Assembly: GCF_032191835.1 (NCBI RefSeq)
Contig: NC_083234.1
Span: forward strand, 1,736,001-1,800,000
Length of the DNA stretch: 64,000 nt
Reading direction: 5' to 3'
From: Heteronotia binoei
Taxonomy: Eukaryota
Made by a program: the position numbers and the translations under genes. The notes under the pieces were generated by a model. That model ran no database searches. It worked only from the letters and a program-made list of their open reading frames with translations, and had not been told where the DNA came from. Every line of letters begins with the position of its first letter. The first letter of the stretch is position 1. Positions 1 through 64,000 of this stretch are shown piece by piece.

Positions 1-537
1 TATGTGACACAGAGTGTTGGACTGGAGGGGCCATTGGCCTGATCCAACATGGCTTCTCTTATGTTCTTATGTGACTCAGAGTGTTGGACTGGATGGGCCA
101 TCGGCCTGATCCAACATGGCTTCTCTTATGGTCTTATGTGACACAGAGTGTTGGACTGGAGGGGCCATTGGCCTGATCCAACATGGCTTCTCTTATGTTC
201 TTATGTGACACAGAGTGTTGGACTGGAGGGGCCATCGGCCTGATCCAACATGGATTCTCTTATGTTCTTATGTGACTCAGAGTGTTGGACTGGATGGGCC
301 ATCGGCCTGATCCAACATGGCTTCTCTTATGTTCTTATGTGACACAGAGTGTTGGACTGGGTGGGCCACTGGCCTGATCCAACATGGCTTCTCTTATGTT
401 CTTATGTGACACAGAGTGTTGGACTGGGTGGGCCACTGGCCTGATCCAACATGGCTTCTCTTATGTTCTTATGTGACACAGACTGTCGGACTGGATGGGC
501 TACTGGCCTGATCCAACATGGCTTCTCTTATGTTCTT
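1..537 (+). repeat. Tandem array, 8 x 67 bp, unit = CR1 3'-terminal segment (cut off by the window start)
   Basis: Units start at 1, 68, 135, 202, 269, 336, 403 and 470. The unit matches the reverse complement of 17710-17775 and the CR1 end at 26155-26210. Confidence 0.95.
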
Positions 538-672
538 AATGGCTATGTAATGAATCAGACCACTGATCTATCCAGGCTGATATTGTCTACTCGGACTGGC
601 AGCTGCTCTCTGCGCCATCATGGGGCTCTTCATGGTGGGGTACACTGACATAAAAACAATGAATGAAGGCAA

Positions 673-850
673 GGGGAGGGACAGTGGCTCAGTGGCAGAG
701 CATCTGCTTGGTAAGCAGAAGGTCCCAGGTTCAATCCCCAGCATCTCCAACTCAAAAGGGTCCAGGCAAGTAGGCGTGAAAAACCTCAGCTGACTTTGAG
801 GGACCCAGGGGGTCCAGTAAAAGGCAGCTTCATATGTTCATATATGTTCA
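673..850 (+). mobile_element. tRNA-derived SINE (internally deleted), with an inverted fragment of probably the same family at about 545-612
   Basis: A box TGGCTCAGTGG and B box GGTTCAATCC in a tRNA-like head, a non-tRNA body, and a (CATATGTT)-like tail. Confidence 0.8.
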
Positions 851-1921
851 AACCCTCTGCCTGCCTATGTCTGGAGAGAGAAGGCCACAGACCGCTGCAA
901 TTGCACATAATGGCTTCTTTCTGTCCCCCCTCCCCAAGTTCATTTATAACTGAGCATTTGTTTTCATGCCAGACCTTTTCCAAAGACCTCTTCCCTTCCC
1001 CCAAAAGGCAAGAGTTTTTTCCACTGGATCTTCCATAGCGGTTTGGGAAGGAGGTGGGAGTGGGGCTACCCACCTACCCACCCTGAGCTGACTTGAACTA
1101 CATCGTGACCTGAGCCAAACAAGGGTCCAGAATGAGTGGGGAAGAGCTGGGGGGAGGAGAACACAACACAAAGCAGTCACAGCTGCCTGCAGTCTGGCAT
1201 CTGAGCATGCATGGAGCGCAGCTGGTTGTGTGCACACCCCCTCTCTCCGGTCTAATGCTGCCTGTCATCTGTCCGGGCTCCCTGGCTACGCTGTGCCTTT
1301 GTCGTAGTCCTGCTGCTGCCCACACAACCGGTTCTAGCGCAGCCTGGATTCAAAGCGCTGCAATGCTGGGGAACAGGCTCGGTTAGCACCAGCTGGTGGT
1401 TTCTCTGCGTGGGTTGCGGGGCAGGAATCTCACCGCAGAAAAGAGCTGCCTCCACCGGATGCCTTCCCCCCTTGCCGGTCCAGCCTCCCTGGAATTCGCC
1501 AGAGCTTTGATGCTGAGACTTGGGGATGGGACCCCGCCCCCCCCATCCTCACAGCCCACCTTGAGACTTTGGGAGAGGAAGAAGGCAGGGCCATCCTTGG
1601 CTATGGGGGAACAAGCTGCAATTCTGCTCTGTCCCTGAACGGAAGGGTTTTAAGCAGAGGTTAGGCGGCCACCTGGCAGCACTGCTGATCCTGTGATTGA
1701 GGCAGGTCATGAGCAGGAGGGCGGGAAGGGCTGCAGCAGTGCTGAGTTCTTCTGGCTCTTCCTTATTACACACCCAGGGAAATGCTGGGGGCCACTTTGG
1801 GGTCAGGCCGCCATTTTTCTCCAGACCAGTTTGGCCCCAGGGATCCTGGAGGGTTCCTTGCCGTCTTTTGGGTATGGAGCCTGCAGGGGTCACTGGGGTG
1901 TGTGGGGAGGAAGATACTTAT

Positions 1922-1990
1922 GAGTTCCCTGCATTGTAGAGGGGGCTGGACTAGATGACCCTGGAGGTCCCTTCCGACTCTAGGATTCTA
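1922..1990 (+). mobile_element. CR1 3'-end fragment
   Basis: ggactagatgaccctggaggtcccttcc..attcta. The same motif recurs near 14930, 17490, 21250, 21440, 27230(-), 33010, 54090(-) and 59990. Confidence 0.85.
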
Positions 1991-2887
1991 AAGCATGCTC
2001 CATTTCTGTCCTCAGCTGACCTCAGCTGTCCCAGGTGACCCCTGTGGCCCCCTCCCTCTTCTGCTGGGGGAGGGGCCTTGGACAGCCTCCCAAAGAGGGC
2101 CCCTCCCCTCCACTGACCAGAGGATCTGGGGCAGGAAATGAGTGGGAGGGAAGAGCTGCCTCCTGGGTGGCTTGTGGTGGGCAGGAATCTGACCAGCCCC
2201 GCCCAGGCTCGGATGGCACGAGTGGAAGGGGCCGTGGGGGAGAGCAGTTTTGGTCTCTGGTGGCAGTGCCTGCTGTGGAGGTCCATGGTGGGCACAGCTG
2301 GAAGAACCCCAGAGCAGCAGACCCTGTCTGGAAGGAGGCCAAGAGAGTCGTGCTGGAAGCTTCCAGGATGTGCCTTCGCCGCCCCCCCCCCACACACACA
2401 CACTGATGGCCTGAGTGGCTCCAAGGCCCCACCTTGCCCCTCTCCAGGACTCCACCCCCAGCCTGGGGCTTCCTGTCTCCAGCAAAAGCAGGGAGGCCTT
2501 TGGGCTGCGTGTCAGGCCAAGGGAGAACACCCCCCCACCCCCGCTCAAAGAGACAGCAGGCGGGACGCTTGTCTCCTAGTGGTCTGTTGGTTAGCTCTGG
2601 CCCTAGAGTGGTCTGGCTACCCTCCACTAGGCACAGGGCCTTTTCAGCCCTGGCCCCAACATGGTGGAACTCTTTGGCAGAGGAGACCCAAGTCTCCAGG
2701 ACGTGGCTCAGTTCTGTGGGGCTTGTTCAAGTGAGGACTAAAGAAATCAGTGAATCTCCCTCTTTTGGTTTTTGTGTTTCCCCTTCTTTTCCTCTCTTCC
2801 ATTTTCTTATATTTTATTCCCTTCTCGTGCTGGTGCTTTGTTTATTCTTTTCCTAACCTCATCTTGTTTCTCTTTTTCTTTTTCCCT

Positions 2888-3130
2888 GAGAGCCATTTTG
2901 GTGTGGTGGTTAAGAGCGGCAGACTGTAATCTGGAGAGCCAGATTTGATCCCCCCCCCTTCTCCTCCCCCTCCACATGCAGCCAGCTGGGTGACCTTGGG
3001 TCAGTCACAATTCTCTCAGAGCTCTCTCAACCCCACCTGCTTCTCAGAGTGTCTCTTGCGGGGAGACGGAGGGGAGTTTATTCTAGGCAGCCGCTGGGTG
3101 ACTCCTTCGGGTAGTGAAGGAGGGGCACAA
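2888..3130 (+). mobile_element. Degenerate MIR/Ther1-type tRNA-SINE (Squam3-like)
   Basis: gagagccattttggtgtggtggttaag head and gtgaccttgggtcagtcac core, similar to the copy at 43444. Confidence 0.75.
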
Positions 3131-3449
3131 AACCGTCTCCTCCCCCCCGCCCCGGTTGTTTCTCTCCACCTGCCTGCTCGGGACAGAGAGACTGCTGGGG
3201 GCCTCGGCTGCTTGTTTAGCTGATTTTATTCTCACGCTGCTTTTACTGAATATCGCTGTTGGAAGTCCCCCTGAGCACTGCTGGGCGGCTAAAGGAGCGG
3301 GATATTTTAGTCTAAGGGCTCCGCTCGGCCCCTTTCCCCCCTCCAGCCCCTGAGGGGTGTGTGAGCGAACGGCACTCTGCACATGCTCGGAAGCTGCAGG
3401 AGGACTGAATGAAGAGGTCAGCTGCTCCGTCGGGGCCCCCTTGGGGAGG

Positions 3450-4200
3450 AAATCTTTATACGAATGACTGATCCGAGCCAGCGGACCCCCCGCTGCCGCT
3501 GCCCCTCCTCCGGAGCCCCTCGCACACCTCACGGCCCCGGCCCGGCCCGGCCCGCCTCCTTGTCCTGCGGGGCCTTCTGCCCGGCGGCGCCAAGCCGGGC
3601 TCCGAGCGACCCCTGGCGGCAGCCTTAGGAGCTGCCTGGAAAGAGCCCCGCGCCGCCCAAGCCCAGCGGGACCTCCCGGCCCCTGCGATTCAGCCCGGCC
3701 GCCGCAGCCTCCTCCTCCTCCTCCGGACCGGCCTGGCCTCCGAGTGGCTGCGGGGGCTCGGCTGGAGGAGGCCGACGAGCCCGGCTGCCGCCGGGGAAGC
3801 AGAAGGGGAAAGTTCCGCGAGAGCAGCAGCAGGCAGCGGGGGGCAGGGGGGCGGCCCAGGTGTGTCAGGGAGTCCCAGTGCCGCGGGGGGGGGCGGGGGG
3901 AGACGAACATCCCCAACCCCGCGCAGCCTGGCCTGGCCCGAGGGGGCGGGGGAGCAGGGCGGCGCAGGCGCAACCTCCTCCTCGCAAGCAGCACCGGCCA
4001 GACTGAAACGGGCTCGGCCGCTTCCTGAAGCCTCCCCCCCCCCCCCCGCGTGATATCGGCTTTGTGGCCCTCCATTCTCCTGCGCAGGGGGGGGCGCCCC
4101 TCTCAGGGCGCGGAGACTTCCCAGTTTGGGGGGTGGGGGGCTAGAGGCGCTGCTATGGGCCCGGGGACATGGGGGGCCCTATCGCCACTATCTATGGAGG
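3450..4200. promoter_or_regulatory. CpG island not assigned to any gene in the window
   Basis: Dense CpG and GC boxes. Minus-strand donor-like GTGAGG near 3530. Confidence 0.6.
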
Positions 4201-7200
4201 TGAGACCTTGGGGCTCCCCAGAAGAACCCCGAACAATGCCCCTGGGCTGGGTCATACCGAGGGAAAGGTGGGAACCGGATCCTCAGCGATCCCTTGCTAT
4301 GTCCTGTTTTGGACACTCTCTTGACCGCCGTCACATTAAGATCTGCAAGTGTTCATACCATGTGCACAGGACAAACTAATGGCCACAGCTCTGACATGAA
4401 GAAAAGCAACGCAGAAAAGCCTGCAGGGGAACATGTTTAAAGATTTCCTGTATGTCGGTTTACAGGAGTCTTGTTTCTGCCTTACTCATAAGGATGGCTT
4501 TGGACTGAAATGGACTGAATTATGGCATCCCAGACACATTCATTTGGGCAAATGCTGGGCTGAAGTCTCCGAGCCAGAGCAAATACACTGCACTTGCTGG
4601 GCACTCAACTTCTGAGCAATGCACAGAGTCTGCAGTCGTAGGGACCTTATCGCTTCAAACTCATCTCCTGTAAGTGAGTGCAAGCATATTTTGAGGCAAT
4701 TCAGAACAGCGCCCCTAAGGAAAATGACAGTTACGCCACCTAGGATTTTAAATACCTTGCTTTCTTAGCATACTGCTTTAAAACTCCACCTTAAAAGCAT
4801 AATTTAATTGATCCCGCGGATGTCCTTTGAAGCCATTGCTTCTTCCAGCACCCTGCTACCTCCGTGCTGAAGTGATGTGGAATGCCTGACGGAAAATATA
4901 CGTGACATTCAGAGGTATGGAGTGGCAATAATTGGAGTTGAGGCTTAAGCTTATCAAAAGAAATAAAGTTTACTAGAAAACATCAGGATAGAGTACTTGG
5001 GATATAAAAGAAATAGAACTCAGCTTACCAGCTAGTCTAACTATGTCTGTCCTTTCCATGGCTACATTATACAGCAACAACTCTTGTTCCCAGAAAACAG
5101 TTGCAAACAGGAAGGCAGGCTATACAGCTTGCATATAAGATCAAAGCATTTCACACCTAACATCCTTTCTGACCAATGTTGTGTTTCTATGCTTCCCGGG
5201 CTTAGAAGACTGGTTTTCAACTGGGTTTAGGTAACAATACATCATTTCCTCTTTCAGGTAAACAGTTAACTCTATAATTTCTGAAATGTACATAGCTTAT
5301 TTTTTTATGGGTTTTTGTATGTGCATAGCTTGTATTCCAGCAATGCCTCTAACCCTGTGTCGTTTTCATGCCCTGTTGTCATTGATGTGGACCATAGTCT
5401 TCTGGTCCAATCTGAAAATTCTGTAATTATTATACTGTTTTGTTTGGAGGTGATTTATTGAATGTAGTTGTATGGTGTTAATGTTGTAAGCTGCCCTGAG
5501 CCCACTGGCAGGATAGGGCAGGGTATAAATCAAAATTAAATTAAAAATTAACTACTTAAGTTTATGGGAAATGGCTGCATTCCTCTCCATAGTTGATTTC
5601 TGCAGTTTAAGTTCAACCCGTAAAATACATTTGGTTGCAACAAATGATCTTCAGACAGCTGAAATGCAACTTTAACTTTCAATTAACAATGCAGACTGTT
5701 CTTGTGTTGACATTTTTAATACAATACAATCAAATATTCTCCCATTCTCCTGTTACCCCTTCTCCTGCTCCCCCAAGCACCCTCTCCAGTCATATCCCAC
5801 CTTCCCAATTTCCCTTCACCTCCTCCCCCCAATAGTTGGCACCTTTTGGCATGATCAGTGGCAAACCTTATACAACCTCTTGGTTAAGATACAACAATTC
5901 AGAAACCCCTGGACTTCAGTTACACTGATGCAGATTTCCGCCTTGTTCTCCACTGACTGTATCAATCACATCACAAAGACTGCCCTGCAATCTCCAGCGA
6001 AGCTGTAGTCGGCCAGCACCCCAGTCAGTATGGTGAAAGTTGAGAAGGTACATACTGTCATCCTCTCCTATGGCAAACTTTTCCATTTTGCTCATGTGTT
6101 GGGACACATCTGAGGAAAACCAATTGTGTAAACTGCTGTAGATATTATCAGTGATTTCATAAAATAGTTTCCTGTAGAAATCCTCAGGAACTGGTGAGGA
6201 TCCCACCCAGCAGCAGCAGCATCAGGGCCTGCAGGCTTCCTGCCCCTCGGAATAGTCAGGTTCTCTAAATCCACAACTTTTGCGGTCATGACTGTCGGTG
6301 GCCAGAGCTGTTCAAAGTTGTTCTGCAGTTGCTTTGCAGAAGCAGAAAGAAGTTCTGCTTGGTGGAACTACAGACCACTTTGTTGAAGAGCTGTGTTTCA
6401 TGTGTCTGTGAAAGAATGCCTTCTCCCCCCCCCCCAACTCTGAGTTTCAAAAGTGTGTTCTTTGCCTAGTTCAGTTGCCAGCCACAGTTATGCAAAGACG
6501 GGGCTTGCAGAGGAACTGAGGAGGAATTTGGTGTTAGGAATCTCCAGGCAACTCCTGGTGATTTCCCAGAATGCCTTCCAGGAAGGCTCCCAGAATACTC
6601 CTGGGTGATCCCAGGATGCCATTGAGACGTGGGGGAGGGGGCAGGTAACAAGGGGTGGACAGTGATGTAAAAGGGGTGGAGTCATGGAATGAATAAAAAT
6701 GCTTGCTCAGAAGAGCTGGGTCTTGGAAGAGGGCAGACAACCCAGCAGCCATATTTGACCATGTGGCTGGGCCTGGCTGGATGCAGGAAGCCTGAAGCAA
6801 TGATGTATCCTTAAAATACTTTAAACTTACTAAGCACAGATGTGCCTGATCTGCTTAAACATCTGGTAGGGAAAGTTATAAACCAAGGACAGAAGGATGC
6901 ACTTAAACCTAACTGCTATTTGGTTCTGATTGCTGATCATGTGCTGTGCTAAAATGATGCTTGTAACCTTTTCCTCCTTTTAATAAACCTTCGACTATTT
7001 TGAATGCTGGCAGTAAAGCTCTGTGCCACATAGTTCCCCCAGCCGCCTTCGACCACACAACTGCAAGAGGGGAGTCCCAGAAAGGGGGGAGGCATGCAGT
7101 TGGCAGTGGTGCCGATCCTCCAGGGGTCCTCTGAAGAGGGACTTTGGTCTCTGTGGCATCCAGGTGCTGGATAGCAGAGGACCCTGAGGTCAGGCCTCAG

Positions 7201-7994
7201 AACTGGGAAGGGGGATGGAGAGTTCTGTTCCTCTCAGCCCAGACCCCTAACTTGAGCAGGTGGTGGCAGCACCCTAATGGCAGGAAGCAGAATAGCATCC
7301 TCCAAGAAGAGGCACAAGCCAAACAGGACCGGGTCTGAAAGTCAAATCGGGCCAATTCCGTCACAGCGTCCAAACGGCTGAACACAAGCAGCAAGACCTG
7401 AAGCATGACATAAGCAAACCTCCACCAGCTGTGTGCATTGCCCGCTCCCCGCTTTTGCCCCAGGATCTCCTCTCTCCTTAGAAGGGACATTCTCAGAGAA
7501 GCAGCCCCCCCCCCAACCCTGGAAAAAATAACTTTTCTCAATCGAGGCTATAGAGACTCATCCCTGCCCATCAACAATAGTAAGGAAGCAAGCGAAGCTG
7601 TTTCAACAAGAAAAGGAAGGGCTCCCCTCCCCCCTCCCTCAGTGCTCCATTTCTAAAATACAATTTAATGACAACGTGACTGAAAAGTGAAATGAAACAG
7701 AGACTCATTTTCCCCCAAAATGTAAATGGAAGCTCAGCAAGTCTGTTGGGTGCAAGAGAGAGAGGCAGTGCAGCAGCCGGAAGTGGGTGGAGCCAGCCAG
7801 GGCTGAGAGAGGGGCAGCTGCTGGGGTGGGCTCCGGAGGCAGCCCTTGTGGATCGAAAGCTTTAGCTGTTACGAGAAGAACGGGGGGGGGGGGGGGGGGA
7901 ATAAGACTGTATCAAAATTATAATTGCATCAAAAGGAGGAGTAATACAATAAAATATAAAGATAAATATAAAATATTAAAGCGAGAAGTTTTGG

Positions 7995-8220
7995 CTAAAT
8001 ATTAGGAAGGACTTCTGGACAGTTCTGGCAATTCCTCCTTGGGCGGTGGTGGGCTCTCCTTCCGTGGAGGTTTCTGAGCAGAGGCGAGGTGGCCACCTGG
8101 CAGCAGGGCTGATTCTAGGAACTCAGGCAGCTCGGGAGAGGGAGAGCGGGAAGGGCTGCATCAGTGCCTAGTTCTCACGGCCTAGGGAAATACGGATTGC
8201 CACTATGGGGTCAGGAAGCT
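7995..8220 (+). mobile_element. Degenerate CR1 3' UTR fragment
   Basis: attaggaagga..ggtggtgggctctccttcc..ggaggttt..gcagagg..ggccacctg, as in other CR1 ends here. Confidence 0.7.
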
Positions 8221-8599
8221 CTCCATCTCCCGCTTCTTTTTTGACCCATTACCCCATTCATGTCTCCGAAGAGCATTATCTCCCCTTCTGGGAAATCTAA
8301 AACGGACAGGAAAACATGTGTGTCTTTTTTTCTCTTGCAGTGTTTGGGGCGAGTGTGCAAATCTTCCTGCCTTTCAAACTCATTCAGAATCTCTTCCTTC
8401 TTCTGTAACATTTATTTATAAATTGTTTACATAAACGATGATTCCTTTTTTAAATTATAAATTCTCAATGAGCACACAAATACATACCGGCAAAGCCCCA
8501 AAGAACCATGGAAACTGGGGGGGGGGGGGGGCAGTGCTGGGCCTCAGCAGCCCTCTGTGCTGACCCAGGCCCGCAGGTGAGATGGGGTCGGGCTCTGCC

Positions 8600-11500
8600 A
8601 GGTCTCAACGCCACCAATTTGTGCTCATGTGAGTGTGCTTAGGTTTTATGCAAGTCCGAGACAAGAAAGAACCCATCCTGCCAGAAAGCTCACCTTCTCC
8701 GCCCGCCCCCCCCCCCCCGCTGCTGCTTCAAGGCACGAGGCCTCTTGCGAGGCTGCCCACCCCCCATCCCCCCCCCGCCCGAGAGCCCATTGCTACAAGC
8801 AGGAGTTCCTTCCACCAGTGCCATTCACGTCCTTCCCTTCCCCCCCCCCCCGTGCACCCACTTCACAAGGGAGGGTCACAGGCAAGCCCCAGAGACAGCG
8901 CTTCCTCCACATGGCCTGGCGCGGGGGGAGCAGTACTCAGCACTTAAGAAGAGGAGGGGCGAACAAGAGCGCTTCACGCCACCGCCACCCGGCAGGCCTC
9001 CTGGCATGGTCCACATGGCAGCCGCCCTCCATGGGCAGCCTCCTGGGGTCAGCCAGGCCCTGTTGCTCCCCCATAAGGTCTGCCCAGGAGGGGGCCGGGG
9101 GCGGGGCTGAGGCTGTCTGGGGGGAGGGGCACGAGGCTGTCTCGGCTGGCCCCGAGGGAAGAGCCAGTCTCGAGGCAGCGCGGGGGGGGGGGGGCGGGGA
9201 GGCCCCGGGCTGGCGGCACCAGCGATTCCCGGAGTCTCGAGAGGCAGCATCACCCAGACTCCCTGCAGGAAGAAATCCAGGGGCTCCGCATTCCGGGGGC
9301 CGCTTCAGCCGGGTCTGTGGCCGCGAGGGGGGAGGGGGGAAGCCCCGCCCCTGCAGGGAAAAACTTAAAACGTTGAAAAAGGGCCGGTGTGCTTGTGGGG
9401 GTTTCCCAGCTGACCCCGGGCGGGGCAAGCACCGCCAGGGGAGCTCAGCCTCCTGAAGTCGAGGGGATTTTAACACGCCCAAGGAAAGAGAAAGGCCAAA
9501 TGCAAAAGCTAGAGAGAAAGAGAAAGAGAGCGGGAGATCCCCACCCCCGCGAAGGCCAGCCCTCCTCTTCCTCTCTCGCCCGGCGGGCAGCTGCCTGCCC
9601 CTCCCCCTCCCCGACCCCCCCCCCCGCCTCCTGAGGAGGGGGCATTCCTGCAGAGAGCGCCCCCCGGGTCAGGCGGAGGGGGCTCCTTTCCGAAGAGGGC
9701 TCTGGGAGGGCTCTCTGCGGGGGGGGGAACCCAGGCTGGCGGGCAGGACTGCGAGGGGGGCCACTTGGGGCAGGGGGGGCTGCGTTGCAGGGGGCGGAGG
9801 CCGGGGCTGAGGAGGGGGCTGCTGCTGGGGCAGAAGGGGGAGGGGCTGGCCTGCTGTGCCTGCCTCCCTCCCTCCCCCCTGGGGCCTCCTGAGCCCCGGC
9901 CGGGCAGGGGGGCGGCGAGGGCCACAGCTGGGGGCGGGGAGGGTCGTCCTGCTGCTGCTATCCCCCCAAGGCCCCCCCCCGCCGCCGCCGCTCTTCCAGA
10001 GGCTTCAGAAACTTTGGCCTTTTGGCCCTTGGGGTGCTACCCGCCGGGAGGGAGGAGGGAAATTCCCGTCTTGCTTCCCTCGTGGCCCTGGAAATCCGCC
10101 TCCCCACCCCCGGATAGCGAAACCTCCTCCGCGGGTGGAGGAGAGATGAAGTCAGAAACCTTCCCGGTTCCGCTTTCGGCCTCCGCCCCCCCCCCGGAGG
10201 AACGGCCAGCAAGGGTCACTTCCTCCTCCTCGTGAGAAAGCCCCGGCCCGCCCGAGCAGCCTGCAGCAGGCCCTAGAGTCTCACCGCGGGGGGGGGGATG
10301 CTGACGGGGAAGAAGGTGCCCCCTCCCCACTCCACTCCGGCTTCATCCGCCCCCCCCCCCGCCTTCCGGGGCTGCCGCAGGCCGACGGTCCCCCCCCCCC
10401 GCCCCCCTCCTGTCTTTCATTTCGAGGGACCCAGAACACGATGCCCTCCCGGCGGCGCCGGAGCCCCCCCCCCGCTCTGCTCCCCGCCGCTGCGCCTCCT
10501 CCAGGCCTGCCCGTTGCCCTGATCCTGCGCCGCCCCCTCGAGCAAGGAAGGAGCCCTTGCTGGGCCCTGAAAGAGGACTCCGGGGGTGGGGAAGGGGGAA
10601 GGTCCTTCTCCTCCTCCTCCCACAGCTCCAGGCCGCTTCAGCATCGGGGAGGGAGAAGGCCCCCCAGCCGCCTTCGGCGGACGCCTGTTCCGGGAGGAGG
10701 GCGCTACTGGTGGGGGCGATACTGTCCAGCCGGCCCGTCTTCCCGACTCCCCACCAGAAGGCAGCGGCTGTGCCCCCCCCCCCCCAGCAGCGGAGAGACC
10801 CCCGGGATGGCCGGCCAGCCGCGCCCCTGCTGCGCCCCAGAGGAGGGAGGGAAGGAAGGAAGGAAGGGGCCGCCTGCCCCGCCTGGAGGGCTTCCCCCCA
10901 CTTCTCCTCCGCCTCCTCCGGCGGGAGAGTCCCACGCAGGGGGCGCCGGCGGGGAATGCCCGGGCAGGCAGGCAGGCGGGAAGCGGCCCAAGTCATCCAG
11001 CCGCCGCCCGGCGCCCCTCTCCAGTGACTCCCCGGAGGCCGCCGAGACACCCCCAGCGGCTGCGCTGAGCCCGAGATGCGCCCGCCCGCCGCGCCGCTCC
11101 TCCTGCTGCTGCTGCTCGGGCTGCTGCTCTTGAGCCGCTGTGGCTCCCTGGGAGCCCGAGCCTCCGCCGCCGCCCACCGCCCCGCGCCGCCGCCCGCCGC
11201 CCCCCAGCACCTGCGCTTCCGAGCCCGCGCCTTCCAGCACCTGCTCCTCTGGGCCCCCGCCCGCCCCGCCTCGCCGCCCCGCCGCCCCCTCCTCTACGAA
11301 GTGCAGTGCAAGCGGTAGGTCTCCCCCCCACCCCCAGGAGGGGCGCGCCCGCCAGCCCCGCGGCCCTGACTCCTCCTCCCTCCCGCAGGTACGGCCACCC
11401 CAGCTGGACGCCGGTGCCCCGCTGCGCCGCCATCGCCCGCTGCTCCTGCGACCTCACCGCCCAGACCCCGCCCCAGCGGCCCTCCCGACGCTATTACGCC

Positions 11501-11900
11501 CGAGTCCGCGCCCTGGACCTGGACCGCCGCCGCGCTTCCCCCTGGACCGTCTCTGCTCCCTTCTCCCCCAACGAAGGTAGCCGCCGCCCCTTCCCGCGGG
11601 GCTGGGGGGGATGGAGAGCATGGACGGCTCTGCCCCGAAGGCTGCCTGGCCAGTCCACCCCCCCCCAGGCCGGAAGGGCCGCTCGCTGAGCTGGAAGGAA
11701 GGCCGGCTCTGCCCCCACCCCACTGCCCCGGCAACAAGGCGGCTGCGCTGCGGGCATTCCCCCGGGGGAGCGCTGCAGAGGGGCCAGCCCCCTGGGCCGG
11801 ATCCTTCCTGCAGGGAAGCCACAGTCGGGGGGGGGGGGGGTCTAAAGCAAGGCCGCAGCTTCCCCTGCAACCCTGGCCCCGATCCGCCGCAGCCGGCCTG
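8600..11900. promoter_or_regulatory. CpG island covering the IL10RA promoter and first two coding exons; NF-kB-consensus site GGGAAATTCCC at 10057-10067
   Basis: Very high GC and CpG density, many GC boxes, no TATA seen. Confidence 0.75.
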
Positions 11901-14900
11901 GGCGCGAAGACCCCGCCCTGAAGCCTCCAAGGTTGGGCCCCGCTGCCTGCCGGCCTGGGCGGGAACAGCCACCGGCGCTCCCAGTGCAGGTCCAGGGAAG
12001 GGAAGGGGGGGGGGGTTTAGTTCCTTGACCACTGCCCGGTTCGCTGCCTGCTGGCCAGAGCCTGAGGGGAGAGGCAGGTTGAGGATGCCCCTCCCTCCTT
12101 TCCTTTCCTCTCCTGTCCCCTCCTGTCCTGTCCTCTCCTTTCCTTTCCTCTGCTCTCCTCTTCTCTCCTTGCCTTTCCTCTCCTCTTTTTTCCTCTCCCT
12201 TCCGGTGAGGGGGCACTCAGAGGGCCACTCCCTTGTCAGAATGCAGGTGCTCAGCTGCTCCTGGGGCTCTTGTGTGATTTGGAGGGGGGGGGGTCGCTTC
12301 TTCCAAGGGTAATTCACCAGATGGCCTTTTCCTGCATGGCCAGAGGACCCCTCCCCTTCTCCTGGGCACTTGTCTTCTGCAGCTCTTGGAAGGAGAGGAC
12401 TCTGCGCTCCCCCCCTCCCGCTCAGGCAGGCCCTGACCAAATTCTGCTGGGAAGTTCTCCTGCCTGACTTGAGGCCCTCTGATTTCCCCAGCAGCAGCTC
12501 TGCAGTTGTGGAACCTGAGCCTGTCTCTCTCCGGCAATGACTTGTGGGTGACTCTGGGGGAGGTCTACAAAGAGCTGCACCTGGGCAGGTGGGGCCACTA
12601 CCAAGTCTATGTCCGGAGGGAATCCAACGACACCCAGGTGAGGCTGCAGCAGAGGAACCCTTGGCCTTGGGGTGGTGGGTGTGTTCTTGGCAAGGCTCCA
12701 TCCAGCTCCCCGTCCTAGCCCGGCTTTCCTTCTGGAGGACCCCCCCAGGCCTTCTCCTTTTTGCCCAGAGGAGCCTTGCCCTGGGGGGGAGGGGCAGGGG
12801 GGTCTCCAAGGAGGCAAAACCAGCAGCCCACGAGGTGGGAAAGCTGCTGCCGGAGAGAGGAGCATCACACCCTCCTGGCCCCTCCGCCTTCTGCCCCACA
12901 GTACATGCTGGTGCAAACCAACCGGAGGTTTAAGCTGCCTGAGGTGTTGTGGGGTGAGCGGTACTGTGTCAGCGCGGAGCTCCACCTGCCCTCCTGGCCC
13001 AATCCTCCCCATCGGACAGAAGAGCAGTGCATCTCGACCCCTCCCCCAACCGGTGAGTCTGCAGCCCGAGACCCCAGGGCCACCCCCAGCCTCCTGGCCA
13101 GGGCCTGCCATCCAGGACAGAGCAGGAGAAGGACAGGCGGGGTCTCTTCTTGCCTGGCTGAAGGGGACACCGTGCATCCACTCCCTCCCCCCTCCTCCCC
13201 TTGGAGTTTTCTGCACGCTGCAGGAGCCGGCGCTGCTCAGAGGTTGGGAGGAACTGAGTGGCAACCCCAGATGCTGCAGCACAGTCTCTGGCTCTGTCCA
13301 TCTGTCCTTCCCAGCCTCTCCGGCGGCTGCCTCCTGGCTCCCTTCCCCCAGCAGCTGCGCCCGGGGCCCTCTTCTCCAGGCAAGGGGCTGGCCAGCCTTC
13401 TCGCCTGCTGCAACGGCCTGTGTGTGACACTCTGTTTGCAGACAGCGGCAGGGCCACGGCCATCCTCGGCTTGACCCTTCTCAGCCTGGTGGCTCTTGGC
13501 ACGCTAGCAGTGGCCTGGGGCTGTGCTTATGTGAAGAAGCCCACGGAGACCCCGTCGGTGCTGGTAAGTGCTTCCCTTGCTGCGGCCTCCAGCTTCTGAG
13601 GCCAAGCAGTCAGCCCACAGGGGGCACTAGAAGGCGGCCACCTGCCTCCCAGGCCCTGGCCGGGTCCTCAAAGCATCCCTCTCGCCTTGCTGTTCAACAG
13701 ATCCTTGTGTTGTTCTTTTGGAAACATCCAGAGACCAGCTTGCAAAGTAAAGATACGAGATACCATCATACCAATAATAGCCATTATGTTGGCAACATGA
13801 AAACCAGCCAGGAGCAAGAAACAAGGCGCCTGGTCCCTGACCACAGTGAAGGATCTGGCAGCAATAATTCCTAACATTGATGATTGTTGGAAATGCCCAT
13901 TTCTGACTGCTGTTGGGACATCTTGCTCTCTGGCGTGTCAGTTCTTGAGCAGCAAGAGGGGCAGAGAGAGGAAACAGTGATTGTGGTTTTTAAATCATTA
14001 TTTTACTTACATTGTAAGGTGCCTTGATTTCCACAAGGGAGAGAGGTGACTGATAGATGCTAAATCTTGATAAATGCCTGACAGGGCTGTTATCCAACCG
14101 ACGTTCCTGTGGAACACGATCCTCTCACTTAGCCTTTCTCTGCACAAGGTTTCCACAAAGCATAGTACCATCTCAGTAGCTTGGAGAGGGCTTGCTACAT
14201 TTCTGTAAGTGCAGAGCCTGTGTTTGAGGAAGCGACTCCATTCGTTAGGGCTGAGCCTGATAAAGAGGGGCAAAGCTTGGCTTGTACTTGTCAGGCAGGC
14301 ACAGCTGCGCAGGCGGAGGGTGGACACAACCCGAGGCTTCCACAGAGAGAGAGACAGACAGACAGACTCCACGATAGGCAGCTTTCCTGCTTGCCTCTTT
14401 GGCAGGAGGGCTGTGTTGCAGAGCCAGATTAACAATTAGGCCAAATAGGCACTGGCCTATGGGCCCCCATGCCTTTAGGAGCCCCAGGCCAGTTTCCCCC
14501 CTCCTTGCAGCCCTCCCAGCCTGCACATGCAGCCAGCAAATGAGCCGTTCTTTGCCCAACTTGCCTGGCGTGGCATCGTTACCCAGTTTGCCTCTCCCCC
14601 CCCCCTCAGCTTAGTCAAAGGGGCTTTTGAGAAGGGGCCTGCAGGCTGCAGCAGGGCAGGGGTCAGACTCTGAGGTAATGGGGGGGGGCTGGGGCCACCA
14701 CAGGGTTTAATCCACGCTGCTGCGTTCTGAAGGAACTGAGGGGGGCGGGTCTGCATCAAATAGCTCAGTTTCTGCTTCTGAGGTCAGAACTCTCTTTGGG
14801 TTACTGAGCTGGGATTTGGGCATTAAACTTCAGGACTTTTGCTGTCATGTCAAACAATTGTCTACATGTGGCCCCGCTTGGGGCTGTTATAATGAATGAA

Positions 14901-16297
14901 GATCCTGTGAACTGAGGGGGAGGGATTTGTGAGTTTCCTGCATTGTGCAGGGGTTGGACTAGATGACCCTGGAGGTCCCTTCCAACTCTGATTCTATAAC
15001 TGTTGGTCACAAGCGACAGGGTGATATTGAAAACTATACGTTTGGAGAGTACATGATATATTCACATTGTATATGTTGTAGAAAGATGGATGTTTCAGAA
15101 TTATATCTACACATAATTACTGTGACACACAGATCTGAACAAATGTATTTTATTACAAATCAGTCCAAGGGAGAGCTCCCTTCCTGGCATTTGTGTCCAC
15201 TCCCTTGTGACGTCCAGGAGAGGGCTTCCACACACATCCCAGCAGCCAGCAAGAAGCCGGCAAGACTAACCTTTCCCTTTTGTTGCTGCCAGAAATCTCT
15301 CCAGAAGCAGACTTCCCTGGCACCGTGGCGGGAGCCCTGGCCCCTTTGGATGAGCGGCGGGGGTCTGTGCTTGGAAGAAGCGGAGTCCATCCATCCCATT
15401 TCCCTGGGGCTGAAGACCCACCCCCACCCAGCCACTGTGAGCCAGCCCAGCAGAACAGCCTGGCCAGTTCCAGAGGAGGGGATGTGCCGGAGGCCAGAAG
15501 CCTTCGCCAGCAGCAGGGCAAGCAGCCCCCGGCTCCGAGACCTGCTGGACAGCAGTGGCTGCAGCACTGACAGCGGCATCTGTCTGCAAGACCCGCTGGG
15601 CAGCCGCCATGGCCTCCTTCTGCCCACGGGACCCTGGGAGCATGGGGGACTCCTGCTGGAAAGCAAAGGAGAGGGGGTCATCCGGAAGGAGCAAGAGGAG
15701 CAGTTGCTTGGGGCAGCGTCCCCTGCCAGTGAGGCGGAGCTCGTGGGCCGGGACTCAGAAGAGGCGCTGACGCAAGCGAAGCCATCCCCCGCGCAGGTCC
15801 CCGGGCACCAAAGGCAGGCAGGGGCCCCAGGGGTGGCAGCTCTGGGCTCTTCCAGCTGCCCGCCCAGCTTCGAGAGCATGGCCCACTCCCAGCAGGTCTC
15901 CGTCTCTGGCTACTTGAAGCAGGCCTCGGTGGCCGTCCCCTCTGCCCCTGTGGCCCCACAGGCAGGCCTGCGGTCCTCCCTTGGCAGCACCCACCAGGGG
16001 CAACAGCAGCACCTTCTGTTCAGCACAGCCCTGCCAGGGGGCTTGGAGTTCCCCAAGGCCCTTCTAGCTTCCAGCTTCCTGGAACAGCAGGAGCCCCTCT
16101 TGCGCGCCAGTGCACCCTCGGCCTGGACCTTCCCTGGCACCCCGTGTGACGAGGACTCTCTCCAGAGACATGCCTGGAGGAGGAGGAGCCATGTGGTGGG
16201 TGGCAGAGAGGAGGAGTGGGTGGGACCTCTGAGTTGCTTTGACCCACTTCCTCTTCCTGCTGGGGGCACTCTGCTTTTGTGCCGCTCAGAGACCTGA
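11076..16297 (+). CDS. IL10RA: Interleukin-10 receptor alpha (class II cytokine receptor), 6 coding exons, about 615 aa
   Basis: Exons 11076-11314, 11389-11576, 12495(or 12492)-12637, 12902-13052, 13442-13563 and 15293-16297, all GT-AG and in frame. Signal peptide MRPPAAPLLLLLLL; FNIII D1 (LLLW..YEVQ..YG..W..C..CDLT..YYARVRA..SPW); D2 (YCVSAE..RTEEQCI); TM; Box1 TPSVL; cytoplasmic STDSGICLQ and GYLKQ. Exons of 151 and 122 nt match the recalled human exons 5 and 6. Branch site GACTAAC at 15264-15270. Confidence 0.93.
12091..12203. repeat. Degenerate (CCTCT/CCTTT/CCTGT)n pyrimidine microsatellite in an IL10RA intron
   Basis: Pentameric periodicity visible in the sequence. Confidence 0.8.
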
Positions 16298-17534
16298 AGG
16301 CAGCAGCTGCCCGAGGAGGAGCCTCTTGCAGTCAAGTGCGCATCGCATCTTGCAGCTCTTCCACACCTCCTGTGCGGCTCCCGGAGGTCAAGGAGGAACT
16401 CCAGGCAGGCCTACTCTCCTGTAAGCATGGCAGCACTGGGACCTCCGTCAGCCTCTGCAGGCTGACCCATAGGGAGGCGACTCTTTCCATCACGTGTGAA
16501 GCAGGGAAGTAGGAAGGCTTTGGGAGGTTGCCTGGAGACCTAGAGCAGGGAAAGAGTGTGCAAGAGCCGAGAGGGAAAAGCAAGTGTGTGGGATTCCCGC
16601 CCTTCCCTGCTGGACAGATGGGGTGACCCAAACACAGCCACACAAGCGAGATCGAGAGCAAGGAGGGAAGGAAGGAATAGGAGAGGGTGAGCGCCAGTGA
16701 GAGCCACGATAGTGGCAGGGCTGGGGAGAGGATGATGGCTGCCCCCACCCTTCCTCCGCATGGAACACCAGGAGGGCCAGGGGCAGGCCCTGAGCTGCAG
16801 CACCACTGATAGCAGCAGACGCTTGACTCCCCCCCTTGGTGCAGGCCTGGTAGCCAGGGCTGTGACCAGCGAGCGAGGCCCTTGTCCCAACAGCTTTGCA
16901 GGCCTGCTGAGCAGGAGGGAACTGCTGCACCTCCATCTTGCACTGGGCTTTAGAAGTAAGAGGGTTCACTAGTCTCCCGCCAGGTGCAGAAGCAGCAGTG
17001 AAGTTGTGCTGCCCCTTGGTTCACCTGTGATAACACCTTGCACCTTTTCTCCCCACCCCCCCACCCCCACGTTAGGCCATCCCACTGGAAGGAGGGAGGG
17101 AAGTAAAGAGGATGGTGTGGAGCTCTCCCTGAGTTTCATAGCTCTTTTAGGAGCTGTATTTACTAACCTTGGTGTCAAGGCAGAGAGAGAAGCATAAGGA
17201 TGCAAATGGTGGTCAGTGGTTTATATGGTACAAGTATGTTGCCTTCTCCCATTGGTGCCAAAAAAACAATTCCCTGACCTTTCCCTCTGCTGGCCCTCTG
17301 GGGACTGTTATTCCCAGCTTTTGTTTTTCAAAAAGTCTCCTCCTAGCATGGTTGTGTGGTAAAGTGCAAACAGATGTATTTTATCTTTCTGTGCAAAGAA
17401 AGTATTAAGAGTTTTAATTAAGACGTGTGTGTGTGTGATATTTGTTCATGTCTTACAGCTCTCAAACATCTGACATTTATTCTATGTGGCCCTAGAGGTC
17501 CCTTTCAACTGTATGATTTTATGATTCTATAACA

Positions 17535-17709
17535 GGGATAAATGTAAAGTTCTGCATATAGGTAGGAAAAATCCAATGCATGGTTATAGGATGGGGGAGA
17601 CTTGTCTTAGCAGTAGTATGTGCAAAAAGGATCTAGGGGTCTTAGTGGATCATATGCTGAACATGAGTCAACAGTGTGATGTGGTGGCTAAAAAGGCAAA
17701 TGCAATTTT
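17535..17709 (+). mobile_element. CR1 LINE (RT C-terminal region), left part of an element split by a nested insertion
   Basis: aaatgtaaagttctgc..gatctaggggtcttagtggat..cagtgtgatgtggtggctaaaaaggcaaatgcaatttta. The expected continuation resumes at about 20660. Confidence 0.85.
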
Positions 17710-18143
17710 AAGAACATAAGAGAAGCCATGTTGGATCAGGCCAATGGCCCATCCAGTCCAACACTCTGTGTCACACAGTGGCCAATAGATATATATCCCC
17801 TCTTGAAGCTGGCTATGCTTGTAGCCGCCGCCACCTCCTGTGGTAGTGAATTCCTCATGTTAATCACCCTTTGGGTGAAGAAGTAGTTCCTTTTATCCAT
17901 TTTAACCTGACTGCTCAGCAATTTCATCGAATGCCCATGAGTTCTTGTATTGTGAGAAAGGGGAAAAGGACTTCTTTCTCTATCCCACGCATAATCTTGT
18001 AAACCTCTATAATGTCACCCCACAGTCAACATTTCTCCAAGCTAAAGAGCCCCAAGAATTTTAACCTTTCTTCATAGGGAAAGTGTTCCAACCCTTTAAT
18101 CATTCCAGTTGCTCTTTTCTGGACTTTTTCCTTTTTGAGGTGC

Positions 18144-18175
<32 letters not shown>

Positions 18176-20655
18176 AGACCACACCATTGATTTATACAGG
18201 GGCATTATGATACTGGCTGATTTGTTTCCAATTCCCTTCCTAATAGTTCCCAGCATGGCGTTGGCCTTTTTTATTGCACAATCGCACACTGTCTTGACAT
18301 TTTCAGTGAGTTATCTACCATGACCCCAAGATCTCTCTTGGTCAGTCTCTGCCAGTTCACACCCCATCAACTTGTATTTGTAGCTGGGATTCTTGGCCCC
18401 AATGTGCATTACTTTGCACTTGGCCACATTGAACCTCATCTGCCACGTTGACGCCCACTCACCCAGCCTCAACAGATCCCTTTGGAGTGTCTCACAATCC
18501 TCTCTGGTTCTCACCACCCTGAACAATTTAGTGTCATCTGCAAACTTGGCCACTTCACTGCTCACTCCCAACTCCAAATCATTAATGAACAAGTTAAAGA
18601 GCATGGGACCCAGTACTGAGCCCTGCGGCACCCCACTGCTTACCGTCTTCCACTGCAAAGATTGCACATTTATATTCACTCTCTGATTCCTATTAATTAG
18701 CCAGTTTTTGATCCACAAGAGGACCTGTCCTTTTACTCCATGACTCTCGAGCTTACTAAGGAGCCTTTGATGAGGAACTTTATCAAAAGCTTTCTGGAAG
18801 TCAAGGTAAACAACATCTATTGGGTCCCCTTTGTCCACATGTCTGTTCACCCCCTCAAAGAACTGTAACAGGTTAGTGAGGCAAGATCTTTCCTTACAGC
18901 ACCCATGCTGAGTATTCCTCAATAACTTGTGTTCATCAATGTGCCTACTCATTCTGTCCTTGATAATGGTTTCTACCAACTTTCCCGGTATAGAAGTCAG
19001 ACTGACTGGCCTGTAATTTCCCGGATCTCCTCTGGAACCCTTTTTAAAGATGGGGGTGACATTTGCTACCTTCCGGTCCTCAGGAACGGAGGCAGATTTC
19101 AATGAAAGATTACATATTTTTGTCAGGAGATCCACAAGTTCAACTTTGAGTTATTTCATAACTCTTGGGTGTATGCCATCCGGACCTGGTGACTTATTAG
19201 TTTTTAATTTGTCAATCAGTTGTAAGACCTCCTCTCTTGTCACCTCAATCTGACTCAGGTCTTTCAACACCCCTTACAAAATTAGTAGTTCTGGAGCAGG
19301 CAAACACTTCTCATCTTCCACAGTGATGATGGAGGCAAAAAATTCATTCAGCTTCTCAGCCATTTCCCTATCCTCCTTCAGTAATCCTTTTACCCCTTGG
19401 TCATCCAAGGGCCCCACTGCCTCCCTTGCTGGTTTCCTGCTTCTAATATATTTGAAGAAATTTTTATTGTTGGTCTTTATGTTTTTTGCAATATGCTCCT
19501 CAGAGTCTATTTTTGCCTGCCTGATCACAGTCTTGCATTTGATTTGCCACAGCCTTTTATTAATCTCATTTGGACTAGCTTTCCACCAATTAAAGGAGTC
19601 CTTCTTACCTTTTACAGCTTCCATTACTTTGTTAACCATGCAGACCTTTTCTTATACCTGTTTGTGCTTTCCTAAGTTGTGGTATATATTTTATCTGCGC
19701 TTCCAGGATTATCGTTTTAAATAGCCTCCAAGCTTCCCCAAGGGTTTTGACCGTATTTACCTTTCCTTTCAGTTTCCTCTTCACATGCCTCCTCATCTCA
19801 GAGAATTTACCCCTTTTAAAGTTAAACGTGGTCATGCTGGTCTTTTGGGGCAACTCCCTATTTATACAAATAGTGAAATCAATAACACTATGGTCACTGC
19901 TCCCAAGCGGTGCAATCACTTTTACATCTCTCACCAAGTCTTGGGCAATACTTAGGACTAAATCCAGGATCACCCCACCCTGGTAGGTTCTGTGACCATC
20001 TGCTCCATAGCACAGTTATTGAGGGCATCTAGAAACTCAATCTCTTTCTCTTGACCGGAACACATATTGACCCAATCAATCTGCAGGTAGTTAAAATCAC
20101 CTATTACGACACAGTTTTTATGTTTAGCCACTATCTTTAATCCTTCCATCATATTATAATCATCCTCTATCTTTTGATTTGGTGGGCAATAACTCCCATA
20201 ATTAAATTTTCTTTTGGGCCCTCTATTTCGACCCAAAGCATTTCTAGAAGGAAATCTAATTCTCTGACCTCAGTCTCAGTGGACTGTATACCCTCTCTGA
20301 CATACAGAGCCACCCCACCTCCAACCCTTCCCCAGCAACCACAAACTCAAAATTTTCAGCAATCACACAGTCACACAAACAGAATTTCTCAGCAACTTCC
20401 CCAGCTGTTTAGAAAACCAAACCTCACCCTTATAGCACTTCTTATCTGCTCTCTCTCAGAGCTCTCTGAAATGTGCTCAGCCTCTGGCAAGGCGCAGCTT
20501 AATCATGCAAAGAGGATGGGGCCTCAGTCTGCCCCAGGAACACAGTCACTCCTAATCAATCAGCAACAATCACCTTCAACCCTCTCAAAACAAACAAACA
20601 GCAGTTTCCCAGCAACCACAAACTCAGAATTTTCAGCAATCACACAGTCACACCG
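17710..20655 (-). mobile_element. CR1 LINE, about 2.95 kb: 5' monomer repeat, frameshifted ORF2 (APE endonuclease + RT) and 3' UTR
   Basis: Minus frames give [65 protein letters not shown] and LEYCVQFWSP. The 3' end is ...ccaacatggcttctcttatgttct. Confidence 0.95.
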
Positions 20656-20659
20656 TGTG

Positions 20660-21490
20660 CTGTATCAACAGAAGTATAGTGGGCTGTATCAGTGGCCTGT
20701 ATCAAAAGAAGTATAATGTCCAGATTACATGAAGCGATGGTATCGCTTAACTCTGCTCTGGTATGATCTCCCCTGAAGTATTGTGTTCAGTTTTGGGCAC
20801 CACATTTTAAAAAGGATATAGACAAGCTGGAACAGGTCCAGAGGAGGGTGATGAAGATGGTGAGGGGTCTGGGGACCAATTCCTATGAAGAAAGGTTGAA
20901 AGAGCTGGGGATGTTTAGCCTGGAGAGGAGGCAGCTGAGAGGTGATATGATCACCATCTTCAAGTACTTGAAGGGCTGTCATATAGAGGATGGTGTGGAA
21001 TTGTTTTCTGTGGCCCCAGAAGGTAGGACCAGAACCAATGGGTTGAAATTAAATCAAAAGAGTTTCCAGCTCAACATTAGGAAGAACTTCCTGACAGAGC
21101 AATTCCTCAGTGGAACAGGCTTCCTTGGGAGGTGGTGGGCTCTCCTTCCTTGGAGGTTTTTCAACAGAGGCTAGATGGCCATCTGACAGCAGTGAAGATC
21201 CTATGAGTTTAGAGGGAGGTGTTTGTGAGTTCCCTGCATTGTGCAGGGGGTTGGACTAGATGACCCTGGAGGTCCCTTCCAACTCTTCTTTGATTCTAAC
21301 AGGCTTCCTCCTCGGGAGGTGGTGGCCTCTACTTCCTTTGAGGTTTTTCAACAGAGGCTAGATGGCCATCTGACAGCAGTGAAGATCTTGTGAATTTAGG
21401 GGGAGGTGTTTGTGAGTTTTCTGCATTGTGCAGGGAGTTGGACTAGATGACCCTGGAGGTCCCTTCCAACTTTACGATTCTATGATTCTC
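20660..21490 (+). mobile_element. CR1 LINE 3' part (right part of the split host) with a duplicated 3' end
   Basis: ORF 20848-21174 [31 protein letters not shown]. The 3' terminal ~184 bp occurs twice (starts at 21114 and 21298). Confidence 0.92.
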
Positions 21491-22694
21491 TTACATTAAG
21501 CAAGTTTGGCCACCCTGTCCTGAGAATCTCGCTTCTCAGGCATCTGGGGGGGCAGCTACTTTAATGAGTTGGTTCTGGATTTCCCTGCAGCCACACAGCA
21601 GCTCTGGGGGATGTCATGGGGAGATGCTCACTGGCAGAGCATCTCCAGGCAGGAAGTGACAGGAGAGACCCAGAGAGCCAGCTGTGTCCAGTTCAGTTGA
21701 AGCAGCTTCAGGTCTGTGGCCACCTGGAAAGCCCCCAGTGGCTGCCTCTGGCCGGCCTCCCCCAGCGCTTCCCTCGAGTCCTCCAGGGGAGGGGAGGAGA
21801 GGGGAGGGTTCCTTGGCAATCAGCGGAGATGGCTTCTCTTATGTTCTTATGACTCCTGTGGAGTATTGTGAGTGGCTGCTGCTCCCCAGGTTAACTGCTT
21901 CTGCTCAGGAGAACGGTGGGAGAAAGGCTGGAGCCCCCCCCCCCACCATGCCACGTGGTGGTGGGGGTTAGTATGGCCAGGGAAGGAGAGGGTTGGAGCA
22001 CTTCATCCCAGTCTCCTGGGGAGTCCTGCATTGCTGGAGGGGTGTGGAAGGTGGTGGGCAATGATAGCCATGGAGTTCTTTGAGGTCTGTGTCTCATCTT
22101 GCCTCCAAAGTGCTCCAAGCAGTACTGGGATGATCTGACCCCCGCCCCCCTCGCCCCAAATGGCTTGCTGCTTCCCCAGCCTCTGGCCTTCTGCTGGGAG
22201 GGAGGAAGAGCTCTCCTGGCTCTGCGGAGACCACCCCAGTGCCAAACACTGCGACTTCCTCACCAACAACACCCCTTGGTTTCATTAAAGGTGTTTTTAC
22301 TGAATAAGCAAAGGCAGGGCAGGCAAACAGGTCTTGCTGGAACTGAGTCCATGGCTCCCACCCACCCGGAGATACTGAGGGTCCCTCTGTCACACTGTTC
22401 AAAAGCTAAAGCACCCAAAAGCACCTTTCCACCACCCCCCCAAAAAGTAATGCAAGCCCCCCTAACCGAGCAGAAAGGAAACTGTGAGAGTCTCTGTGAA
22501 GGAGAGAACTTCCGGGGGCTGATACAGACTCAACAGGCCAGCGACAGGTCGGTCCCACACAAGAAGCAGCCTTCTTCTCCCCCACCCCCAGCTTCATGGC
22601 AAGAGGAGGCACGCTTGACACCCAACCTGCCCCTGTGGTCTTTGGCACTGCCCCCCCCCCCCCCATGGCTGGCTCTGTCCTGTGCCACATGTGC

Positions 22695-23663
22695 CATGGC
22701 TAGGTGGCTTAGGCTGAGTGGACTGAAGCTGAATCCGGCAAAGACAGAGGTCCTTTGCTTGGGTCGTCGTGGCCCGGGAAGGGAAATCCCCCTGCCAGTC
22801 TTCGACGGGGCGCCGTTGACAGTGGCGCACAGGGTCAAGAGTCTGGGGGTACTATTGGAGCCTTCACTGACAATGGAGGCTCAGATAGCAGCCACTGCCA
22901 AGTCTGCATTTTTTCATCTTAGGCGGGCGAGACAGTTGGCCCCTTTCCTGGAGCACGACGACCTAGCAACGGTGATTCATGCTACGGTCACCTCGAGGTT
23001 GGACTACTGTAATGCCCTCTACATGGGGCTGCCCTTGTGCCGAACCCGGAAGTTGCAGTTAGTGCAGAATGCCGCTGCCCGGCTGTTATTAGGGCTCCCA
23101 AGGTGGGAGCACATTCGGCCGAGGCTTTGGGATCTGCACTGGCTGCCAATAATATTCCGAGTCTGGTACAAGGTGCTGGTCATTACCTTTAAAGCCCTAT
23201 ATGGCCTAAGACCTGCCTACCTTAGGGACCATCTCTCCCCACACGTTCCCCAGAGAGTACTGAGATCGGGTTCGCAAAACCTGCTAGTAATCCCCAAGCC
23301 AAAGGAGGCCCATCTGAAATCCACCAGGGATCGGGCCTTCTCGGTAACAGCGCCTTACTGGTGGAACCAGCTGCCGGAAGAGGTGAGGGCCCTGCGGGAC
23401 CTAGGGCAGTTCCGCAGGGCCTGCAAGACAGTCCGCTTCCGGCTGGCCTATAACTAATTGACACTGAGAATTTTTGGATGGAGCTAGAGTGCATTCTGAC
23501 AGACCGCTGGTTTTTATGTCCTATGTTTTATTAATTTATTGTTTTAACTGTTGCCATGTAATTGTTTTTAAGCCAAACCTATGTAAGTTTAATATGTTCT
23601 AAGCCGCCCTGAGCCACCTCGGTGGGAAGGGCGGGATATAAATCAAAATATAAATAAATAAAC
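22695..23663 (+). mobile_element. L2-clade LINE, 5'-truncated, open RT C-terminal frame and complete 3' tail
   Basis: LKLNPAKTE, SRLDYCNALY, LVQNAAARLL, LHWLP and RAFSVTAPYWWNQLP. Tail gccgccctgagcc..gggcgggatataaat..aaataaa. Confidence 0.92.
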
Positions 23664-23699
23664 ATGTGTGCGGAGGAGGGACTCAGCCCTCCCTCCCCC

Positions 23700-24700
23700 C
23701 CCCCCGCCGGTCAGATGGGTTCCCCACAGGTGGGTCTGCAGCAACAGAAGCACCAAGGTGGAATCAGGAGGGCAAACTAAAACGAAGAACAGCGGCTGCC
23801 TCTACACGATACCTGCTTCCCCACAGAGAAGAATGGAGACCCCGCTTGCCCACAGGGAATAATGGAAACCGGCAAGCATGGATTCCCTCTTCGCTCTCCT
23901 TCGCGCAAGCCTGAGCTCCACTCTTCCCTATGGCCAGGCGGGGCTGCGGAAGGAGAGCGTGGCCTGACCGTGCACTGCGCTCCACTCCTTCTTATGAGGA
24001 GGGGGCTGCTGGGGGAAGGGAAGGGGAGGGGAGGGGGCGCCAGGCCTGCACACCCCCGAGGGCGGGGGGGGAGGGCAAGGCCTCCGGCTGCTGCAGAGGG
24101 AGGGGGGAGGCGGAGGCGCCGCTCTTCCCTGGCTCGACGGAGCCGTCGCAACTGGGCCGAAGGAAGTGGGGACCAGAAGCGCAGCAGCAACCCCCGGATC
24201 CCAGGCGGCGGCACGGGGGGGGAGGGGCCCCAGGAAGGCAGGCGCTCCTGCTTGGCTCCTCCTCCTCTGGCTGCCATCTTCGTGCCAGGAGGAAGTCAGC
24301 CCTTGGCGCCTGCCTGGGCTGGAGGGAGGAGCCTGGCCGGGGGGCGGAGCTGTCCCTGTGGAGCGTCTCGGTCCACCCCCAGGAGGGACCCTGTGCTGAG
24401 CCCAGAAGCGCCGCCCCGCCCCGCCCCGCCATGACCCCTGCAGCAGCCGGCAGCCAAGCCTTCCTTCTCCCGAGCTCCGGCCCTGGGATGGAATCCTCTT
24501 GGTCGCTCCTGAACTCGAACCCGCCTCTCTCCTGCATCAAGGGCTTGGCCGGCTTTTGTAGGGAGAAGAGGAAGCCCAGGGCTGGCTGAATGGGACCATC
24601 CCGGCGGCGGAGGCGAAGGGACCCTGGCCGTCTGGAGTTGGTCTCTGGGAGAACAAGAGGCTGGACTAGTCGGATCCTTGGTCTGACTCAACAGAGGACT
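23700..24700. promoter_or_regulatory. Orphan CpG island between IL10RA and MPZL2
   Basis: GC-box run gccgccccgccccgccccgcc at about 24410-24430 and high CpG density. No recognisable protein. Confidence 0.55.
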
Positions 24701-25311
24701 CCTTTCGCTCCATCCAGCCTTTTCCCTGCTGCAGTTGGCATTTGAAGAGATGAAAAACGACAGTTCCTACACTGCTGCACCCCCCACCCACCCCCCACCC
24801 CGGGTTTGGCTGCTCATTTTACTCCTCTGGCATGTACTTCTCCTGCCGGTGCAGACCAGGCCTACGATATGGGTTTGACTTGCAGAAATCTGGACAGCAG
24901 CCAGCGGTGAAGCACAGCAAGCTCAGTCCATGCAAAACCTCCAGCATCAAGGCCCGTTTGGATGCAATGAGCTCTAAACTGACCACCTGGCAGGGAAACG
25001 GAGCAGTGGAGAAAATCACCACCAAACAATTGTAATTGAGGGATACTGTTGTCCTTGAGAATAAACTCTATAAATAAGAGGGAGGGAGATGTTAGTTTGT
25101 ATATTGGCAGAGAATATATTTTAAAACGCTGTTTTAATGCTTCTGCTGCCATTGGCTCTATTGGAGGGGAAAGTAAAAAATGTAAATGCAAGCAGCAGTC
25201 GTTTCCGACTGGGGTGACGCTGCTTTCACAACGTTTTCACGGCAGACTTTTTATGACCATATAGCAGAACATTTTAAGTTCTATTCATGGTTGGCATTTC
25301 TGCAAGAGTTG

Positions 25312-25521
25312 GTTGCCAACCTCCAGGTGGGGCCTGGAGTTCTCCCAGAATGACAGCTGATCTCCAGGCCACAGAGATCAGTTCCCCTGGAGAAAATGGC
25401 ACCTCCTGAGGGCAGACTCTGGGCCACCACTTCCCTCCAGAGTTCTCTCCACTCCCAAGCCCGCCCTTCTCCAGGCACCACCTCCAACTCTCCAGAAATT
25501 TCCCAGGCTGGAGTTGGCAAC
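25312..25521. mobile_element. MITE / non-autonomous DNA transposon (hAT-like termini)
   Basis: Terminal inverted repeats GTTGCCAAC (25312-25320) and GTTGGCAAC (25513-25521) about 210 bp apart. Confidence 0.7.
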
Positions 25522-25874
25522 ACCAGCTGGTGCTCATTAATCAACACCCAATTGCACTGCATGAATGAAGCACAAATAATGCATTTGCTAATTCTACAGA
25601 TGAGATGACCAGGGAGCCGGAGGTGTGAGGCTAAGTCCCCTAATTTCTCCTCAAGAGTTAACATGAATATTAGAAGGCCTAGTCTGGCTTGCAGGTTTCA
25701 CAATTTCAGTGTTCCTGCAACTTCCATTGTTCTCTCTTTTAAGGCCAGACGCAAGAATGTGTTTATTTATTTATTCCATTTATAATTTAGATTTGTATAC
25801 TGCCCTCCTCTGAATTCATAGAGCTCAAGGCGGTTAACAACATGATGTACAATTTAAAATTGAAAGAACAGATA

Positions 25875-26210
25875 AAAGGAAGTCGTTCTTCACCCAAAGG
25901 GTGATTAACACATGGAATTCCACCACAGAAGGTGGTAGCAGCTACAAGCATAGAGGGCTTCAAGAGGGGATTGGATAAACATATGGAGCAGAGGTCCATC
26001 AGTGGCTATTAGCCACAGTGTATTGTTGGAACTCTCTGTCTGGGGCAAGTGATGCTCTGTATTCTTGGTGCTTTGGGAGGGGGCACAGTGGGAGGGCTTC
26101 TAGTGTCCTGGCACCACTGATGGACCTCCTGATGGCACCTGGGTTTTTTGGCCACTGTGTGACACAGAGTGTTGGACTGGATGGGCCATTGGCTTCTCTT
26201 CTGTTCTTAT
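25875..26210 (+). mobile_element. CR1 3' UTR fragment (same subfamily as 17710-20655)
   Basis: ttcttcacccaaagggtgattaac..gccactgtgtgacacagagtgttggactggatgggcc. Confidence 0.85.
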
Positions 26211-26834
26211 AACATCAGACTGGCACCAAAATACTCATACAATATGCACTGCTATCTTGCTATATGCAGAAGAAACAGAGTAGGGAAAGCATTGGGTAAA
26301 TTGTGAGAACCTGAATTCAGTTGTACAACCAGATAGGAGAGAGGAATTAGAATAACAGAATCATAGGTTGAGAACAGACGGGCATTCTGGAGGAGCCTGG
26401 AGGAGTCCCGAATCGAGATGGCTCAAAAAGAGCTGTCCCAGAGCCTCCACACACTCACCACATGCCGGCCACATCCCGTCCATGAGGCAGCTGGGCCCTC
26501 CACACGGGAAGGCGACCCAGAAGCCAGATTCCATTTTTTCCCCTCGTGTGGGCAAGCGCTGATGCGCACGAGTGCTCCAGTGCTATGAATGGTTTCTTTT
26601 AAAAAGACACCTGGGACCAGCTTGGGGTGGCTGGGCAGTTCCATACCACCAAGTCGCCTCACTCAAACTCTTCCCTATTCAGACGGCGGGGAAACGACTG
26701 ACGGCCGGCTCAAACAATTGCTTGGGAAGTGGCAGCTTTTTGAGCCAGTCTTGGGCACCTGGAGGATGGCTGGCAGATTTTTTGGGCTGACTTCAGAGGC
26801 GTCTCTGAGTTGGCCCCAAGTGCCAGTCTGTAAT

Positions 26835-27620
26835 CAGCCATAGAAGTGGAAGGGATCTCCAGGGTGATCTAGTCCAACCCCCGGCACAATGCAAGAAATT
26901 CAAAAATACCTCCCCCCCACACACACATACATCCCCAATGACCCCTGCTCCACGCCCAAAAGATGGCAAAAACCTCCTGGAGAGCAATTGCTACCTGACC
27001 CCAAAGTTTCAATCAGCATTTCCCTGGCATGTAAGAAAGGGCCACAAGAACTCAGCACTGATGCAGCCCTTCCCGCCCTCCTTCCATGATCTGCCTAATT
27101 CACAGAGTCAGCACTGCTGTCAGATGGCCATCTAGCCTCTGCTTCAAAACCTCCAAGGAAGGAGAGCCCACCACCTCCCGAGGAGGAAGCCTGTTCCACT
27201 GAGGAATCGCTCTAACGGTCAGGAATCATAGAATCCTAGAGTTGGAAGGGACTTCCAGAGTCATCTAGTCCAACCCCCTGCACAATGCAGGAAACTCACA
27301 AAGACCTCCCCCTAAATTCAGAGGATCCACATTGCTGTCAGATGGCCACCTAGCCTCTGCTTCAAAACCTCCAAGGAAGGAGAGCCCACCACCTCCCGAG
27401 GAGGAAGCCTGTTCCACTGAGGAATCGCTCTAACGGTCAGGAATCATAGAATCCTAGAGTTGGAAGGGACTTCCAGAGTCATCTAGTCCAACCCCCTGCA
27501 CAATGCAGGAAACTCACAAAGACCTCCCCCTAAATTCAGAGGATCCACATTGCTGTCAGATGGCCACCTAGCCTCTGCTTCAAAACCTCCAAGGAAGGAG
27601 AGCCCACCACCTCCCGAGGA
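26835..27620 (-). mobile_element. CR1 3' UTR followed by a 218-bp tandem of CR1 3' ends
   Basis: Units start at 27223 and 27441 and are identical by eye over about 180 bp. Confidence 0.9.
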
Positions 27621-27839
27621 AGCTCTCAGATTCTGCTCGGTATCAAGCAGTTAGACTTCTCTGAGATGTGCAGGAAGGAAGTTTTAATGAAATATCAGAC
27701 AGAAGCAAACACTGGTGGTAGGGGACCTGGCCAGAACGAACTTCATTGAATTACAGAGGTGCTTTGTTGCATGCCCAAACTCTGCACACTATACACATTT
27801 AAAACAATTCCCAAGCCTTCAAAAGAGCATTCATTCTTT

Positions 27840-28222
27840 TGAAGCCAGGCTATGCGCAACAAGATCTAGGGCCTTCTCGGTGGCAGCACCAGAACTCTGG
27901 AACACCCTCCCAGAAGCTATAAGGGCCCTGCGGGATTTGTCGGCGTTCCGCAGGGCCTGCAAGACCGAACTGTTTAGACAGGCTTTTCTGGTTGACTGAA
28001 AATGGGCTGCCACCGGACATCCTACAGAAGCTGGTGGTCATAGTCAGAACCCAATACCGCCAGACTGGATTGAGATAGCGTAATAGTTTTAAACTGATAA
28101 ATGTATTATGGTTTTATATGTTTTATGGAATTGATTGTTTTTATGATACTGTAAGCCGCCCTGAGTCCGCTTGCGGAGAGGGCGGAATATAAATGTAAAG
28201 TAATAAATAAAATAAATAAATT
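27840..28222 (+). mobile_element. L2 LINE 3' fragment
   Basis: RAFSVAAPELWNTLPEAIRALRDLSAFRRACKT plus the tail gccgccctgagtcc..gggcggaatataaat..aaataaa. Confidence 0.88.
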
Positions 28223-30535
28223 ACAATATGCTCCAAAGCCAGCACTACCACAAGCCACAACCCCCCCCCCCCCCGCTTATGAAACAATTCCAAAGCTACA
28301 AAACAGAAGTCTGTTTTGGCCCCTGCCCCCTCCCCCCTTGTCCTCTCCCATCACCCAGCTGCCCTCGACAAAGCCAAGCCACCCCCTCTCCCCAGTGTGC
28401 AACTTGGTCTCCCCCCTCATCCTCTCCTGCCACCCTCCTTCCTGGCTTGGCCGGCTAGCACTTCTTCTCACCATTTTTTAATAACATATCACATTTCTTT
28501 AAAAATTAAAAATCAGTAAACTAAAAATGTGAAGTTTCAAGTTTGGCACTCTTCATTTTCCCTACCTTTTATGATAATGGGGGGAGCGCTAGCGGGTGAT
28601 TGGCCTGAGGCGCCAGAAAGCCCGCCCTGACCCCGCTGTGGGGAAATGGGTGGAGATGCAGCAGCCAGGGAAGACGCCGCCTTCACCTTCCGTGGGCGCC
28701 CATGGACTACGCCATGTGTTTTGTTGGCATCACTTTCTGCCTGGGGAAGGGGCCATTCCCAGGCTGCAAGGGCTCAGGGAGCCGACCAACTCCGGGCAGG
28801 CCCCAACACCGCCCACAAATGCCTAGGCGCACTGACAGCTGGCTGCCACGCCCTGATGCCAGTGCCCCTGAGCAACGGGCTGCTTCAACATGCCCACGCT
28901 GACGGAACTGCCGGTCACACTGACGTAGCTGAGACGTTCAACAACGCAGAGGCAGATCTGCTCCCAAAGCGCTTTCAGCCACCGCCCACCCCCACCCCCG
29001 GATTGCTCCGTGAATCTTTCAGACGACTGAAATTCTTACATTCATGAGGCACCCTGGCCTGTTCCTATTAAAATCTGGGTTTTCTAAAAGGAAAATAAGC
29101 TTGGGAATCAAATGGGAAAGAATGCATTAACCAGCCCACAGGGGACAAATAGGACTTAACTTGCTTGAAGTTTAATAAATTTCCCCTTTGAAAAGCAACC
29201 TTTCTTGTATTTCCTTATATCTGTTTTCACTGAACTTTCTTTTGCCAGCCACAAAGTAAGAGGGTTCAAAGGGGGGGGGGGTTGCCTCTCCCCCTTCTAA
29301 CAATTAATTCATTCCAATTTATACCTTTACACAGAAACCTTCTTTTATAATTCTCATCGTTTTACTTGGAGGCCAGTGAAATCTGTTATATAATCTTTTA
29401 TACACCTTAATTAGCTTTCCTAAGAGAAACACACAGTTTCCAGAAAGTTTTAGAATCTTTTACTTCAGCAAATTTTTCAACACGATTTGTCTGTTTATAT
29501 TCTATTACACGAGCCATGCTTAAATTAAACCACATGATATAAATAAGCTGTGACTTAAAACTCACCCTCTTTAAACAGACACAACCTAGAAACAAATCCC
29601 AACCTTTTGACATATCAAAAATATCCTTTTAATAATAACTGGCTGTTAAGAGCCTCCTAGGATCTTTTAGAGTCCAGACTTCTTTCACCTAAACTCATAA
29701 TTCAAGACTGAAGCCGGCATTACGAACACAAGCGTGGGGTGGGGGATGCTGAAAGGGGGGTGATGGAAGGTGTTCTCCGGTTTCTTCCCTCCCCTTCCAA
29801 GCCTCCGGCTGCAGCTCAGAGAAGAAAAAATTCAAGGGGGGGGGGCGGGTTGGAACAGGAACGGGAGACTCCCCAATTGCTTTGTTAAAAAGCCCTTTTG
29901 TTAAAAAGATGCCCCTAGTTGTTGCGCAGACATTTAGCCAGACCAAAAGCTTCTGAACAGAATTCTTTGTAGTGGAAACAGGCACAGCAGCTTCCTATCT
30001 AAACAACTAATGAGAAAGAAACAAACCGGCAACACACTTTCGTGTTTAACCAATTCAGGTCCACCGTTTTTTTCTTCTCACCTTTATTTTCTGCCTAGAA
30101 ACCTGCCTGCCATGTGCGGGGGGGGGGGGGGGGGGGGGCGGCTGCGGGCCGCTTTCTTCTGACTCCGGGAGAGACGCCCGGGCAGGGGGCAGCGCTGCAG
30201 GGCACCCCCCCTCCCCCGAGGCCAAGCCCGGCCGGGGCGGGGCGGGGGAGGCCCTCTCGGGCAAGCAGCAGCTCCGGCGCTTCCGGCGGCGCGAGGGAGA
30301 GACTGGACGGCAGCCACGGGAGGGGGGCGCGCAGGGCACCCAGGCCGCCTTCTGTGCTGCTTCTTCCGGCTTCCTGAGCCCAGCCCCGCCCCAGACGGCG
30401 GCCAGGCCCCCGGGAGGCGGTGGCGGGTGCTGCTGTTGCCGCCGCCGCCGTCCAGGCTCCACCTTCGCCATCCCAGAGCTCCGAGGAGGAGGCCTGAGCG
30501 GAGCGCCACGACCGGCCCGGCCCGGCGAGCCCAGC

Positions 30536-33500
30536 ATGGCCCGAGCGGCGAGAGGCCGCCTGTTGCTGCTGCTGCTGCCGCCGCTGCTGCTGGGTGGGTG
30601 GGGGGGCGCGGGGGGCGGGGCCTCCTTCCAAGCCTTGGCCAGCCTCACCGCGACGCCCCGACGGCGCCCTCCCCCTCCGGCCTCCTGCCCGGCGACGTCC
30701 GCAGGCCGCCCCAGCTGGGGAGGAGAGGCCCGTCAGTGCGCGGGGCCCAGCCTCCCCTCCCTGCGCCCCGCAGACGGCGGCCCCAGCCCCAGGAGAAACA
30801 GGCCTCTCCGCGAACAGGCCCTTCTTCGGCAGCACAGGGCCGCTTTCGCAACCCGGAGCTCCGCAGTCACTTCCCCGACGGCGACGACCAGCCGCCTGGC
30901 CCTGAGTCACCGGGGCGGGGGGGGGAGGGGAGGGAGCCGGCCCGCCAGGCGCAGCGGGATAGACCCCCCACCCGGTCCCCTGAAGGGGGCAGGGGTTCAG
31001 GCACTTCCCAGCGGCCTGTTTCTGGGAAGCCCTTCCCGTCTGGAGGCTGAAGCGCGGGAGGGGGCATCAAGGACCTCTCCTCCCCCTCCCCCTCTCCTCC
31101 AGGGGGTCCTCCTCAGCTTATGGGGGGGGGGGTGCTGGTGAGTGTGTCTCTGGAAGGTTGGCCACGCCCTCCCTCTCTCCCTGTGAAAAGAGCCGGGGAC
31201 CTTGGGGGGGGGGGCAAGCTTTGTGTGCTGTGGGGAGGGGGCTTGGTTTTTCCCGCGACTGTGTCAGCTGAGCCCCTGCGGGGAAGGGGGCGGGGCCTGC
31301 CTCTTGGGCCAGACTCTCCCCTCCGGCTCCAGGGAACCCCCCCCCCCCCCCCGCCGCCGAAGGGCTGCAGGGAGAGCCCAAAGCAGCTCCTCCCCCCAGC
31401 TCTGGAATAAGACAGGGAGATAACAGGCTGTCAGGAGCAAGGAGGTGCCAGTTTCTGGGATGGCTGGAAGTGCCCCCCTCCCAACTAAGTCCAAGTCGGC
31501 ACCCTTCCCCCCGTGCCTGCCTGAGGAGCAGCTTGGGGAGAGGCATGAGTCAGTGCAGCTGCCCTCCTGCTTGGAGGACTCTGAGCAGCCTCACCTGAGA
31601 GGAGGGTTCCTCTCTGCTCCTGGGGCATCTTTAGCACTCGCTGCTGCTGCTGCTGGCTCTCTCTCTCTTTGCTGTCCCCACAACACCCCTGTGAGACCAG
31701 GCAGGCCGAGACAGGGGTCACCCAGGGAGCTTCATGGCCAGGCGAGGACTTCAAGATCCAAGCCTGACCCCGTAGCCTAACAGAGATGCCTCCTGCAGGA
31801 CTCTGCCCCGGGGCAGCGATCGACATCTACACCCCGAGTGCCCTGGAAGTCCTCAACGGGACCGACGTGCGCTTGAAGTGCACCTTCCGCAGCCACGTCC
31901 TTCCTGGGGAAAAGGTGACGGTGACCTGGAACTTCCGGCCCCACTCGGGCGGCCCGGACCAGAATGTGAGTGAGCCTTGGGCGGCAGGCAGCAGGACACC
32001 TTCCGGAGGGAGCTGGCCCCAGAGGCAGCAGAAGGGTGGGGGGGCTGCGGGTGTGGAGGGGCTGCTCACTACCAAACGGGGAGGAGCAGCAAATGCACCA
32101 GAAGACAGAGTCAGAATGCAAGGAGATCATCTGACCCTGCTGGGAAAGGGGGCAAATGCAAACAAGCATATCTGCGGAGCCCTACATCTGGGTAACAACA
32201 GTGTGGAACATGCGTACTGGATGGGGGTGCACTTCTTGGTGTGAACAAGATCTTGGAGTGGAGGTGGGGACGGTAAGTTAAATTTGAGCAACCAACGTGA
32301 TGCAGTGGCAACAAAGGCTAACACCATCGCATCCAGATTGCAAGATGTCCTAGTCCTGCTGTACGCTGCGTTGGTCAGGCCGCACCTGGAGTATTTTATA
32401 AAGTTCTGGAGGCCTCCCTTCAAGAAGGATGCAGGCCGAATGGAGCGGGTGGAGAGGAGAAGCCCTGCAAGCAGGAAAGGCTGAGGAGGGACTTGGGATA
32501 TTCAGTCTGGAGAAGCAGAGATTGAGGGGAACCTGAGTGAAGAAGACTTGCAATCATGGGTTTAAATGAAGGGCAGGAAGGTACAGGCTGGATTTCAGGA
32601 GAAACCTTTTGACAGTCAGAGTTGTTCAGTGGTGGATTCAGCTCCCCTCACCGGCAGTCTTCAAGCAGGGCTGGGCAAACAGCGGTCAGGGATGCTCTAG
32701 GCTCATCCTGCACTGAGCAGGAAGAAGACTGCAAATTTATACCCCGCCCTTCTCTCTGAATCAGAGTCTCAGAGCGGCTCACAATCTCCTAGATCTTCTC
32801 CCCCCACAACAGACACCCTGTGAGGTGGGTGGGACTGAGAGGGCTCTCACAGCAGCTGCCCTTTCAAGGACAACTCCTGCAAGAGCCATGGCTGACCCGA
32901 GGCCATTCCAGCAGCTGCAAGTGGAGGAGGAGAATCAAACCCGGTTCTCCCAGATAAGAGTCCGCGCACTTCACCACTACACCAAACTGGAGGTGGGACT
33001 GGGTGTCCTGTCTGGCCCCTTCCAACTCTGTGATTCTATGATTCTAAAATGAATGTCTGGTTAACAGTCTGGGCTAGAAAAAGTGCTTTCACCCAGCAAA
33101 AAACAAACAGGGAGGGTGCCAGGGGAACCTCAAAGGAGGGGGCATTTCAGGGCAATGCCCTTGCTGGCCCCCCCACCCCCCATCTGCAGGCCAGGCCTGG
33201 CACAAAGAGCAGCAGGACTTGTGCAGAGAGCCTCCACGCTGCTTTCAGCCCTTACAGCAGAGGAGGTGCAAAGCACAGGAGCAGATCAAAGGCAGCCCAG
33301 ATCCCTTCTTGGCCCTTCAGTTCTCACAGGCCTTGCCTTCTGAGGAGGCAGCAGGCTGGGCCAGGCCAGCCCAGGACTCTCTCTGACTGAGGGCCCCGGG
33401 AAGAGTGCGGCTGATTGGTGGCTTGGAGGCTTGACGGACATTCCAGCCCTGCCCCCTCCTTCCCCCAAGTGGTCGATGGTGCCTGGAGCCTCCCTTGGGG

Positions 33501-36188
33501 AAATGGCATCTTCTGGAGGAGGCAGAGGAGCAAAGTAGCCCCCATTCCCCCTCCCTCCCGGGGGAGGGGGGGAATCACTGGGCTCCTCTCTGGCTTCCTA
33601 GGTGTTCTACTACCACGAGCAGCCTTACCCAGCGACGACAGGACACTTTGTGGGCCGAGTGAGGTGGGACGGCAACATCCAGAAGAGCGACGCCTCCCTC
33701 ATGCTTTGGAATGTGAGCCCGGCTGACAACGGCACTTTCCAGTGCCAGGTGAAGAACCCCCCAGACGTGGATGGCAACATCGGGGAGATCCAGCTGGCGG
33801 TTGTGCTGAAAGGTGTGTAGCCTCTGCTCTGAGGCAGGGAGGGGCCACAGCTGGGGCAAAGGGGCTGCTGCTTGCCAATCGCCTCCCACTCGCCTCGACT
33901 TGCCTCTCTTGGCAGATTGGCTGCAATTGCCAGCAGCACTTCAGCCATGACAGAGTTAAAGTGCTGTTGAGCATAAACTGGATGTCACCAATGGAGAAAG
34001 TTTCCTGGATTAGAGAAGGTGGCATTTAGTGGGATTGCTGTGGTCTTTAGTCTGTCTTTGGCTGATCAGTATTTAGGTTAGAAGATGTGCTTTTGGTCAC
34101 ACAGGCGACTCCTTGGTGTTCTTTGTTCTGAAAGCTATAAGGAAAGACGGAGTGGCCACCTTGGCCTTTGCCGGGTCATCGTTAGGATGTAGCTCTAGAA
34201 AGCTCCAGGGTGTTCTCATTTCCATCCAAAGGTATCCCCTCCCTCTTGTCTTGATAGATGACTTTGATGCTGGAGCCTCCGTTTCCCTTTGCTCTGCTCC
34301 ACTGACCTCCCCCCTCCTCTCCTCCCTGCACAGTGACCTTCTCGGAGATCCACATCTTGGCCCTCCTCATTGGCTGTACCTGCCTGTTCATGATCCTCCT
34401 GGTGGTGGGGGTGGTCCTCTGTCGCCAGCAGCGCAGGAAGCGGCAAGAGAAGAAGCTGGAGATGGTGCAGGCAGGGCGGTAAGGAGGGGCGCATCTGGGG
34501 AGCCATCGGGCAGGGCTTGGCCCCGGGCGGCATCTGTACATCCGTCCTTCGGAGGCAAAGCAGGGAGGGGAGGGGGGGGAGTTGAGACTGGTGAATGCCG
34601 TGACTAGGAATTGGGAGCACCGGAGTCCACTCCTCTGGCTCTCGGGGAAACTTGGCCAGGTCCCAGATGGGCCCCAGAGGGGAGGGTACAGTGAGCAGAG
34701 GGCGGCAAGGTGGAGGCAAAGGGAAACCGCAGAGGGCCAAAGGACACGGGGGAGGGGGGGAGGGGCCTAGGTGTGAGTGAGCCCCGTGGGGTGGCCGGCT
34801 GTGAGGCCAGATGTTAGCCAAAATGCCCTCCAAACGAGGTTGGGGAATTAGTTAGGTGGGCACCTGGCTCACTAGGAATCTTTTACCAATGTATACAAGA
34901 ATACACATCCACAAAAGTGATGCTTAAATAATGGGACTCTAATTTAGTAAAACCAATTACAATTTATTAAGAAAAATATAGTCTTCCATACAAGATAAAA
35001 ATACACATACAATCATACACACACACACAGTCCTAAGAAATATAGATAGATGGATAGGGAAACATATAAGGGTAGACACACAGGGTAATATTTACCATCG
35101 TAGTCTTCGAGGAAGGCTCCAATGGCGACATAAGAGGACGGGGGAAATGGACCCAAAACTATGGCCAGAATTGGGGATGGATCTAGACAGCAGAACTGGG
35201 ATACTGTTAGATGCACACCTGTGGGTAGCTAGTCCACAGGTTATACGGCCTCTCTTGAGCCCTCAGGGGATGGGAGGTATCAGGGAGGAGAAAGGGGAGG
35301 CTCTGCCATGACCATGAAGGCTGGACATTTGCAGAGCCAATGGCGAGTTCCTTGGTTGCACCTAATTGGATACCTGTCTTGACCAATGAGCTTGCCTGGA
35401 TTCTGGGTACCTGAAAGAATCTTCCTGATTAGAACAGGCCATGGGGTGGCTCCGAAATGACAGTTGGGAAAATGAATAGAAGTGATTACTAGGTGGGGAA
35501 CACTTAAGATTAGATGGACTTATCTGAAAAGGTGACAATAGAGAATCAAATACTGGCACCAGTCTTTGTTCTGGGTTTCGTTAGACAAAGTTTTGAGTGC
35601 TCTAGCAGGGTATGCTTGGATAAGCTTGATTGCCTTATGCAAAAGCTGAAGCAGCTATTGGATATGGAGTCAGGAAAGCAAGATGGATTCTGGTGGTGTT
35701 AGCCCTTGGTTCATGGAAAATAGGCTAGAAACTGTTTGCTTGTACAGTTCATGGTGGCATGACTTCCTTTACTGCAGCGGCCAAGACTGGGCACACAAGG
35801 AGCAGAATGCTGCTGCAAAGCTGAGGCGTATAGTATCCACATAAGCCTTAGAAACTGTAAGCAAAGTCCACTTCTTAGAGCAGATGTGTGAGAGTCAAAA
35901 CTCCAGGCACCCTGGCAACCATACTGGTGATCACGATGTCCATATGTATGAAAAGTAGGGGGCTTTCCTTACACATAGCTCAGCTCCCTGCAGGAACAGC
36001 CCCTTGCAGGCTTCCTCCAAGGGGCCTTCTGCCCTTGCCCCACACAGGGCGGCATCATGGGCCCCCTCCCTCTCCCCCCCCCCCCCACTGAGACTCTCTC
36101 TGTTGCATTTAGTGACAGGTCAGAGAAAGCCAAGCTGAAGACAGCTGAGCTGGAGGAAATGACGGTCATGCGTGGAGAGCGAGTCTGA
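30536..36188 (+). CDS. MPZL2: Myelin protein zero-like 2 (EVA1), Ig-V adhesion protein, 218 aa
   Basis: Exons 30536-30593, 31799-31965, 33602-33812, 34334-34478 and 36113-36188 (58/167/211/145/76 nt). Motifs [57 protein letters not shown] and FSEIHILAL. Confidence 0.95.
32200..32715 (+). mobile_element. Degenerate CR1 fragment in MPZL2 intron 2
   Basis: [31 protein letters not shown]. Confidence 0.8.
32721..32990 (-). mobile_element. MIR/Ther1-type SINE (Squam3-like)
   Basis: Reverse complement of the 43444 element. Confidence 0.9.
34860..35900. mobile_element. Possible LTR/DIRS-type remnant in MPZL2 intron 4
   Basis: Abrupt AT-rich block with clustered CCAAT boxes (about 35337-35390). Termini not defined. 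Confidence 0.3.
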
Positions 36189-36974
36189 AGCCCCACCCAG
36201 GTAAGCCCTGTCATTCTGCCCACTCTTGCCAGCAGGGGCTCTTCTTGTTCCGTGTCTGGTGTTGCAAAGGGCCTCCTGTGCCCTTCCCACCTTGGGCCAT
36301 TAGGAGAGAGAAAACCTTCCTGCAAATGAGTCCTGCGGCAGAGTTTTATTCAGCTTCCGTGTGCACGCACTCCTCCTCAGCCGGAAGGGGATGGAAACAG
36401 AAACAACACACAGAAGCTGGGTAACTTAGCATCCAAAATAATGGAAACAGGGTAAAAGAATCAGTTTAGTTATGTGCAGGTCCAGTGCCAGAGTTTCCAG
36501 CACCCCAGGCCACAGGGCTGCACCCCCACCCTTGACTTTCTGCCCCACAACTGCACAGGAACTTACCCAGCATGCACCTGGGCACAGGGCCAGCTCGGGC
36601 AGTTGCCTAGGGCGCGGACTTCTGGGGGCGCCAAATATGACTCAGTGACATTATCAGTACGGGGGGGGGGGGTGTCGATAGTCTAGGGCCAGCCCTGCCT
36701 GGGGGGGGGCAAGCAGGGTGGTGGGAGCAGGCCCAAGCCAAAGGTGCACTGGGAGGAGGAGCACACCCACCCCCATCCGGAAGGGCCGGGCAGCTGCTGT
36801 GGTTCCTCCTCGCTGGCCTGGCTCAGGAGCAGCTGCGGCTGCGTGGAAGAGCACACGGCTGCCACTTGATAGGGTTCCGCTGGTTTGAAACCCCAGCCTG
36901 AGGACATAGGTGGATGTGTCCTTCAGCTGGAAAGAGGCATAAACCAAAGGCTCCGTCTTCTTTTCCTCGCACAG

Positions 36975-38160
36975 CTTTCTCTGCCCTCCCTGTCCCTCCA
37001 CCCCAGGCGGGGAGTCTGGTTCTGTGGACTGCTGCATTGGGGGCGGTTGCTGCCACCAGGCCACAGGCTCTGTGCCTTCTGGAAGGGGCCGGCATGAGGG
37101 GTCGCCATCAACCTCGGAGGGAAGCAGCACTGCTGGGCTGAAGTCTCCAGCTGGTGGTTGAGCCAGCCATGGTCAAGGAGGCCCGTTTTCCCCTCTCGCC
37201 GCTCTCTGCTTCTTCACCACCAGCTCCTCCTGGCGAGGGCAGAGAAAAGCCCTGTGTGCCCAGACGCCTTCAGCTGGCCCCAGAGAGGGACCGGGCACCC
37301 TCTCCTGCTTCGGAAGGGTTTGAACATGCTCCTTTTTCTGGAGGGGACTCTATGAAAGCTGCCATGGGAAGTGGGCTGAACTCCAGCTGCCTGGGGGAGG
37401 GGGGGTGGCCCTGCTGCTTCAGTGACTGCCCTTCAGCCCTCGGCTGGCGGCTGAAAAATCCTTGTGATCCGGACTTCTTTGATGCTTTGACTTTGCTCCC
37501 CCCCCTTCTGTCATCAACACAAGGCCCCCAGTCTGGGCAGTGGAGACTGCATGCCCAGCAGTGGTGTCTTCTGTACTCTCCCTATAAGGTTTGTGGGATC
37601 AAACTGCCAAAAAGGGTTTCCCTGCCCTGCCGGGGACAGACACAGGCTTCGCTCTTTGCAGATCTACTTTCTGAGTCCAAGTGGTTTTCGCAGCCCTCCT
37701 CTTCTCCCGGCTGCGCTCCCGCTTTCTGGACATCAACCAGCTCCTTCCAACTGCCGCAGGATGTCTGTGGGGCCTTGTGCCAAGTGGGGGGGGGGGGTCA
37801 GGACTGCCTCCATCAGCACCTTTATGCTGCTGCAGCTCTGAACAGGAAGAAACCTCACTGATGCTTCTGCTTTGCTCCCCCCCTTCTGTCATCAACACAA
37901 GGCCCCCAGTCTGGGCGGTGGAGACTGAATGCCTCTGTCTTCTGTACTCTCCCTATAAGGTTTGTGGGCTCAAACTGCCCAAAAGGGATTCCCTGCCCAC
38001 GAGCCGCGCCTTTGCGGTCCTCTCTCCTGCTGACCTTGTAGACCAGGCGTGCCAAATCTGGGCCATGCCAGGCCAGGCCAGGCCATGTATGTACCTATTT
38101 AAGATTAAGTAGCAGAGATATTGACTTTATACAGGACACAAACACAATTAAAGATTTTTT
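36975..38160 (+). other. MPZL2: Probable non-coding last exon (3' UTR) of MPZL2
   Basis: Donor CAG|GTAAGC at 36200/36201, 12 nt after the stop. Polypyrimidine acceptor ending at 36974. ATTAAA at 38147-38152. Confidence 0.6.
37481..37998 (+). repeat. Dispersed direct repeat of about 135 bp (37481-37627 and 37860-37998) in the MPZL2 3' UTR
   Basis: ctttgctccccc..cttctgtcatcaacacaaggcccccagtctggg..gtactctccctataaggtttgtggg occurs twice. Confidence 0.9.
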
Positions 38161-38805
38161 TTAAAAAAAAAAAACAACAACTACCTTAAAACATGTTTAA
38201 AACATTAGTACTGGTTGGTCTTAAAGGTGCTTTCTTTGTATCTCTCCGGTGGGATCCAGGGAACTGGTCTGGGCAAAGGAAGCTCTGGTGCTTCCCTCCC
38301 TCCCCCAGGGGGCCAGGAGGAGCAGGAGCCTCAGCCAATAGAAGGAAGAGAGGCTGGGCTCAGTAGCTCTGCTGTGCGATTAAGCCAGCCTGGCAAAGCA
38401 AGCTGTGATGCAGAAGAAAGCAAGAAAGAGGGAGAAGGAAGCAGAAGACAGCCAGCTGCTGGGGGACCTGACATGAAGGGGAGGGGGGCTGCTTCCACCC
38501 TCGGGCCAGGTATTTCCCCATAACCGCCGCTGCCCCACTTGGCTGCCTTTCCGAGGGTCTGCAGGAGGACAGGCAGCTGGGGGCCCCGCAGGAGCGCCCC
38601 TGGGCAGAGTGAGCCCCGTGGGGTGGGGCGGGAGCGGCTTCCCGGGAAAGAAGGGCGCGCCTCCTTCCGCTCCTGCTCGGGCGGCTCCGCCTGGCTTCTG
38701 GCCGGAAGGGCCGGCTTTTTCGCGGAGGGGCGGTGAAGCGGCTTCTTACCTGGGCCGCCCCTTCCGGCTGGGCAGGCGCAGGTGAGGGCACGGCCGGGCC
38801 CAGCA

Positions 38806-40981
38806 ATGGGCCTCTCGGGGGCGGCCTTCCCGCTGGCGGCGCTCCTGCTGGGTGAGTGCGGGGGGGGGGGGGGGCTCCTCTCCCCGACGTGGCCGGGCTC
38901 CGGCGGGCGCTTGGCTGGCGCGCTCTCTCTCTCGGCCGCCGCCGCCGCCGCCGCCTCCACAAGTGCCGCTCGACGCCGGCTCTGCTGCCACCCCGGCGCT
39001 CTCGCGCAGCCGGAGGGAGGGAGGGAGGCCGGCCGGCTCTCGGTGCCGCCGCCGCCGCCGCTGACCGACCCCTTGCCTGTCGCGTCCGCAGCCGCCGCCG
39101 GAGCGGGCTCGTTGGAGGTGCGGGCGGCGCCCGAAGTGCGGGCCTTCGTGGGCGAGGCGGTGGTGCTGCGCTGCTGGTTCCGCTCCTCCGCGCCCGTCAC
39201 CGAGAAGCTGACCGTCGACTGGACCTACCGGCCGCTGGCAGGAGGGGCGCTGGAGCCGGTGAGCGGGGAGGGGCTAGAGGAGGAAGACCCTCCTGCCGGG
39301 CGGGGGGGGGCGCTCAAAGGCTCACTGTCGCCCCTCCTCCCTCCCTCCCTCCCTGCCGGCAGATCTTCCATTACCAGGCGGGGGCCTACCCGGCCCGGGA
39401 GGGCACCTTCCGCGACAGAATCTCGTGGGCGGGAGATGTGGCCCAGCACGACGCCTCCATCGCCATCGCCAGCCCCACCCTGGAGGACAACGGCACCTTC
39501 ACCTGCTCCGTGAAGAACCCCCCCGACGTCCAGCACACCCTCCCCCACACCCTGCTGACCGTCACCCGGCGAGGTACCCGCAGCAGCAGCCGCCGTCTGC
39601 GGCCTTCGCCTGGCCCTGCTCCGGAGCCCCAGCCTCCGCTTCAGGTCCCTGCCTGGCCGGGCTTTGCGCAGGGCCCCGGCGGCTCCCCCCCTCCCTGGGC
39701 GGCAGAAAGGAAGCCGCCCCGGCCCTGCCTTGCACAGCAGGAGTGGGGGGGAGCCTGAGCCCCCCAGGCTGGGCCTGCACTGGCCAGGGATCCCCCCCCC
39801 CTCCTCCTCCTGGGGTGGGACGGGACGGGACGGGAGAGAGCGCTCTTTCCTGCTCTCCAGGCCGGGCTTCTGGGGCTTTGGCCTCTCTCCCCCTTCCTTC
39901 CTTCCTTCCACAGGCGCCTCCTTCCAGCTGACGGCGGCCGGGTTGCTCTCGCTGCTGGTCTTCCTCCCCTCCGCTCTCGTGGCGGCTCTGCTGCTGGTCA
40001 GGATGGGCCGGAAGTCCGGGGTGCTCCACGGCGGGAAGAAGGTGGTCTCCCCCCAGAAGTCCTCCATCGAAGTGGCTGACGAGTGAGCGAGAGCCAGCAG
40101 GGGGCGCTCTTGGGTCACGCATGGCGGGGAGTTTGTTGGGAAAGCAAACGAGGCTTGCTGCGCCTCCTGGGTCTTGGCACCGGCACCGCACCTGGCTGGG
40201 TGTCCTTGGATCAGGAGCACGCAAGGGGTCTGGGGGCCAGGTGCAAGGAGAGCAGACTGGGCCTGGGTGAAAGTCCCTCAGAGTCAAGCAGGGCTGGATG
40301 CCAGAAACAAATTGTGTTCCCACCTGCCTCCTGTTGCCCCCGAAATGTGTCCGACCTGCCCCCTGACAGCTGGCCCCAGGGGGGCTCCAGAGATGGAGGC
40401 CTGGCGCTGACCCCTTCCGGCTCCATCCTTCGACCGCTGGGCTGGCGGAGGCATCTTTGGGGGCCGTGCAGAGAGGTCTCTGTGGCCCTTCCCCCCAACA
40501 CACACACATGCACCTCTGCTTGTCAGACTGGAGAATGGGCCGTGGGGCAGGAGCAGGGTTCCAGTGCCTTGCCTGGGAGTCCCCTGTGGGCCAGGCTGGG
40601 GGGGGGGGGGCAGAGGGAGCTGGTGCTGCTGAGCTGACCTGCTGTGTCTTACTCCTGCAGACTGGAGCGACCGGGCTGTGTGGGGCGACTGGCCAGCAGG
40701 TGTCTGCAGTGCCTGGTAAGCATCAGCGAGCTCCTGGCAGGCTCAGCATGTGGGGAGCGCAGCCCCATGTCCGTTGGTGGGGGGCATTTTGCAAAGGGTG
40801 TGGCAGGGGCTGTGGGGTGTGTCCAAGGGGGCTCTTCAGGGCATCTCAGCAAGGAAGGTCCGCTTGCTGCCTCCCGCTAGCGCTGCTGCTGCTGGGTCTG
40901 TGCTGAGTGGCACCTCTGAGAATCCAGATCTCTTTTTGTGTCTCGTTCATTCAGGACACAGATGAGGAAGACCCTTACTGA
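38806..40981 (+). CDS. MPZL3: Myelin protein zero-like 3, Ig-V protein, 224 aa
   Basis: Exons 38806-38851, 39092-39258, 39363-39573, 39914-40082, 40661-40715 and 40955-40981. Motifs KLTVDWTYRP, IFHYQ..GTFRDRISW, DNGTFTCSVKNPPDVQH, LLSLLVFLPSALV, RMGRK, KSSIEVADE, RCLQCL and DTDEEDPY*. The start codon is the least certain element. Confidence 0.94.
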
Positions 40982-41783
40982 CTGACGGACGGACAGATGA
41001 AGACGGCCTTTGAAGCTGACCTCTGCCAGTCCCTATCAAGGGGGGAAGTCCAGCCCTGGACTTCTTTACATAGGCGAAAAGCAACGGTGTTGCTGGACAA
41101 TTTTAGAAATCTGACCTGGGGGAAATAATAGGGATTCTGCTGCTTCTTCCTCCTTCTTTGTCCATTCCTCTTTGACATCTTGCTCTGCATTCCCAGACTG
41201 AGCTCTCCCCACCCATTGGGCCGGCAGCCTTTGGACAAGCGCTCTTCTGCGCCAAGGCTGGGGCTAGAGCCGTGCCTCCGTGGGCTGCGTGGGTCCCCAT
41301 GTGGCTTGTGAGAGCAGCCCGTGGTCACTCAGTCCTCCTTTTCCCATCTTGGCTGCTGGGCTTGGCAAGGTCCGAGGGCTTCGTGGGGCCAGCTTGTCCG
41401 GGGGGGGGATGGGCTTCTGGTGAGGGTGGGGTCAGTGGAGCTGCAGGCTTCCGTTCACCTGCGAGGAGAGGAGGCCAGAGCTGGCTCAGAGAGGGCTCCT
41501 GCAGTGGCCCAGAGAGATGGCTGCAGATGGGAGAGGAGAGGAGCCACTTCCCCTTCCTGGCTGCTGGTTTGTAGGGAAGACAGCTTTCCTTCCCCATTGT
41601 CCCAACGGGCCACAGCTGGGCTTGCCCATTCTTGTAGACGCTGCTTGGTTGCATGAGAAGCTGCACATTGTTGCCTGAGCTCAGAGCCTGGAAGGAGGGG
41701 GGGGGGGCTGGGAAGCATCTCCTCTGCTGCCACAGATGAGGGTGGGGTAGAGCTGCCAGAGGAGCACCGTCTTTCTTGGGACC

Positions 41784-41789
41784 AATAAA
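41784..41789 (+). terminator. Polyadenylation signal AATAAA, MPZL3 3' end
   Basis: First canonical AATAAA noticed about 800 nt after the MPZL3 stop, just before TE-rich DNA. Confidence 0.55.
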
Positions 41790-41904
41790 CACCTTCATAC
41801 CAGCTGAGTGTGCAGTCTTTGTTGTCTGGGTGGGGGAGAACAGCTGGGGACTGGCAGCACTGCTGGTGGTGGAATGGGGGGCCCATTCCTGGTGAATTGT
41901 GCTT

Positions 41905-43435
41905 TGTGGTCATATAATCATAGGACCCCAGGATCAACTAGTGTATGCGCCACTCTCTGCAAATCTTCAGTGTTCTTATCCGCAGTCTCTAGCATCATAC
42001 GAGGCTTTGAATTATTGTCTCGCTCCCCCACGCAATTTAGTTTAAAGCCCTCCTTATTAGGTTACCAAACACCCTTTTCCCTACTGTTGTAAGGTGCAAA
42101 CCATCTCCCGATAGATCACCATCTCGAAAGAATAAGCCATGGTCCAGAAATCCAAATCTTTCCTGACAACACCATCGACATAGCCAGTCATTTATTTGAA
42201 GTATTCTTCTTTCTTGTCCTAAGCCACGACCTTCAACAGGAAGAACTGACGAGAACACAGCCTGTGCAGCCAGCTCCTTCACCTTCTGACCCAGAGCCAC
42301 ATAGTCTTTTCTAATATGTTCAGGGCTATGATGGGCAGTATCATTCGTTCCCACGTGGATCAGCAAAAAAAGATAATAATCCATGGGCTTGATAAATCTT
42401 CCAATCCTTTCTGTCACATCCTGGATGCGTGCACCCAGCAGACAGCAGACCTTTCAGGATGACAAGTCCAGTCGACGCACTTTTGGCTCCACCTCTCTGA
42501 GCAAAGAGTCTCCAATTACCACCACCTTCCTCTTCCTACATTGGGGAGCAGAAGCTCCAGGCTTATTATCCACAGGATCCTTCAAGCTTTACAGAGGCTG
42601 GGGAAGTAGCCCTTGTTCCAATGGTTCAGAATCAGTTATTGTGGGGAAATCCTGAAACCTATTGCTTAGCAGCAGAGGCTCAGAACATCTCCTGATTTTC
42701 TTGCTCCTTCGGCTTACATTTTTCCATGAACCCTCATCCTGTCTTGGATTCTCTTCCAACTGCTGAGATACCACTTCCGCTTCCTTCTCTTATCTTTTCA
42801 AGAGAGCCTCAAGGGTTTTGTCAAGAAAACCCTCACTTTCTTTTATACACTGCAGTGTGGATAATCTTGCCTCCAGTCCCCATATCTTCTCCTCCAGCAG
42901 GGCTACTAACTTATACTTGCTGCAAGTGTAATTGCTGCTACTCTCAGGTAGAAATACAAACATCCCACAGTCTTTATATGTCACTACGTCTGCTCCCTCA
43001 CCAGCCATGCTGCTGCAATCCATCTCAAAATTCTCTTTGTCTTTATTTCCCTGTAAATTCCACTACCAACCGCTGCTTGAGACTACTCGTGAGGAACTAC
43101 CCACCTTCCCAGAGAACCCCCAGGCTAGACCCCCAGGCCAAGAGCCCTTTAGCTCTCACCCTTCAGCTCCCACCAAAGGCTCGGGCCTCTGGCAAGGTGC
43201 AGCCTAATAATGCAAAGAGGGTGGGGCCTCAGTCTGCCCCAGACAACACAGACACTCCCAGTGAACAACAATCACCTACTATCAGCAACAATCACCTACA
43301 GTCCACTCAAAACAAACAGCAGTTCCCCAGCAATCACACAAACTCAGACTCTCAGCAACTTCCCCCAGCTGTTTAGAAAACCAAACACTCAGCCTTGCAG
43401 CCGCACTCCTTTCCCGCTCTCTCCCAGAGCTCATT
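41905..43435 (-). mobile_element. CR1 derivative: 5' monomer, decayed ORF1 (zinc-finger/zipper + SGNH esterase) and CR1-like 3' tail, with no ORF2
   Basis: Minus frames give VVTYKDCGMFVFL..YTCSKYKLVALLEEK, VVVIGDSLL, IHVGTNDT and DGLHLT..RRALN*. Tail-like actagttgatcctggggtcctatgattatatg at 41910-41942. Confidence 0.85.
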
Positions 43436-43443
43436 TCATAAAT

Positions 43444-43722
43444 GAGAGCCAGTTTGGTGTAGTGGTTAAGTGTGCGGACTTTTATCTGGGAGAACCGGGT
43501 TTGATTCCCCACTCCTCCACTTGCACCTGCTAGCATGGCCTTGGGTCAGCCATAGCCCTGGCAGAGGTTGTCCTTGAAAGGGCAGCTGCTGTGAGAGCCC
43601 TCTCCAGCCCCACCCACCTCACAGGGTGTCTGTTGTGGGGGAGGAAGGTAAAGGAGATTGTGAGCCGCTCTGAGACTCTTCGGAGTGGAGGGCGGGATAT
43701 AAATCCAATATCATCTTCTTCA
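43444..43722 (+). mobile_element. Full-length MIR/Ther1-type tRNA-SINE (Squam3-like) with a target-site duplication
   Basis: A box TGGTGTAGTGG, B box GGTTTGATTCC, core cccacctcacagggtgtctgttgtggg and an L2-like tail. TSD ttcataaat at 43435-43443 and 43719-43727. Confidence 0.92.
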
Positions 43723-43849
43723 TAAATGATTTTTTAAATTATTTCTCAGGTCCTTAGAAAGCTGTTTATGGAGCCACCCTGGCTTCTTTAGGCTCCTCCC
43801 ATTTTTCCTTCTCATAGGAATTGTTTGTGATTGTGCTTTCAATATTTAA

Positions 43850-44460
43850 CTTTTAAGAAACTCCCACCCGTCCTCTTTCTCCTTAAGTATTTCTGAGCAC
43901 GGGATTTTACCCAGCATAACTCTTCAGTTTATAAAAATTTGCTTTCCTGAAGTTGAACTTTTATGATTGACTATGTACAGCTATTCCCTTCCCCAAGATT
44001 GTAAATTCCAAAATTACATGATCACTACTACCCAGGGTGCCTGGTACTTTCACCCTGTCAACCAGTCCTTCCCTGTTGGTGAGCATGAAGTCCACAATAG
44101 CAGATCTCCTTGTTCCCCTTTCTACTTTCTGGAAAATGAAGTTGTCAGCAAGACAAGTCAGGACTTTATTTGATCTTTTGTTTTTAGTAGAGTTGGACTT
44201 CCAACAGATATCTGGGTAACTGAAATCTCCCATGACCACCGTGTCCATCTCTTTGAGAACTTTGTAAGCTGTTCTATGAGTGGCTCCTCCAAGTGCTCTG
44301 CCTGGCTTGGTGGTCTACAGCAGACCTCCACCATAATATCACCATTATTTCTTACTCCTTTTCTTTTTACCCAGAGACTCTCAATTGAACTGCCATGCTC
44401 AGATTCACTAATTTCCTCACAAGTATATACCTCCTTCACATATAATGTGACATTTTGAGA
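43850..44460 (-). mobile_element. CR1 ORF2 endonuclease fragment
   Basis: ESLWVK..CCRPPSQ, VVMGDFSYPDICW and LGSSDHVILEF. Confidence 0.9.
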
Positions 44461-44779
44461 AACTCATCACCACGTGTGGTTTAGGTTCTGCTGGTAAATC
44501 ACCAACATAATGAGTTATGTTAGTATACGTAATGAGAGTGTGAGAGGTGGCAGAAGACCTCTGAGAGGGAGCAAAAGGCGCTCATGGCCTCTTGACTTCC
44601 AACTGTAACTTGTTTATTCCTTTGTTTCTTCAAAGGTATGTTCTGCCCTCCCCATGAGCAGGCTCAGGACAGATTGCAAGAGCCACTCCAACGATAACAA
44701 TTCAAAACAAGCATAACAAATAGATAAAACCATTAAAAACAAGGAATTATAAATCAAGACCAGATGGCACTGCTTGAGT

Positions 44780-46135
44780 TAAAGAATCATAGAGTTGAAA
44801 TGGAGCTCCAAGGTCATCGTGTCCAACCCCCCCCCACACACAATGTGGGAGATCCACAAACACCTCTCCACACAGGCACCTGAAACAGCTGCTCACACCC
44901 AGAAAACGGCATAATGATAATGATAACCCCCCAGGATCCCTGGGGCCAAACTGGCCTGGAGAAAAATTGCTGCCTGACCCCAAAGTGGCCACCATCATTT
45001 CCCTGGATGTGTCAGGAATGGCCATGAGAACTCAGCCCTCCTGCCCTCCCTCCCGTGAGCTGCCTCATTCTCAGGATCAGCCTTGCTGTCAGGTGGCCAT
45101 CGATCCTTTCTTTAAAACCTCCAAAGAAGGAGAGCCCATCACCTCCTGAGGAAGCCTGCTCCACTGAGGAACAACTCTGTCAGGAAATTCTTCCTAATGT
45201 TTAGTCAAAAACTCTTCTGATATAATTTCAACCTGTTGTTTCTTGTCTGACCTTCTGGGGCCTTAGAAAACAATTCTGCACCATTCTCTATGACAGCCCT
45301 TCAAGTACTTGAAGATGGTGACCCTATCACCTCTCGGCTGCCTCCTCTCCAAGTTAAACATCCCCAGCTCCTTCAGCCTTTCCTCATAAGACTTGGTCTC
45401 CAGACCCCTCACCATCTTCGTCACCCTCCTCTCGACCCATTCCAGCTTGTCTAGATCCTTCTTAAAATGTGGTGCCCAAAACTGAGCACAATACTCCAGG
45501 TGAGGTCTTACCAGAGCAGAGTAAAGTGATACCATCACTTCACGTGATCTGGACACTAGACTTCTGTTGATACAGCCCAAAATTGCATTTGCCTTTTTAG
45601 CCACCGCATCACACTGTTGACTCCAGTTCTGTGTATGGTCCACTAAGACCTCAAGGTCCTTTCCGCACATACAACTGTGAAGACACGTCTCCCCCATGCT
45701 ATAATTATGCATTGGGGTTTTCCAACCAAAATGCAGAAGACACCCCAGCCTGTCAAAATCACCTATAACCTGTATCTTTCTTCTTGTGTGTTTGCAACTC
45801 CTCCCAGTTTAGTACCATTTGCAAATGTAATAAGCATTCCCTCTATTCCTTCATCCAAATAATTGATAAAGATGTTGAACAAAACAGGTCCCAGGACAGA
45901 TCCCTGAGGCACTCCATTTGTCACTCCTCTCCAAGAGGATGAGGAACCATTCACAAGCACTCTTTGGGCGCAATCTGTCAACCAGTTACATAGACCCACC
46001 TAACAGTAACAGGATCCAAACCACATCTTACCAACTTGTCAACAAGGATAGTATGTGGAGCCTTCTCAAATGCCTTCCTGAAATCAAGATAAGCGATGTC
46101 TGCAGCATCCCCCTGATCCAACCAGGTAGTTACTT
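44780..46135 (-). mobile_element. CR1 RT C-terminal region and 3' UTR
   Basis: [36 protein letters not shown] and YEERLKELG. Tail aatcatagagttg at about 44785. Confidence 0.92.
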
Positions 46136-46699
46136 GAATATTTATAAAGATATTAACCCAAACAGGTCCCTTGTTCCTCATCCTCTTTGGACCACAATGG
46201 CTCCGGTCAGAGTCTTCTGGTCAGAAAAAGGAATGGCTCTCTTGACTGACAGCTGATCTTGATCCCAGGGTCTTGAAGGCCGCCGTCGCCAGTGTCCGAG
46301 ATGCTGCGAAGGGCCCTCTGACTGCAAACACAGTGGCGAGGTCTGGCCGGAGCCATCCCTAAATGGATCAGAATCCTAAAGGAATAAGCGCATTGCTTGT
46401 TTAGAGGTCTGAAAGCAGCGTCACCCCAGAGTCGGAAGCGACTGGTGCTTGCACAGGGGACCCTTCCTTTTCCTGTTGACAAGTTTGCCTTTTCCCTTCG
46501 GTAAGAGGAATCCTGAAACTGCTTCTTGCTTGGAAAGCTGTGCAGGCTGGTTTTCTTGGGAACAGGTTCTCTCTCTCAAATTCCGCCCTTCCTGCCAGTT
46601 CCCTCCCTCCCCGTCGAGCCAGGCGGGATGGGAGTCGGAAGAGAGGTTCCTGAGATTCCCTGGCAGGCACCAAGGGGGGAAGTGGGGCGCCGCGCCTGG

Positions 46700-49600
46700 C
46701 CAGAGTGGGAGGGAAGAGGAAGGCCTTGCGGGCCTCTGGGCTAGCGCGTCTTGCTCCTTGCAGCTGCGCCTGGGCTGGAGGGAGCGCTCCGAGGACGGCA
46801 GCGGAGGGGTGGTTTCCCCCCTGGGACCGCTGCACCTAATACTGTCCAGTCGCCGTTTCGTCCCACCCCACCCACCCAGCCAGGCTTGCCTCGGAGCCTG
46901 CCCCGCTGCCTTTCCTTCCGCCCCCCTCTCCTCCTGCCTCCGTCTGCAGCTCCTCTCTCTGCTGCGGCTGCCCCGGACAGATGGACTCTGGAGCGGCCTC
47001 CCCCCTCGCCCCCCGCAGACAAAGCAGCTGTTCCCAGGGCGCGGAAGGCCGGTGGTTGCTGCCTCGGTGGCCAGGCGGCTGCCAGGGACCGGTCGGGGGT
47101 GGCCCCGGCCCTTCTCCGCTTGCGGCTCCGCGCCTTCTCCCTTGAAGGGGGGGCGGGCAGGGCAGGCTGGCGTGGGGGTGGCAGCCCCGCCTCCTCCCCG
47201 CAGCGCGCCCCACCGGGCCAGGAAAGGGGCAGCGGTGGGTCTTGGGCTGCCGTCGGGGCCAGGCAGGGCGAGGCAGCGGGGAGGGGCGGGGAGCGCTTGG
47301 CTCTCGCAGCAGGTGAGAGCAGCCGGGCCGGCAGCCGCTCAGGAGGCGGGGAGGAGGGGGGCGCAGCCCGCAGAAGGGCTGCCTCGGTCGGCAGACGCTC
47401 TCTTGTTTCACGTTGCCTCCCTCCGCGAGTTTTCCAGCGCAGGCGGCTGGCTTTTTCCCAAGCGCAGAACCGTCCATCCTTTGCCCAAAATTGTCCGACT
47501 AGGCAAGAGCGGCGGGGGGTAGGGGCCGCCTGGCGGGGGGGCGCCCACACCACTGGCCCCTGGCCGCCGGCCTCCGCCGCTCGCCCTAAGGCGCAGGAAG
47601 GGAGGCGAGGAGGAGGGTCTGCAGCAAGCAGCCGCAGTGGAGAGGCAGCTTCGCGGCAGAGGGGGTGAGAGTGCGACCCCCGCCCTCCGGGCAACTGCCT
47701 GGCCTGAGCAGCCCCTCCCTCGTTCCCGGGCTTGGGCCGAGCCTTTCATCTGCGTCGGGGGAGGGGAGGGGAGGCAGCCCCCCGAGAAAGGCTCCCAGGC
47801 CCCGTCGAAGGGCAGAGGAGCGGACCTCCTCCGGGCCTGAGGGAGTCTCCGCTGGCTCTCTCTGCTCTGCTGCCTTGGCCCCCGGGCGTGGCTGCAAGGG
47901 AGCGGCGGAGTGCCCGCCCCGCCCCAGGGCTGCTTCCGCCTCTGGATGGAAAGGGGCTGCAGCCAGTGGCCCCCCTCGGGCGGGGAGTCTGTTTCCCCCT
48001 GAAAGACAGCGGCCTCAAGGATGGCGGGAAGAAACGCTTGCCCCGTTGGCTGAAGGGAAGCCTGAAGCCCGGGGGCGGGGGGCAGCAGAGGCAGGCCAGA
48101 CTCTGGGCCCCTGGAAGGCAGGTAGGCAGGAAGGATCTCCTGCCTGGATCCTGAGCGAGGCGCTCTTGCTGGGCGGCCAACCTCCAGTCGGGGCCTGGAG
48201 ACCTTCCTGCATTGCTGGCCACTGGGCTCCAGGCCAGCCCGGGAGGGACCGGCCTTCCCTCGCAGGAGATGGCTGCTGGGGTGGGGTGGGGGGGCTTCCT
48301 GCCCTCCTAGTCTGGGGGCCCTGCCCGACCCCTGGCTAGGCTGGCGAGGGCCGCGGAGGGGGGAGTTGGGGAGGAGAAGGTTTTCGCGCCCTCCCGCGTC
48401 CCCTGCCTGATCCGCCAACCGCAGAGTTTACCCGGCGGTCCCCCCTTTTTTGCGAGCGCTGGCTCGGGCCGGCCATCTTGCAGCCTCAGCAATAGCACCA
48501 TGCCCGGCTGGGGGACGGAGAAGCCCCGCGCCTGACCCCCCCCCCTCCGCCCTCCGCAGCTCCGCCGCAGCATGAGCCCCCCCGGCGACCCCCGCCTCGG
48601 CCTGCCCGCCCTGGCGCTCCTCGGCCTCCTCGTGGCTCCGGGTAAGGGGAGGCGCCGCTGGGCAGGGGCGGGCGGAGGGCACGTGGGGGGCGCCTCTTCC
48701 CTGCCTGAAATCGGCCTCCCTTCCCGGGGGTGGAGGGTCGTTTTCACACATGCAGGCCTTCACGTGTTGGCTCTGCCAAGTGTCCGCAGCAGCCCTCCTC
48801 CCTCCCTGCCCGCCGCCCCCCACTGTGCTGCCAGGGACGCGCCAGGCGGCCGCCGGCCCTTCTCTTCCCCTCTCGGACCGGCCGTGGCCCTCCGCGGTGC
48901 TCCTGCAGCCGGGCCTGGGAGGGAGAGGGGGTTGCTGTGGGGCAGAGGCCTGGCTCCACCCTTTGGCCGCAGCCATCCCGCGGAGCCCTCCAGAAGGCCA
49001 CCCCACCCACCCACCCTCGCCCGAAAGGCAGCCCCCCAGATGGCTTTGGGACACCGGCGGGAGGGGGGGCACTGGGCATCGCGAGGGCGGGGGGCACAGG
49101 TGGGCTGGGGGGGACACTCCGCGCGGAAGGGGGGAAGGGGAGAGGCTGCATTTCCCGCTCTGCAGCTGTCCGGGGCAGGGGGGGGGGGGGGAGACAGCGG
49201 CAGGCAAGGGAATCAGCGCAGCCGGAAAGCGGCACTGCAGTTGCCGCAGCCAGCCAGGCTCTGCCGCCGCGCACTGCGGATCCCGCAGCAAGACGCTGCA
49301 AGTCTCTCGCCAATGGCCAGGGCGGGGGCGGGGGAGAAAAGCGGCTGCTGCTTGTGCCCACCCCGCCCTCCCCGCGGCCCTGAAGCTCTCCGCAGTGCCG
49401 GCTGTGCTCGGCGTCAGGCTCCAGCTGGGCCTGGCAGCTGTATCGGCTCCTCCACACCCCGCGCCCCAATTTCTGCAGCCTGCAGGCCCGGGGGACAGAG
49501 AGGGGAGGCCGAGGGCGCCTGAGCCCCGGCAGAGGACAGCGCATCGCCTCAGCAGGGAGGAGGGGCTGCTCGCCTTGCCCCGGGAGAGGAGGGCTAAGGC

Positions 49601-50600
49601 CGGCTCCTTCCCCCCGCCGCCTGCAGGGCCCTGCAGCCTGGCCATGGAAGTCACGGCTCCGAGCACCATCCACGCGCTGAACAGCTCCTCGGCCCGCCTG
49701 GCCTGCACCTTCAACTCCTGCTACCGAGTGACCGAGAAGCAGTTCTCCCTCAACTGGACCTATCAGGAGTGCCACAACTGCAGCGAAACGACGGTGAGGG
49801 GGCCGCAGGGAGGGCGGGGGTCAAGGAGAGCCTCCGGTCCGGGAGCTCTTCAAGCGCCCCCAGGAGGGGCCGGGCCTGCGGGCCCCATCGCCCCCCAGGC
49901 CAGCCCGCCTGGGCCAGTCCCCCCGCCACCCCGCCCCTTGGCTGGCCTTTCCGGAGCCCCCCGCCCCCCCCCCTGGCTCGCCTTTGCCTGACGCTGACCG
50001 CCCCCCCCCCCCTGCCCCCAGCTCCTGCAGTTCCGCTCCAAGGTGCTGCCGGTGGAACAGACCCGCTTCGGGAGCCGCGTGAAGTTCACGGGGAACCTGG
50101 GCAAGTACGACGTGTCCATCACTCTGGAGGACGTGCAGCTGGACGACGAGGGCTTCTACAACTGCTTCGTGCTCAACCCCCCCGACCGGCACCGCGGCCA
50201 CGCCCAGATCCAGCTGCGGGTCATCACGGAAGGTGAGCGCCCCCCTCCCCTCCCCTCCCCTCCTCCCCGCCCCCTCCGGCCCGCCTGGGCTCACCTGCCC
50301 CCTCTGTCTCCCCCCCAGAGCCCCCCGAGCGGGACTCCACCGTGGCCGTGGTGGTGGGCGCCTCCGTGGGCGGCTTCCTGGCCGTGCTCATCCTGGCCCT
50401 CGTGGCCGTCAAGTGTCTGCGGCGGCGGAAGCAGCAGAAGCTCAACACCGACGACCAGAAGACCGAGGAAGAGGGCAAGACCGACGGCGAGGGCAACCCC
50501 GGCGACAACGAGGGCCCCAAGTAGAGCCCCCCCTCCGCAACCCCCGCCCCGCAGCGGGGGAGGAAGCGACGGGCCCGCGGGACTGGCCGGGAAGGGGCCT
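46700..50600. promoter_or_regulatory. CpG island spanning the SCN2B 5' region and gene body
   Basis: Very high GC and CpG density. Candidate upstream donors at 47313 and 47665, acceptor at 48559. Confidence 0.65.
48572..50524 (+). CDS. SCN2B: Voltage-gated sodium channel beta-2 subunit, 217 aa
   Basis: Exons 48572-48641, 49627-49793, 50022-50232 and 50319-50524 (70/167/211/206 nt). Motifs MEVTAP, CTFNSCY (alpha-subunit-linking Cys), QFSLNWTYQECHNC, NPPDRHRGH, DSTVAVVVGASVGGFLAV and TDDQKTEEEGKTDGEGN. Confidence 0.97.
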
Positions 50601-50614
50601 CCCTGAGCCCCCCC

Positions 50615-50790
50615 GCCCCCTCCCGAGAGTCCCCAGAGAGAGGCCTCCCCTCCCCCCCGCCCCCTCCCGAGAGTCCCCAGAGAGAGGCCTCCCCTCCCCC
50701 CGCCCCCTCCCGAGAGTCCCCAGAGAGAGGCCTCCCCTCCCCCCGCTGCCCCCCCTCCCTAGAGCCCCCAGAGAGAGAGGTCTCCCCCCC
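50615..50790 (+). repeat. Minisatellite, about 4 x 43-44 bp, C-rich, in the SCN2B 3' UTR
   Basis: Unit gccccctcccgagagtccccagagagaggcctcccctccccc at 50615, 50659 and 50702, with a degenerate copy at 50745. Confidence 0.92.
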
Positions 50791-51644
50791 TCCGCAGCCC
50801 TCTCGGTGGGTCACTTTGGGGGAGACTTGGGGGGCAAGGGGGTCTCTTTGCCACTGCAAAACTGCCACTGCGGACACCCGCAACTGCCAAGACAATTCAC
50901 TGCCAGGGGGCGGGGCCTCGCCCGACTCTCCCGCCCGCCTGCCGAGGAGCCCCAGTCCTGCCTCTGGGGGGGCACTTCCACACCCGCCTCCACTACCACC
51001 CCCGCTACCTGGGGGGCAAACTGCTTGTTAGCTTCTCAAGCACCCGCTGCCCCTCTGCTGAGGGGGAGCCGCCCCCTTTGCCCCCCCGCCCCACCGCCAT
51101 TGGTACCGGCTGCCCACCAAGGGGCTGCTTCTCCAGTGGGGCAGAAGAGGGGTGAAGCCGCTCTCCAGGCAGCCCCTGGCCTGACCTGTGGAACTCCCTG
51201 CCAGGGGATGCGGGGGGGGGGGCTGGAGGAGGGGCTCTTCTGACGGCCTCCTAGTCCTCGCCCTCCCCTCGGCCGCCTCTCTTGCCGGAGCCCGGCGAGG
51301 CCCACCCCCTCCCCCCCCCCCCGCCTCGGCCTTCCGCTTCCTCCGGGCCTTGTGCCGCCCCGCTCAGCTGCCGCCCCCCTGCTTCGGCTCCCCGGCCTGC
51401 GGGGCTCGAAGGCGCCGCTTCCGCCTTTCTTTTGTCGAAGCTGCAGTTTGGTTCCTTCAGAGCCTCCGGGCGGAATGTGTCTCTCGCGCGCTTTTTGCAC
51501 CTCGACGACGACGAGTCCTGCTGCAGTTTGCCGACATTTGCACTGACTGAGTCGCGTGTGCGCGCGCGCGCTGCCGATTTCTGTTGAGAACAAGTATTTC
51601 GCAGCCTGGGTCTGCCCAGGAAACCCCCGCATTAAGCACAAAAC

Positions 51645-51650
51645 AATAAA
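51645..51650 (+). terminator. Polyadenylation signal AATAAA, SCN2B 3' end
   Basis: AATAAA about 1.1 kb after the SCN2B stop, with GT/T-rich sequence downstream. Confidence 0.6.
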
Positions 51651-52067
51651 GTGGAACGTGTCTCTCGGACCAGCGGCTCCTCGTCTTCCTTGGGGTCAGG
51701 GAACTCGCCCACCCCAGCCCCTCCCCCTCCCCCTCCCGCTCTGACGGATTCTAGAGCGCTGGGCTCATGAGGCCATCTAGCCCACCCCACAACTCAGAGG
51801 CCGACGCGGTCCGGCGGGAGGATCCTTGGGGAGCAGAGCCGGCGGCTGGCCGAGCGGAGACTCAGGAGGCTCAAGATTTCTCTAGGGCTTGCTCCCCGCC
51901 CCCCCCCCCCCACAAACGTCTCTAAGGCGCCCGAAGACTTTCCTTGGGGAGAAGCGGAATGGCGGGGGGGGGGGGGTGTCTCCTGGCATTCCAGCCCCCC
52001 CCCCCTTTCTTCAGATTAAAGGAGATACCGCAGTTCTCAGAAAGAATGGGGGGGGGGTTGCTGAAAA

Positions 52068-52415
52068 GAAGATATTGGATTTATATATCCCGCCCTCCAC
52101 TCCGAAGAGTCTCAGAGCTGCTCACAATCTCCTTTCCCTTCCTCTCCCACAACAGACACCCTGTGAGGTAGATGAAGATATTGGATTTATATCCCGCCCT
52201 CCACTCCGGAGAGTCTCAGAGCGGCTCACAATATTTTTCCCTTCCTCCCCCACAACAGACACCCTGTGAGGTGGGTGGGGCTGAGAGGGCTCTCACAGCA
52301 GCTGCCCTTTCAAGGACAGCTCTGCAAGAGCTATGGCTGACCAAGTAGAGCAGTGAGATATCAAACCCGGTTCTCCCAGATAAGAGTCCGCACACTTCAC
52401 CGCTACACCCAACTG
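52068..52415 (-). mobile_element. Squam3-like SINE with a tandemly duplicated 3' tail
   Basis: aagatattggatttata..cccgccctccactccg at about 52069 and 52176. Confidence 0.88.
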
Positions 52416-54089
52416 GCTCTCAGGCCCGGCTGCCCTGCGAAGGAAGAGAGAGAGCAACAGACGAAGAAGCGCAGTCAAGACCAGCGACTTCCTTAAGGGT
52501 CCCTGCTGCGCGAGAGAGTCCACGACCCCCTGCCGAGAGGGACAACTGCACGGCCCGCATTGGCTCCCCCACCCCCACCCCCACCCGGCAACTCAGGAGG
52601 CGGCGGCCAGCTTGGCGGGGGGGGGGGCGGACTGCGGTTTCCATCTCCCCCCAGAAAGCCTCCTGTCACTCCGGGACCCTTCCTGACTGGGCTCCGGGGA
52701 GGGGAGGGGAGGAAAGACCTTCCCGGAGGGCAGCGAGGGAGCCGGCGCAGGGACACCTCGGCCAAAGCGCTGCTGTGGCGCGGGGGAGGGGGGCTGTCAA
52801 CTGGCCCAGCAGGAGCTGCCCGCGGCGCTTCGGCCTCCAGTGCTTTGCCCAGGCCAGAGACCCGTCTGCGAAGGGGCGCCTCCAGGGCCCCAGCAAGACT
52901 GGCCGGCGAGATCTCCTGGCTGCGCGGCTTCCCGCCTGAGAAACACCTCCTTTGCGCCCGCCAGTTTGGGGCTGGGGAGGCGCAGCCAGGAGACCAGCCC
53001 CCGCAGCCCGCCGCCGCCGGGAGCGGAGGTCCCAGGGATTCCCCCGCAGGCAGGCAGGAGCGGGCGGGGGCCAGCCGCAGGCCAAGAGGCTCTCTCGGTC
53101 ACCCCCAGAAAGCTCTCCCCCCCCCCAGCGCCCATGCCCTGCCCGGTCTCGCTGCCTGGCTGGGGGTGCCTCAGCCCAAAGCCCGCCCTGCCAAAAGCAG
53201 CTCTACGCCGCCAGACCCCGGGTATGGGGGTGGGTGCAAGGGGGCCGGGGGCCTCACCTCTGCCCAGGGGGCCTCCCTGTGTCCAGGGTCTGTGCAGCAG
53301 AAGGTCGGGCCAGCGGCAAGGCTCTCTGTCTCCAACCGGACCCGAGGCTGGGTGGCCACCACCGGCGCTACCTGGCAGGGCTGGCTGTCGGGGGCTGCGG
53401 GCGAAAGGAGAGGAAGACAGGCGGGGTGCAAATGGGGAGAAAAACAATGAAAGCGGGTGGGGGGTTCCTTCCCACGAACAGAAGGCTCCCAACCCCGCCC
53501 GCGGCCTCTTCCACTGCAGCCCAAAGCCGACTGGGAAGGAAGGTGACCCTGGCCGCCGCTCGCCTTGCCCCGAAAGCGGAGCTGGCCCTCTGCCCCCCCT
53601 CCCGCGCACCGGCCCCGGCCGCCTCCTCCTCCTCCTCCTCCTGCTGGGCGCGCGCCTGTCCTGGTTTCCCCTCTGCCGCCACCGCCGCTGCCGCTGCTTG
53701 TCCTCGCGGGGAGGACGCTGCGCACTCAGCGCTTCTGGGCGCACCTGCCCGGCCCGCCGCCTCTATTTTTGCCCCTCGTCGTCATCGAGCGGGGCGAGGT
53801 GTGGAGGGTCCGGCGGGGGCGGCCACCGGCTGCAGCAGCTGCTGTGCCTGGAAAACAACTCCTGCCTGGCCAGCAGGCCCGGGGCTGGCGGGGGCAACCG
53901 GGAGCAGCCCCGTCGAGCGCCCCCCCCCCAGTGAATCCGATCTCAAAGGGGGGAGTTGGCCTTGCCAGGCCGCCTGGAGATCCGTCGGGGCTCTTGGGCG
54001 CTGCTGCTGGATCTCAGGAACATGCAAGGGCAGACCCGCCAGGGGGATGGGGGCAGGTGGGGAATTCTCCCCCCTGGCCCCTTAGAAAG

Positions 54090-54330
54090 GGACCTCCAGA
54101 GTGAGGGTCATCTAGTCCAGCCCCCTGCACAATGCAGGAAACTCACAAACCCCTCCCCCTAAATTCACAGGATCCTCATTGCTGTCAGAGGGCCATCTAG
54201 CCTCTGCTTCAAAACCTCCAAGGAAGGAGAGCCCACCACCTCCCGAGGAGGAAGCCTGTTCCACCGAGGAACCGCTCTGACGGTCAGGAAGTTCTTCCTC
54301 ACGTTGAGCCGGAAACTCTTTTGATCAACC
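54090..54330 (-). mobile_element. CR1 3' end
   Basis: gtcatctagtccagccccctgcacaatgcaggaaactc..gtcaggaagttcttcct. Confidence 0.88.
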
Positions 54331-55615
54331 CACCGGCTCTGGTCCCACCTTCTCTCCTCCGACTCTCCCTCGGTGCCCCGGTGCAGCTGGCTGCCCACCC
54401 TGCGCTGGCGGAGTGCCCAGGTGCCCGGAGCTGGTGGGGCTGGCGCCTCTGAGCGGCCTCTTGCAGGGCCTCTGTCCTCCCCACCTCCTCCCCCGGTCCC
54501 AAGAAGCGGGTATTCAAGGGGGCTCTTCAGGGAACAGAAGAACAGCAGAGAAGCCCTGTGGGAGTCATCCCGCCGGTGGCTCCCCCAGTCCGGGCCACAC
54601 CAGTAGGGCCAAAACCCCCAGGGGCTCCGCTCCCGGCCAGTCTGGGTCCTAGCCGAGCCGGTACCCCGAAGGCTGCGCCCCGCCCCGCCGCAGCTCAACC
54701 CCTGCCTGGCAGGCCCCCACGACCCTGCGGCGTCTGCCTCTCCGCGCTCAGGCCGGCCTGCCTTCCTCCAGCAGCTGGAAGCCCCCTCCCCCGCCGCGCC
54801 CTCTCTTGCTCCGGGAGTGGCCCCCGCCCCGCCTTGAGCGGCCCTTGCCCTGCAAGCCCCATCCCCCCTGCGCCCCGGCAGCCTCCCACCCCGCGGGCTG
54901 GCGGCTCTCTCGCACCGCAAAGGGCCGGGAAGTGGCGGCAGGGCGGCAAGGCTGTGGCCCCGCTAGTGCCAGAGAGGGGGGGGGGGGGTCGGGTTCTCTT
55001 GGCGGCCTGCTCCCCCCCCCCCGCGCACATGGGCCCGGTTGTGCTGCACCCGCCGGCGGCCCCCGACCTTCTGCCTCTGGGGGCAGGGAGAGGAGGGGGC
55101 GCGGCTGCCAGCTCCTGGCCGGGAGGAAGGAAGTTCGGAGGCCCTGGCCCAGCAGCTCTGTGAAGCTCCCGGGCCGCCGCCGCCGCCTCCCCGGAGACTG
55201 AGGCAAGGGCCGCAAAGGACAGGTTCCAAGCGGCTGGGGGGAGGGAGGGTCGCCGGGTCTCCCCCCTCCTCCGGGACTGAGCCTCCAACGCGGCTGGGAT
55301 GGGGTTAGGGAAGGCAGGCAGGCCCGTGCCCAGGAGCCCTCTCCGGCAGCCAGCGAGGCCGCGGCGGATCCGGCCAGGAGGAAGGCTGGCGAGCGCCCTC
55401 CCTCCCTCCCTCCCCGCGTGGCGGCGGCGGCGGCAGCTCTGCGGCTTTCCCTAGTCTCCGCCCGCCGCGGAGTCTCCGCCCCCAGGCCGGCCGGGGCTGC
55501 TCGAGGGGGCGGGCCGGGCGGCGCGGCAACTTTGGCAGACGGCTCTGGGGCTGGGAGCCGGCGGAAGGCACTGCGCTGCGGCGGCGGCGGCGCAGGAGGA
55601 TCCGGGAGTGCGGCC

Positions 55616-57864
55616 ATGGCCCGAGGAGGAGGCCGGCTCCGGGCGGCCTTGCTGGGTAACGAGGGCGCCGCCGGCCACCTGGCCCCGCCGCTCCTGCTGG
55701 GGAGGGGGAGGCTGCAGGGGGCGCGCAGGCGGGGGGGGGCATCCGGGCTGGCCGGTCCCAGAGCCAGAGTCCTGCGGGCCGAGGGGGAGGGGAGGGGAGA
55801 AAGTCTGCACCTGCTTCAGCTCCCGCTCTGGGCAGGGCGGCGAGTGGGGCGGGAGGCAAGAAGGCGCTGGGGCCGGGAGCCTTGGGGAGCGGAGCGGCGA
55901 GTTTCCAAGACCCCTGGCTGCAAGCTGCCTGGAGCGCGGCGAGGAGGGAGAGGGGGGATCTTCTCACAAGACAGGGCGCAGGCAGTTCAAGCCGCTGCCT
56001 GGCCACTTTGAAGCTTCAGGGAAGCCTCAGCCAGGCAGGCAGGCCCAGCGGTCTCCCTCCGAAAAGTGGGCTGGGGAGGGGGACGGCGCTGCCTTCCTTG
56101 GCCGGTCTCCAAGGCGCGCAAAAGAGACCTTTGCAGCACTTCTCTTGCCCTGCAAGGAGTCCGGGAAGCGCTTCGGGGAGGCTGCGGGGGGGGGGGGGTC
56201 GAGTGGACCGCAGCAGCGCCTGATGCTCCACGGGGCGGTCAGGAGAGGGACTTAGCCGGGCTGCTGCTGGTTCCCGCCCGCCCCCAAAACCGGCCCTGGC
56301 GCACATTCCTTTTGTCCCGCCCCCCGCCCCCCCTGGCCTGCTCTCCGGTCCAGGCCACCTGGCTGGAAGCTGCTCCGGAGGACTGGGCCAGCCTCTGCAC
56401 AGCCGGCCTGGCCCCCTCCTGCACCCCCTCCCCCCTGCACCCACCGCCGCCAGCGCTTTGAGGCCGGGCCCTTCCTCCGGGTAGCTGGCTTGCTGGGGGG
56501 GGGGGGCGGTTGGGCTCTGGCCCAGTTCTGCAAGCCCTGCCTGGGAACAGCAGGGAGGCCGCGGCCCGGCAGCTCCCCCAGAGAAGCCGCCGCCAGGTGG
56601 CAGCCCCCCCCCCTCCCCGCCCCTTGGCAAGAGAGAGGGCACTGCCCTGCTGCCCCGGGCTGCCTGGGGGGGACCCTCGGGCGCGGGGGGAGGGGAGGGG
56701 AGGGAGGGGGAGGGGAGGGCCCGCTTCCTCGCACCCAACCTCCTTCTCTCCCCCTCCCCCTCCGCAGGCCTGCTGGTTTCCTGCTGGGCGGCGCTGGCCT
56801 TGGACGTGTCGGTGGGCAAGGCGACCACCATCTTCCACCAGAACGGCACCGACGTGCTCCTGCCGTGCACCTTCACCGCCTGCATCGGCTTCGAGAACGC
56901 CGAGTTCACCTGGTGGTTCAACGCCACCAAAGTGCGTGGCCGGCGCGGGCTGGGGCTGGGGGGGCACAGGGCGCACCCCTTCCTCCCCCGGGCAGCAGAG
57001 CTCCCGCCCCTCCGGCGCCCGCGGCCTTTCCTTGCTGGCGAGAGGGCCGCGCCCTTCGCTCCCCGCGCTCCCGCTGCATCCCGTCCTGTCCCGCGGGGTC
57101 CGGGGGGCCAGCTGTGCCCCCGGCGGGAGGGGCACTTTGTGGGCAGGGCCCTTCACTCACTCCCGGCTCCCCCCTCGACCACAGCTGTACTCGGGGATGG
57201 TCCGCAGCAAGAACGTCCGGCCGGTGTGCAAGCTGTGCAACCCGCGCGTGCAGCTGCCCGAAGTCCCGCTGCACAAGGACAGTCGCGAGTACAACCTCTC
57301 CATCGTGCTCCTCTCGGTGGACTTCAGCGACTCGGGCAAATACACGTGCGCCGTCAAGAACCCCAAGGAGAAGGGCGCGGAGCACAACGCCACCATCGCC
57401 CTGGCCGTGGTGGTGGAGCGTGAGTCTGGCCCGGGCCGGGGGGGAGGGGCTGGCTGGCCCCCGCCTGCCCTGACCCGCCCTCTCCCGTCCCCCCCCCCGC
57501 AGTGGAGAAGGTGGACAAGACGCTGACCAAGATCATCGCGGCGGTGGTGGGGGGCGTCATCGGCCTCCTCGTCCTCGGCCTCCTGCTCAAGAAGCTCGTC
57601 CTCTTCGGCCTCAAGAAGCGGAAGGAGAAGAAGTGAGCGGGGGGGGGGAGGGAGGGAGGGGGGCTGCCCCACGCGGGGAGGGGGAGGGACGGCCCAGGCC
57701 CCGCCCCCCGGCCCCGCCCCCGCCTGCCCCCCCCTCTGCTGCAGGCCTCCTCTCCCTTCTCTCTCCGCAGCAACGAGTGCCTGGTGAGCTCCTCAGGAAA
57801 CGACCACACGGAGAACGGGCTGCCCGCTTCCAAAGCGGACCAGAAAGCCGCCCCCAAGGCCTGA
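55616..57864 (+). CDS. SCN4B: Voltage-gated sodium channel beta-4 subunit, 220 aa
   Basis: Exons 55616-55655, 56768-56931, 57185-57419, 57503-57632 and 57771-57864. Motifs LDVSVGKAT, NGTDVLLPCTFTACIGF, FSDSGKYTCAVKNPKE, HNATI, VVGGVIGLL, KKLVLFGLKK and ECLVSSSGNDHTENGLP. Confidence 0.96.
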
Positions 57865-59204
57865 GGCTGCGTGCGGAGGGAGGGAGGGGGCGGCGGCCTT
57901 TGCCTGCCTGGCCTGCTGCAAGCGATGCTGCTTCTTCGCAGATGGGCGCCTCGGGCCTGGAGCTGCCCGCAGAGGACAGGAGCAAGGGTCTCTGCTCAGG
58001 CGGGTCCTGAGCCACGGGGGGCCGGGGGGGGCGCTGAGTGTGAGTGACTGCATGAGCGCGCGCGACGGTGGCCAGCAGGCTCTGTGCCACGGATTCCTCT
58101 TCGCCAACTGACCTCTGGTGCTGAAGCCCCTTTCTGGCGCCTGGGGGGGTTGGTGTTCTGTCCCGGGGGAGGAGCATGTGGGGGGGGGGGGGGCTTGGCC
58201 CCGGGGCTGGGGCTGGGTGCCCTCCCTCCCTGACTGACGGGAGCGGCCCTTCCTGGCCCCTCGCTCCTTCCACACCGGCCTTGCTCGGGTGCTGGGCCTC
58301 ACCAGGAGAGCAAAGACCCTTCACCTGGGCCCGCCCCTGTGCCCACGCCCGCCTGCTTCCCTCTGGGCCCCCTGCTTCGACTGGGGGGAAGCCCCCGCTG
58401 GCAGGAAGAGCCTGGCTGGGAGCGATGGAGGGGACCCGAGCTGCCGCCCTCCAGGAGGCCAGGCCCTGGCACAGATGCATCGGCTGCGCTTGCATGCCGT
58501 CCCTGCTTGGGGGCCTTTTCAGAAGGAGGCTTTTCTGTCCCCTTGGCAAGGCCCCGCCCCCCGCCCCCCCCCCCCCCAGGCTGCTGGGACACCCTCAGCT
58601 TTTCCACCAGGAGGGCTTGCGACTTGCCCAAAGGGATCTTTTGCTAGCCGAGCTCAAGAAACCAAAGTCCCTCAGAGAGCGCTTTTCTGGGGTCCGAAGC
58701 AACGGAGCACATTTGCAGAGCTCCTGGGGCGGGGGGGTGGGGAGGGGAGGGGAGGCACCACTGGAGGCTTCTGGCACCAGTTTCTTTTTTTACCACCCCA
58801 CCCCCATCTCAACTCCCGTGCATGGAAGCAAGAGGGTCAGTGATGAAGGACGCGCTGCCTGCCGTCTGTCTGTCTCCCCGACCTGCCACCAGCTCCTCAT
58901 GGGCAGAGTTGTGCTCCTGGCCCCTCCCCTGGGCGTGCCTCAGTGTCCCCAAATGTAAACGGGAGGGGGGGGTTGTAATCTGACCTACCTCATGGGGGAG
59001 TGTGAGGAGGACGGAGGCCCCCAGGAGTCTTGCCAAGGGCTCTGTGGGGCGGGGGGCTCTTCCCCAGCTCTCCTCTGCCGCTTCGTTCGGAGCCTCCTCG
59101 TTTTTGTAATCCTGCCCTATTGCTTTGTTGACTAGCTACGTCCTCTCATGCGACTGGACTGCGTAGCTTCACACCATGTACTCTGCCGCCTCCAGGAGGC
59201 TAGA

Positions 59205-59210
59205 AATAAA
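59205..59210 (+). terminator. Polyadenylation signal AATAAA, SCN4B 3' end (candidate)
   Basis: AATAAA about 1.35 kb after the SCN4B stop, followed by GT-rich gtgtgtttgt. Confidence 0.5.
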
Positions 59211-61844
59211 GGAAGCCAAGGAGACCTGGTCAGTGTGTTTGTCCTGAGTCCTGTTGCAGGGGCCTGCTGGTGGTGGCTCTTCCTCCCCTCCCCCCCCCCA
59301 AGGCCTCCGCACGGGACAGACCTCAAGGAGTGCTAGGTGCTCCTGGCTCCTCTGCGAGGCCGGGCAGTTCCCCTGAGGGGCAGCGGGAGGTGGGGGGGGC
59401 TGGAAAAGCTCCGCCTGGGGAGGGGAGGAGAGAGGAGGCCTTGGGAGGTCAGGAACTGGCTGGGCCGCTGGAGTCCCCCCCGCCCGGGCAGGGGACCCTT
59501 TACACGTGGACAATCTTTAAAGTTCCCCATCAGGCCAGAGAAGTGGGGGAAAGCACATGTTCAGGCCTCACGGTCTTCAGATCTTCTCCCAACTGGATAT
59601 GATGGGACTTCTAGGCGAGGCAAGGAAGACTCAGATGGCAGGCTGCTGGTGGCGGGGAGGGGGCAGGAAAACAAAAGCCCCAAGAGAGCTGAACTCCATA
59701 GCAACACCTCCCCCCTCCCCCCACCCTTAACCCCGAGCAAGACAGCTGGTGTGAATTCTGCCATGAAACTGTCAAGTGTAAATTCTCAGGGTAATAAGGG
59801 GAAGGGAGGGGCATTGAGGTAGAAAGGGCAGGTAGGACTGAAGACACAGGGTAAATAGTTCAAGTGAAAATTAACCAATACTAGTAAAAGTTTATAGTCA
59901 TCTGGGTGTGGAGCAGGTCTCATTCTGTGTGTGTGTGTTTGTGTGTGTGTGCGCGTGAATGAGGCATTTGTGAGTTTCCTGCATTGTGCAGGGGGACTGG
60001 ACTAGATGACCCTGGAGGTCCCTTCCAACTCTATGATAAAACATGTGAAGAGCTGTCAATTCAGATTTCAAGACAGAGATCACAGTAAAGGAATCCAAGC
60101 CTCTGTTTCAGCCAGGATGACCGAAAGCTTGAGTCCAGTGTCAGCCTTAAGGCCAACACAGTTTTATTGGAAGTATAAAGCTTTCCCGTGCAGGCACACT
60201 GCTTCTCTACAAACAATGGAATCAAAATCCCTCAGTCCTGCTTACAGAAGAAGAGGGGCAGAGGCAGCCAAGATGCCCAAGTGGAGCTGAAAGAGGATCA
60301 GGCGGCCCCAGGTGAGATCAAGGAGCTTGTCGATGCAGGCGCTCACAAGGAGGTGTGCAAAGGAAGCGGAAGCCCAGCAGCCCCCCCACGACAAACCAAG
60401 CTCCCCGTGGAGGCCCCGCAGCAACAGAGACTCTGCTGGTACCCACTTCTGATCCCCTTGGATTTTACATGTGGGGAGAGCAGAGGGGGCGCTTCCCCAG
60501 GAACCGCTGGAGGGGGCTGCCAAATTGGGTTTGGAGTCCATTCTATTCTATGGGCCCATAAGATAGAATGGGCCTATAAGGGGGCATCATTTTTTAATTT
60601 TGCCCGCCCCCTCAAAAAACATGGAGATCCAGTCCTGGGGCAGTGTTCGTTGTCAGGAAGAGTTACCGTAATTGGAGTCAAGATGCACAATTAACTGAGC
60701 AATAAATACAGCTAAGATTGGATTAACAATATGGTAGGACAACTTCTTGGTGAGTTCTAATTCAGCACTTTCACATTGTAGATTCCCTTTACAGTTGGGG
60801 CTTGTGTGTGTAGAACAGTGACTTTCAATTCTGTGGTTGTGTGTCCAGAGTGACTGAATGTTTCCCCCGCTGGCTTCTGGATACTGGGAGTTCTTACTTT
60901 GGATTTGTGTTCATTGATGCTTGCCTTGCATTTCCATAGCTGTACTCTGGCGCAAATCCTTTAGCATCCAGAGCCACCTCTGGGATCCGGTGCTGCTGTT
61001 GGGGGGGGGGGTCTTGGTTCTGCAGGAGGGGCGGTGCCAGCCACAGCCTGCCTGTGAGGCCTCCTTTTCCAGGGAGAGCAGAACCACTTCTGCAAGACCT
61101 TCCCAGTGGGGGCAGCCAGGAAGGCCTGTCTGGTGCTTGCCCATAGCTGAGCCTCTCTCTTCATCTCAGCCACCTTCTAGATGCTGAAGCATCCCCAGAC
61201 GCAAGTTCCTCCAGGCAGCAGCATGGAAAAGGGCTGTGCCTGCCCCTCCTCGGCGCAGAGGGCCCCTTCTCTTTGCCAAGGGCCACCTGTGCCAAAGGGG
61301 CCCTTCTGCCTGCCTGAGCAGACCCATGCCGACCAGCTAGAGTGGGCTGAAGGCTGGCCCAGGGACACCCAGAGTCCTCTCGCCAGCTGGAACTGCTGGC
61401 ATTCTTATGTGCAGCCCAACCCATGTTGGCCTGCAGCCCCAGGCAGGCCAGATGCCCAGCTCCATCCCCTCCCTATGACAAAGGGGCTCTCCCTTGTTGC
61501 TATACCATCCAGTCTTACAGCTGCAATGGAAGGCCTGCCTGAAAAGCCTCTTCTGCAGCAAGCTGGGATGAAGGGAGGTTTCTCATGACTTTATGTAGCC
61601 TTGCTTGTGAAATCCCAGCTGTTGTGATGAGCCAGCTTTTTATTAGGAAGGAGTCACCCACAGGACACTGGAAAGAATGAGGACTCCCAGAGTAGGGGTC
61701 AGTATCTTTTACTTAGTGATTTCAGAACAATTTACAGCCTGCAAACCCCAGACCTACCTAGGCCTGGTTCTATAAAGTGGGACTCCAGGTGCATTCCAGC
61801 CAGCCCTCTGGCCCCCTGTAGTAGTCCAGGGCAGCTGTCCAGCC

Positions 61845-62122
61845 AGAAAGCAGTTGGTGTAGTGGCGAAGTGCACCAACTCTTATCTGGGAGAACCGGGT
61901 TTGATGCCCACTCCTCCACTTACACCGACTGGAATGGCCTTGGGTCAGCCACAGCTCTCGTAGGAGTTGTCCTGGAAAGGGCAGCTGCTGTGAGAGCCTT
62001 CTCAGCCCCACCCACCTCACAGGGTGACCGCTGAGGGGGAGAAGATATAGGAGATTGCAAGCCGCTCTGAGTCAGAGAGAAGCGTGGGGTATACCGTAAA
62101 TCTGCAATTCTTCTTCTTCTTC
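61845..62122 (+). mobile_element. Squam3-like SINE
   Basis: Same head, core and tail as the 43444 element. Confidence 0.88.
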
Positions 62123-62809
62123 TGGCCTAGGGCTCTGTTGTTTGCAGGGCTGAAGCTCACAGAGTCTCTAGTTCCAAAGTATGGACATAACAGAATACAA
62201 ACTCATTGATATTATCAGGGATGGAGAATAACAAGTTGTCAACAATAATTTAACTTGGAAAGGTCAGATGAGCTCTGATGATTTCTGGGTGTGTTAACTT
62301 GGAAAGGGCTGCTTGACTGTCGCTATATGAGAAGAAAAGTCTGTATTTTCTATAGAGTTGCAGGGGTGGATTTTGAAGAATATACACACAATTATATGGA
62401 AATGTAATATTTCCGATATGCTGATTGTTAGGAAAGAAGTTGAGGAAAAGAAAGATGATAGTTTTACCCTAATATTGGGTAGATCAAGAGAAATCTCCAA
62501 AGGGAAATGAGCCAATGTTGTGCTAGGATAGAAAGTAAGAGAGGAATGTATTTTTTAATTGCTTCTTAGAGTTCATTTTCAAGTCCAGAGCATAGTGTTT
62601 TCAAATTTTATATAAGAATTAAAGGGAATTTACCCATCCATTTGCATACTGCTCACATAGATATTGTTAGGAGAGTGATAATGTCACACACAGACATAGA
62701 TTTGTGTGAAGTAGGTAGTTGTAGAATGTTTTAGGAAGTGAAACAGTGAATGGACCTATATTGATTTGAAGAAATCTAAGGATAGCTGAACTAGGTTATA
62801 GAGTTACAG

Positions 62810-63195
62810 AGAGTATACTGTGTACCCTGCAGTTCTGGACGGGTTTACATCAGGACCACACAATGTAGCTTCCAGACAAGAATAAAAGAACATGAAAGAC
62901 ACTGCAGACTTAGCCAACCTGAAAAATCAGCAGTGGCTGAACATAGCCTAACTCAAACAGGACACAGGATCTTACTCCAAGACACTGTAATGCTGGACAA
63001 CGCATCCAGTCACCACGTCAGATTGTACAGAGAAGCCGTTGAAATCCACAGACATAAACACAATTTCAACAGGAAAGAAGAGAGTTTAAAAATGAATAGG
63101 GCATGGCTTCCAGTCCTAAAAAACACAAAATACTCTACATCTTATAACAGCACTGCAGATAAGATTAGAATTCCAACTGCCATTCCATATGCAAA
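62810..63195 (+). mobile_element. Penelope-like element, GIY-YIG endonuclease C-terminal fragment
   Basis: VPCSSGRVYIRTTQCSFQTRIKEHERHC..KSAVAEHS..GHRI..YREAVEIHRHKHNFNRKEE..AWLPVL. Confidence 0.88.

Positions 63196-63249
<54 letters not shown>
63196..63249 (+). repeat. (GAT)18 microsatellite
   Basis: Direct count. It lies at the tail end of the adjacent minus-strand SINE. Confidence 0.95.
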
Positions 63250-63945
63250 ATAGGATTTATATCCTGCCCTCCACTCCAAATCTCAGAGTGGCTCACAATC
63301 TCCTTTATCTTCCTTCCCCACAACAGACACCCTGTGAGGTGGGTGGGGCTGAGAGGGTTCACGCAGCAGCTGCCCTTTCAAGGACAACTCCGACGAGAGC
63401 TATGGCTGACTCAAGGCCATTCCAACAAGAGGAGGAGTGGGGAATCAAACCTGGTTCTCCCAGATAAGAGTCCATCCACTTAACCACTATACCAAGCTGG
63501 GTCTCAAACCTCCTCAGGAAAGTTCCATATACAAAATAACCTCCACAGGGAAGCTCCTCCACATGTCACAGTCTGGGAGAGCCAGTTTGGTGTAGTGGTG
63601 AAGTGCGCAGACTCTTATCTGGGAGAACCGGGTTTGATTCCCCACTCCTCCACTTGCACCTGCTGGAATGGCCTTGGGTCAGCCAGAGCTCTCTTATCTG
63701 GGAGAACCGGGTTTGATTCCCCACTCCTCCACTTGCAGCTGCTGGAATAGCCTTGGGTTAGCCATAGCTCTCACAGAGATGTCCTTGAAAGGGCAGCTGC
63801 TGTGAGAGTCCTCTCAGCCCCACCCACCTCACAGGGTGTCGTTTGTAGGGGGAGAAGATATAGGAGATTGTAAGCCGCTCTGAGTCTCTGATTCAGAGAG
63901 AAGGATGGGGTATAAATCTGCAATTCTTCTTATTCTTATTCTTCT
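63250..63945. mobile_element. Two divergent Squam3-like SINEs (63250-63498 minus; 63575-63945 plus, with a duplicated head segment)
   Basis: ctcttatctgggagaaccgggtttgattccccactcctccacttgc occurs at about 63612 and 63690. Confidence 0.88.
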
Positions 63946-64000
63946 TCCTCCTACTACAAGATATTGACTCAACCCTACTCCACCTTCCTGAGTAGATATA

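Follow-up and report, generated by a model that had tools for sequence, protein, structure and literature searches.

Absence of JAML from the MPZL3-SCN2B interval of squamates and its probable deletion on the squamate stem

Introduction

The DNA between MPZL3 and SCN2B in the gecko Heteronotia binoei raises the question of whether JAML has been lost from this slot and, if so, on which branch and in what relation to gamma-delta T cells. Squamates are the only vertebrates described as lacking gamma-delta T cells in the literature cited here, and Morrissey et al. 2022 (as cited in PMC11754216) report that squamates have lost TRG and TRD by deletion. A preliminary description of the locus proposed that JAML was deleted in this lineage, that a cluster of CR1 repeats marks the scar, and that the gamma-delta accessory toolkit decayed along with the receptor. 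The window analyzed is the whole 64-kb stretch C12:1736001-1800000, to which unprefixed positions refer. It is GC-rich (58% overall and >70% in islands) and free of Ns, such that there is no gap in the MPZL3-SCN2B interval, and it carries MPZL2, MPZL3, SCN2B, and SCN4B as a tandem array on the + strand.

The MPZL3-SCN2B interval in Heteronotia binoei

Both flanking genes are identified (Table 1): MPZL3 is 100% identical to the NCBI protein 'myelin protein zero-like protein 3 [Heteronotia binoei]', and SCN2B matches sodium channel beta-2 proteins of solved structure (E 2e-23). A 32-bp stretch at the end of the MPZL3 coding sequence (40953-40984) has conserved counterparts at the same place in the MPZL3 genes of a cordylid lizard, ostrich, and tortoise, and a weaker conserved block (41770-41809) aligns with positions 13930-13969 of the cordylid locus (L014). 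A motif scan for AATAAA or ATTAAA across 40000-42300 finds a single occurrence, the AATAAA at 41784, and the SCN2B ATG is at 48572; the previously proposed distance of about 6.8 kb between the two is therefore correct, and the corresponding distance from MPZL3 coding end to SCN2B coding start is 7.6 kb. SCN2B exon 1 has trace RNA depth in one run (X15).

The interval contains no Ig-domain exon, as had been claimed for 41790-48570. V-set exons with the D.G.[YF].C pattern are present in the window at 33725 (MPZL2), 39486 (MPZL3), 50145 (SCN2B), and 57329 (SCN4B), all on the + strand, with no others in the window and none in the interval. A JAML profile search of the gecko genome gives no match within C12:1777790-1784570, and tblastn with six bird JAML proteins, two of which were examined, yields only noise in the gecko, cordylid, and snake spacers (E > 7 in the gecko interval for those two queries). 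Gecko RNA reads, aligned to the spacer alone, reveal no locus-specific RNA there, and an Rfam scan of the spacer returns two sub-threshold chance matches and nothing else.

Table 1. Features of the MPZL3-SCN2B region of the H. binoei window
Feature	Position	Strand	Evidence
MPZL3 coding exons; last ends ..DTDEEDPY, stop 40979-40981	38806..40981	+	tblastn and exact-word mapping of NCBI H. binoei MPZL3
MPZL3 3' UTR, polyA signal AATAAA 41784-41789	40982..41810	+	motif scan
LINE (CR1-type) ORF1 fragment, GDSL esterase domain 42037-42417	42037..43023	-	Pfam PF13472, E 3e-7
High-copy SINE-like repeat	43444..43721	.	RNA read pile-ups
LINE endonuclease fragment	43961..44439	-	Pfam PF14529, E 4e-8, on 43961-44248; listed ORFs
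LINE reverse-transcriptase to 3' fragment	45263..46181	-	Pfam PF00078, E 9e-8, on 45763-45999
GC-rich, CpG-rich island, SCN2B promoter/5' region	46461..48571	+	GC 70%, CpG o/e 0.57
SCN2B exon 1: ATG, signal peptide, GT donor after 48641	48572..48641	+	translation and donor site
SCN2B V-set domain exons, about 49644-49796 and 50022-50210	49644..50210	+	beta-2 structure match E 2e-23; DEGFYNC at 50145

The spacer itself is composed of CR1/SINE DNA followed by the GC-rich SCN2B island, in agreement with the preliminary description. LINE and SINE fragments occupy about 42000-46460 (GC 46.5%, CpG o/e 0.25), with loose RNA read ends placing the end of the block near 46461. The ORF1/GDSL fragment has at least 2,536 first-look genome copies (84-88% identical) and the reverse-transcriptase fragment at least 10,090 (82-90% identical). 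Over the two 200-base bins spanning the SINE-like repeat, RNA reads reach depths of 95-1150 on both strands; most of these reads are 95-99% alike and continue beyond the repeat into dissimilar sequence at positions 43444 and 43721. The island, whose CpG o/e lies just below the classical CpG-island threshold of 0.6, includes two blocks (47399-47442 and 48379-48424) conserved with cordylid sequence upstream of SCN2B, and no RNA reads fall on 46650-48450. Gecko and cordylid share no conserved sequence in the stretch that separates the polyA region from the SCN2B promoter.

The proposal that the CR1 cluster is a deletion scar is not supported. Repeats marking a scar should be as old as the deletion and common to the lineages that inherited it, but the LINE pieces belong to high-copy families, lack counterparts in the cordylid and snake spacers, and share 82-90% identity with thousands of further copies. 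They therefore entered the spacer long after JAML was lost.

Occupancy of the slot in squamates and other amniotes

Outside squamates the slot is filled, with JAML lying directly 3' of MPZL3 in ostrich, Crocodylus porosus, and Gopherus. The ostrich gene spans 4.2 kb, has JAML-type exons, starts 5.2 kb past the MPZL3 coding end, and codes for a protein named 'junctional adhesion molecule-like' by NCBI. In Crocodylus porosus, the gene found 9.4 kb beyond MPZL3 encodes 397 aa and corresponds to JAML isoform X1, which is of equal length, and in Gopherus a 325-aa V-set gene is located 7.7 kb downstream, with a first exon (MRMVPALTLMW..) matching the turtle JAML transcripts P0392/P0393. JAML is thus present at this position in a bird, a crocodilian, and a turtle, which answers the earlier concern that it might be absent from the slot in all non-mammalian amniotes.

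The gene is missing from the slot in the gecko, as first described, and likewise in the cordylid Hemicordylus capensis and the snake Erythrolamprus reginae. MPZL3 is followed after 5.9 kb by a 214-aa gene in the cordylid and after 3.75 kb by a 209-aa gene in the snake, both with the SCN2B signature ..YVMNPPDRHKG. No Ns are present at the cordylid and snake loci, and the MPZL3-SCN2B adjacency is contiguous in all three squamates. The lineages sampled at the slot, Gekkota, Scincoidea, and snakes, bracket nearly the entire crown group.

Tuatara has a JAML protein (A0A8D0GKF2), the evidence being a protein record; the locus itself was examined in ostrich, crocodile, and tortoise. Tuatara JAML (P0255) is 46% identical to turtle JAML over 99% of its own length, is 35-43% identical to the other aligned amniote proteins, and carries the conserved tail motifs EATYxTM and IPAEW in the alignment; in the tree a split with 99/98 support places it with JAML and apart from MPZL2/MPZL3. 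The conserved ..EEMVFYYYSN.SVP.. segment is missing from its gene model, and the gene may therefore not be intact.

Search for JAML elsewhere

Six-frame searches of the 2.63-Gb gecko assembly with four queries (one ostrich exon, the complete ostrich protein, the tuatara protein, and a profile of eight JAML sequences) yield only paralogues, so that in this one squamate genome no JAML-like exon is found elsewhere. The matches examined are MPZL1, MPZ, MPZL2/3, SCN2B/SCN3B, and nectins 1, 3, and 4-like, with best scores of 41-47 bits. Candidates rejected individually are at C3:134.05 Mb (MPZL1), C5:37.64 Mb (an MPZL1-like exon), C1:262.38, 262.66, and 262.72 Mb (MPZ exons), C12:15.43 Mb (SCN3B-like), C12:10.74 Mb (NECTIN1), and C1:254.3 Mb and C3:140.3 Mb (other nectins). 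Long squamate MPZL3 models (349-368 aa), considered as possible hosts of a second JAML-like domain, have N-terminal extensions only.

Protein databases, including read-assembly proteins, contain no squamate JAML among the matches that were named or placed. HMMER representative matches with E < 1e-20, where named or placed (by cluster look-up or BLAST similarity), are from birds, turtles, crocodilians, tuatara, mammals, frogs, fish, and cyclostomes. A word-index search with tuatara JAML finds turtle read-assembly transcripts and no squamate ones. P0392/P0393 (338 aa, 46% identical to tuatara JAML) were considered as squamate sequences and are turtle, as their exon 1 is shared with the Gopherus gene; P0251, P0252, and P0395 have two domains and are of the mammalian type. 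In the tree, two-domain frog proteins named 'MPZL1' cluster with gar MPZL2 rather than with JAML, and frogs are not counted as JAML holders.

Time and mode of the loss

The interval is very probably an ordinary intergenic spacer left after deletion of the whole JAML gene in the ancestor of living squamates. The features are those of a segmental deletion: synteny in the outgroups, gapless adjacency of the flanking genes, and neither an exon remnant nor another copy, the genome-wide part of this applying to the gecko only. The deletion of JAML proposed in the preliminary description is thereby supported, and is most likely placed on the squamate stem, the slot being filled outside squamates and empty in three squamates, and the gene being absent from the rest of the H. 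binoei assembly. A single stem event follows by parsimony from the slot pattern together with the tuatara JAML protein. The whole gene would have been deleted after the split from tuatara, and the LINE and SINE fragments would have been inserted later, in the gecko lineage, into a spacer flanked by the MPZL3 3' UTR and the GC-rich SCN2B promoter region.

Persistence of JAML in squamates, whether relocated, diverged past recognition, or hidden in unassembled GC-rich sequence, is improbable. The locus is very GC-rich, and genes most often go missing from assemblies in such regions; JAML also evolves fast, as the tuatara identities illustrate, and a very fast or relocated copy could fall below search sensitivity, all the more as the whole-genome search covers one squamate and the cordylid and snake were assessed at the slot only. 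Against this, all three squamate spacers lack Ns and each joins MPZL3 directly to SCN2B, and the tuatara query that retrieved turtle transcripts retrieved none from squamates. The most conserved JAML exon is well kept between tuatara and ostrich, and a squamate orthologue should therefore outscore the paralogues, which were detected. Independent deletions in Gekkota, Scincoidea, and snakes are more improbable still; no common breakpoint sequence can be defined and the middle of the spacer is unconserved between gecko and cordylid, as separate events would allow, but three clean whole-gene deletions, each producing identical adjacency and leaving no exon remnant, make a less parsimonious account than a single deletion.

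A single stem deletion of JAML has parallels among known squamate losses. Salve, Sonal and Vijay 2026 (BMC Biol; PMC13005343) describe 53 genes lost in squamates, IL34 among them, and like those segmental losses JAML is immune related, sits at conserved synteny in bird, crocodilian, and turtle, and is gone from a contiguous, shortened interval with the same flanks. The two data sets differ in scale, with three squamate loci and one whole genome here and 261 assemblies with raw reads there. JAML is not named in the main text of that paper, and our literature search, which covers PMC13005343 by its main text, found no published report of squamate JAML loss. Similarly, TRG and TRD, as presented in PMC11754216, are present in tuatara and other amniotes and absent in squamates through genomic deletion rather than pseudogenization. 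TRG and TRD differ from JAML in encoding a lineage-defining receptor, whereas JAML has an accessory role in adhesion and co-stimulation, is far more widely expressed, and is located in a different chromosome region.

Relation to gamma-delta T cells

Sauropsid JAML resembles mammalian JAML (AMICA1), for which mouse structures are available (3MJ6, 3MJ7, and 3MJ9) and whose ligand is CXADR. The sauropsid slot genes have a V domain split over exons, as in mammals, and share the core ..YYYS..GD..DGS..LQ.V..D.GTY.CEIR.. and a YxxM-containing tail. The YxxM motif, of the PI3K type, is invariant in the aligned sauropsid JAML proteins, and sauropsid JAML therefore plausibly signals as its mammalian counterpart does, judging from the tail sequence.

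It is this similarity, together with timing, that lends some appeal to the idea that JAML was lost because of, or together with, gamma-delta T cells, deletion of TRG/TRD having relaxed selection on a co-stimulator. Mouse JAML co-stimulates epithelial gamma-delta T cells via CAR (PMC12237671, PMC8404475). Both losses map to the same branch, squamates lacking TRG/TRD and tuatara retaining them (PMC11754216) with JAML distributed alike. The timing component of the proposed toolkit decay thus stands, in that the loss of JAML fits because tuatara keeps both JAML and TRG/TRD and squamates neither, at a resolution of one long stem branch. The component that does not stand is dependence on gamma-delta cells. 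JAML function is neither restricted to nor dominated by gamma-delta T cells in the literature, the protein being found also on neutrophils, monocytes, macrophages, alpha-beta/CD8 T cells, and NK cells (PMC12237671, PMC8404475), and loss of gamma-delta cells would therefore not lift all selection on it. Moreover, the two losses coincide just once, on a stem branch that spans tens of millions of years and that also saw the loss of at least 53 further genes, many with immune roles (PMC13005343). Sauropsid JAML also has one Ig domain rather than two: a single V-set domain is present in the models from sauropsids and platypus and two in the therian protein checked, with squamates having none. A causal role for TRG/TRD deletion is accordingly unlikely, and functional coupling of the two losses, with one partner of the CXADR-JAML axis gone and the other made dispensable, is a tentative reading at best.

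If coupling were true, squamates would be a natural double knockout of a receptor and its dedicated co-stimulator. Taken alone, the JAML loss is one further lineage-specific loss of an immune gene, and its value hinges on where sauropsid JAML is expressed. A clean loss on the branch that lost gamma-delta T cells nonetheless makes JAML a concrete candidate for a part in squamate immune rewiring. JAML-CXADR binding in mammals steers neutrophils and monocytes across epithelia, a myeloid transmigration that squamates must carry out without JAML.

Absence of JAML from the MPZL3-SCN2B interval of squamates

JAML, which in human lies between MPZL3 and SCN2B, was described preliminarily as missing from this slot in Heteronotia binoei, and the slot is empty in gap-free sequence not only of this gecko but also of a cordylid and a snake. 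The 64-kb gecko window lies at C12:1736001-1800000 of the assembly and contains no N bases, and its MPZL3 Ig exon is 100% identical to the NCBI protein 'myelin protein zero-like protein 3 [Heteronotia binoei]'. When the window is scanned in six frames, the Ig V-set motif D.G.[YF].C marks four exons and no others; all are on the + strand, and none lies within 41790-48570. MPZL3 coding ends at 40981 when the NCBI protein is mapped onto the window, an AATAAA at 41784 is the sole canonical polyA signal within 40000-42300, and the SCN2B start codon (ATG) is at 48572, with 48641 the last base before a GT donor. Between the end of the repeats at 46461 (as placed by RNA-read pile-ups) and the SCN2B ATG, GC content is 70% and CpG o/e is 0.57, compared with a CpG o/e of 0.25 in the repeats. 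The scan, the gene boundaries, the Pfam LINE pieces, and the base composition all bear out the earlier account of the interval. The annotated gecko MPZL3 (P0001, 304 aa) has an Ala/Gly-rich N-terminal extension of ∼85 aa (residues 1-85, window 38806-39261) that is unalignable to turtle MPZL3, and several further squamate MPZL3 models are extended in a comparable way; the annotated start may lie too far upstream in the GC-rich 5' region.

Features of the gecko MPZL2-SCN4B region (window coordinates)
Feature	Position	Strand	Evidence
MPZL2 V-set exon motif	33725	+	D.G.[YF].C scan
MPZL3 V-set exon motif	39486	+	D.G.[YF].C scan
GDSL esterase, ORF1-type LINE piece	42037-42417	-	Pfam
SINE-like repeat	43444-43721	both strands read-covered	RNA-read pile-ups
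LINE endonuclease	43961-44248	-	Pfam
LINE reverse transcriptase	45763-45999	-	Pfam
SCN2B V-set exon motif	50145	+	D.G.[YF].C scan; sodium channel beta-2 structures, E 2e-23
SCN4B V-set exon motif	57329	+	D.G.[YF].C scan

The Hemicordylus capensis (Scincoidea) locus is organized as MPZL2, MPZL3, 5.9 kb, and then a 214-aa gene, and that of the snake Erythrolamprus reginae as MPZL2, MPZL3, 3.75 kb, and then a 209-aa gene; the SCN2B signature is present in both end genes, and both loci are free of N bases. Bird JAML tblastn against the three squamate loci matches only the paralogous exons of MPZL2, MPZL3, SCN2B, and SCN4B, with nothing beyond noise in the three spacers among the rows examined. Gekkota, Scincoidea, and snakes bracket almost the entire squamate crown, which makes a single deletion of JAML in the squamate common ancestor the parsimonious reading. 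Upstream of MPZL2, the cordylid (L014, 1-2011) and snake (L015, 535-3508) loci also have, on the opposite strand, a gene of CD3 type (Pfam Ig_4/Ig_5).

JAML in other vertebrates

JAML normally occupies this slot outside mammals too, and the slot is not JAML-free across non-mammalian amniotes. The ostrich has a gene 5.2 kb downstream of MPZL3 whose product is named 'junctional adhesion molecule-like' by NCBI, with a V domain across two exons followed by a transmembrane exon and a tail. The gene downstream of MPZL3 in Crocodylus porosus has a 397-aa product, equal in length to JAML isoform X1, and that in Gopherus evgoodei is a 325-aa V-set gene with a start (MRMVPALTLMW..) like those of turtle JAML transcripts P0392 and P0393. 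At 504 aa, a Grus japonensis gene model named 'sodium channel subunit beta-2' (P0002) has over double the length of the 209-215-aa SCN2B proteins and 66% identity to the MPZL3 Ig exon; its annotation probably fuses genes of the MPZL3-JAML-SCN2B cluster.

An exhaustive HMMER search with ostrich JAML against 1.84 billion cluster representatives gives 27 matches below 1e-30 and 88 below 1e-10, of which the informative ones were named by cluster look-up and the rest placed by BLAST similarity. They include birds, turtles, crocodilians, tuatara, mammals (including platypus), frogs, fishes, sharks, and cyclostomes, with no squamate among those so named or placed. A word-index search with tuatara JAML returns solely tuatara, turtle, bird, and mammal sequences, and squamate MPZL3 models of unusual length have no additional, JAML-like domain.

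The tuatara protein (P0255, UniProt A0A8D0GKF2) has 46% identity to turtle JAML over 99% of its length, has the invariant TYxTM and the IPAEW tail motifs, and falls on the JAML side of the split from MPZL2/MPZL3 (support 99/98). At residues ∼130-140, the conserved ..EEMVFYYYSN.SVP.. stretch that opens the second V-domain exon is replaced by five unrelated residues, which may be an annotation, modelling, or assembly artefact or real early gene damage. Pfam finds one V-set domain in the ostrich (P0123), turtle (P0393), crocodile (P0376), tuatara, and platypus (P0382) models and two in the therian sequence P0251, and the two-domain form known from the mouse structure may not be ancestral for amniotes. 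Two frog proteins named 'MPZL1' (P0387, Ascaphus; P0265, Rhinophrynus) have two V domains and good JAML-query scores; they group with gar MPZL2 (support 98/96) rather than with JAML, and their naming and orthology look unsettled.

Search of the whole gecko genome

A JAML relocated within the gecko genome was sought by six-frame searches of the whole assembly (2.63 Gb in 661 contigs) with the most conserved ostrich exon, full-length ostrich JAML, tuatara JAML, and an eight-protein amniote JAML profile. No JAML is found; the best scores are 41-47 bits, and the matches examined can all be recognised as paralogues (MPZL1, MPZ, MPZL2/3, SCN2B, SCN3B-like, or nectins). The most conserved exon is visibly similar between tuatara and ostrich, so a retained gecko orthologue should outscore these paralogues. 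The gecko assembly (G000) also has three MPZ-type Ig exons within ∼335 kb (C1:262382404, 262662510, and 262716364), two with identical scores, and a second MPZL1-like exon (C5:37641890) in addition to MPZL1 at C3:134052812; these may reflect myelin P0 family duplications in this gecko.

Timing of the loss and gamma-delta T cells

TRG and TRD are reported as lost in squamates through deletions and kept in tuatara (PMC11754216). JAML has the same distribution, present in tuatara and absent in squamates, which places both losses on one branch. The earlier proposal that a gamma-delta accessory toolkit decayed along with the receptor thus holds for receptor absence and shared branch, but coupling finds no support past timing. 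Coupling is plausible and testable; we consider it unlikely because the branch is long, its reported losses include at least 53 other genes, many with immune roles (PMC13005343), and JAML also occurs on neutrophils, monocytes, macrophages, alpha-beta/CD8 T cells, and NK cells (PMC12237671, PMC8404475, and a 2026 preprint). No relevant report discussing JAML/AMICA1 with squamates, Anolis, or tuatara was found in the literature searched, and the squamate loss appears to be unreported so far; the type of event is itself already known.

Repeats and transcription in the gecko spacer

The CR1 cluster had been proposed as a scar of the deletion, a reading at odds with the repeats themselves. The reverse transcriptase and ORF1 pieces belong to high-copy families (at least 10090 and 2536 first-look matches genome-wide, respectively), with top genomic matches of 82-90% identity, and neither the cordylid nor the snake spacer aligns to the gecko sequence between the polyA region and the SCN2B promoter, LINE pieces included. 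Along the - strand the pieces are ordered RT, EN, and ORF1, the reverse of a single element, and they are therefore separate insertions. They are later, gecko-lineage arrivals in a spacer by then already JAML-free, not a deletion mark.

Nothing suggests an unannotated gene in the spacer, either from RNA depth or from Rfam, which has no match there above threshold. RNA data for 42650-48649 (three raw-read runs and a contig set from a fourth library, all under the same species label) show spacer coverage confined to repeats, where the reads are mostly 95-99% alike and roughly half continue into unlike sequence; they therefore derive from other repeat copies. Depth is zero at 46650-47650 in all three raw-read runs and at trace level from 47650 up to SCN2B exon 1 in run X15 only; exon 1 itself has a trace of reads in one run. 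In the two bins covering the SINE-like repeat, RNA reads from both strands reach depths of 95-1150, and 'goes back' joints of 72-113 bases are numerous, a sign that other copies of the repeat may contain internal tandem sub-repeats.
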